The notes under the pieces were generated by a model. That model did no database searches, was not told where the DNA came from, and saw nothing but the letters and a program-made list of their open reading frames with translations. This document shows, in pieces, positions 1 to 64,000 of a DNA stretch of 64,000 nucleotides. The stretch's first letter is position 1, and every line of letters starts with the position of its first letter. Source of the DNA: Eledone cirrhosa. Lineage: Eukaryota. Location of the stretch: assembly GCA_964016885.1 (NCBI GenBank), contig OZ024752.1:39246001-39310000 (forward strand). Reading direction: 5' to 3'. The position numbers and the translations under genes were made by a program.

Positions 1-575
1 ACTGAGCATAAGAGGAATCAAATGCTGTGTGCAGGAGAGGCGATTGCGTTGGTATGGATATGTGATGCGTATGAAGGATGACAGCTGCATAAAAAGGTGC
101 AGAGCACTAGAAGTCGATGGAAACCGCGGAGTAGGGAGACCCAAGATGACCTGCGATGAGGTGATAAAAGCCGACCTGACCCAATTACACCTCTCAAAGG
201 CGATGACACACGACCGTGACCTCTGGCGTCACGCAGTAATACAGAGTACCCGACCTCCCATGGGTACAAGCTGAAGCATCTAGACAATATGGCCCCACAC
301 CCTCCACTGCAAGGTGGTCGTGGAGGTGCCACGGCAAAAAAGCACGCAGCCCAAACTGTAAAGTCGACGTCTAGGCACCACGAAAAAGCACCCAGCACCC
401 CCTGTAAATGAGGTTGGTGTTAGGAAGGGAATCCAGCTGTAGAAATCAAGCCAAATCAGTTCCGGTATGAGCAAGGCATGGTCAGCCGACCAGACACTGC
501 CCACAACAGGACAACACTTCTAACCCATGCTAGCGTGGAAGAAAGGACGTAAAACGGTGATGATGATGATGATGA
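1..575 (+). mobile_element. RTE-clade LINE 3' end (ORF C-terminus, 3'UTR, (GAT)n tail)
   Basis: ORF 29-274 reads QERRLRWYGYVMRM...GRPKMT...DRDLWR, homologous to the C-terminus of the RTE ORF at 22398-25265; the 3'UTR contains ggttggtgttaggaaggg and ends in GAT repeats. Confidence 0.9.
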
Positions 576-2524
<1,949 letters not shown>

Positions 2525-2536
2525 GAGGAAAATAGA

Positions 2537-3205
2537 GGAGAATAGAGGAAAGGTGTTTCCTCAAAAACCAGTATGACTCTAAAAACCGGTTTGTCTGTGT
2601 GTTTACATACAGAATAGCTGGACACTTACAGTAAAGTAACCAGTGAAAGACTTGGTACATCTACATATGTATACGTGTGTGTATTCATATGCATACTAGT
2701 ATTTCAGTATACATATGTGGATGTACATTTTTAACTTAATGGTTTAAGCGTCAGTCATACAAAAGTGAGTTACAAACGAAACGAAATTTAATTTCGTTTC
2801 GTTATTTGTTTTTATCGTCTCCGTTGAACCGGTACGTACTCACGCTCTATGCAAATTAGTCTGCCCACTACTAATTTTCATAGAAAAAGCATATAACGAT
2901 ATGTGCTTTTACGATTCTCTAGAGAGGCCGGAAGATAGGTAAATATTGCTGATGAGATGTAACAACATCGAAACTAGTTCAATATTCCTTGTCTGGCTTT
3001 CTGGAGAATAGAGGAAAGGTGTTTCCTCAAAAACCAGTATGACTCTAAAAACCGGTTTGTCTGTGTGTTTACATACAGAATAGCTGGACACTCACACTAA
3101 AGTGACCAGTGAAAAACTCGGTACATCTACATATGTATACGTGTGTGTATTCATATGCATACTAGTATTTCAGTATACATATGTGGATGTACATTTTTAA
3201 CTTAA
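2537..3205 (+). mobile_element. Non-coding partial tandem unit (~466 bp) carrying a hammerhead ribozyme; Penelope-like pseudo-LTR or retrozyme-like element
   Basis: 2537-2739 is repeated directly at 3003-3205; the intervening segment carries a hammerhead motif; flanked by TA arrays. Confidence 0.7.
2942..2986 (+). ncRNA. Minimal type-I hammerhead ribozyme
   Basis: aatattg-CTGATGA-gatgt(aaca)acatc-GAAA-c(ta)g-TT-caatatt: 7-bp stem I, 5-bp stem II with a G-C base pair at its foot, palindromic helix III (actagt), GUU cleavage triplet after 2979. Confidence 0.88.
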
Positions 3206-3207
3206 TC

Positions 3208-3271
<64 letters not shown>

Positions 3272-3627
3272 ACATATATATATATATATATACATATATA
3301 TACATATATATATATACATATATATACATATATATACATATATATATATACATATATATATAGATACATATATATATAGATACATATATATATATAGATA
3401 CAGTAATTCTCTTCTCGAATGGGCCATGGTGCCCAAATCCTGAATTGAAAGACTTCGCCAGGTGGTGCTATTAAGTTAGACATGGCCTGGGCCAATACTG
3501 GCCAAAACATTTCAAAGTTATTCAAAGTTATATATATACATATATATATATACATATATATATATACATATATATATATACATATATATATATATACATA
3601 TATATATATACACATATATATATATAC

Positions 3628-3660
<33 letters not shown>

Positions 3661-3671
3661 CATATATATAC

Positions 3672-3708
<37 letters not shown>

Positions 3709-4115
3709 CATATATATACATATATATATATACATATATATACATATATATACATATATATATATACATATATATATACATATATATACATATATATACA
3801 TACATATATATATATACATATATATACATACATACATATATATACATATATATATAAATACATATATATACAAACATATATATACATACATATATAGATA
3901 CATATATACATATGTATATACATATATACATATGTATATACATATATACATATGTATATACATATATATATACATATATATATACATATATATACATATA
4001 TATATATATACATACATATATATACATGTATATATATATAGATACATATATATACATACATATATACATACATATATATACATGTATATATATATAGATA
4101 CATATATATACATAC

Positions 4116-4145
<30 letters not shown>

Positions 4146-4147
<2 letters not shown>

Positions 4148-4230
4148 TGACATGGCAGCGATAATGAGGGACAGAGACCGCTGGAGAGAACTCGTCCATG
4201 GATCTCGGGAATTTTACCCACCTTAGATAG
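4146..4230 (+). mobile_element. RTE/RTEX-like LINE extreme 3' fragment
   Basis: Translates [15 protein letters not shown], an RTE C-terminal DR..WR motif, followed by a simple-repeat tail. Confidence 0.5.
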
Positions 4231-4275
4231 ATATATAGATATATATATACATATGTATATACATATATATATATG

Positions 4276-4617
4276 TTACAACGAAGAGAGAAGAGCAGAG
4301 GCTGGTAACGACTCAAAGAGCCATGGAGAGATCAATACTAGGAATCTTGTTGAGAGAGCACATCTGGAGCGAAGTCTGGCGTGAGGGACGTCATCATGGA
4401 ATATAGGCGCAGCAAGTTCAGATGGGCTGGACACGTTGCCCGGTTCACCGATAATCGGTGGACCCGCGCAGTTGCCGTGTGGTACCCGCGCGAGCGGAAA
4501 CGACCACTCGGAAGGCCTCCATGAGGGTGGAGTTACGATTTTAGGAATACGAGCGGTGCCGATTGGACGTCTGACAGACTGGTCAGTCAAGGTGATCAAG
4601 ATGATCAAGGTGATCAT
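4276..4617 (+). mobile_element. RTE-1-like LINE 3' fragment (distinct sub-lineage)
   Basis: Translates [17 protein letters not shown]...KFRWAGHVARFTDNRWTRAVAVWYPRERKRPLGRPP with a frameshift and a stop. Confidence 0.8.
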
Positions 4618-4955
4618 CATCATCATTTCATTTTATTTTATGTCCGCTTTTTCCCTGCTTGCAAGGGTGGGACGGGAACTGATTCTAGCTTGATTTCTAC
4701 AGCTGGATGCCCTTCCTAACACCAACCTCATTTACAGTGAGTGCTGGGTGCTCTTTTGCCGTGGCACCTACACGTCGACTTTGCAGTGGAATGATAGGGA
4801 CCCCAGTCCCTATCATCTCATTTCTACAGCTGAGTAAACTGGAGCAATGTGAAATAAAGTGTCTTGCTCAAGGAAACAACACATCACCCGGTCTGAGAAT
4901 TGAACTCACAACCTTTCGATTACAAGTCCAATGCTCTAACCAGTAAGCCATGTGC

Positions 4956-4957
<2 letters not shown>
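4618..4957 (-). mobile_element. tRNA-derived CORE-type SINE with RTE-derived tail
   Basis: Minus strand shows A/B-box-like tggcttactggttagag...gagttcaattc, a CORE-like ccttgagcaagacactt...ctcagctgtagaaatg segment, and a tail shared with the RTE 3'UTR ending in GAT repeats. Further copies at about 15448-15785(-), 18300-18510(+) and 53205-53473(-). Confidence 0.85.
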
Positions 4958-5038
<81 letters not shown>

Positions 5039-5075
5039 ATATATTATATATATATATATATATTATATATATATA

Positions 5076-5142
<67 letters not shown>

Positions 5143-5426
5143 CACACACAGATCAGAGCAAACAGCACGGACACTCTATCTCAAAATTATTTTTGAAAAG
5201 CATTTAGAAATGCGCAACCAGTAAAAACTTAAAAACTTAAAACCACAACTGAATACTAACCCATACAATCACTAATACTCTTTTATTCCTAATTAAACCA
5301 TTTTTCAACTGTGAACAATTTGTCAGCATTTTCTATTCCGTTTACCAATATATATATATATATATTAGAATTGGAGCTCTGAAATAGCAATATATTGCAA
5401 AATACATTATATATACATCCATATAT

Positions 5427-6267
5427 ATGAAAGACGTAAAATAAGAAAATTAAAAAATTAAAAATCAAGTTACTTACTAAAATTTTCACTCCAACTAATT
5501 AGTTTCTGTAAGGGGATAAATATAGTTACGTAATATAACTATAGAGAATTCCTTACGTCATCAGGGAGTCTATTCTCAGCTAAGTTGATTTTAAAATTTT
5601 CTTATTTTACGTCTTTCATATAATTGTTCTGCATCCCCTGCATAGAACCACAAAGGTACTAAGACATAACATATATATTTGCTAGCATGGGTGTACATCT
5701 GTACACATATGTTGGTAGATGTACTAATTCTCTATATTTATCTCCAAATTATTTGTTGAGCAAAACTTGCCAAAATTTACTGCTGATTCATGGTAGTAGT
5801 AGGCTCTTGTCATAATACCACCCCGCTCCTAACTGATTAACCTCAGTATCACGTGATTGACTCTTTAGAATCTGCCACTGACCAGAGACAGTGAATTTTT
5901 TCAGTGATCTGGAATTTAGTCTTTGCTAGCTTTATTCCATCCACTGAATTATTATTTTTATATGGGTTCCTAGTGTCCGCGCATCGCCTGGGAACTTAGT
6001 TGAGAATAGACTCCCGATGACGTAAGGAATTCTCTATAGTTATATTACATAACTATATTTATCCCCTTACAGAAACTAATTAGTTGGAGTGAACATTTTA
6101 GTAAGTAAGTTGATTTTTAATTTTAAAATTTTCTTATTTTACGTCTTTCATAGAATTGTTCTGCATCCCCCTGCATAGAACCGCAAAGGTACTAAGACAT
6201 AACATATATATTTGCTAGCATGGGTGTACATCTGTACACATATGTTGGTAGATGTACTAATTCTCTC
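5427..6267. mobile_element. Penelope-like or retrozyme-like insertion: ~530-bp partial tandem unit with 5' inverted segment
   Basis: 5583-5732 is repeated directly at 6107-6267; 5427-5586 is the inverted copy of 5993-6152; both copies of the inverted segment carry a hammerhead motif. Confidence 0.7.
5488..5569 (-). ncRNA. Minimal type-I hammerhead ribozyme with extended stem II
   Basis: Minus strand: actcc-CTGATGA-c-gtaagg...(tatagtta/taactata hairpin)...ccttac-a-GAAA-c(taatta)g-TT-ggagt. There is a C-A mismatch at the foot of stem II. The + strand copy at 6010-6090 has lost one core nucleotide (CGATGA). Confidence 0.75.
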
Positions 6268-7190
6268 TCTCTCTATATATATATATATATACATATATAA
6301 AGTTATGAAACGAAAGGAGCTGTGTGGTTACTAAACACAAGGTTTAGGATGGTGGTTAGGACGGAACAGGAGGAGAAAGGAAAAAAAGAGTTTCCACCGT
6401 CAGCTGTAAATGTATCCCGAACCGATGTTTCAACGCTGAATTACAGGACACGGTGTAGTTTGGGTGCGCCCGAAGCCTTTTATTAATCAAAAGGCCAGGT
6501 GGAAAAGGAGAGAGAAAGAGAGAAAAAACATTTATAAAACAACAGAAGCCCAGACTGGAAGATATGCTTTAAAATTTTAATTCTGTGAAAGCACTATATA
6601 TATTTCAGTGGCCCAGCTCCATTATCCAATTATGATGCAAGACAGGATGAACTCATCAGGTGTCATCCACAGATTAACTTAACAGGTTTACATTGAACCC
6701 AAATATATAATGGAAGATAGGGAATAGGAAACTGAAAATTTGATTCAGGGACTGCCTTTAATAAAAACTGTTTCATTGATAGGAGGCAGTCACATGAATA
6801 CCACATAATGTTAGTTTTTGGGGGACTGGTAGGTGTGGTAGAGGGGGTAGGGGCACTCAAGTGGCAACACACATTTGTCTTAGAGAATGTCACTCCTTAA
6901 TTATAGTTTTGGTTGCCTTTCAGACAAGTCAGTTTACCATGACAGTACTTCAAGGGGAACATAGCTATAACAATATTTTCTAGCAAAGAATAGGGGTTGA
7001 GACAAGATATTAGCATGGATTGGATGAGAGATTTGGAGGCAGTAATCAAGAGCCAGCAGCCTTTCCTGCCTTGTTTTTTTTTAACTATTCATATATTAAA
7101 CCAGTTAACTGCTGGACATAAACAAACATCCTCAGCTGCTCAAACAGTATCAGTATCTTGATGGAATCCACACACATACACACCCAGACT

Positions 7191-7221
<31 letters not shown>

Positions 7222-7640
7222 TATATATACATATACATAAGCTGAAGAGGTTAAAAGTTGTTTGTGTGATTTTGTCTCATTCATTTTCTTCCTATCACTT
7301 CCACAGGTCAACTAACTTCTAACTGCTGATTTCTGTCCTTTGAGGTAAATTTTATCCGATGCTGTCATTGACAGTGTTTTGTTGTTATAACAGCTATTCA
7401 TGTGTTGAGTTTTTCTCATTATTTTATGAATTCTAATACACTTGTGCTCTAATTCAGTCTTCGAGAAAATTTTGTTTATATATATATATACATATGGAAT
7501 TAGGAAGGGCATCTATCTGTAAAAAGACCAGACAAAATACAGTTTCATTTGAGCAAGTTACAGTGCAGCCAAATGGCCATACTTGTCTCATAACATAGAT
7601 GACCCATGCATAATATGGATGACCCCTATGCAAGCATGTA

Positions 7641-7941
7641 ATAATTGTTTCTACTTTAGGCACAAGGCCAGCAATTACCCAGTGCATTACTGGTACTTTA
7701 TTTTATCGACCCCGTAAGGATGAAAGGCAAAGTTAACCTCGGCGGGATTTGAACTCAGACCATAAAGGGACGTAACTATGCTGTAAAGCATGGCGTCCGA
7801 CCCTCCACCGATACTGCCAATGTAATAATTGTTTCTACTTTAGGCACAAGGCCAGCAATTACCCAGTGCATTACTGGTACTTTATTTTATCGACCCCTTA
7901 AGGATGAAAGGCAAAGTCAACCTCGGCGGGATTTGAACTCA
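7641..7941 (-). mobile_element. Two tandem tRNA-derived Meta-domain-type SINE copies
   Basis: B-box gagttcaaatcc plus a ttgcctttcatcctt.cggggtcgataaaataaagtaccag central domain and a tagaaacaatta tail. Further copies near 12685-12870, 14036-14133, 14190-14265, 29190-29284, 31240-31410, 46868-47290, 56332-56390, 58918-59052, 62331-62517 and 62660-62852. Confidence 0.85.
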
Positions 7942-8084
7942 AATGTAATAATAGATGTTAAACAGAGATGATGATATATATATAAAAATATATATTAGTT
8001 GTGATAACATTTTTGATGTTAGTTCTGGTATGACCTTGTTAAATTTCTGGGGAAATTTCTCAAACTAATATCAATATTAGTTAC

Positions 8085-8111
8085 CAGGAGACTGATATCT
8101 ATAATGACTTA
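8085..8111 (-). CDS. Putative 27-nt cytoplasmic micro-exon of the Ig-superfamily gene ((V)SHYRYQSP)
   Basis: Good acceptor (aaatctttacag) and donor (gtaact); phase 1-1, compatible with the TM exon. No homology support. Confidence 0.4.
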
Positions 8112-8267
8112 CTGTAAAGATTTGAATTATTAAAGAAAACCAACCACCAGTGATGTATCTTTTTTCATATATATATATATAAATTAAGTAATTCCATTGG
8201 AAAGGTCCTGGAAAAAAGAGTACTCTATGTAGGTTACAGAGCTTATTAGTTATGTAATAAACAACAT

Positions 8268-8426
8268 AAGATAATTATTTCATTTACCAGTGGTTTCTTG
8301 AAAGCAAACAAATTTGGTTTCAGTCATCAGAATGAAAAATAAAATCCTGGTCACCAGGATTTTTTCAATCAGATGACTGAAAGCAAATTTGTTTGCTTTC
8401 AAGAAACCACTGGTAAATGAAATAAT

Positions 8427-8432
<6 letters not shown>
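8268..8432. repeat. ~165-bp foldback palindrome (MITE-like)
   Basis: aagataattatttcatttaccagtggtttcttgaaagc... pairs with ...gctttcaagaaaccactggtaaatgaaataattatctt around the centre aatcctggtcaccaggatt. Confidence 0.85.
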
Positions 8433-8468
<36 letters not shown>

Positions 8469-8707
8469 TATATATATATAATATATATAATTGCTACTTC
8501 TCCCAGCCCATTGTCATTTCCCATCCAGAAAAATTTGTAGCATCGTTTTTTGCCCACAAGGAATATATATATATATCTTTGAAAGTTAGACTGTTAGGAA
8601 GTCCAGTCTTTCTTTTGACTTTTGTGTTTTGAAAGATTCTTTTTAGTTGATTTCTTCACATTTTCTTTACATTTTTCTATTATGCTAACTACTACTATAA
8701 CTACAAA

Positions 8708-8784
<77 letters not shown>

Positions 8785-9016
8785 GTACTACCACTACCAA
8801 CACCACCACCATCACCATATGTTCCTAAGCTTAAAAGAAGACAAAAACCAAATTGCAATAGGTTATTCAGAAAGCCTGCAGAAAGCTACACTACAAATTA
8901 TTTATAAATATTTCAACAAAAATATTTGTATTTTGGTCTAAATTATGTAATGTATTACAAAGTTATATATGACAAGGTAATTGATAAAGCTTTAAAATAT
9001 GTAAAAATATACCAAC

Positions 9017-9121
9017 CTCTTATCCGGTGGCATCTATAAATAAGAATTCCCACAATTATTAACAATATTACAAGTGCTACAGTACAACCAATAATTAGTT
9101 TCAAATGATTTTCTGGTTTTA
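9017..9121 (-). CDS. Ig-superfamily receptor, transmembrane exon
   Basis: Acceptor tattttcag; (I)KPENHLK-LIIGCTVALVILLIIVGILIY-RCHRIR is a hydrophobic span followed by a basic stop-transfer; donor AG|gttggt; 105 nt, phase 1-1. Confidence 0.85.
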
Positions 9122-10139
9122 CTGAAAATATATATAAAATAAACCAAACATCATCAAACAAGAAAAATAATTAAAGTAAGGATTATGATGAATCATTCAC
9201 TAGTCATAATTTGTCTAATATTTTGCAAAGTTCAGTGGTGTATTGGTAGGGGTGCATGGTAGTGCAGCTGCACACCCCCAAAAATTGTTGTCAGAAAATT
9301 ATGAATGTCTGTTAAGAGAATACACTTATGGCAAGGTTAGTATGTGTATTGGTATGAGTTGGACAATCTTTTATATGTCTCAAACTTGTATCATCTTTTC
9401 TTTAAGTCACAATATTTTAAAATCATGTTTGAATATTTCCTTTTCTTTAACCAGTCTAGTATCAGACTCATCAAATTCTTGCCAGCTTGGAAAGCAAATA
9501 TATGATGGTGATGATGATGGTTATTATCTTCATAACATTGTTTCATTTTGTTATAAATTAGTCAGCTTCAGGATGAAGTGGTTGGGAGGACTCTTTAGTC
9601 CCATCAGGGATATGATAATCTCTGTAGTGCTGCTGACATAATACACTATATAAAATGGTTGGTGTTGAGCAGGGCATTAGGTCATAGAAAACTTGTCAAT
9701 TATCCTTATTACTGGAACTTTCCACTGTAAACTCATTATAACAATGTCATTTATTTCTACTTATATTCTTGATTACAATTAATGTATTAATATAAGAAAT
9801 AACTTTTTATAAACTTTTATTGAATCTTACTGAATGAATATTGTTGAAGGTCTTAATGTTTTTATGGTAGAATCTGTCAAAAAATTATGACAAATGTTCT
9901 GGAGACTACATGATTAAAAGTCAACATGAAATTTGCAGTTTGTTCAAATCCAGAAATAATTGGATCTTTTGACATTTTGCATAGTGATAAATTTCAGTTT
10001 ATCAATCAGAATATATTTTAATAATTATGGTCCAGACCAAGGATGAAGAAACCTTCACATGTATTCAAATTTGTAACTGCCTAATGTCAAAGTCTCTTAA
10101 ATCACATATGAACAAAATCAGTTTAATCCTTAAGACTAA

Positions 10140-10400
10140 AAAATCATCATCATCTTCATCATTATCATCATTTTATGTCTGTTGTTCTACACTTCCATGG
10201 GTTGAATGGATCATTCTCAGTACAGCATCTATCCATTTGTGACATTCCTTTGCCATCTCTTTTGTGACCTTTACTGATCTGAGAACAGCTCTCACCACTT
10301 CCATCCAGGTTTTCCTTGGTCTTCTTCTGCCACAGCCTCCTCACACTGGGATTACTTGGCACTTCTTCACTCAGTGATCATCAGCCATGAGCATCACATT
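10140..10400 (-). mobile_element. Degenerate RTE LINE 3' fragment
   Basis: Similar to the RTE C-terminus (WVKKC...RPRKTW region) with a GAT tail. Confidence 0.6.
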
Positions 10401-10959
10401 CAAATGAAGTAGCCCGTTTATCAATTTGTAAATTTAAAGAATCATCATTTTTCTCAGCATATTATGCACCCTACAGACTCATATACACTTGCAATTTGCA
10501 CTGAAAACATTCCCCACCTTCATTCTAGGTTTTTGTATTTTAATTAATGAGATATCTGATGAATCATCAGCTTCCAAGCAGCTTACTATTTCTAATTTGC
10601 TTTAGTCAATGTTAATCTGTCTCAAGCTGGTTCTGATAGAATTTTTGTAACTTTTCTTTCTTTGCCTTGTTTTATATTCATCATCATCACCATCATTTTA
10701 CGTCCGCTTTTCCCTGCTTGCAAGGGTGGGACGGGAACTGATTCTGGCTTGATTTCTACAGCTGGATGCCCTTCCTAACCATTCAAATATTTAGTTGTAA
10801 TAGATGTGTACAATGTGACATTCTTATTGAATGTTTTTCAGGTGGGTATTTGGAACAATATGAGCAAAATAATTAATGAATCAATTTTATATAATTCTAT
10901 ATAACATCAAAAAGTATTTTAAGAGATTAGAAAATAACCAAAAACATGTAACAACTTAC

Positions 10960-11271
10960 TTTTAGATTTCAATTGAAAATATTTTTTTTTATTTCCTTTG
11001 GAATTTTTTACTATTAAAGTATAAGTACCAAAATCATTATCTTGTAAGTCATCTATTTTTAAAGTGGCATAGGTTCCATTAAAAGGAAAGTCACTTGATA
11101 CACAAACATCAGATAATGAATATTTTTTAGATTCCATTATTTCTTCATTTTTCTTCCATTCCACAGTTGGTTTTGGATATGAATAAAAGCACACTTTGAA
11201 AGTTACAGAATCACCTTTAGAAGCCATCTGAGTTTTGGACGTACTTGAATTAGAGTCAACAATAGGTTTCA
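10960..11271 (-). CDS. Ig-superfamily receptor, Ig domain 8 (I-set-like, no F-strand Cys)
   Basis: AG/GT bounded, 312 nt, phase 1-1; GDSVTFKVCFYSYPKPTVEWKK...LKIDDLQDNDFGTYTLIVKNSKG. Confidence 0.92.
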
Positions 11272-11568
11272 CTAGTGGAAAAACAATAGAATATCAAGAC
11301 ATAAAATGCAAATTAGAAATTTAATATTTTCTGATGATAAAAATCATAAATATCATACACCTTAAGTAGAAGATTTAATTTAATTGTTTAAACATAAGAA
11401 ATGTGAAATAACATAACATAGGATACACAATAATTTGATAATGAAAATTTACTTTCCAATATTCAAATCCATCAATTTTTCAGTATGGGTAATACAGTCT
11501 AAAATAAATGATTTCAAAAGTAGTAACCATAAAAACTGAATCAAATTATAATTTTATGAAATACTTAC

Positions 11569-11823
11569 CTTTTATTTCAATCTTTAATGATCTATTCTCA
11601 TGAAAGTCTCCACTTTTTACATAACAATTCCATGTACCAGTATTATTGATAATACGATTTATTGATAATGTATTATTTATATTGTAAGTTTTCTTGACGA
11701 TATTTCCCCATTTTTGTTCCAGTCTGTATTTATAATTTTCTGGATTCCCATCAAAAGCAGTACAATTAATTATTGTTAGATTGTTTTTTCCTTTTGATTT
11801 ATAAAAGTTTACCTTAGGAGCAT
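11569..11823 (-). CDS. Ig-superfamily receptor, Ig domain 7
   Basis: Not in the ORF track; 255 nt, phase 1-1; YAPKVNF...IINCTAFDGNPENY...NTGTWNCYVKSG...LKIEIK|gtaagt. Confidence 0.9.
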
Positions 11824-12389
11824 CTTAAAAAAGAAAAGACACAGAAAAAGTTAGTCTTTATAAAATGTGATCAAAGATAATATAAAATTTAGTATCTTAA
11901 CATATTTTAATTAAATTTATAAATAACACATTTACAGTAACACAAGAGAGTGTCTCTGGACTGTTGGAGCTCCATTGAACAAGTTGTCCTCATAGAAAAA
12001 GACAGGTATGCTCTAACCCACATGAAAGCAATAATCACAGCTCAATTAGAGCTGACTCTGTAGTTAATGAAACATAAATTTTTCAAAGTTTCTGTGGGTT
12101 GCAACAGTGAGCTGTAACTCCTCATAGTACCTATACTTAGATGGATAGATTGAGAAACACATTGCTATGAAGACAGCTTAGTGCTAGTTGCAGGAAAAAA
12201 ATACTCAAACTTTTAACCACTTAACTAGCTGGCTGGTCATCAGTTTAATGATGACATTGCTTCTTTCCATCATACATCTTGATCACACCTCTGATACAAT
12301 AAGATATAATTCAATTATGTGAAAGATAGATGGAGGAACAAACCATATAAAGAAAAAAAAACCATTGTTTTGTCAAGTCATCAAATCTG

Positions 12390-12680
12390 ACAATGGTGCC
12401 TGGTTGCCCATCAATCATCCTATTGTCTAATGCATTCAGTTTTGAACTGTTGCATATCCTTATATACAACTCTCCTTCAAACCTTCCAATTTACAGTAAG
12501 TCCTTGGAGGTCTTTGGTAGGAATTCTACAGGCTGTGAGGACAAGCTTCAATTGGTCTTTCCAAAGTTTCTTAGGACGACCATGTTGACAAGAACCCTTA
12601 GTTAATTCAGCATAAAGCAACTTTGTCAGGAAGGCTTGAATGAAGCTGATATGTAGCTGGCAAGTTCAGTAGAGCAAAAG
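12390..12680 (-). mobile_element. Degenerate BovB-like RTE C-terminal fragment
   Basis: Minus strand translates LYAELTKGSCQHGRPKKLWKDQLK, resembling the LYGEL..G.R..GRPK.R.KD.LK motif. Confidence 0.6.
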
Positions 12681-13167
12681 CTATGATAACTGTTTCTACT
12701 TTAGGCACAAGGCCAGCAATTACCCAGTGCATTACTGGTACTTTATTTTATCGACCCCATAAGGATGAAAGGCAAAGTCAACCTTGGCGGGATTTGAACT
12801 CAGATCATAAAGGGACGTAACTATGCTGGAAAGCATGGCGTCCGACCCTCTACTGATACTGCCAATCCACCATGATAATAACAATAAAATAGACAGAGGG
12901 AAGAGATAGCACACATATAGGTGAGAGATCATAATTTGTTGGTGAGTCGTTATCAATTAAATGGTTTTATTGAGGTATGGTATAAGATATTTCCATGTAT
13001 ACCAGCAACTGTATCCCAGATATAGATGCAGAACTTCCTTGTAAACTTTAAGCTTTTGTAACAGAGCTGTAGTAGTAGTAGCAGCAGCAGCAGTAATCCT
13101 AGTCACGGTAGTAGTAGTAGTAGTCACAGTAGCAACAGCAGTAGTATTAGTAGTAGTAGTCACAGTA

Positions 13168-13225
<58 letters not shown>

Positions 13226-13249
13226 TGTAGTGGTGTGTACTCAACTTAC

Positions 13250-13498
13250 AATTTACCAGAATATCAATTTTCATTTTATTAGTCAATACTCCATGTTTGG
13301 TAGTGCTTGCGTTAGCAACACAGAAGACATCACTACTATTTGTACGAGTAAAAGTTATTTGGGAGTCTGTAGGAAAGGTTTTATATCCAGACATCAACGT
13401 CACATTTGGCTTAGGGTTTCCTTTTGCAGAACAGTTTAATACGATGGATTCATTCTCATTTATTGTCACATTATCTGATGCAGTAATGACTGGGACAT
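13250..13498 (-). CDS. Ig-superfamily receptor, Ig domain 6
   Basis: 249 nt, phase 1-1; YVPVITASDNVTINENESIVLNCSAKGNPKPNVT...VFCVANA...IDILVN|gtaagt. Confidence 0.92.
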
Positions 13499-14727
13499 CT
13501 AACAAAAAAATGAAAGAAATATTTAAGAAGGTTTATAAAGCCATTTATCAATGACATATGATGAAAATTGTTTGATTAATCAATTGAATAGAATATATTC
13601 ACCTTATAATGATTTCCTTATTTTCTTTAACTATATATCTTTACTCTAATATCACATAATAAACCCCCTTTTCTTATATAAAAGAATAAAATTAGGAGTT
13701 ATAGAAACATTTAAACATTCAAGCTAAAGAGGATCATTTGATCTGCTAGAAATAGCAAGTACTTAAAAAATCAAACACAACATCCTGAAGATAAAAAGAA
13801 GAATAACTCATTGGAAAATGTAACATAGCGTAAACCCCCACCCAAAAAACAACAACAACAAACAAACAAACAAACAAACAAACAAAAACAAACAAACAAA
13901 AACAAACAATGAAATGAAGAAAGCTGCAACATCCTTGATCATATATCTGCTTCATAGGACTGACTTTGGGTTGAGTAACAAGAACAGCAATCCTTTTATG
14001 AAGATATTTCTAATGAAATACAGTATTTTCACTAATTAATTGTTTCTACTTTTGGCACAGGGCCAGCAATTAACCAGTGCATTACTGGTACTTTATTTTA
14101 TCGACCCCGTAAGGATGAAAGGCAAAGTTAACTAATTAATGAAGAGTTAAAAGACATTTACTAAAATTACTGATCATTTCATTATAAAGATAATTGTTTC
14201 TACTATTAGCACAAGGCCAGCAATTACCCAGTACATTACTGGTACTTTATTTTATCGACCCCGTAAACATAGCTTAGCAAAAGGTGTTTAATTCAAATTA
14301 TGCTGGATTCCTTTAAAATTGCTGATTTTGTTTCATGGTCCCAGTAGTTTGAGATAGATTGCTTTGAAAATGTTATGCTATGTTACAAATAACAGTTATA
14401 AAATGTTGTGAATCTCTATATATAGGTGTTCCACTTGTCAAATGAAGCAATCAAAACTCTTTCGCAAACTCTAGTATTTCTGGAAATGAGAAAATATGTT
14501 TTGTCCTATATATTAGGTCAACATACTTGAAACATGTATAATCATAGTTAGAATTCCAGTCATATGATATAAACATGGTAGAAACTACACCTAACATATA
14601 TATCAACACACTTGCTATCATAAATCTAGATATCATATGTCTATTGTGGGAAAATCCTAAGTGATATGTCAATAGTCTTTATACAAAAGACTTACTCAAG
14701 TAGAGTTGACTGAAGCTATTCAATAAT

Positions 14728-14912
14728 TGTTTCTACGTTAGGCACAAGGCCAGCAATTACCCAGTATATTACTGGTACTTTATTTTATCGACCTCGTAAG
14801 GATGAAAGGCAAAGTTAACCTCGGCGGGATTTGAACTCAGAATGGCAAGGGCCGTAACTCTATGCGTCAAAGCATGGCGTCCGACCCTCTACCAATACTG
14901 CCAATCCACCGC
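14728..14912 (-). mobile_element. Full-length Meta-type SINE with 18-bp TSD
   Basis: ctgaagctattcaataat occurs at 14710-14727 and 14913-14930. Confidence 0.88.
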
Positions 14913-15783
14913 CTGAAGCTATTCAATAATAAAGACAAGTCTTAAATATTTCACAACTGTTAAATAAAACAAGAACTAACACAAACCGATGTCTTAAAAA
15001 GGGAAGTACACATTAAATAATACAGTACTAAATACTATGAAAAAAGATGGGATGGTCATGGCTGGAACTCTTGATCATAAGCCTGCTTGCTCAGGGCTGA
15101 TATAAGAGATAAACAACTATAAACAGCTAATACAAATGAGAAACATTGTAAATAAAATTCCATGATTAAAATTGAATGAAGAATGAAAAAATTATATAAG
15201 GATTAAACTTGCAGATACATATAATAGATGTGTGTTTTGGTGCAGTTATAAGTGCATGTTACCACTCATTAATTATCATCATTACTATTTTCTTCATTAC
15301 TATTTTCTTCATTGTTAAATCATGAGTTCAAGAAAAGGGACAAAATATAACCTAATACAAATATAATCCACAATGTATAAGCTCTCTTTACCCACCTTCT
15401 TTGGAACATCCTATGTATTCTGATTGTACTAAATAATGTATAGATATATCATCATCATCATCATTTTAAGTCCGCTTTTCCCTGCTTGCAAGGGTGGGAC
15501 GGGAACTGATTCTGGCTTGATTTCTACAGCTGGATGCCATTCCTAACACCAACCTCATTTACAGTGAGTGCTGGGTGCTTTTTTGCCATGGCACCTCCAC
15601 AACCACTTTGCAGTGGAATGATAGGGACTGGGGTCCCTATCATCTCATTTCTACAGCTGAGTAATCTGGAGCAATGTGAAATAAAGTGTCTTGCTCAAGG
15701 AAACAATACATCACCCGGTCTGAGAATTGAACTCACAACCTTTCGATTGCAAGCCCAATGCTCTAACCAGTAAGCCATGCACC

Positions 15784-19190
<3,407 letters not shown>

Positions 19191-21575
19191 TGTAGGCACC
19201 TTAAAGGGTCGCTCTAACGAGGTTGTAGAAATGCTTGAACGTAAGGAGGTCGATGTTTGTTGTATTCAAGAGACCGGGTGGAGGGGTGGATCTGCTAGAT
19301 ACATTGTGGGTAGAAAACGATGCTATAAGCTTTTCTGGGTGGGAAACGACAATGGGATGGGTGGAGTAGGAATCATGGTAGCAGAAAAGTGGGCAGATAA
19401 GATAATAGACGTAAATAGAGTGAACGACAGAATAATTAAAATAAGACTTGTCCTCAATAGAACTACGGTGACAGTAATATCCGCGTACGCACCCCAATCC
19501 GGACTGCTCAGCACTATAAAAGACAGATTCTATGAGACACTGATGCTCACTACCTCCCAAATAACCGACAGTGACTATATAATTATTGCAGGCGACCTAA
19601 ACGGTCACGTTGGACAACATTGTGATGGCTACGACGAAATCCATGGAGGCTATGGGTTTGGTACTAGAAATGAGGAAGGCTCCAGAATCCTGGAATTCTG
19701 CGATGCAAATAACCTAACTATCTGCAACACTAACTTCAAAAAACGAGACACTCACTTGATCACCTACAGATCAGGGGAACATACTAGCCAGGTAGATTAT
19801 ATCCTTACCAGAAGACGTGAAAAAGTGACTGTCGTAAACACTAAATCCCTCCCCCATGAAGAATGCACTTCCCAACATAGACTGATAATTAGCGACCTAA
19901 TAGTCAGGACGAGACGTACTAGACAACAGAAGAGGACTATCCTCAGGAGAAAAATATGGAAGCTAATGGACCCCACAGCCAAAAATAAATTCCAAAGCAT
20001 ATTACTTGATGCTTTCGACAGTGAGGAAGAGCAACTAGAGACGTACAAGGTAGAGGAACAGTGGGAATTCCTGAAAGCAAACCTGCTGACGGCGGCAGAC
20101 GAAGTCTGTGGCTGGAGCAGGCCTGTAGGTAGGAGGAGAGTAACATGGTGGTGGAACAGTAAGGTGGAGGGGTCAATTAAGGCCAAAAAGCAGGCTTGGA
20201 AAGTATGGCGGGATGGGGGAAGCAGAGAAGACTATCAAGTGGCCAGGAGGGAAGCTAGGAGACAAGTGTACTTCGCAAGAAGGGAAGCAGAGGAAAGAAA
20301 GTTCAAGCATGTTCTACAACGTGAGGACCAAAAACGTGAGGTGCTCAGGATTGCTAGGCAATGTGTCAAGGAAAACAGTGATATTGTCGGGGAGAAGTGT
20401 GTACTTAACGATGACGGCATACTTGCCATCACCGATGCCGATAAGAAGGTAGCTTGGAAGTGTCACTATGAAAGGCTACTAAATGAGGAGAATAAATGGG
20501 AGAAAGACAGTCTCCCCCACATCGACCCAATAGAGGGACCAGCAGTGTTAGTCGAGGGTAGTATAATAAGTAAGGCAATCAAAGATATGAAGACAGGCAA
20601 GGCGGCTGGGCCTTCGGAAATAGTTGCCGAGATGCTGAAGGCATCTGGTACGGTGGGACACACCATGGTCACCCGGATAGTCAACCAAGTCATACAGAAT
20701 GGGGTTGTTCCGAAGGACTGGCGTAGCAGCATTATCGTTAACTGTTATAAGGGTAAAGGAGATGCCCTAGATAGGAGTAACTATAGAGGCATTAAATTAA
20801 TCGACCAGGTCATGAAGGTCACGGAAAAAGTAATAGCGCAACTAATCAGAGAGCGAATTGATCTAGATGAAATGCAGTTCGGGTTTGTGTCAGGAAAAAG
20901 TACCACAGACGCTCTTTTCATTGTACGACAACTACAGGAGAAGTACCTAGCTAAAAGTAAACCCCTATACTTAGCTTTCGTCGACTTGGAGAAGGCCTTC
21001 GACAGAGTCCCCCGTTCCATTATCTGGTGGGCTCTTAGAAAACTAGGTGTTGATGAATGGCTTGTGAGAGCTATACAAGCCATGTATAAAGAAACAGTCA
21101 GCAAGGTTAGAATTAACAACGAATATAGTGAAGAGTTTAGTGTAAAAGTTGGTGTTCATCAGGGCTTTGATCTTAGCCCCCTACTATTTATTATTGCCCT
21201 CCAGGCTATAACAGTGGAGTTCAAGACCGGCTGCCCATGGGAACTCCTATACGCAGATGATCTAACGCTCATAGCCGAATCAATGGCCGAGCTAGAGAAG
21301 AAATTTCAAACATGGAAGCACGGCCTAGAATCAAAAGGCCTTAAAATTAACCTGGCTAAGACTAAAGTTCTAGTTTGTAAGAAAGAAAATAAGGCGGCGG
21401 TCCCCTCCGGGAAGTGGCCATGTGCAGAGTGTAGGAAAGGCGTAGGTAGAAATTCCATTTTGTGTCCCAAATGCAAAGTTTGGGTGCATAAAAGATGTAG
21501 TGGGATCACAGGTAAGCTAACTAAGAACATAGATTTTACATGTGGCCGGTGTTCTGGGGCAATAAGTAGCAGCAA

Positions 21576-21579
<4 letters not shown>
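19191..21579 (+). mobile_element. RTE-clade LINE copy 1 (AP endonuclease, RT, PHD finger), truncated at both ends
   Basis: Open frame of over 780 aa: VGTLKGR...CIQET, SAYAPQ, GDLNGH, VDYIL, SQHRL (endonuclease); NYRGIKL, FVDLEKAFDRV, GVHQG, YADD (RT). Ends at AISSSK in a TA array. Confidence 0.96.
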
Positions 21580-21608
<29 letters not shown>

Positions 21609-21627
21609 TATATATATATATATATAT

Positions 21628-21750
<123 letters not shown>

Positions 21751-21770
21751 ATATATAATATATATATATA

Positions 21771-21809
<39 letters not shown>

Positions 21810-21810
21810 T

Positions 21811-21859
<49 letters not shown>

Positions 21860-21863
21860 TATA

Positions 21864-21903
<40 letters not shown>

Positions 21904-21940
21904 ATATATATATATATATATAATATATAAATATATATAT

Positions 21941-21983
<43 letters not shown>

Positions 21984-22004
21984 TATATATAATATATATA
22001 TACA

Positions 22005-22043
<39 letters not shown>

Positions 22044-22061
22044 TATATAATATGTATATAT

Positions 22062-22139
<78 letters not shown>

Positions 22140-22198
22140 ATATATATATATATATATAATATATATATATATAATATATATATATATATATAATATAT

Positions 22199-22292
<94 letters not shown>

Positions 22293-22302
22293 ATATGTAT
22301 AT

Positions 22303-22334
<32 letters not shown>

Positions 22335-22348
22335 ATATATATATATAT

Positions 22349-25300
22349 ATCTGCTAGGTTCATTGAGGGTAAAAAACGTTGTTATAAGCTTTTCTGGGTG
22401 GGAAACGACGATGGGCTGGGTGGAGTAGGAATCATGGTAGCAGAAAAGTGGGCAGATAAGATAATAGACGTAAATAGAGTGAACGACAGAATAATTAAAA
22501 TACGACTTGTCCTCAATAGAACTACGGTGACAGTAATATCTGCGTACGCACCCCAATCCGGACTGCCCGGCACTATAAAAGACAGATTCTATGAGACACT
22601 GATGCTAACTACCTCCCAAATATCCGACAGTGACTATATAATTATCGCAGGCGACCTAAATGGTCACGTTGGACAACATTGTGACGGCTACGACGAAATC
22701 CATGGAGGCTATGGGTTTGGTACTAGAAATGAGGAAGGCTCCAGAATCCTGGAATTCTGTGATGCAAATAACCTAACTATCTGTAACACTAACTTCAAAA
22801 AACGTGACAATCACCTGATCACCTATAGATCCGGGGAACACACAAGCCAGGTAGATTATATCCTTACCAGAAGACGTGACAGAGTGTCTGTTGTTAACAC
22901 TAAATCCCTCCCCCATGAAGAATGCACCTCCCAACATAGACTGATAATTAGCGACCTCATAGTCAGGACGAGACGTACTCGACAACAGAAGAGGACTATC
23001 CTCAGGAGGAAAATATGGAAGCTAAAGGACCCCACAGCCAGGAATAAATTTCAAAGCATATTACTTGATGCTTTCGACAGTAAGGAAGAACATTTAGAGT
23101 CGGACAATATAGAGGGAGAGTGGGAATTTCTGAAAGCAAACCTGCTGTTGGCGACAGACGAGGTCTGTGGCTGGAGCAGGCCTGTAGGCAGGAGGAGAGT
23201 AACATGGTGGTGGAACAGTAAGGTGGAGGGGTCAATTAAGGCCAAAAAGCAGGCTTGGAAAGTATGGCGGGATGGGGGAAGTAGAGAGGACTATCAAGTG
23301 GCCAGGAGGGAAGCTAGGAGACAAGTGTACTTAGCAAGAAGGGAAGCTGAGGAAAGAAAGTTCAAGCATGTTCTACAACGCGATGACCAAAAACGTGAGG
23401 TGTTCAGGATTGCTAGGCAATGCGTCAAGGAAAACCGTGATATTGTCGGGGAGAAGTGTGTACTAAACGACGATGGCACACTTGCCATCACCGACGCTGA
23501 TAAGAAGGTAGCTTGGAAGTGTCACTATGAAAGGCTTCTAAATGAGGAGAATAATTGGGAGAAAGGCAGTCTCCCCCATATCGACCCAATAGAGGGACCA
23601 GCAGTGTTAGTCGAGGGGAGTATAATAAGTAAGGCAATCAAGGATATGAAGACTGGTAAGGCGGCTGGGCCTTCGGAAATAGTTGCTGAGATGCTGAAGG
23701 CATCTGGCACGGTGGGACACACCATGGTCACCCGCATAGTTAACCAAGTCGTACAAAACGGGGTTGTTCCGAAGGACTGGCATAGCAGCATCATCGTTAA
23801 CTGTTATAAGGGTAAAGGAGACGCCCTAGATAGGAGTAACTATAGAGGCATTAAATTAATCGACCAGGTCATGAAGGTCACGGAAAGAGTAATAGCGCAA
23901 CTAATCAGAGAGAGAATTGACCTAGATGAAATGCAGTTCGGGTTTGTGTCAGGCAAAAGTACCACAGACGCTCTTTTCATAGTACGACAACTACAAGAGA
24001 AGTACCTAGCTAAAGGTAAACCCCTCTACTTAGCTTTTGTCGACTTGGAGAAAGCCTTCGACAGAGTCCCCCGCTCCATTATCTGGTGGGCTCTTAGAAA
24101 ACTAGGCGTTGACGAATGGCTTGTGAGGGCTATACAAGCCATGTATAAAGAAACAGTCAGCAAGGTTAGAATTAACAACGAATATAGTGAAGAGTTTAGC
24201 GTAAAAGTCGGCGTCCATCAGGGCTCTGTTCTCAGTCCACTACTATTTATTATTGCCCTTCAGGCCATAACAGAGGAGTTCAAGACAGGCTGCCCATGGG
24301 AACTCCTATACGCAGACGACCTGACACTCATAGCGGAATCAATGGCCGAGCTAGAGAAGAAATTCCAAACATGGAAGCACGGCCTAGAGTCAAAAGGACT
24401 TAAAATTAACCTGGCTAAGACCAAAGTACTAGTTTGTAGGAAAGAAAACAAGGCGGCGGTCCCTTCTGGGAAATGGTCGTGCTCGGTGTGTAGGAAAGGC
24501 GTAGGTAGAAACTCCATTTTATGTCCTAAATGCAAAGTATGGGTGCATAAAAGATGTAGTGGGATCACAGGTAGGCTAACTAAGAACATAGATTTTACAT
24601 GTGGCCGGTGCTCTGGTGCAATAAGTAGCAGCAAGTGCCCACAAACTACTAGCTCTTTCAATTGCGCAGAGGGTTCTATAGAAATAGTGGACAGCTTCCG
24701 TTACCTGGGCGATAAAATCAGCAGTGGGGGAGGGTGCTCTGAAAGTACTGTAGCTAGAGTCAGAACTGGTTGGAAAAAGTTCAGAGAGCTTATACCACTA
24801 TTAGCTGCTAAAGGGTTCTCACTAAAAATGAAAGGCAGGTTGTACGATGCCTGCATACGAACAGCAATGCTGCATGGCAGTGAGACCTGGGCATTGTGTG
24901 CAGAGGATATACGCAGACTAGAGAGGAACGAAGCTTGCATGCTCCGCTGGATGTGTAACAGTAATATACGTGAACGGCAAAGCATAAACGAACTAAGGAA
25001 TAAATTAGAGATAAGAGGGATCAGATGTTGTTTACTCGAGAGAAGGCTACGTTGGTATGGACACGTGATGCGCATGAAAGTCGATAGCTGTATAACAAAG
25101 TGCAGGGCAATAAAGATAGACGGTAGTCACGGAATAGGCAGACCTAGAAAAACCTGGGACGAGCTGATAAACTCCGACATCACACACTTACACCTCTCCA
25201 AGACAATGTCACTGGACCGAGACCTTTGGCGGTACTCAGTAACAGAGAAGACTCGCCTTACCTAAATATATAGTAAAACCTACTCCAGCCAGTAGGCATC

Positions 25301-25657
25301 TCTAACAAATACACCCCGTCCCACCACCCCCACCCGATCCACACCACCCCGTTCTATGTAAAGTTATGTTGGTGCCGCGCCATCGAGGCCGAAACAAATG
25401 AGATCGTGTAGGTGTCACGACAAAAAAACACACAGTCCACGCTGTAATGTGGCCGTGTAGGCAACACGGTAAAAACCTCCCAGACCCACACTGTAAATGT
25501 GGTTGGTGTTAGGAAGGGCATCCAACTGTAGAAAACCTGCCAGACAGTCCTATGCGAGCAAGACAATCACTCTTGCCTCAAGTGGGACTACCCCCGTCCA
25601 AACCCATGCAAGCGTGGAACACGGACGTTAAACGTTGATGATGATGATGATGATGAT
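22349..25657 (+). mobile_element. RTE-clade LINE copy 2, 5'-truncated, otherwise uninterrupted ORF with 3'UTR and (GAT)n tail
   Basis: ORF 22398-25265 (955 aa) with endonuclease, RT (GVHQGSVLSPLLF, YADD), PHD finger, FRYLG, RRLRWYGHV and GRPRKTW; lacks the first endonuclease residues that copy 1 retains. Confidence 0.97.
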
Positions 25658-25683
25658 ATATATAATATATATAATATATATAT

Positions 25684-25790
<107 letters not shown>

Positions 25791-25912
25791 TATATATATA
25801 TAATATATATAATATATATATATATAATATATATAATATATATATAATATATATAATATATATATATATATATAATATATATATAATATATATATATATA
25901 TAATATATATAT

Positions 25913-25942
<30 letters not shown>

Positions 25943-25945
<3 letters not shown>

Positions 25946-26059
25946 GGAACGAGTAGGACCCCGACGGCTAAGATCAAGCCGTTTCGACGGCTAATTCTGG
26001 TCCAGAATTAACCGTCGAAATGGCTTGAGCTCAGCCGTCAGGGTCCTACTCGTTCCTAT
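25943..26059. repeat. 117-bp near-perfect palindrome containing the 3' half of a hammerhead motif
   Basis: Centre at 26001; arms ataggaacgagtaggaccc... and ...gggtcctactcgttcctat. Confidence 0.85.
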
Positions 26060-26448
26060 TACCCACTCTACTACCCTAAATATTGAGTACTTTGGTGCGT
26101 TATGGTCCACCTGGTTCCTTACCACATTTCCTTCATTATATATATATATGTATATATATATAGGTGAAATGGAAATATATATATATATAGGAGAAATGTA
26201 TAAAGATGAGTATTGATGTACATGTACGTCCATGCCCATCTTTTTCTAATTCTTCGAGGGTTCTTAACCCCACTATCAGGCTAAATAATTTCTTTAATTT
26301 CTTTAGTCAAAATACGGCGATAGCTTACATTTCTAATAATTTCAAACCAACTCGCTGTTTATATATATCACGATAAATTAACGGAACCATAGACTCTCGT
26401 TATTCCCTGTCAATAATGTGCTCAAAGGAAAAGGAATCCTGAGTTCTT

Positions 26449-26813
26449 TAAAATACAATATGTTGGAAAGGTAACACACTAGAGAGAGATAGTGTGTCAT
26501 CAGTAAAACAGGGAAAAACTACCAGTTTATGGAATCTATAACCTATGAAAGGCAGGGTAGACACACAATAATTAAAAATATAAATTAAAATGTATATACA
26601 ACCCTCTATAGCTATATAACACACATGTACAAATCCAAAGAGATCTGTTTCACCAGGAAGTTGTTGACTGAAATGGAATAGCCTATGGTTCATCAGCGCG
26701 TGCAAGGCTATACATTTCAGACGACTCTAAGATTCAATACACTGGTGGTTTTTCCCTGTTTTATTGATGGCGCACTATCTCTCTCTAGTGTGTTACCTTT
26801 TCAAAATATTGTA
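26449..26813. repeat. Inverted repeat (~90-bp arms) with degenerate hammerhead-like motifs; probable Penelope-like relic
   Basis: 26449-26537 is the reverse complement of about 26731-26813; CTGATGA motifs on the minus strand at 26497-26503 and 26690-26696. Confidence 0.55.
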
Positions 26814-28523
26814 TATATATGTATATGTATACCTTTCCAATTATCATGTATTTTCTACATTTTTCATAGACTTTATGTATAGTGGTTCTCTACCCCTCAT
26901 AATTCAAAACATACTCTTTTGTGTGTTCTCTATACATTATATTATGAGGAGCCCGGTACTTTTACCTTGAGTTCATTAAATTACAGGGGATTAACATGAG
27001 TCTTTAACTCTGTTTTTTTTTTTTATTTGATATATATATATACACACACATACATACATGGTCAAATTTGGGTTTTGAAACCTTGGATAGCATCTTTGTT
27101 CCGTGTATGAACATAAATAAATAATATATATATGTATATAAAATAATGAAACAGTTCTACTCCTGTGGAAGCCATTTCTATATTAAATATTATATGTGTG
27201 TGTGTGTGTTAGGTACCTATTAAGGAAGGGTGGATACTTAAGACACAGTATGATAATGAAAGGAGAACAACAAATTACATTTGATGAACTAGGGTGGAGG
27301 TTGTAAATTGTTTTCTAATTTAGAGGCACAAAAAACGGGTTTTAGTTATGTGTTGTTCAAAGATAGAAAAGGTATGGTGTTGTAAATCTGTTCTTTCAAA
27401 TGTGCAGTAATTATGTCTTGGAGCTATTGAAGGTGGCTAGCTTGTCATATCCTAAATGGTTTCAAGGCCTCAATTTATAAAAGCAGTACAAGTCTATATT
27501 AATCTCATCAATCTGAGGTGTCAAGGTTATGTGCAGAAGCTTGAGGAGTGGGAATGAATGGCAGTAGAATCTGATCAGTTGTGTGTGTTGTTAGAAGAAA
27601 CATTGCATAAGAGTAAATACAGAAAATAAACAATTTGGAAGACAATCTGAATAGTTTTGAAAGTGTCTCATCAAGATATGTGATTGGGAACTCAAGAGAT
27701 GAGAACCCATAGGGTGACAAATTTACTCAGAGATTTCCTTGCTGGATACAATCAAAGGTTTTCCTGATGTCTAATACTACAATACTCTCACAAATCTTGT
27801 ATAAAAGAATAAAATTAGGAGTTATAGAAACATTTAAACATTCAAGCTAAATAGGATCACTTGATCTGCTAGAAATAGCAAGTACTTTAAAATAAAACAC
27901 AACTTTCTGAAGATAAAAAGAAGAATGACACATTGGAAAATGTAACCTAATGTACAGCAAAAAAATTAGGCAAGTTTACTCAGAGATTTCCTTGCTGGAT
28001 TCAAAGGTCTTCCTGATGTCAAGTACTACAATGTTTTCACAACTCTTCACAGAGATTAGAAACCATTTGTGTGTGACACAGAAAAACAGATCTCTAGTAG
28101 ATTTAGCTGTATGTTGGTTTAATATATTTTACTGTTTAGTCAGGTAGGGAAGGGCAATGTCCATGATCCTTTTCTTGACCTCTGACACTGATGATAAAAG
28201 AAAGGTATCTTCAAACCTGGTCCAAATTCTTGCAATAGAGAGAACTATGAAATGCACTCAAGAACCAAGTGCCAGTATTAATAGGTTAAAATAATTTACA
28301 AGTGCCAGTCTAATAGGTTAAAATAATTTCTTTAACCTATAACATAATATTTATATTTTGAAAGTATTTTTCGAAAACAATATCTGATAAAGAACTGTTG
28401 CAATAAAAAAACAAAATCCCAACCCCCAACAAACAAAAAAGAAGAATTGAATTAAAAAAACAGTTTAAATATAAATAGATTATTTGATAGATATTTAATA
28501 GAAATGTTATGATTTCAACTTAC

Positions 28524-28778
28524 ATTCTACATTAATCCAATGTGTTTTATCTAACATATTATTAATATTGCAGATGTTAGAGGCATGACAGGTGAAACGA
28601 TTATCATTTTGGTTTCGACGTAGGTCCTTGAATGTTATTTTTTTTTCAGTGGTGTTACTTGGAACCCACTTATAAGTGTAGTTACTTGGATATCCATTTT
28701 TTGGCTTACATTCTAGAATACCTCCTTTACCTTCAAGAAATGGTCCAGTTGTGTCGATTTCTATGCTTTCAGGTGGAT
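28524..28778 (-). CDS. Ig-superfamily receptor, Ig domain 5
   Basis: Not in the ORF track; 255 nt, phase 1-1; YPPESIEI...EGKGGILECKPKNGYPSNYTYKW...QNDNRFTCHASN...INVE|gtaagt. Confidence 0.92.
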
Positions 28779-29771
28779 CTGTATAAAGGAAATTTGATTA
28801 TTTACATGGATTCTTTCATAAAGATGTGTTTTTTTTGCTTTTATCTCAAATATTAGTATTTTCAATTGCATTAAATGAAAACTGAGACACATTTAGATGG
28901 ATAAAAATTATTCAGCACTAATTTTCAAATTATGATAAATTAGAAAATTCCCATTGGAGTTGAAGGAAATCCTTACATCTCAGAATTTTATCAGGTTACC
29001 ATTCAGATGGTAAAACTGTTGGCAAAATCTAATGAGTAAGATACAAAGTTTTCTGAGCAAAGAAGACGGAATAAAAAGTAGTTTTGAATCTAAGTTTATA
29101 TCATTTCAGCATCTAATATTCAAAAATGAAACTAGAGTAAAGTTGAAGAAATATATCATGAAATATTAGTTTTCATAGAGATTACTGAAAATAATTGTTT
29201 CTACTTTTCGCACAAGGCCAGCAATAACCCAGTGTATTACTGGTACTTTATTTTATCAACCCTTAAGGATGAAAGGCAAAGTTATGAAAATAATGATATT
29301 ATAACAGAACTGCAGGATTTTGATGCCAAATAATGCGAAACGCATAGAACCCTTTGCAATTATTTTGACCTTGCTGCCACAGAACTCCTCCATAGTAAAA
29401 GGTGTGAAAAATACTTGTTTCAAAGTAAATTCATAAATGATAAAACATAATAAGGTTCTGCACATTGTTACTTTATATTTACTTTTCTCAAAATGAACAC
29501 AAAGTATGAATTATGTAGTCATTATGAAATATTCTCAAATAAAATTTAAGGAGCTCCCAAATATTTATATCAGAATTTGACCATAAGTTCACTCACTCTG
29601 AAAAAACCCAACTCCTAACCAACCTATTTTAGTATCACAAAATATTTGTTGTATATACAACATATGAAAAAATCTTACAATAATTTCGTAATTTTCTTAT
29701 AGCTGAGAGAAAAAGACAATACCTCCCCGCAAAAAAAAAACATTTTCAAGCGATACTAGATTTATACTCAC

Positions 29772-30029
29772 AATATATAGTTAAATTCTTTTTCTGGGAA
29801 ACATTTGCAGCTAAATGTGTTCCAAGGCATTTGACTGTTGGATAATATAGAGGTTTGGAAGGAGTTACAATAAGTTCAACCATTTCTTCACTAGTGTTTG
29901 ATATATCATTGTACATCAGCTTCACCACTGCTGGTGGGTCACCACCTTCCCATTTGCATTGTACTTTGGTTGAAGTACCAACACATAATTCTTCTTTAGA
30001 AGAAGTTAATATCATTTTCACTGGAGAAT
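29772..30029 (-). CDS. Ig-superfamily receptor, Ig domain 4
   Basis: 258 nt, phase 1-1; YSPVKMIL...KVQCKWEGGDPPAVV...TVKCLGTH...NLTIY|gtgagt. Confidence 0.9.
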
Positions 30030-31539
30030 CTATGATTTTTAATAGATAAGAAGTAAAAAGAATAAATTATTATTAGTAGTATCTAAATAAAAACACTTTA
30101 AAAAACAAGAGAATTTTTTCAGGGTTTTTTGAAACTCTTAATGTCTTTTACTACATAAAACTACATTAGCAAGACATTTTTGAAAAGTACAAAACATTAA
30201 AAGTTAAAGTTTTTAATACTTATGATCTGTAAGCAAGTAAAAATACTATAAACATTTGAATTAACAAACTATTTTTAGATATTTTCAGTTTAGTCATTAC
30301 AAGATGTAATGGAATTCTATGTTTTACTAGGCGAAGATTCAAAACCAAATCTAAAAGTTCTTGCCTCTAAAACCACCTATTGTTAGGACTTCTCACCATT
30401 GTCTTGTCAAAAGACAACAATGATAAACGTATATACCACTTGACCTGTAACCCCAGGCATTTGACAGATGAAACACACATGGTTACTCCTAAATCAACCC
30501 ATATACACATCCTTCTAGCTATAGTGTTGTTATAAATACAATCGCTTGGAGAACTACAGCAGAGGTTATGAAGTAGCAGTCCTGGAGAGAATAACAATGT
30601 AACACATTCACTTTCTACATACCCATTGGGGTCTACAGGCATCTACACACCTTTTACTCTCTCTCTCCTGGCCTTACAGGCTCTCACCTTATCGGCCACA
30701 GACTGCACCAGCAGAGATAGTGATAACACAGACGACAGAGGGACGTTCTACTAACACTATGAATATCTCTTCATGAATACTGTTTGCTTACTATGCTTTT
30801 ACATTTCATACCAGCTCGACAGATTGACCACTACTACAGGAACAACGTTTGCTAAGGATAAATACACACGCACACACACAGTAGGTTTCCTTATATTGTT
30901 TCCTACTACACTTTATCTATTCTTTCGCCTCCCTGTCATTTCCCTACTACTGTAAAATATAACACAACTTTTACGATATCATTTATTTGATACATGTATT
31001 CACACTAACTCGAAGCAGCTAGTAAGAAATTAATGTAGTGATAATTGCTGTCACGATTTTATTACTCAGTATTCAATGTACCAACAAGTGCATTTTATTG
31101 TTATAAAATAAACATTGTCAACATCACAATTCTTGCATCATTCTTGTTGTCATTTATCCTGCAAAGAACACATCTATTCACTACATAATGGTGACCCCAT
31201 CACTACAAAGATGTTAAGAGTCAAAATATTTCAAAATATTGGTTTCTGATTTAGGAAAAAGTTCAACAATTTTGGAGGAGTTGAAAGTTGATTAAATCAA
31301 CTCCAGTATGTTACTAGTACTTTATTTTATCGACCCCATAAGGGTGAAAAGCAAAGTTAACCTCAGTGGCATTTGAACTCGGAATGTAGTTATATGCTGC
31401 AAACCTTTTCAAAATAATAATCTGTAAGAGCATAAATTTTTAACGAGAAGACACAGTCAACTCCTGTACTTGGTATTCTTTTATTTACTATATAGGGGGA
31501 TGGATTGGCAGGATCGGTAGGGCATCAGACAATTTGGGC

Positions 31540-32210
31540 AATCTACAGGTGCAATCTACAGATGCAAGCTCAGAGCAGGTCTTTTCACTTGGAGTATGTT
31601 CGCCACTCTCACCCACCTTTCAAAAAACTGGTTTAAAAGTAGCACTTCACTCTCCACCCTGATTTTCCTCATTAAGGGAAACCTGTAAAAGTAAATCAGG
31701 GCTTCACCAAAGAAGAAAGTGCTTGTCTTCAATCCTTTTAAATGCGTCCACCACATGACCTCAAATGTCATGGCCACCACACAGATAAAAACTGCCTGTC
31801 TTTCCTGGTTAAAGGAAGGCAGCAGGGTGATCTTGATGATGGACTCAGCTAATAACCGGATTCGTTCTACATGTAATAGAAGGTGTTTGGCATTAAACCA
31901 CAAATCACCAATACTTGCAGGATGGTTTCATCAGCTTGCGTGCATTTCAGAAAGGCCTGGCTGATGGCACTTCCATACCTGTAGATTTTATATAGAACTG
32001 GCATTGCTCCTCATTAGCACTGACAGGCCAAGGATTTCTGGAAGTTATTCATGGGCTCTGGATTGAAAGTCCTCCACAGAAGAATGATTTTTGAGAATGT
32101 CTAGAGTCTCCTGAAGAACATCACTGCTTTTATCCACCACTAACCCTTTATTGAATGCCAAGGATGAGTTTCCACTGATCATACTGTCAGATTAGCAAGG
32201 GGCTGTGTGC
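31540..32210 (-). mobile_element. Degenerate Tx1/L1-like LINE 3' fragment
   Basis: ORF 31556-31903 (LAESIIKI...ERQAVFICVVAM..EVMWWT.LKG...RVE.EVL...F.ERWV) parallels the element at 34965-35943. Confidence 0.7.
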
Positions 32211-32634
32211 ACTCGGAGACTTCTGGCTCTTCCCCAATCTAAAAACTATGTTTTTCTGTGTTCAATCAACATATTAGCCGTCCTCTCCTCTATTGGCAAC
32301 AGCATGTGTGGTCATACATTCTTTATATCTCTTCTATGTGGTTATATCTACTTCATGTTTAGCCCGTGTATATATATATATCTTCATCATATATTTCCCA
32401 TGTGTGTATGTATGCCACATTTTCATATATAGTTCCAAAAGCAAAAAATGGAATTAAGCAAGTAAGTTAACATTGAATGAATGAGGAAAGAAAGAAACAG
32501 ATAAAGAAAGCGAAGAAAGTGAGTGACATGCATTTTGATTTATGGAAACACTACTCAAAATAGCATTTGTGAAACTTGTAATATTTTTTTGCATATTCAT
32601 TTCTGTTATTATTTTGTTGTTGTTTCTGAAAGAT

Positions 32635-32937
32635 AACTGAAAGTTAATGCAGTGAGTCCTCATTTAATGAAAAATTGACTCAAACCTTATCTTTTAGAAA
32701 CAACAACCAATAGCTAACTGAAAGTTAATGCAGTGAGTCCTCATTTAACGAAAAATTGACTCAAACCTTATCTTTTAGAAACAACAACCAATAGCTAACT
32801 GAAAGTTAATGCAGTGAGTCCTCATTTAACGAAAAATTGACTCAAACCTTATCTTTTAGAAACAATAACCAATAACTAACTGAAACTTAATGCAGTGTGT
32901 CCTCATTCAACGAAAATTTGACTCAAACCTTAGCTTT
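32635..32937. repeat. 81-bp minisatellite, ~3.7 copies
   Basis: Unit starts (aactgaaa.ttaatgcagtg) at 32635, 32716, 32797 and 32878. Confidence 0.92.
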
Positions 32938-33299
32938 TGTTCATTGTTTCTAAAAAAAAAACTGAAATGTGATGCAGTAAGTCTTTATTCAACAAAATTT
33001 GACTTGACTTACATCCAACATTAATACAATTTAAAAGAGTACAGATCCCAATTAGACTAAGTTTTGCAATGTTCATCAACAAATCTTAGAGACAGACATT
33101 ATCAGTAACTAGTTTGCAATTAGAGGAGCTTTGCTTCTCTCATGAACAATTGTATGTTGGATGCTCATGTATTAGTAGTTCAAAAAATCTTTTAATTTAT
33201 ACTCCATTGGGAAAAACTCAATGTATATAAAGAAATTTGGTCATAATTTTCTTTTGTACGTTTTCTATTTCAAGTTTATTATTATTGTTAATCTGCTAT

Positions 33300-33625
33300 C
33301 TAGGGGAAGAGGGTGCTTGGAGAGCATAATAGCTAGAATAAGAATAGGATGGAAAAAGTTTAGAGAGCTACTCCCACTGTTGACAACAAAATGTTTCTCT
33401 CTATGTAAGATGCCTGTGTGCAAAGTGCAACACTGCATGGTAGTGAAACATGGGTTGTAACTGTGAAGGACATGCATAGACTGGAGAGAAATGAAGCAGC
33501 CATGCTTTGTTGGATGTGCTATGTAAATGTGAGAGAAAGGCAGAGCTTGGATGAGCTGAGTGAGAAGCTGGGTTTAAGATACATTGATAGTGGTTTGCAG
33601 GAAGATTGCAAAATGATGATGATGT
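33300..33625 (+). mobile_element. Degenerate RTE 3' fragment
   Basis: ARIRIGWKKFRELLPLL and LHGSETW...RLERNEAAML.WMC motifs. Confidence 0.8.
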
Positions 33626-33749
33626 AAAAGTTGGTAATATTAGAATCACTTTTCACATAAAATATTCAGAAAATATATCAAGTTTTGAATGAAATTTCAT
33701 TATTTTCTTTAACTTGGGTTATGCAGGGTACTTCTGCTATTTATATATA

Positions 33750-34530
33750 AACCTATATTCATGTGGTAAATATGTATTTAAAAACATACATATATATCAC
33801 ACAAATATATATTTGTAAACATATATATATTTCACATAAATATTCTAAATAAACCTAATGTGGTAAATATATATTTAGTAAGAAAGATTTACTTCACATA
33901 AACATATATTTCAGATAAAAACGAGATATTTAGAAACATAAACATATATTTCACATAAACATATATTTCATTTAAATATATAATGAGAAATATTCATATA
34001 TTTCACATAAACATATATTTTTCATAAATATATATTTAGTAGAAACATACATATATATTTCACAAACATATTTTACATAAATATATATTTAGAAACATAT
34101 ATATTTCACATAAATATATATTTAGAAACATACATATATATTTCACACAAACATATATTTCACATAAATATATATTTCACACAAACATATATTTCACATA
34201 AATATATATTTAGAAACATACATATATATTTCATATAAATATATATTTAGAAACATACATATATATTTCATATAAATATATATTTAGAAACATACATATA
34301 TATTTCACACAAATATATATTTCACATAAATATATATTTAGAAACATTCATATATATTTCACACAAACATATATTTCACATAAATATATATTGAGAAACA
34401 TACATATATATTTCATATAAATATATATTTAGAAACATACATATATATTTCACATAAACACATATTCATAAATATATAAGGACAAACATATATTTCAAAA
34501 AAATAAATATTTAGAAACATACATATAAAT
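33750..34530. repeat. Degenerate AT-rich minisatellite (~37-bp ttcacataaatatatatttagaaacatacatatatat)
   Basis: Directly visible. Confidence 0.85.
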
Positions 34531-34575
34531 ATACCTAAACTTTATGCATTATACAAATAAAAATAGAAAACTTAC

Positions 34576-34896
34576 ATTTTATCTGCATCTGGAGTTTCTT
34601 TGAAGTTTGATTAAATTCGTTTTTATTTGGAATATATACCTCACATTGTAGTTCCTTAAACTCCTTGCTGAGTGTTAATGTCAATGTTGAAGTCAAAGTA
34701 AACAGTTTCCCTTTTTTACTATATTTGTTAGAAATATATTTTGTAGGACGTTCTGTTCTCCCATTCTCGAATGTGATAATCCAAGAAGATAAAAATTTAG
34801 GGTTGATGTCTTTAACAAGACATTCATAAGTTTTGTTCTGATTTTCTACAGGTATCTTTTCAGAAGTTGCTCTTATTATCACCGATTTTGGCAAAA
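34576..34896 (-). CDS. Ig-superfamily receptor, Ig domain 3 (C1/C2-like)
   Basis: 321 nt, phase 1-1; VLPKSVII...ENQNKTYECLVKDINP...SW...LFTLTSTLTLTLSKEFKELQCEV...MQIK|gtaagt. Confidence 0.9.
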
Positions 34897-34964
34897 CTGA
34901 AATATATGTAATCAAAATTATATTCATATAGGTAGATAGGTAGGTAGGTATGTAGGAGTGTAGG

Positions 34965-35943
34965 AAAATATATTTCATTATTAGCCACAAGGGCGCACAA
35001 GAAAAGGGGACAATACAAAGACATGACAGGGATTTTACATACAGTCGTATAAAAAATATAAAAAAAACAATTACAACAATCGAAATCCCCAATAGGGGGG
35101 AGGCGCCACAAATGGGTTGTTTAATACCCTGTCGATAGAACAACCCTCAACTCCAGGAGCGTGTTGTGCAAGCACTCCTTTCTTCCTTTTGCTCTCTTCC
35201 TCAACCTCCAGGCTTATAAACAGAGAAGGCCCAATCACTCGGGCCATTTTCGCTTCATTCACCCACCTTTCAGTAAATTTACTGGGGTGCAGTGCCTCTC
35301 TCTCCACCCTGATTCTCCTTCTAAAGTGATACTTAAAGAAGGGAATCAATTGTTGTCCGGAGAGAAAGGCATCTGTTCTCAGTCCTCTCAATCTCGTCCA
35401 CCATATAACTTCTTTCACCATATAGCCACCGTACAGAGGAAAACCGCCTCTCTTTCGTTTTTGAAAGAGGCTGGCGGTTTGATCCTTACTATGGACTCGG
35501 CAGTCAACAGCAGTTGTTCTGCATAGTTCCACAGGTTGGTTATGCCCGGGCAATGTACACTTGCATGCAGGACTGTTTCAATGTCCTGCGCGCATCTTGG
35601 ACACGTCCTCTTGGAAGGATCTTTGCTGGGGCGTCCGTGCCTGTAGATCTTGTCACGAACCGGTAGAGCTCCTTGGTAGCACTGCCAGGCCAGGGACCTC
35701 TGGAAGTTGTCCATAGGTCCCGGGCGAAAAGTCCTACCAAACAGACTGGTGAGCTCATCGTCTTCGATACCCAGAGTCTCTCCAAGCACGTCGTCGCCCT
35801 TGTAACGTACAATCCCTCTATAGAACGTCGAAGTGGAGTCTCCATTGATTGCTGCGCCTGCTTGCCAGAGGACTGTGAGCGCCTGAGCGCATTCAATGTG
35901 CCAGGCGCCCATCGTTTTCGGTCTTTTCTTGACCCAGGACTGC
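34965..35943 (-). mobile_element. 5'-truncated Tx1/L1-like LINE (C-terminal CCHC zinc-knuckle region plus 3'UTR)
   Basis: AWQCYQGALPVRDKIYRHG...CPRCAQDIETVLHASVHCP...W, with a frameshift; flanked by duplicated gtaggagtgtagg. A related relic lies at about 57900-58130(+). Confidence 0.82.
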
Positions 35944-36883
35944 AGGTAGGTAGGTAGGAGTGTAGGTAGGTAGGTAGGTAGGTAGGTAGGTAGGTAGGTA
36001 TGTATGTATGTATGTAGAAAATGTACACATGCACAAACATACGCACATATGCACATACACACAAACACACACACACATACACACGCATAAACATACATAC
36101 ACACACATGCACAAACACACATAAACACTCAAGCACATACACACATACACACATGTGTGTGTACAGATGTAATCAAAATGATATCCATATAGGTAGGTAG
36201 AACAGTATGTATGTACATACCTAATCAAATACAATCAAAATTATATCCATATAGGTAGATAGGTAGGTCGTTAGGTATGTAGGTGGGTATGTAGATGGTA
36301 GTTAGGTAGGTAGGTAGGTATGTCTGTCAGGTTGCTCTTGAGTGTGACTGGTAACATGTAACCCAGTACAATCTGTCTCATGGTTGGGTTGTCGGCAACG
36401 AAACTGGCAACCCCATCAATCTTGGTAAGGAGGGTGATATTTGGACACCCTGCGGGATGAAATGCAAGACCTGGCAAAGGGCGGAGGGACCTCAGCAGAG
36501 TCAATAGCCATCCAAATAGTACTTTTTTTTTTATCACCTGGGAGTGAAAGGCCCCCAGGTGTTGTCACAACACCTTTCTAGGAGAGGGAAACTCTGGAAA
36601 AAAAAACCTGCGGCTTTAGAAGCATCTGATGATGTTGACCAGTTCTCCTTTTCGGGTAGTGTTTTCGATGCTCAGAGAGTGGGATTGGTCGAGTGCAAGG
36701 CCTTTCCCCACTTAAAAAACCTTCAAAGCTCAGGTATTGCTTGTTCAGGATATGTTCCAGGTTCGTGTGGCTGGCCGTTGCCTAAAAGTGCACCAAACAC
36801 CAAACTGACATACGATTGCAATACTCTTAGCAGAGTTTGCAGCCATCATGTATGTATGTAGAAATATACACACACACACATAT

Positions 36884-36922
<39 letters not shown>

Positions 36923-37594
36923 TACATACACACACACACGTGCGTACAGCAGAAAATGATGAAAATCCCTTCTACAGTAAAATGACTTTTCTGGTGGTTG
37001 GTATTCTTGTGTATGTATGTATGTGTGTGTGTAGATGTATATGTATGTGTGTGTATGTATGCACATATGTATGTATGTACATACGTATGTATGTATGTTT
37101 TCTCTTTCTCTTAATTTTGAGTATATTTTTTTTGACCGGCCACCTTCCTGGTGGCAAGGTTGTAAAAGAAAAGAAATTGTCATCCCTTGAATCGCAAGAA
37201 TGTTTTGCAAATTTTGAAGGTGCCAGCTATCGCAGCCATTTGTAGACTATGAATTAGGGAGCTGCGCTTTTTGTCCGCAAATCCATGTATGTATGTATGT
37301 ATGTATGTATGTATGTATGTATGTATGCATGTATGCATGTATGTATGTATGTATGTATGCATGCTTGTATGCATGTGTATACGTATCTATGTATGTATGT
37401 ATGTACATACGTATCTATGTATGTACATATGTATGTAAATATATATGTATGTATCTATGTATCTATGTATCTGTGTATGTATGTACGTATGCATGTGCGT
37501 ATGTATATATGCATGTGCGTACATACATATCTATGTATGTATATATGCATGTATGTATGTACATATGTATGTATATTTGTATGTATGTATGTAC

Positions 37595-37662
<68 letters not shown>

Positions 37663-37708
37663 CCTTATCGAGCCCTCTTTGGATTTTAGTCTTCAAATTT
37701 ATTATTAT

Positions 37709-37759
<51 letters not shown>

Positions 37760-37765
<6 letters not shown>

Positions 37766-38060
37766 AACAAAAGATGGTTAAAAGAGTTCCATGTATTTTA
37801 TTATGCGCATTTCAAAAACAAATATCATCATGCAATAATATTTGTGTTTTCATCAGATAAAACAGGAGGACATGATATGAAGGTTAAAAAACACTTGTGG
37901 ATAGTTCAGTTTTAAATCAACATAAGTGTTTTTTAACCTTCATATCATGTCCTACTGTTTTATCTGATGAAAACACAAATATTATTGCATGATGATATTT
38001 GTTTTTGAAATGCGCATAATAAAATACATGGAACTCTTTTAACCATCTTTTGTTCTTATA
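37760..38060. repeat. ~300-bp foldback element (135-bp arms), TA-flanked, MITE-like
   Basis: taagaacaaaagatggttaaaagagttcc... and ...ggaactcttttaaccatcttttgttctta are near-perfect reverse complements. Confidence 0.9.
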
Positions 38061-38149
38061 TATTATGTATACTCCAGTCCTACAAACTGTAGAGTGCTTC
38101 TTATCCGATATCTCCATTGCTTTATTGTACTACAATAAAACTCACCTCC

Positions 38150-38206
<57 letters not shown>

Positions 38207-38673
38207 GTATATATTCATGCGTGCATGTATGTATGTTTCTGTATGTATGTTGATGTTGTGTCCAGCCATGCTGTTTGTAGTAAATCCTTCTAAGGTAAAC
38301 TCACTATTTTGATGGCTATATCTACAATTTTAAATAAAGGTTAAATAAATTTTGAATGAATATCATAAGAAGAATACCCAATTATTTAACAAGGCTGTTA
38401 GTTGTGGTATTACTGTTGGGGATAGTATTGATCTTAAACTTAATGAATTGTCTCCAATGTTATATGTACAACTACCCCAATAAAAAGTGTCCTGCACATC
38501 CTGTAAAGTGGGAGTGCCAGTACCACGATCAAATACCCAGTACACTGTGTAGAGTACAGGGACATATGTAAAGCAGATATAATCTCACCCAATAGTTCAA
38601 TCTGTGTCTGCTGCTAAGTACTGACTTAGTCTGTGACAACCCATCCAACCTTTACTAGCAGGTAAAACAGTTG

Positions 38674-39136
38674 TTAACCCTTTAGTATTTATATTACTCT
38701 ATATTTACTGTGGAGGTGCCACGGCAAAAAAGCACCCAGCCCACACTGTAAAGTGGACATGTAGGTGCCACGATAAAGCACCCAGCACTCACTGTAAATG
38801 AGGTTGGTGTTAGGAAGGGCATCCAGCTGTAGAAATCAAGCCAGAATAAGTTCCTGTATGAGCAAGGCATGGTCAGCCGACCAGACACTGCCCACAACCG
38901 TCTAACCCATGCTAGCGTGGAAGAACGGACGTAAAACGGTGATGATGATGATGATTTACTATTATATTTTCATGGTCAAGGCTTTACCTCACATAATATT
39001 GAATCTACGTGATTTTGATATTATTTTGTGAACAATACCTTAAGATAAGTATGAACAGTCATCCATGGCCAGTATGAACAGAAAAAGGTGAGAGAATTCT
39101 GGCTAGATAGGGCTGGTTTGAATGCTAATGGGGTAA
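38674..39136 (+). mobile_element. piggyBac-type MITE interrupted by an RTE-tail/SINE fragment
   Basis: ttaa-ccctttagtattta left end; body matches 59111-59316; insert at about 38709-38954. Confidence 0.7.
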
Positions 39137-39374
39137 ATGAAGATGATGACCAATAATATATACAGAAGTCCCCAAAAATGTATACACACTTCAACAGCAT
39201 TCTAATAAAAGTGTGTATACATTTTTAATATCTATTATTATCTGCAGTGACTATGACCCTTAAAGTTACAATCAAGTTTAATCTTAAGCATATAGTATTT
39301 TATGAAAAGCTACATAAAAATATGGACACACGAGAACATGTGGTCAGTAAATAAATATCTTTTTTATATTATAA

Positions 39375-40195
39375 TAATAATAATGAAATGATTGTGTACA
39401 GTGCTCAGGTGCACTACAACTCATCAAAGGTGCATGTATAGTACATAGAATAATGTACAAATGTCAGGAAAATGAACAGTGTATGAGTCATGATATAATA
39501 ACAACAACAATAATAATAATGAAATATTGTGTACAGTGCCCAGGTGCACCACAACTCATCAAAAGTGCATGTACAGTACATAGGGCAATGCATAAACATC
39601 ATAAAATGAACAGTGCACGAGTCATGATACACACGTGTGCATGTGTATGGAAGGGGTACATCAGGTGTAGTTTTGGCGTATTTCGGGAAGCATGATTCTG
39701 ACGATTTCTCTACAAAGGAATTAAATGCTACCTCCTTCTATATTTGAATGAAACATATTTAATCAATTAAATAATGTATTGAACCTTGGTGATTATTATT
39801 TTTTCATTTATAATATACTCAGTGATTTTGTAATACTACACTGATAGGAAATTTACAAATTGAATTTAACTCTGAACTATTTTTTGCCAATCTTGTGGAC
39901 AAAATTACATTAGAGCTTTAAATATCTGACTGCCTTATGCAGTTGTATCATTAACTTATATAATCTACCTTATACACACACACACACACATACATATGTA
40001 TAATAATGATAATAATGAAATTATTGTGTACAGTGCTCAGGTGCACTACAACTCATCAAAGGTGCATGTATAGTACATAGAATAATGTACAAATGTCAGG
40101 AAATTGAACGGTGTATGAGTCATGATATACACGTGTGCTTGTGTATGGAGGGGGAATATTAGGTGTAGTGTTGGCGAATTTCAAGAAGCATGGAA
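39375..40195. repeat. Three local copies of a ~120-190-bp repeat (tgtgtacagtgctcaggtgcactacaactcatcaaa...)
   Basis: Copies at about 39375-39497, 39510-39700 and 40005-40195. Confidence 0.8.
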
Positions 40196-40249
40196 TTTTT
40201 AAAAGATGCAGTATGTATGTATATATTAGTAATATCAGTATAAGCAAAA

Positions 40250-41320
40250 GAAGGAACAAGAAACGCAAGAAAATCTGGAAGAGGAGAGTATGGAACCTAA
40301 AGGATCTCTCTTTTAGATATAGGTTCTGAAATGTCCTACATGATACATATGACAGAAAGAGTAGGAGTAAGGTATATATAACAGACGATAATTGGAAGTT
40401 TCTACAAGACAACCTATTACTGCCTACTGATGAAACATGTAGCTGGAACTCCAACAGAGGGTAACCTGGTGGTAGAACAGCATTGAGGAGAGAGCTGTTA
40501 AATCCTAGAGACAGGTGTGGAAAAACTGGAAAACTAGGGGCAACAAAAATCCATACCTGACAACTAAAAGAGAAGCTACCTGGTAGGTATATATAGGTAT
40601 ATATCAGGTATATAACCTTATATATACCTGATATATAAAGTTAAAGAAGCAATGAAGGAGTTGAAAAATGGTAAACCCACTGGACCATCAAAGATAGTTT
40701 CAGAAATTCTAAAATCTTGTTGGGGAGTCATACCTAATAACTAGTATAATCCTTAATTGTTACAAGGGAATGCATTAAAAAGTAGAAAAACTAAAGGGGC
40801 ATAAAGATAAGGGACCAAGTTATGAAAGTGAGAGAACGAGTCTTAGTACAATTGATTAGGGGAAGAGTTAAACTTGATGAGATGTAGTTTGGGTTTTATA
40901 ACAGGAAGGAACACCATAGATGCCTTCTTTTTAGTGAGACAACTACAAGAGAAGTTCCTAGCTAACTGTTAGCCTCAATATCCAGCTTTTGTTGATCTGG
41001 AGAAAGCATTTGACAGAGTAGGACAATCTGTCTTTTAATGGTCCTTAAGAAACTAGATGTAAAAGAATGGCTTGAAAGAACAGTGCTATCTGAGGAAGAG
41101 CTAGAGAAGAAATTCCGACTTTGGAAACTGGACTTAAAATAAAAAAATGCTTAGAGTAAACTTGTGATTAACAAAGAAATGAGTAATTAGAATAGATTAC
41201 AGGACCCTGATCCCATCAAAGAAGTAGCCTTGCTCAATATGTAGAAATGGAATAGGCAGAGACTCAATATGGTGAGCACAATGTAAATCTTGAGTACACA
41301 AAAGATGTAATATTACTGAA
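40250..41320 (+). mobile_element. Old, deleted RTE LINE relic
   Basis: Disrupted matches to copy 2 (KIWKRRVWNLKD, VRQLQEKFLA, FVDLEKAFDRV). Confidence 0.8.
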
Positions 41321-41404
41321 ACTCAGAGTGGAGATGGCAAAGGACTGCAATGAGGGGATGGATGTTATTCTAGAAAAGATTTATCAAATACATGCAAATA
41401 TAGA

Positions 41405-41685
41405 AAGTCTGTCTTAAGCCAGAAGGCTCATTTGGCCGGTGCTTATCCCGGTTTCATGGTGTGAAGCGACTGAGAATACAAGACTCCCCCCTGGACAGGA
41501 CGCCAGTCCATCGCAGGGTTAAACCTCCAGCTATTGCTGGTACTCATTTTCAGCTGAGTAAACTGGAGCAACGTGAAATAAAGTATCTTGTTCAAGGAAA
41601 CAACACATCACCCGGTCCGAGAATTGAACTCACAACCTTTCGATTGCAAGCCTACTGCTCTAACCACTAAGCCATGCGCCTTCAC
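41405..41685 (-). mobile_element. tRNA/CORE-head SINE with a different, non-RTE 3' body
   Basis: Same head as 4618-4957, but continues ccctgcgatggactggcgtcctgtccaggg...gaaaccgggataagcaccggcc. Confidence 0.75.
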
Positions 41686-41844
41686 AAATATAGAAAAGAG
41701 GACATAAAATGATGATGATGGGAGAGGGGGAGAATGATGATACATATTTGGTTTTATTCTTTGTGTTTCTTTTACTGGTTTCAGTTATTATACTTCAGCC
41801 AAGCTGGGATACGACATTTATATATATATGCGATAAGATTAGCA

Positions 41845-42425
41845 TGGGAGGGGGGTAGGTGTTCCGAGGCCATAGTATCTAGAATAAGGACGGGTTGGAA
41901 GAAGTTTAGGGAGCTGACGAAGAAGGGTTTCTCCCTGCGTACGAAAGGCCGGTTATATGATGCCTGTGTGAGGAGCCCGATGCTGCATGGTAGTGAGACA
42001 TGGGCAGCGACTGCGGAGGATATGTGACGATGGAGAGAAATGAGGCAAGCATGCTCCGTTGGATGTGCAGTGTAAATGTGCGTGAACGACCCAGCATGAG
42101 TGTGTTGAGAGAGAAACTGTGTCTGAGAGGGATAGAATGTAGTGTGCGAGAGAGGAGACTGTGGTGGTATGGACATGTGATGAGCATGGAGGATGACCGA
42201 TGGGTGAAGAAGTGCCAGGAATTGCCAGTTGAAGGAAGACCTGGCAGAGGTAGACCACGAAAAACATGGACGGAGGTGGTGAGAACAGACCTCAGATCAC
42301 TGAAGCTCACGGTGGAGATGATGAAGGACCGTGACAAGTGGACAGATGCTGTACTGAATAAGACCTGTCCCACCCTTGCAAGCAGGGAAAAGCGGACGTA
42401 AAATGATGATCATGTTGATGATGAT
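41845..42425 (+). mobile_element. RTE LINE 3' fragment
   Basis: SRIRTGWKKFREL...LHGSETW; ERRLWWYGHV...GRPRKTW; GAT tail. Confidence 0.88.
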
Positions 42426-42575
42426 GCGAATGAGGCAAGGTCTCCCAACCATTTCCGCATCAAATCGAACAAAACCGTCTAACCCATGCTAGCATGGAAG
42501 GAATGACGTTAAATGATGATATATATATACATATTCATATACACCCACATATATATATTTTTAAAATTAACTTAC

Positions 42576-42890
42576 CATATACTGTGATGTTGTACATGCT
42601 ACCATGTACATCAGATCTGCAAATAATACTCATATTGACTTCCTGTATAGTTATATTAATGATAGTCAATGTACAGATAGTATTTTGACAACTAATTATT
42701 TGACGGTTGCCAAAATAGTTATATTTGCCTTGGTCTTCAATCAATCCCAAATATATAGCAATAATTGATCCATCTCCAGTATACCAAAATGTAGTATCTC
42801 CCTTCTTTCTTACACATTTCAATGTGAAGTTTTTATCTTCTATAGCATTTGGTGTTTCAGAACTTGGGTAAAGATTCTTCCCAGTCTCAT
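42576..42890 (-). CDS. Ig-superfamily receptor, Ig domain 2 (V-like)
   Basis: 315 nt, phase 1-1; EDKNFTLKCVRK...FWY...CTLTIINITIQE...IICRS...NITVY|gtaagt. Confidence 0.88.
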
Positions 42891-44866
42891 CTAAAAACAC
42901 AAATTAAGACGAGATAAAATAAGAATTAATCCAAAATTTAAGAGAAATGTTAACACTAAATTGAAACAAGCCTAATAGTTCATATTCCATTTGTGTGAAG
43001 ACAGGCAGGGCTGTGCTCTTTAGCCCATGAAAGCAGGGAAAGCAGATGTAAAATGTTGATGATGATGATGATGATAGTGATGATGAGCATAGTATTAGGG
43101 GGAGTGGGGTGTTGAGTGGGGTGTTATATGGAATTGACTTAGATTTTTAGTTGTTTCTTATGTTACATCACCAGCAGCAGCACCACCACCACCACGACCC
43201 CCCATCATCATCATCATCATCATCACTACTACTACCACCAGCACCACCCACCCCAACTCCACCATCATAACTGCTGCCGCCGCCAACACCACCACCACCG
43301 CCACAACCATCGCCACCACCACCAACATCATCATCACCACCACCACAACCATTGCCACCACCACCAACATCATCATCATCATCACCACCATAACCATCCC
43401 CACCACCACAACCATCGCCACCACCACCAACATCATCACCACCACCACCACAACCATCATAACCACCACCACCACTGCCAACACCATCATCACCATCATC
43501 ATAAATAATACAAAAAATAAATTATATGCAGATATAAGATAAATCTAAATGTGCTAAACATGTCACAAAAGAGATTTTATGGAGGGAAGAGTAAATGGAA
43601 TGATTCTGAGCAAGAATCATTCCATATACAAAATTCAAGTTCAATTTATAATGTGTCACATTAATAGATTTAATAAATGATTTTAATGACAATATATAGA
43701 GGGCTGATAACTTATTAATATAACTGTTTCTTGTAAAAATATTATGCTCTTTACCAATATACAATAAAATTGTGGTGTTAGATAATAATCAAACTGTAAT
43801 ATCCTGTATCTGTGTGTAGACATACAAAATATATTGTAATACTTTATAAGATCTACAAAATCATTGTTGCTTTATAAGAGAAAGGCAACTTTCTAACAAT
43901 AGGAAGTTGAGGCAACAGTGTTAGTTTTTTTCAACATTGTTGCTGAAATTATGAGAAATAGCAGCCAAATCTCACCTTACTGATTTTCAGATCATTGTTT
44001 AAATCTAGTGACATGAAAATAATATATTAGATAAGGGTCATCTTAACTAAACTGTATTCCTTATAGGTTTGCTTGATTAAGGATGACTTAGGAATACATA
44101 ACAACAAATAGGGAGAGGGAAAACAGATTTTATCAAAGAACAAATGAATAATTGAGTAGTTTCTACTGTGTTTTCGGATGAACCAATTAACTTCAACTGT
44201 AAACATTATTTTTAGCTGTTTTACTTTTTTTACATCTAAAATTGAGTTTATGCATTGAATTCTTCAAATCCAGAATTATTCAAAAATAATGTACCTGGTG
44301 ACAATCAAAACTTTAACCTATTTATATTCTAAAGATGAGTTTGATATTGGTTTCTGCTTTAGGCACAAGGTAGAGCTGCTACTTCTCCAGATTGAGAGAT
44401 CACAGCTCTGATACTATGGGCATATGGTTAGAATGTCTCAGGGAAGAATTGGTGAGCAAGATGGTTGGATACCACCCATGAATTCGGTTGGTCTCATTTA
44501 GGGATCCAGCTGCATTAGTTAGGAATGGTTGCTTCTGAGGGGATGTGCTGGAAGGAGTGTTTGAGGACATTGGCCCCACGAGCATCCAATAATGAAGAAG
44601 AAGCAGAAGGAGGTGGAGGTGGAGGAGAAGGAGAAGAAGGAGAAATATATATATATATGTGTGTGTGTGTGTATGTGTTGATTTTTGACAGCTATGGTAT
44701 AAATGTCTGTAATTTCAAGCTATCTATATTGTCAGGATATTTGTTAGGGAAAAAATGTGAAATGTGTTATATAAACATTATTTATTTCAATATTCTAAAG
44801 AAATATTATTTGAAAGATGAAAACACAAATATAAATAAATATAAATAATTATCATTTAGTACTTAC

Positions 44867-45130
44867 TAAATAATGGAACTGCTGTAACATTCATGACCGA
44901 AGTATTGGTGAAACATATAATGGGTACGTCTATATCGGAAAGAAGGGTGAAGTGTAAAATATTTGGTTTACTGGCCTCCACACTAGCAGTAAAATACTCA
45001 TGTACAATAGGCGTCCAATTAAACCTATTAGTTGCCACATGTCTTAACCTCCAGGATGTAATTGTCCCTGGATCATCAACAGGACATTGGAAAATTCGTT
45101 TATGATTTACCCTGACAAATTTCCTAGGAA
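44867..45130 (-). CDS. Ig-superfamily receptor, divergent Ig domain 1
   Basis: Strong T12-cag acceptor and gtaagt donor; 264 nt, phase 1-1; FPRKFVRVNHKRIFQCP...TSWR...PIICFTNT (C-W-C pattern). Confidence 0.82.
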
Positions 45131-45828
45131 CTGAAAAAAAAAAAAATGTATATATATATTCAATTGTTTATGTTCTTTAATTTTTCTAATTGAAGAGGAA
45201 CAATTTGAAATAAATTAAAATATTATGGATAACACAGAATTGATTGAAAAATAAATGTTTTATGTATATTTTAAAGCTAAATACAGATATAGTTATTGAG
45301 GACTAATGGAATGGAATAAAGTATGAATGTCAGGTTGAAGTCCTGCCAATATTTCACAATGGATGTCAAAAATATCACCTTGGTGTGAAAGACTAAAAAA
45401 CAATAATGACATCTACTGATAATAGGGAACAATGTTTGCAAAATAAATGGAAACATCAGCCCGAAAGCAGACATTCGAATATTAAAGGACATACGACTGC
45501 TGAACTGGGCATACCATAAGATGATCATCCTGGTGACATAAGAAAAAAGCACCCAGTCCAACCTGTAACATGGATGTGCTGGTGACACCAAAAAAGTATC
45601 CAGTCTGCCCTGTAAGATGGTTGTGCTGGTGACACCAAAAAGGTATCCAGTCTGCCCTGTAAGATGGTTGTGCTGGTGACATGACGAAAAGGCACCAAGT
45701 CCACCCTGTTAGATGACCTTTCCGGTGCCTCATTAAAAGCACCCAGTCCACACTGTAATGGGTTTGGCATTAGAAAGATCATCCAGATGAAGAAACCAAA
45801 CCAAAATACAAATACAAGACATGGTCAC

Positions 45829-46498
45829 TTTATACAATAAACTACAGGATGTTGGAGGAAGCAGTGTGATGTTTCACACATTCCATCTTATACAATAAAC
45901 TATTGGATGTTGGAGGAAACAGTGTGATATTTCATACACTCCACCTTATACAATAAACTACTGGATGCTGGGGGAAACAGTGTGATATTTCACACATTCC
46001 ACCTTATACAATAAACTACTGGATGCTGGGGGAAACAGTGTGATATTTCACATATGCCACCTTATACAATAAACTACTGGATGTTGGAGGAAAAAGTGTG
46101 ATATTTCACACATTCCACCTTATACAATAAACTACTGGATGCTGGGGGAAACAGTGTGATATTTCACATATGCCACCTTATACAATAAACTACTGGATGT
46201 TGGAGGAAACAGTGTGATATTTCACACATTCCACCTTATACAATAAACTACTGGATGTTGGAGGAAGCAGTGTGATATTTCACACATTCCACCTTATACA
46301 ATAAACTATTGGATGTTGGAGGAAAAAGTGTGATATTTCACACATTCCACCTTATACAATAAACTACTGGATGTTGGAGGAAACAGTGTGATATTTCACA
46401 CATTCCACCTTATACAATAAACTACTGGATGTTGGAGGAAGCAGTGTGATATTTCACACATTCCACCTTATACAATAAACTACTGGATGTTGGAGGAC
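45829..46498. repeat. 58-bp minisatellite, ~11.5 copies
   Basis: Unit ttatacaataaactactggatgttggaggaaacagtgtgatatttcacacattccacc; tatacaataa recurs at 45831, 45889, 45947 ... 46469. Confidence 0.95.
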
Positions 46499-46696
46499 AA
46501 AGTGAAAGCAGAGTATATTTGGAACAACATATCTGTTAATTAATAATCCTAGATCTGTTTGATCAGTGTTAACTTTAGGATCAAATAACAGAATCACTGA
46601 TGAGGTTCTTAATTCTATCAACAAATGAGACTTTCTCATAAGTAATTGTTTTGAAAATAAAATCAATCTTTATATTAGAAACATAATATTACTTAC

Positions 46697-46763
46697 AACA
46701 GCTGTGTATTTGTGTGATTTGTGTGATTAATAAAAGTTTCAAAAATAACAGATGCAATTCCAT
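46697..46763 (-). CDS. Ig-superfamily receptor, start/signal-peptide exon (MELHLLFLKLLLITQITQIHSC)
   Basis: Acceptor ttttatatacag 3 nt before the ATG, implying an upstream non-coding exon; hydrophobic leader; gtaagt donor in phase 1. Confidence 0.82.
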
Positions 46764-47559
46764 TATCTGTATATAAAAGAAAAATGTTGATATGAACAAC
46801 AATATTTTCTACAAATAAGGAACATGTAGTCAATGAAAGGACAATGTAAAGAATCATTTGACATTAATGGTTTCTGATTGAGGCACAAGGTCAACAATTA
46901 TGGGTGAGGGGAATATCAATTAAATCAACCTCAGTGCATTACTGGTACTTTATTTTGTTGACAACGTAAGGATGAAGAGCAAAGATAACCTTGGTGGGAT
47001 TTGAACTCAGAACATAGCGGGCCATTATTATATGCCACAAGGCATGTAGTCTGACACTCTATTAATATTGTGAAAACACTGACCTAAATAATGCTTTCTA
47101 ATTTAGGTACAAAAACAACAATTTTAGGGGTAAGCCAATTAACTCGACCCCAGTGTGTTACTGGTACTTTGTTTTATTGACAACATAAAGATGATAGGCA
47201 AAGCTAACCATGGCAGGATATGAACTCAGAATGTAACGGGCTTCAACTATATGCCACAAAAAATGTTGACTAATGCTCTATTGATACTGTCAACCAAATA
47301 CCCTAAATAAGAATTTGACATTAATAAAAGAAATTTGTTTATGCATAAAACAAAAACTGTCTAAACATTATAGTGGCTCAACATGTAGTAGAAGGGTGAC
47401 CTTATAAAGATACTAGAGCCACTATATCTTGCTAAATTTCCATCTTCCATCTACATTGAATTTGATATGCCAGACTAGCTGTCCCAAATGTAAAGGTACT
47501 GATGTTTCATTTGAATGTGTATTAGACATATATGAAATTACAAGTTAGCTCCTTCAAAT

Positions 47560-48160
47560 CATTTTCTCCGTTGATCATAGCAACCTGGAAGTAATTTTCT
47601 GTGAGTGTCCTTAGCTCATCAGTTACAATTTTTTTTCAACAGTCCCAAAATGATGACCCTTCAGCTGCAATTTCAACTTAGGAAAGAGGTAGAAACGACA
47701 CAGAGTTCAATCTGAGCTGTTGTAAAGATGTGGAAGAGTGGGAATGTTTTTCTTTGCTAGAAATTCTCAAATTGAAAAGGCTGTGTTTGGGCACTACCTT
47801 TACACAAAATTTTCACATGTGCAAATGGTCTGTTAAAATTCTGTGAACTGCATTTTTATCCAAGCCCATCTCTTCTGCAATCATCCTAACACATAATCAG
47901 CAATCTTTCCTTATCACCCCTCATACTACTTCTACATTGTGTTCATTTGTTGACGAGATTGACCTTCCAGAATGAGATCAGTCTTCAGCATTTTCCTGGC
48001 CCTGTTTGAAAGCTTTGTACCTCTTAAAAACCTTACTTTCCAATAGAGTGGCATCTTCATAATCTTGTGTTAAAGAATTACATGTTTCAATGGAAGATTT
48101 GTTGAGTTTCACATAAAATTTGATTGCGTTCTATTATTTAATTTTTTTCCTGCATCGCAA
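47560..48160 (-). mobile_element. Degenerate mariner transposase relic
   Basis: AIKFYVKLNKSSIET...FKQG.E..ED...SGR...RMIAEEMGL...HRILTDHL...VVPK and FYLFPKLK motifs, with stops. Confidence 0.8.
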
Positions 48161-48535
48161 ACATAACAGACATTATAAACACATCTGTACATAAACATCA
48201 ATAATTCATGATTGGTTTAATTAATCATGTTGAAACAAGTATGCATGTGTAGCCAAGGTCATAACCAACACATTTATATACATAACCGAGGTGCTGCATT
48301 ACCGTGTTAAACATATAAAAACCAGTAGTTTTGTGATAAGCCTCATATGTTGGCGTTGTGAATAAAGTCAGAATGACCAAGAAATACCTCAGTGGACATA
48401 AAATATTATAAAAGTCAGAGTTGTTTATATTCAATGAGACACAACTCATATTGCTGGTATGGGTGTGTGGTACATATGAAAGAAAGCTGTAAGAATCGTT
48501 TGAATAAAAAAAATATAAAGTAAATTTATTGTCTT

Positions 48536-49125
48536 TTAGAACTTTCCAAATGTATCATATCTCGCATCATTGCTGTCAATAAATAATTTAGCAACTTCTT
48601 CACAACTGATCTTTTTCAAAACATCACTATGAACGTGGCATGAGTCAACCTTTGCTGAGTCATGGTTGATCGCAGCTTCAGAAGAACTGGTTGGAAACAC
48701 TAAAAGTAGCCTGAGTAATCGCTCAACATTTAGAAACATGTGACGGACTACTGGTTGCATTTCACCGAATATTTTACGATGATCCTTGAGAGATGATCCA
48801 TTATGATGATTTCTATAAAAAAGTATTTCGTTCCTTAAAAAAAAATTCATCAAGTTCTGGATAATGCATGATCACTTCAGCACAAAAATTTCCATTGAAA
48901 TTGCTCAGTTTTTCATAATCTGCTAAATCCTGTGAAAAAAATAATCTTTCAAATTTGCTATAGCAGTGTCCACTAGCTGCAAATACTGCACTTTGTAATG
49001 ATCCAAAACAGTGCAGTGTTGATATTTTAACACATTTCCATCTTGGTATCTTTTAGGAATTTTTCGTTGCTTGGGTAGTTCCAAAGGAGAAGTATCGAGT
49101 TGATAAATCAATCTTTCTGCTTTTT
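48536..49125 (-). mobile_element. Degenerate hAT (ZMYM1-like) transposase C-terminal relic
   Basis: LPKQRKIPKRYQD...YKVQYLQLVD.AI..L and MFLNVERLLRLLLVFPTSSSEA (hAT dimerisation motif). Confidence 0.72.
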
Positions 49126-51651
49126 ACGTGAAACTTGTTTTATTCCATTTGAATTCCCATTTCAAGGGCAACTTCCTCTCAAAGTATTTGCGCCAATTTT
49201 GGATATATTAAATTACAGACAAGACACAACCACAGAGTTTTAGTAGTATACTAGATCACTCGTGACTCGTTGAGTCACGTTCACTTCAAAGTATTTTTTT
49301 TAAAATCATGTTCACTTAAAAATAAATTTTAAATAATTAAAATATACACAGACGTGTATATAATGTGAAATGAAACTGGAAGGCCCATATATATATACAT
49401 GTGTGTATGTATATGTGTGTGTGTATATACATATATATATGTGTGTGTGTATACATAAATATATATATGTGTGTGTGTATATATATATATGTGGGTGTCT
49501 GATCTATATACACTGGTCATAGACACACACACATATATATATAGACACACACACTCACACATATATATATATATATATATACACACCACCACCAGCTCTC
49601 TTCCATTCTCCTTCTCTGTCTCCTCTCCCTCTCTCTATGTCTCTCTTTCAATCTACTCTCTCACAACCACTATCTCTTCCTCTCTCTTTGTTTATGAAGG
49701 TACTTGGAAAAAAACCCATATCTCGGGAACCCGTGGCCCGATTTACGCAAAACTTGTTTCATTCCATCTGTATTCCCATTTCAGGGTCAACTTCCTTTCA
49801 AAGTATTTTCCCATTATGCACCGTTTTGGATGTATTAAATTACAGACAAACCACAATCATGGAGTTTTAATAGTAAATAGACAAGAAAAGGAATAAAAAC
49901 AGAAGGTAACAAATAATGAGAGAGTAAAAATGAATTCAGAAGTAAAAACAAAGTGAGAAAAATAACCAACAACATACAAAACAACTATCACTTGCCCCTC
50001 TGTCTCAAATACACAACAACATACTCTGTTACTTTCTCTTTCTTTAAACTACGCACTAGATCAAAAAGGGCAAACTGTTAAAGTATCGTCCACTCTCTAA
50101 TAGGATAGGTTTGTGGTAGTGTTTGTAGCAGTGGAGACTTCCGGCTTTGTTGACCCCTAGAACAGATCCCTACTCACTGCTAACAAAGTGGAGTTGGTTA
50201 CCTGCAAGCGCTAGCCCCACCATGTGGAATAGCTGTTCCAGTGTGTCTCCCTCATCATACTGTAGGGCAATGTCTCCTCCACTCTCTCCACCACTACCAC
50301 AAGATGGACTGACCTTTGAACAATAAGTGGTAAACAGTGGTGGACTGGGTCTAAAAATATTGTTTGCCAGGAGATAAAGGGGGCCCACCCATATATAGAA
50401 TGGTATCATTTGATTTTTATAATGAATAAATAACATTTTCAAAAAAATACATAAGTGAAAACAAAACAGTGCAATCAAAACTTTGCGGAAAAAATGTGTA
50501 TTTTTTTACTAATTACAGTGTATATATATGGTACATATTACTGGCAGTATACAGTAATACTAAATGTTAATACAAAATATTATAATTGAATTTTTAAATA
50601 ATTGTGAATGTATAGTATACTGTTATTTAGAGTAGAGTATGAAAGTGATCATTCCTACCTCGTCCAATAAAAAGTATAAAGTGAAATATACAACTCCAGA
50701 GACTTTCAATAATGACCTTGGTCTTTCACAATCACTCAATATATAGTGAAAGAAATGTTCCTACTGTTTCTCTATTTGACTTGGCCAATAAAAACCGACT
50801 TTTGACAACACTTAGAGAAAAACACTTGAAGAATACGGATGCTAGATTTAACGACACTAAGAATGGAGAAGATAGCGGGAGGTCATATAAATAGGCTGTC
50901 CTGAAATCAGTGGACAGAGAGAATTTTCTATCACCAAAAGAAAACGTCACCTACTCTTGTCACTGACCTTTGATTGCTACAATATCTTGTGATTCTCTAT
51001 TTCAACATAACGGAATAACAGCAAAAAACATTGTCAACCTTTATTCTTTGTTCCTTTATTCGCTGAACTGAAGTAAATTTTATATTTAAATGAAACTATT
51101 TATTTTGTCATGTTATTTCATTTCTAACAACACTTACTAACTTCACTTCACATATAAGTATATACAGCTGCGAGGGAGACGAAGATACTAAATCAGAAAC
51201 TAAAGTTCTCTTTTTAGCATATAGATTTACAATATTTTTCACTATCTGTAGTAAAACACATGCTAAGTGTACGTTTCCCAATAGTATGTTCATAGTTTAA
51301 TATAGAATTGTTTGATTGACAGCAAGTCGCAACATACATAGATTAGTATAGGGCTTCTATGTTTGTGGGATCATAGAGCAACTATTCAGCATGCTCAGAT
51401 TAAAAAATGTTCATAGATTTGTTTTTAGGGATAAAATGCCAATTAATCTACTTAAGTCAAAGTATGTGGAAATACAACAAAACACAATGCCCTACTAAAG
51501 ATCCTGTTAATACAGGGTGGGGCATAATTCCTGTTTTAAATCAATTTAAAAATACATTATGTTGCTAATATAACTAATATATTTGTATCAAATCCATGCA
51601 CTATAACCATATTAACTATTTTTCAGAAAATTACTCCATTAACTATTTGCA

Positions 51652-52731
51652 ATGTCCATAGAATTGAAAAGAAAGTTCATTATAGAGAAGCATGAAAAAG
51701 GCCTGACTCCACCCAAGATATTTAAACTGGGGAAAATTCTTAAGATCAATAGAATGTTGATCAAAACAACAATTAATCGATTTAAGGACACTTCCTCACC
51801 CAAAGACAGACCTCAATCCGGACACCCTCGCACCTCAAGAACACCAAAACTTGTTAAAAGTGTGAGGGAAAAAATAAGGCGTAATCCAAGAAGGTCCATG
51901 AGAAAAATGGCAGAAGAAGCAGAAACATCGCCGAGAACTATACGGAGGATATGTCGAGATGATCTGGGGATGTCACCCTATAAGTTCCAAAAGAGGCAGC
52001 TTCTTTCTGCAGCCACAATTGAAAATAGGCTCTCGAGAAGTAAACTGTTATTGGACCGTATCAAGGATGGCACGCTGCAAAACATGACCTTTACAGATGA
52101 GAAGTTATTCACTGTGCAGCAGTCTCACAATCATCAAAATGATCGAGTACTTGCAAAAAGTCCCAAATCAATTCCTTCAAGTGTAGGAAAAGTGTTCAGA
52201 ACAGGGAAACCAGCATCAGTGATGGATTGGGCAGCCATTTCTGAAAGAGGGAAGTCTCCTCTGATTTTTGTGCCTCAAGGAGTTAAAATTAACAAAGAAC
52301 TTTGCATAAAGGATATTTTGGAAGGAGCACTGATGCCATGGTGCATATCTGTTTATGGCGATGACATTTGGACTCTCCAACAAGATGGAGCGATGAGCCA
52401 CACTGCTTGCGTAACACAACAGTGGTGTAGAGACCATTGTCCTGCATGGATCAGTAAGGAAGAGTGGCCTCCGACATCACCAGATCTCAACCCTCTCGAT
52501 TTTTCCTTATGGTCAATTCTTGAGAGTGAAGCCTGCTCTACTCCTAGCCAAAATATTGAAACTCTAAAATCAAAACTGAATAAAGTATGGGAGAAAATAC
52601 CCATGGAAACTGTTCGTGCAGCCATCGAAGACTTTCCTACAAGTCTTCGAGCAGTAGTGAGAGCTAGAGGAAAGCATTTCGAATACATTTTTGGGCAGTT
52701 GTTTAATAGTATATTACTTACTATTTGTTGA
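51652..52731 (+). CDS. DD37D transposase, uninterrupted 359-aa ORF
   Basis: HTH region; FTDEK, QQDGA and WPPTSPDLNPLD motifs, with exactly 37 residues between the second and third Asp. Confidence 0.92.
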   Translation: MSIELKRKFIIEKHEKGLTPPKIFKLGKILKINRMLIKTTINRFKDTSSPKDRPQSGHPRTSRTPKLVKSVREKIRRNPRRSMRKMAEEAETSPRTIRRICRDDLGMSPYKFQKRQLLSAATIENRLSRSKLLLDRIKDGTLQNMTFTDEKLFTVQQSHNHQNDRVLAKSPKSIPSSVGKVFRTGKPASVMDWAAISERGKSPLIFVPQGVKINKELCIKDILEGALMPWCISVYGDDIWTLQQDGAMSHTACVTQQWCRDHCPAWISKEEWPPTSPDLNPLDFSLWSILESEACSTPSQNIETLKSKLNKVWEKIPMETVRAAIEDFPTSLRAVVRARGKHFEYIFGQLFNSILLTIC

Positions 52732-52909
52732 GGGTGGTGGATTGGCAGTATCGGTAGAGGGTCGGACGCCATGCTTTCCAGCATAGTTACGTCCCTTTAC
52801 GATCTGAGTTCAAATCCCGCCGAGGTTGACTTTGCCTTTCATCCTAACGGGGTCGATAAAATAAAGTACCAGTAATGCACTGCGTAATTGCTGGCCTAAA
52901 GTAGAAACA
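52732..52909 (+). mobile_element. Meta-type SINE nested in the maT 3' end with 19-bp TSD
   Basis: attacttactatttgttga occurs at 52713-52731 and 52910-52928. Confidence 0.9.
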
Positions 52910-54119
52910 ATTACTTACTATTTGTTGAAGTCAGATCTTGAAATAAATGTTTTTTTAAAGAACTATTTGCATTTTATTTTGTAACAGTTTTTATGCCCCA
53001 CCCTGTAGATGTTAAGATGATTAATATTAAAGGATGGACTTTCAGCTCGTCTCCATTTAGCCACATCCTGTTTATCATATATAGAATTAAATTTCATGTA
53101 TTTATCTTCCATATTAATTCAGGAAAAAGATACACAATGACTAAAGTTGATCTTTAATAATTTATTTCTAAATTACAATATAAAAAATGAAAAAAAATAA
53201 GAAATGTTTCTATAGCTGGATGCCCTTCCTAACACCAATCTCATTTACAATGTGGGCTGGGTGTTTTTTTGCCGTGGCAACCCCATGACCACTTTGCAGT
53301 GGAATGATAGGGACCCCGGTCCTATCATCTCATTTCTACAGCTGAGTAAACTGGAGCAATGTGAAATAAAGTGTCTTGCTCAAGGAAACAACACATCACC
53401 CGGTCCTAGAATTGAACTCACAACCTTTCGATTGCAAGCCCAATGCTCTAACCACTAAGTCATGTGCCTTCACATATTATTTCAGGAAAAAGAAACACAA
53501 TGACTAAAGTTGATTTTTTAATAATTTATTTCTAAATTACAATATAAAATAAGCAAAAAGTTTAACAATTATATTGTATAACTACCAACCAGAACTTAGT
53601 TAAGGTAGCTAATGATAAATTGAAATGAAATAATGGTACAAAGATGAGATATTCATAGTTTTTAAGCTAATTTTTTAAGTCAAATTTTCTCTTTTATTAT
53701 TTTACATTTTCCAGCCAAAAGGCTGTGGCCATGCTGGGGCACCACCATTATTGACTTTACTGTTTAAAAATGAAGCGTGTGTGTGTCTGCATATATATGT
53801 CATCATCATCATCGTTTGGCATCCGATTTCCCTGCTAGAAATAACCTTTTATTCTCTTTTGTATCTCATCCTAATTATGTACACAGTATAAAAATACATG
53901 CAAAAATGTTTTTTTTAATATAATCTTTGATAAATCCTCATTAAAATGTTTCTTTAATCTTTGTTTTATTTTTCCACATCTATTTAGAAATATTACACAA
54001 TAGTTGAATAATTTTCAGAAAAACTGTTTTATTTAAAAAGATTGAATGAAATAAAAGTGATTTAATAAATGAAGTTTAAGAATAATTTTTAATAGTTTTA
54101 ATATTAGTATAATTCAGAC

Positions 54120-54321
54120 TTAAATCAAAGGTTTCCAACCTTTATATGTTCTGATCAAAATATTTGGATCTGTAGCTAAATCAATAACTGCTGCAGTCTG
54201 TTGCTCAACAGTAAGATGTTTCTGTGGAAGTGTATACCGAATATTGTCTTCAGCACCAAAAATAATTGAAGCTGCATGTTCCAAGGCACCATTTACATGT
54301 GAATTCAGAGCTATTTCATCC
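54120..54321 (-). CDS. PRKDC: DNA-PKcs last coding exon (FATC domain)
   Basis: RDEIAL...DNIR...LTVEQQTAAVIDLATDPNILIRTYKGWKPLI*; human reads [31 protein letters not shown]. Minus-strand AATAAA at 54028-54033. Confidence 0.93.
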
Positions 54322-55121
54322 CTTTAAATAAAAAATTAAAAAGAGTAGACATTTCAAATATGGGCTATTTTATCCCTAAAAACAAATCTATGAGCATTTT
54401 TGAAACTGAACATGCTGAATAGTTGCCATATGATTCCATGAGGATAGAAGCCCCTTACTAATCTATGTGCATGTATGTGTGTGGAGGGGGGGGGGGGGGA
54501 CTATTCCCAGTATACTCAATGCAGGTTGAGTTTGTACTGAGTACATTTATTATGTAGAACTAAAAGTTCCTCTCAATCCTTTGTTTGGCAAGTTTTCTAT
54601 GGCTGGATGCCCTTTCTATCACCAACCATTTTACATCAGGTATTGGGTGCATTTATTGTCTAGATCACCAAAATTAGGGAGGCTGTCATGTCCTTCACAC
54701 AACTGAAGGATCTTCCCAACCCTTTATTTCACAAGCTTTCTATGGATGGGTACTCTATCTATCACCAACCACTTTACTACTGGGTGTATTTATCATGTAG
54801 ATCACCAACACTAGCAAGGAAACATGAACAGCTATTTTCACAGCCCAATTCAGTGTCACATGAATGACTACACAAAAGCCTAATGTTTGAAGAAAAAACA
54901 GATCTAAACAGCTAAATCTCACATCTAAATACAAAACTGATATAACCAGCTAAATTCCACCTTTAATTACAAAACAGATATGAAAAGCTAAATCTCACAT
55001 CTAATATAAAACAGATAAAAACAGCCAAACCTCACATCTAAATATAAAACACATATAAACAGGTAAATTTAACTTTTAATTAAAAAACAGATATAAACAC
55101 CTAAATCTCACCTTTAATTAC

Positions 55122-55372
55122 AAATTAACTGTTTCCCTAACCATATTACTAATAGAATACACTGTCAATATGTTTAAATTAACTGTTTTCTAATCATATT
55201 ACTAATAGAATACACTGCCAATATGTTTAAATTAACTGTTTTCTAATCATATTACTAATAGAATACACTGCCAATATGTTTAAATTAACTGTTTTCTAAT
55301 CATATTACTAATAGAATACACAGCCAATATGTTTAAATGTTTAAATTAACTGTTTTCTAACCATATTACTAC
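55122..55372. repeat. 53-bp minisatellite, ~4.5 copies, preceded by a degenerate ~39-bp repeat at 54830-55120
   Basis: aaattaactgttttctaatcatattactaatagaatacactgccaatatgttt is repeated. Confidence 0.9.
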
Positions 55373-55839
55373 CAGTGTGTTTGAATTAGTTTTCAAAGTA
55401 ATTAAGACTTTTGAAGGAATTTAGTAAAATAACAAACTTTTGACAATAATATTGGTGTTTGAAAAATAATAAGTTCTGACATAAAATTAAGATACAAACA
55501 CTTTAAAACAAGAGATATTGTATCAAAGAACCAGAAGCATTATTAGGCCTTAAGGGCAGTTCTGTCTCATCCTGGTGCGGAGAAACAAGAGGCAACCTCA
55601 GTAACAGATCCTTTTGTTCTGTTATAAGAGATTTGAATTTTGATAATGCAGTAGAAAAAGATAAGTCCTCAGACCACTGGAGCAAGATGAAATAAAACGT
55701 CTTGCTCAATGACAAAACATGCTGTCTTGTGGTCCAGGAATTGAACTCACAACCTTACGATCTTGAACTGAACAACCTAACCACTAATCCATATACCACC
55801 ATAAAAGATTAGTATAAAACAAATATAATATGATATTAC

Positions 55840-55930
55840 CTGGTAATGTAAGCAGGATGATCCCCATCTAACTTGCGTTTAACAAATTCAATTTTCTCCC
55901 TAGGATACCAAGAAGGGTCATCCTCGTCAC
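55840..55930 (-). CDS. PRKDC: DNA-PKcs exon
   Basis: SDEDDPSWYPREKIEFVKRKLDGDHPAYIT (human [23 protein letters not shown]); 91 nt, phase 1-2. Confidence 0.93.
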
Positions 55931-56925
55931 CTAAAAGATAGGAAAAAAAAATTAGCATTTTACAAGCATCTAGTTTTTCAAACCATCTCAGTCACTGATT
56001 GTGCCTTAGTTTACCTCCAACATCCTTATTGAATGAATGGCTAGCAGAGGAAAAGCATTTAGTTGTAAAAGCAACTGTATTCATAAGTCATCAAACATTG
56101 CCAAGCAAATATAAATAAATGTACAACAGAATAAACTATTGAAATACCATGATCTATTGCATGCCCTTATGTGTTGCAAGGAGCATGTTGAGCCGGTGCT
56201 TATCCCAGTTTCTCATGATCTATTAGTAAACTACATTTTCCAGTTTACAACATTTGAGAAGTTTGATAGTACTGGGCTATAGACATCATTGTTTCTGTTA
56301 TTGTTCCAGGTTTACCTTACTGAAACATGAGATAATTGTTTCTACTTTAGGCACAAGGCCAGCAATTACCCAGTGCATTACTGGTACTTACTGAAACATG
56401 AGAGATAATGCTCATGAGGGAGCTTCAGTAGTCCAGCACCTTAGCCTTGCTACCAAGTGCAGTACTGCCATGAATGTCACTCTTGGTTAACTTCAAAAAC
56501 TTTTAGAGGGAAGTACCAACATTTCCTGTTGTAACATATAGTTGTGCTTGTTTTTCCATTTTTTTTTGTTTTCTTTTTCTTTAATTTCTGTCTATTTTTT
56601 ATTGGTTTTTCTTTTTTTTCTTTCTGGCAAACCATAAACATTACATAACTTAGGGAAAAGAATCAAATGAGTTGGGGACAATTATTCTGTGGTGATAAAT
56701 TTAAACAAAAGACAATTATTAGAGTTAAGAAACATAGAGAGCCGCAGAAGGAAGTAATAGCTCTTATTAATATTTCTATGGCTAAATAGATACTTAAAAT
56801 AAAAATAATTTGTGTCTTTCATATAAGCAATCTCGCAATAGTGAATAAAAAGAGAAAAAAATGATTATATTCAATATTCTGACAAGCCGTAAGAGTGAAA
56901 ATGAGAAATTATGTAATTTACTTAC

Positions 56926-56968
56926 TGAATATTTCTGTTTTTCTGCTCATTTTGTTTTGAGCATTTTT
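56926..56968 (-). CDS. PRKDC: DNA-PKcs 43-nt small exon (KNAQNKMSRKTEIF)
   Basis: tttttcatag acceptor and gtaagt donor; phase 0-1 bridges the flanking exons exactly; corresponds to human KNFEQKM. Confidence 0.8.
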
Positions 56969-57241
56969 CTATGAAAAATAAAATACAGAAAAATGTAAAG
57001 CATCATCAGTACACTATAGCATATGTGAAAGTTTAAAGTTACATGAAAGACAGAGCAAATGAGTTGAGAAAGAGAATACAGATTAAGGCAGTTTCTTCTT
57101 TTCACCATAATCTCTTCTTTTTGAGTTATCTCTCTTTCGAAGGTGAAGCATTTATCTTGCCTTTTCTAATGGCTAGAATATATGTGGCTCGCCACACCTG
57201 CATACTCATAGATTTCTCCGCTAACTGGGGCAGTTGTGCCA

Positions 57242-57661
57242 CCACCACCACACCACCACCACCATCACCACCACACCACCACCACCAGCACCACACCACC
57301 ACCACACCACCACCACCACCACCACCACACCACCACACCACCACCACCGCCACCACCACTACCATCACCACCACCACCACACCACCACCACCACACCACC
57401 ACTACCACCACCACCACACCACCACCACCACCACCACCACACCACCGCCACCGCCACCACCACCACCAGCACCACACCACCACCAGCACCACACCACCAC
57501 CGCCACCGCCACCACCAGCACCACCGCCACCACCACACCACCACCACCAGCACCACACCACCACCACCACCACCAGCACCACCGCCGCCACCACACCACC
57601 ACCACCAGCACCACACCAGCACCACCGCCACCACCACACCACCACCGCCGCCACCACCACA
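57242..57661. repeat. (CAC/CCA)n low-complexity array between 35-bp direct repeats
   Basis: catagatttctccgctaactggggcagttgtgcca occurs at 57207-57241 and 57662-57696. Confidence 0.92.
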
Positions 57662-58304
57662 CATAGATTTCTCCGCTAACTGGGGCAGTTGTGCCAACCC
57701 ATTGTTGAATTAACAAACAATCATCTGCTAAGGTCATCTAATTAAACTGATGATCATCGTACGAGCTACTGCTTACTGTGAGAAAAGCAGGATTTTTTTT
57801 TTTATTGAGGCTTACTCCTCTAGATCTGTTCTGTTGGACTCTGCTATGATAGCCAAATGAGGCACCTTGGGAAGGAGGAAACTGTTCTCCACATCGCTCA
57901 GTATTCAAACTTAGAGAGGCTAGGTGCTTCCAGAAATCCCTGGCCTGGCAGTGCTACTGGAGAGCATTGCCGGTTCGAGATAAGCTCTACAGGCACGGAA
58001 GTGTCATCAGCCAAGCCTGTCCGAGATGCGCGCAGAGCGACGAGACCGTCGTGCACGCACTCATTCAGTGCCCGAGCATTGCTGTCGTGTGTAGGACCGA
58101 TCCAATTATCGACTGAGTTCATTGTGCAGATGGTCTTAATGAGCATATATTGTACATCATTAGTTAACTGAGTGGCATATTGAACAGACACTGGGACACA
58201 CGGGGGACACCACAAAAGACCATCCAGTGCCAACCAGTGAAATCTGTTACAGATCTGCACACACTTAAATTAACATATACATATTTACACATCCACATGA
58301 TATA

Positions 58305-58723
58305 TACAAAAGCTGACCTTACCCAATTACACTTCTCAAAGGCGATGACACACCACCGTGATTTCAGGGCGTCACGCAGTAATACAGAAGACCCCCCCCC
58401 ACGGGTACAAGCCGAAGCTGAAGCATATAGACAATATGCCCCCACACCCTCCTACTGCAAGGTGGTCGTGGAGGTGCCACGGCAAAAAAGCACCCAGCCC
58501 ACACTATAAAGTGGACGTGTAGGCGCCACGGAAAAAAGCACCAAGCTCTCACTGTAAATGAGGTTGGTGTTAAGAAGGGCATCCAGCTGTAGAAATCAAG
58601 CCAGAATCAGTTCCTGTATGAGCAAGGCATGGTCAGCCGACCGGACACTGCCCACAACAGGACAACCCGTCTAACCCATGGTAGCGTGGAAGAACGGACA
58701 TAAAACAGTGATGATGATGATGA
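58305..58723 (+). mobile_element. RTE LINE 3' end, same family as 1-575
   Basis: KADLTQLHFSKAMTH followed by a closely similar 3'UTR and GAT tail. Confidence 0.88.
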
Positions 58724-59110
58724 CACACTATTGGATGACCGTTGAGTTCCTCTGTCTTTTGACAGGTATGTTTTCCATCCTGCAGGGTGTCCAAAATCAC
58801 CCTCCTCATCAAGCAAACTTAGTGGGGTTGCTAGTTTAGTCATCAACGACCATGAGACAGGTTGTATTAAGTTACATGTTACCAGTAGCACTCAGGAGTG
58901 ATCTGATACATTGCTAATATAATTGTTTCTACTTTAGGCACAAGGCCAGCAATTACCCAGTGCATTACTGGTACTTTATTTTATCGACCCCGTAAGGATG
59001 AAAGGCAAAGTCAACCTCGGCGGGATTTGAACTCAGATCGTAAAGGGACGTACATTGCTAATATAATGACCTCTTTTTGCAGCTACCTGTACATACTCTT
59101 CTAATCACTC

Positions 59111-59316
59111 TTAACCCTTTAGCATTCACATTACCCTATATTTACTATTGTATTTTCACAGAAAAAGCTTTATCTCACATAATATCGAATCTATGAAATT
59201 TTGATATTATTTATCTTGAGAACAATACCTTAACATCAGTATGAACAGCCAGTTACAACCAGTTTGAACAGAAAGAGGTGAGAGAATTCTGGCCGATTTA
59301 AACACTAAAGAGTTAA
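59111..59316 (+). mobile_element. piggyBac-type MITE (~200 bp, TTAA-flanked, CCCTTTAGCATT termini)
   Basis: ttaa|ccctttagcatt...aaacactaaagag|ttaa; related copies at 38674-39136, 60259-60478 and 62088-62633. Confidence 0.75.
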
Positions 59317-60869
59317 AGTACTCTGAATGAAACAATTTGTACAGTCTTTTATTCTCTAAACTGTAAACCTCTAGAAATGCATCTTCATCCATATTTTTAT
59401 CCTTTCAAGTGTTCAAACTCAACATCAACTACATTAATTTCTCCAAGCTGGGAAAGTCTGCAAAGGCTAGGATCATTATCATTTCTTCCATGATCAATTT
59501 ATATTAAAAAAAAATGCCTTGTTCCTTTCTTATCTCTTCTTCTTTGCCTACTTATTCCTGAGAGTCTGCAAACACTCCCTCCAGCTGGTCCTGTCAAAAG
59601 CAACCGTCTTCAACTGATCTGGTTAGATCCCCAAGCATGACCAGTCAAGCTCATGAATGTTATCCAACCATCATGCCCAGGGTCTACCCTTGGGCCTCCT
59701 ACCTGTTGGTTTTGCCCATAAAATCTGTTCTTATCTTATTTCTAAAATCAGTTCCTACAATTAAAACTACACACATGCTAGCATGGATTTACTTGTCCAT
59801 ACTGCTGTAGCCAGAGTTACTTCCCGTAGAATTTCTAGAATACTCCTTGAACTTCCATTCCAGAGATTATAAAAGAAGGAGCAAAGGACAATCTACCTCT
59901 CTTTTACCAGCAGCTCTAGAACTGACCACACCAAGCACAGATGCTAAACTTTTTCTAATCCTATCTTATATCTCAGGATTACACCACATCATGGCACGAG
60001 GTATGTTTCACTACCAAAATTGTAACAAGCTACTTCAATAAATACAAATCGTTACTGATACTCGTTTCTAAAGTATTCGTCATGTTTCAATTACTACATT
60101 GTCATTTCTTTTACATCTAAATAAATTAAATTAGTGGTTGGCATGTAGTGGTATTTACTGGAGTAAATAACCCTATGACCAATTCACTAAACTACCTCCA
60201 CTACTAAGATCAACCTTTTGATAAATTAAAAGAAATCAATAATTTATCCCAGTAAAAGAGCATTTACATTACTCAATATAAACTATTGTATTTTCACAGA
60301 AAAGGCTTTATCTTACATAATATCTCTCATAATATTGAATCTATCAGATTTTAGCATTATTTATTTTGTGAATAATACCGTAACCTAAAGTATGAGTGGC
60401 TATTTACAGCCAATTTGAACAGAAAGAGGTGAGGGGAATTTTGGCTGGTTATGGCTAGTTTAAGTGCTAAAGGGTTAAATCTTTACTGATTTTACAATTA
60501 CTTCTATTTCTACCCACATTTTTCTATAGTTTACAGTGTTTTTCCTCTATTATAACTTTCACTTTATCTTTTCTTCTCCTATTCATCAATTTTTATTTAT
60601 AAAATGGTTGTGACATGACAAAAACTACCCAGCACACACTGTAAATGTGGTTGGCATTAGGAAGAGGATCCAGCTGTAGAAATCAGCACCAGGTGAGCAA
60701 CACATGGTCCTCTGACCTGATTCTCTTCCAAAGGGTCAACCTGTCTTACTCATGCTAACATGGAAAATGGACGTTAAACGATGATGATGATGATGATGAT
60801 GATGATAATAATGATGAAAACGATGACTAGAATCTCTTAGATGTTTCAAAGAAATTGAGTTTTTCTTAC

Positions 60870-61058
60870 CAGCCAATCAAGAGAAGGTTCCCTAACAAAG
60901 ATCTCCATTGTATGTATAAGAAGTTCTTTATCAGAGCGAAGTGCTTTCAAACAATGAACCATAGTTCCTTCAAAAATGCCTTTAGTGCCATGTGGCAAAC
61001 AGACATTTTGAAGTTGACGGGTAAGTCGGAAAGGAATTAACTCTGGTATTTGTATATT
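60870..61058 (-). CDS. PRKDC: DNA-PKcs kinase-domain exon
   Basis: NIQIPELIPFRLTRQLQNV...MVHCLKALRSDKELLIHTMEIFVREPSLDWL; 189 nt, phase 0-0. Confidence 0.95.
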
Positions 61059-61116
61059 CTATAAAGAAATAGAAAGAATATCAATAAATTTAAATAGAAC
61101 AATTATAATAGATGAA

Positions 61117-61290
61117 ATACAAGAGTCGGCTGAAAAGTTCATAGGCTGACCAAGATACTCTCATGGAATGACCAAATGAGGTTTATTTTTCAACATAGTC
61201 CCTGGAAAGCAACAATGCAGTTATATGAGTTTCGGCTGAAAAGTTCATAGACTGACTAAGATATTCTCATGGAATGACCAAATGAGGTTT
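61117..61290 (+). mobile_element. Mariner-type TIR fragments (two tandem)
   Basis: ggctgaaaagttcataggctgaccaagatactctcatggaatgaccaaatgaggtttatt; same family as 63371-63716. Confidence 0.6.
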
Positions 61291-61527
61291 ATTATTTTAA
61301 GCAATCTCTCACCATCATTCCAGTCCATTTATTATTTTAAGCAATCTCTCACCATCATTCCAGTCCATTTATTATTTTAAGCAATCTCTCACCATCATTC
61401 CAGTCCATTTATTATTTTAAGCAATCTCTCACCATCATTCCAGTCCATTTATTATTTTAAGCAATCTCTCACCATCATTCCAGTCCATTTATTATTTTAA
61501 GCAATCTCTCATCATTCTAGTCCATTT
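61288..61527. repeat. 40-bp minisatellite, ~6 copies
   Basis: tttattattttaagcaatctctcaccatcattccagtcca is repeated. Confidence 0.93.
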
Positions 61528-61768
61528 CTTGTTTCAATCAGTTATTTGCTGTCATTCTAGCTCATTTCTTGATCATATTTTCCTATTACTCTTTTATTCT
61601 TAGCTTCTGTTAAATGTGAAAATTAATAAATTACTATTTTCTATTCCGCTCACACAGAGAAACTTTCAATGTTACATTGTCTTTATATTCAATACATGGG
61701 TGAGATAGATTTGCAAATGTTTGTTTCTAAAAATAAAAAAATTGGAAACATTTTTTTCTTTAACTTAC

Positions 61769-61970
61769 TTGTGTTGCTGAACCAAAAGCATGACCGAAAT
61801 CAATTCCTATCATTTGTCCTGTACCTTGATGTATCATCAGGTTACTTAAATGCCGATCACCAACACCAAGTATGTAGTGACAGATGCATAAAACTGCATG
61901 AGAAATCGTAAAGCCAGAGCGTAGAACATGAAAAGCCTCAGGTGATGTACTCATTTTCTTAAATGATTGT
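61769..61970 (-). CDS. PRKDC: DNA-PKcs catalytic-loop exon
   Basis: [40 protein letters not shown]...[14 protein letters not shown], a PIKK DRH/DFG region with PRKDC-type STSPEAF and GHAFGSATQ. The rest of the gene lies beyond the window. Confidence 0.96.
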
Positions 61971-62087
61971 CTGTTTGAAACAAGAGAATTATACATTTGT
62001 TTGGAGATTATACTCAAGAATACAATTGCAATATTCAAATCATTGTATCATAATTCAACTTTATTCAACAATATAACACGGAAAGCA

Positions 62088-62633
62088 TTAACCCTTTAGC
62101 ATTTACATTCATCATCATCATCATCATCATCATCATCGTTTAACGTCCATGTTCCACGCTTGCATGGGTTTGGACGGGAGTTTTCCCACTTGAGGCAAGA
62201 GTGGTTGTCTTGCTCGCATAGGACTGTCTGGCGGGTTTTCTACAGTTGGATGCCCTTCCTAACACCAACCACATTTACAGTACTATTGTATTTTCATGGT
62301 AAAGACTTTACTTCACATAATATCGAATCTGGATTGGCAGTATTGGTAGAGCATCAGACCCCTTGCTTTGCAGCGTAGAGTTATGGCCCTTGGCATTCTC
62401 AGTTCAAATCCTGCTGAGATTAACTTTACCTTTCAACCTTACGGGGTCGATAAAATAAAGTACCAGTAATGCACTGGGGATAATTGCTGGCCTTGTGCCA
62501 AACGTAGAAACAATTATTTATTTTGAGAACAATACCTTAACATCAGTATGAGTGGTTAGTTATGGCTAGTTTAAACAGAAAGAGGTGAGAGAATTCTGGC
62601 CAGATATGGCTGGTTTAAATGCTAAAGGGTTAA
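62088..62633 (+). mobile_element. piggyBac-type MITE with two nested retro-insertions
   Basis: Perfect ttaaccctttagcattta / taaatgctaaagggttaa ends; RTE-tail insert at 62109-62280(-) and Meta-SINE at 62331-62517(+). Confidence 0.8.
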
Positions 62634-63370
62634 ACTTTATGAGCCCTTGCCTCTACAAAATAATAATTGTTTCTACTTTTGGCACAAAACCAGCAATTAC
62701 CCCAGTGTATTACTGGTACTTTATTTTATTGACCCCGTGAGGATGAAAGGCAAAGTTAACCTCGACGGGATTTGAACTCAGATAATAAAGGGCCGTAACT
62801 CTATACTGCAAAGCATGTTGTCCGACGCCCTACCGATACTGCCAATCCACTGCCCTCTACAAAATAATAATAGCAACAACAAACAACAATAACAGCTGTT
62901 TTAAGGTTATTTGCTTGGCTTGGCTAAAACAAAGGTTAGCTGTGTGAGCCTTATGGCAGGCTTTATACTCAAGTCACTCAAGAGCCAAGAGCTAATGTTA
63001 AACCTGACAAGGGATTAAGATTGCCATCAAAGAATAGCTTCAGTTTCTGTCTAACTCCACTCATAAAGCTTAGATCAATCCATAGCTATGACAGAAAATA
63101 CTTATCTAATGTAGTCAAAAGTGAGAGATGTCTATCAGTGACAGATAATTTTATTCCAGCTATTGGTTAATAAGGCTGGATAGTTTGGATATGGAGAGAC
63201 ATGTTCCAGATGACTCAACGCCAAGTTGTCATATACCATGCTTGCTATAAATTTATACCACTTCTTATCTGTTTTCTCAGTCCAGTGTTGATACATTGTC
63301 CAGTGGACACAGCTGTCAACTAAGTTTTGTCTGTGATTATGTAGTCAATTGTCTCATTGTACTGGTTACA

Positions 63371-63716
63371 TACTTGGGTCGGCTGAAATGTTCATAGGCT
63401 GACTATGAAGTGGTGATGCTAGAGTTGTGAAATCTTGAATGCATTAATTTCAACTCTTCTTATTAATGACTGCATTGTTTCTTTCCAGGGACTATGTTGA
63501 AAGATAAACCTCATTTGGTCATTCCATGAGAATATCTTGGTCAGCCTATGAAGGAGTGATGCTAGAGCTGTGAAATCTTGCATGCATTAATTTCAACTCT
63601 TCTTATTAATAACTGAATTGTTTTTTTTTTCAGAGACTATGTTAAAAAATAAACCTCATTTGGTCCTTCCATGAGAGTATCTTGGTCAGCCTATGAACTT
63701 TTCACCTGACACTTAG
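63371..63716. mobile_element. Mariner-type MITE with internal tandem duplication
   Basis: Inverted ends gtcggctgaaatgttcataggctgac / gtcagcctatgaacttttcacctgac. Confidence 0.65.
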
Positions 63717-63835
63717 TTTGCATTTGGTGTTAGCATCTTCTTGTACTACTTCATTTTGTAGTTGCTTGTGGCTAGACATTAGTCTTATGCAACTAAAATC
63801 AGACTAATCTGTTTCTGCTTTTAGCTTAACCTCTT

Positions 63836-64000
63836 CAGTGTCGTAGATGAGATAACTTGTCCTAACATAGATGCATTCCAGTGCCACAGATGAGATAACT
63901 CGTCCTAACATGTATGCATTCCAGTGCCACAGATGAGATAACTTGTCCTAACATGTATGCATTCCAGTGCCACAGATGAGATAACTTGTCCTAACATAGA
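63836..64000. repeat. 43-bp minisatellite running off the window
   Basis: cagtgccacagatgagataacttgtcctaacatgtatgcattc at 63836, 63879, 63922 and 63965. Confidence 0.92.

Follow-up and report, generated by a model that had tools for sequence, protein, structure and literature searches.

A 1.44-unit insertion of an abundant 466-nt hammerhead ribozyme family, probably a non-LTR retrozyme, in the genome of Eledone cirrhosa

Introduction

What kind of element is the hammerhead-bearing partial tandem repeat found between two TA microsatellites in the genome of the cephalopod Eledone cirrhosa, and from which RNA was it copied? The original prediction, made from the letters alone, saw in it a reverse-transcribed copy of a self-cleaved or circular RNA of about 466 nt that was mobilised in trans by a Penelope-like reverse transcriptase (RT). 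For animal retrozymes in general both the enzyme that moves them and the template it uses are at the stage of proposals (PMC7229834; Li, Clavereau and Pollet 2026, 10.64898/2026.07.22.740005). Cephalopods are unmentioned in the main text of PMC7229834, and in the giant squid genome 235 Rfam Hammerhead_1 hits have been reported, which are not linked to repeats in the text of that report (PMC6962438). Our own literature search returned no cephalopod retrozyme, with most subscription papers lying outside its reach and the supplement of PMC7229834 possibly listing more invertebrates.

Here we analyse the locus within a window of 64,000 nt (the whole stretch of contig OZ024752.1 under study) and compare it with related sequences in public sequencing runs. 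The reading that we consider probable is that of a 5'-truncated copy of 1.44 units, belonging to an abundant 466-nt hammerhead family that is likely a non-LTR retrozyme, written by a borrowed Penelope-type RT-endonuclease into a TA microsatellite from a template in which two different units were likely joined.

Results and Discussion

The insertion consists of 1.44 units of 466 nt, and both of its flanks are TA-type microsatellite (Table 1). Its ends form the direct repeat that had been predicted, 2537–2740 and 3003–3206, with a period of 466 and five differences in 204 nt (199 of 204 positions identical). The expected lack of a meaningful ORF was likewise borne out, as the longest ATG frames of the unit read round are 19 aa on the plus and 22 aa on the minus strand, and both extra hairpins named at the outset (2775–2803 and 2885–2910) are present. 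The upstream copy does start just past the position equivalent to the cleavage site, with an offset of 23 nt. The unit is strongly self-paired: its predicted fold reaches -156.2 compared with -100.4 ± 5.9 for shuffled sequences (z -9.5; none of 100 shuffles as low), and folded as a circle it reaches -158.9 compared with -94.8 ± 6.4 (40 shuffles). At the 5' junction a 10-nt period is present in three copies at 2522–2551, and a purine-rich run (2525–2553) marks the start of the unit. The extra letters at this junction likely arose by slippage as cDNA synthesis ended, and the microsatellite to the left is the likely insertion target, in which no target-site duplication is readable at 575–2524.

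Table 1: Features of the insertion and of its neighbourhood in the window (positions are those of the window; a dot marks features without strand).
Feature	Position	Strand	Remarks
Left-hand flank, microsatellite of the (TA)n/(TATAC) type	575–2524	.	
5' junction	2525–2536	+	about 12 extra letters, imperfect repeat of the unit's first letters
Repeat copy 1	2537–2740	+	204 nt
One complete 466-nt unit	2537–3002	+	36% GC, 67% paired in predicted fold, no ORF
Variable patch	2627–2653	+	holds all 5 differences between the repeats; 3 are alleles common to the family
Long predicted hairpin	2655–2726	+	second time at 3121–3192
Small predicted hairpin	2735–2748	+	holds two family 3' end points: 2740 (equivalent of the locus's own end, 3206) and 2746
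Perfect 13-bp hairpin	2775–2803	+	AC-rich 5' strand
Predicted 11-bp hairpin	2885–2910	+	
Type-I hammerhead	2942–2986	+	predicted cut after U2979 (GUU)
Repeat copy 2	3003–3206	+	204 nt; closes the insertion on the 3' side
Right-hand flank, microsatellite of the (TA)n type	3208–3400	.	
Likely tRNA-derived SINE, two copies	4689–4950, 15510–15770		Rfam tRNA match 4893–4950 (-)
Multi-Ig-domain gene, exons	8958–42903	-	likely transmembrane exon near 9.0–9.1 kb
APE-RT LINE copies, two, 5'-truncated	19177–21579, 22269–25265	+	frames of 800 and 998 aa, PHD finger, in TA microsatellites
Young minisatellites	32634–32938, 45826–46504, 55122–55338, 61288–61534		periods of 81, 58, 53 and 40 bp, respectively
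zf-RVT fragments of another LINE family	35418–36128 (-), 57853–58113 (+)		
MITE-like inverted repeat, about 150 bp	37840–37990		CTGATGA in each arm; hammerhead-pattern match loose only
Tc1/mariner-type transposase	51643–52731	+	open 362-aa frame; HTH and DDE matches under curated cut-offs
DNA-PKcs (PRKDC) exon	61763–61981	-	best three named matches are molluscs (Tegillarca, Mya, Bulinus; 68–76% identity)

As for the wider neighbourhood, the likely transmembrane exon of the multi-Ig gene is some 6 kb away from the hammerhead element, which lies past it on the opposite strand. The PRKDC exon supports a host that resembles molluscs, and no cephalopod is named among its 59 matches.

The full type-I hammerhead that had been proposed at 2942–2986, with a 7-bp stem I and the palindrome ACUAGU in helix III, was recovered by a descriptor scan of both strands of the window as the single match of this quality. 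Helix I pairs 2942–2948 with 2980–2986 (AAUAUUG/CAAUAUU) and extends past a UA bulge to about 2924/3000. The core segment CUGAUGA occupies 2949–2955 with G10.1 directly after it, helix II is formed by 2956–2960 and 2965–2969 (4 bp and a closing U-A), and GAAA (2970–2973) is followed by the palindrome (2973–2978) and by U17 at 2979, so that helix III is palindromic and only 1–2 bp long. The unit holds a single CUGANGA core, and the locus therefore one ribozyme. No match with a helix II of at least 5 and a helix I of at least 7 bp occurred on either strand of 60 window copies drawn from an order-2 Markov model. Loose matches numbered 0.03 per Markov copy compared with three others in the real window, so that the control is a lenient one. 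These three are poor: those at 37856 and 37964 are the two arms of the MITE-like inverted repeat, and the third lies at 57747. The covariance-model check agreed in part, since Hammerhead_HH9 was the best Rfam match (36.5 bits, E 1.6e-7 on 701 nt), but this is less than the gathering score of 52, and a scan at gathering level gave no hammerhead match. Matches to microRNA and sRNA families of Rfam are plain hairpins, all far under their gathering scores, and were rejected.

In PMC4209133 two forms are told apart: the canonical metazoan hammerhead, in which helix I has 6 bp, helix II has 4 bp and helix III is short and palindromic, and the minimal hammerhead of Penelope-like elements (PLEs), in which one nucleotide is added at 9/10.1, helix I is short and helix II is long. 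Because the ribozyme described here has no extra nucleotide between 9 and 10.1 and a long helix I, it is by its sequence a canonical hammerhead and not of the minimal PLE type, and its helix III is of the newt type; the earlier label "minimal" was thus wrong by the definition given in PMC4209133.

Folding calculations suggest how such a ribozyme might behave. In the fold of the whole unit C3-U4-G5 is paired with the helix III palindrome (P 0.73–0.93) and helix III itself has P 0, so that a lone ribozyme is predicted to be locked off; within 2921–3002 the active monomer costs 7.6 kcal/mol. A double hammerhead (-48.4) and two resting monomers (-46.8) are about level, in energies that ignore tertiary contacts and concentration. 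In a multimeric RNA two copies could pair their palindromes and then cut after GUU, and cutting is predicted for the dimer only. A hammerhead with U17 cleaves more slowly than one with C17, and a search of the literature for cleavage rates of natural hammerheads with GUU was negative.

Parts of the stretch were found in 20 of the 24 sequencing runs listed (16 studies, 17 organism labels), with no RNA run recorded among them; four runs were aligned in detail, and the remaining runs were not used as evidence for host range. In run X1 alone, possibly the source of the window itself, 1138 contigs could be aligned, falling into four identity bands of 532, 441, 136 and 29 contigs, and the summed depth is 230,000–640,000 around the whole unit, a figure that without a single-copy baseline is not a copy number. 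The homologous copies keep both the core and the stem pairing, as the retrozyme prediction implied: none of the 32 variant rows falls into the catalytic core, and A2957U together with U2968A makes a compensatory swap of a helix II pair. The two changes account for 46% and 68% of the X1 depth, respectively (unphased), and occur together on a single contig in each of X4 and X12. At position 17 U makes up about 89% and C 11% of the X1 depth. Predicted pairs are broken by six of 25 variants compared with 12.5 expected (P 0.003) and, with four repeat differences added, by seven of 29 compared with 13.2 (P 0.006), values to be read with the caveat that the fold was derived from this copy and that linked variants are not independent. 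The compensating pair, the four repeat-difference rows and row 2623, which would keep its pair, had been left out of the 25. Taken together the unvaried core, the compensation in helix II and the pair-sparing variants point to selection on the RNA structure.

A head-to-tail joining of the units is indicated in run X4, in which contigs 18 and 20, of 183 nt and 343 nt, share sequence at either end and so form a closed loop of 183 + 343 - 60 = 466 nt, which would mean a tandem array or a circle. The loop was used for the structure of the unit and not for host range, as the source of the signal is uncertain. Its depth is about 188, and the raw Hi-C run with the same organism label (X22) contains no read of the unit in 1938 million letters, where 1.4–3.4 reads per genomic copy would be expected at an assumed genome size of 2–5 Gb; therefore X4 is not claimed as a genomic occurrence in a second species. 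In the small run X12, within the window positions 2786–3020, the dominant variant carries changes at 2824, 2834, 2844, 2858, 2913, 2920, 2924 and 2932, which are a 4–45% minority in X1; if X12 is RNA, this would fit the expression of a subfamily. Pattern scans gave no match among metagenome contigs and none among viral contigs. The family is thus large, its core is unvaried in the aligned contigs, and in one run its units appear to join head to tail. At the level of sequence, features of a metazoan non-LTR retrozyme are present, namely the core, the low-GC non-coding unit, the predicted self-pairing and the many copies.

Which RNA served as template for this copy? In the cDNA the cut site is intact and the 3' end lies 227 nt beyond it, and a cleaved linear monomer is therefore excluded. 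With one ribozyme at the locus no unit can be released from it by two cuts. All five differences between the repeats lie within 27 nt (P about 0.001 if they were spread uniformly), and three of them are alleles of the family: in the other X1 contigs A2638 is carried by 22,751 of 22,751 of the depth, G2649 by about 17,800 of 62,351 and T2653 by 98,889 of 98,889, while T2627 and C3097 occur in none of the X1 contigs aligned. The C-G to U-A swap between the repeats at 2627/2638 keeps its predicted pair (P 0.73 and 0.49); it was not counted as covariation, being a single case with a possible alternative register and with T2627 absent from the aligned contigs. Repeats that carry different family alleles suggest descent from different family variants, by way of a multimer of mixed units, of an RT that switched templates or of gene conversion at a later time.

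It is against this background that we hold it to be unlikely that the copy represents 1.44 laps round a single circular RNA of the same family, with later conversion or mutation having made the differences. Such a circle would explain a cDNA that spans the cut site and is longer than one unit, the near identity of the repeats with their confined differences resembles a short conversion tract, and a circle model has been proposed in PMC4209133 and PMC7229834. But three of the five differences are carried by many other X1 contigs, so that fresh mutation alone is insufficient, and the patch coincides with the variability peak of the family (13 of the 32 variant rows at 2622–2660), so that the clustering needs no conversion. 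The allele argument comes from one locus and from contigs that are short and unphased, and a gene conversion that followed the insertion would leave the same picture; on this one locus we favour the mixed multimer and the template switch, taken together, over one circle with conversion. As template we regard as probable a multimer that came from a mixed array and was left uncut, or else two circles between which the RT switched. Of the original prediction of a copy made from one self-cleaved or circular RNA, the multi-copy structured hammerhead unit is supported, with its head-to-tail loop and with ends that fit Penelope-type priming, whereas a single RNA of this kind as the template of this locus is not supported, given the 227 nt past the cut and the shared alleles.

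The ends of the copies bear on the enzyme. The 3' end of this copy at 3206 corresponds to 2740, and among the 12 of 51 rows listed for X1, loose ends running into TA repeats were seen after 2740 (one contig), 2746 (four) and 2815 (12), with the X1 depth dropping from 674,000 to 264,000 across 2815. The first two end points lie within the small hairpin, and 2815, the best supported, follows just past the perfect AC-rich hairpin, 12 nt downstream of it; none is the ribozyme cut. It has been described that the purified PLE protein of Anolis nicks AT-rich DNA, has two internal start sites for reverse transcription, which lie in an AC-rich stem-loop, and copies mainly uncut RNA (PMC11167929), and that PLEs favour microsatellites and partial tandems (PMC8557442). 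Recurring ends that lie away from the cut site and enter TA repeats are as would be expected from Penelope-type internal priming. An inverted 5'-truncated partner arm is an optional trait of PLE insertions (PMC8557442), and no inverted copy of the unit was found in the window. Among the 103 window ORFs scanned, which had been chosen mainly by length from 222 non-repetitive frames, there was no Penelope RT and no GIY-YIG domain. TA flanks are not specific for Penelope, as both APE-RT LINE copies of the window, which we take to be RTE-like, also lie within TA runs. At the other end, repeat copy 1 begins 23 nt downstream of the cut-equivalent site, and what it lacks corresponds precisely to the 3' strand of extended helix I, a pattern in keeping with a stalling of the RT there; this is one case, with a chance of about 5%, and no family loose end was seen at that place among the 12 of 51 rows listed.

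We thus propose that elsewhere in the genome arrays of the unit would yield multimers, monomers and ligated circles, by analogy to the mussel and axolotl retrozymes, and that a helper enzyme would nick (TA)n and start reverse transcription inside the RNA at the fixed points 2740/2746 and 2815 rather than at the ribozyme cut. At the present locus the cDNA would have begun at the equivalent of 2740, passed through a cut site that was still intact and ended 23 nt before reaching the next. The locus itself is a truncated and non-productive copy, a dead end, and its element belongs to a kind already known.

Three further explanations differ in what the unit is or in what moved it. It seems quite improbable that an autonomous Penelope-like element is the origin of the unit, which would then be its pseudo-LTR, remaining as a partial tandem and making no independent RNA of unit length. 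It is true that PLEs show partial tandems, TA targets and a pair of end points, that U17 is present in three of three mollusc rows of the PLE-type hammerhead alignment (in the PDF text of PMC4209133, Fig. S3), and that in Xenopus 24 of 57 retrozyme families have matches to known elements, almost all of these being PLE termini (Li et al. 2026). However, the unit forms a closed loop of 466 nt in X4, its X1 depth is of the same order all around, it has no ORF, its ribozyme differs from the minimal PLE hammerheads in position 9/10.1 and in helix I, and no PLE ORF was among those scanned. Mobilisation of the retrozyme by an ordinary LINE (APE-RT) instead of a Penelope element, a possibility left open in PMC7229834, we regard as very improbable: even though the long APE-RT frames of both LINE copies (800 and 998 aa) sit in TA runs of the same window, the element has no poly-A or simple-repeat tail of its own, the unit does not match the LINE ends in the window, and its end points are internal.

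Hardly credible, finally, is a satellite-like DNA that was spread at the DNA level and in which the hammerhead is a relic without cutting. The unvaried core, the compensatory change in helix II and the pair-sparing variants all speak against it, and ends that repeatedly run into TA repeats are in line with new insertions, although the majority of U17 and the self-locked monomer fold would suit a relic and expansion by unequal crossover is discussed by Li et al. (2026). The retrozyme copied by a Penelope-type enzyme thus remains the reading that we prefer. A further idea within it, tempting although doubtful, is that the ribozyme is tuned down by design through the majority GUU site and the locked monomer, so that uncut multimers or several circles would remain as templates of an RT of the Penelope type, which would prime at two fixed internal sites and could join different units in one insertion. 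If this were true, the helper enzyme of animal retrozymes would be identified and with it a route of recombination at the RNA stage. In any case the recurring internal end points of an abundant family provide exact priming sites to test, and the differences between adjacent units make a genome-wide count of one-circle and mixed-multimer templates possible.

Comparison with known systems

The element resembles the non-LTR retrozymes of coral, mussel and axolotl (PMC7229834) in its type-I hammerhead, its low-GC, non-coding and self-paired tandem unit and its high copy number. Its helix III is built like those of axolotl HHR_Amex1 and newt satellite 2, with one pair and a palindromic tetraloop cap, a form that works as a dimer in these animals; for HHR_Amex1 efficient cutting only as a dimer has been reported (PMC7229834). 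With 466 nt the unit is longer than the 350–390 nt of mussel and the range of 150–450 nt stated in PMC7229834, and unlike the retrozymes described there it has a majority GUU site, a predicted self-locked monomer core and one ribozyme at the locus.

The unit length does lie inside the 51–972 bp of the vertebrate retrozymes of Li et al. (2026), whose 35 genomes include no mollusc according to the text of that study. Among the vertebrate elements monomers and partial copies are common, and a PLE helper has been proposed; there the link to PLEs comes from co-occurrence and pLTR homology, whereas here it comes from the geometry of the insertion ends. The same study defines an "active" locus by two consecutive units, each with a ribozyme, a definition under which the present locus falls out, and found one of nine predicted Xenopus retrozyme dimers to be cleaved in vitro.

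With the pLTR hammerheads of PLEs (PMC4209133) the element shares the palindromic helix III, the frequent U17 and the partial tandem layout, but it differs from them in that nothing is added at 9/10.1, helix I has 7 bp and an extension, helix II has 4–5 bp and there is no ORF. Its AT-rich targets and more than one internal end near an AC-rich stem-loop are like those of the Anolis Poseidon element PAc (Frangieh 2024, PMC11167929), although the end points are 69–75 nt apart here compared with 30–40 bp in the PLE tail.
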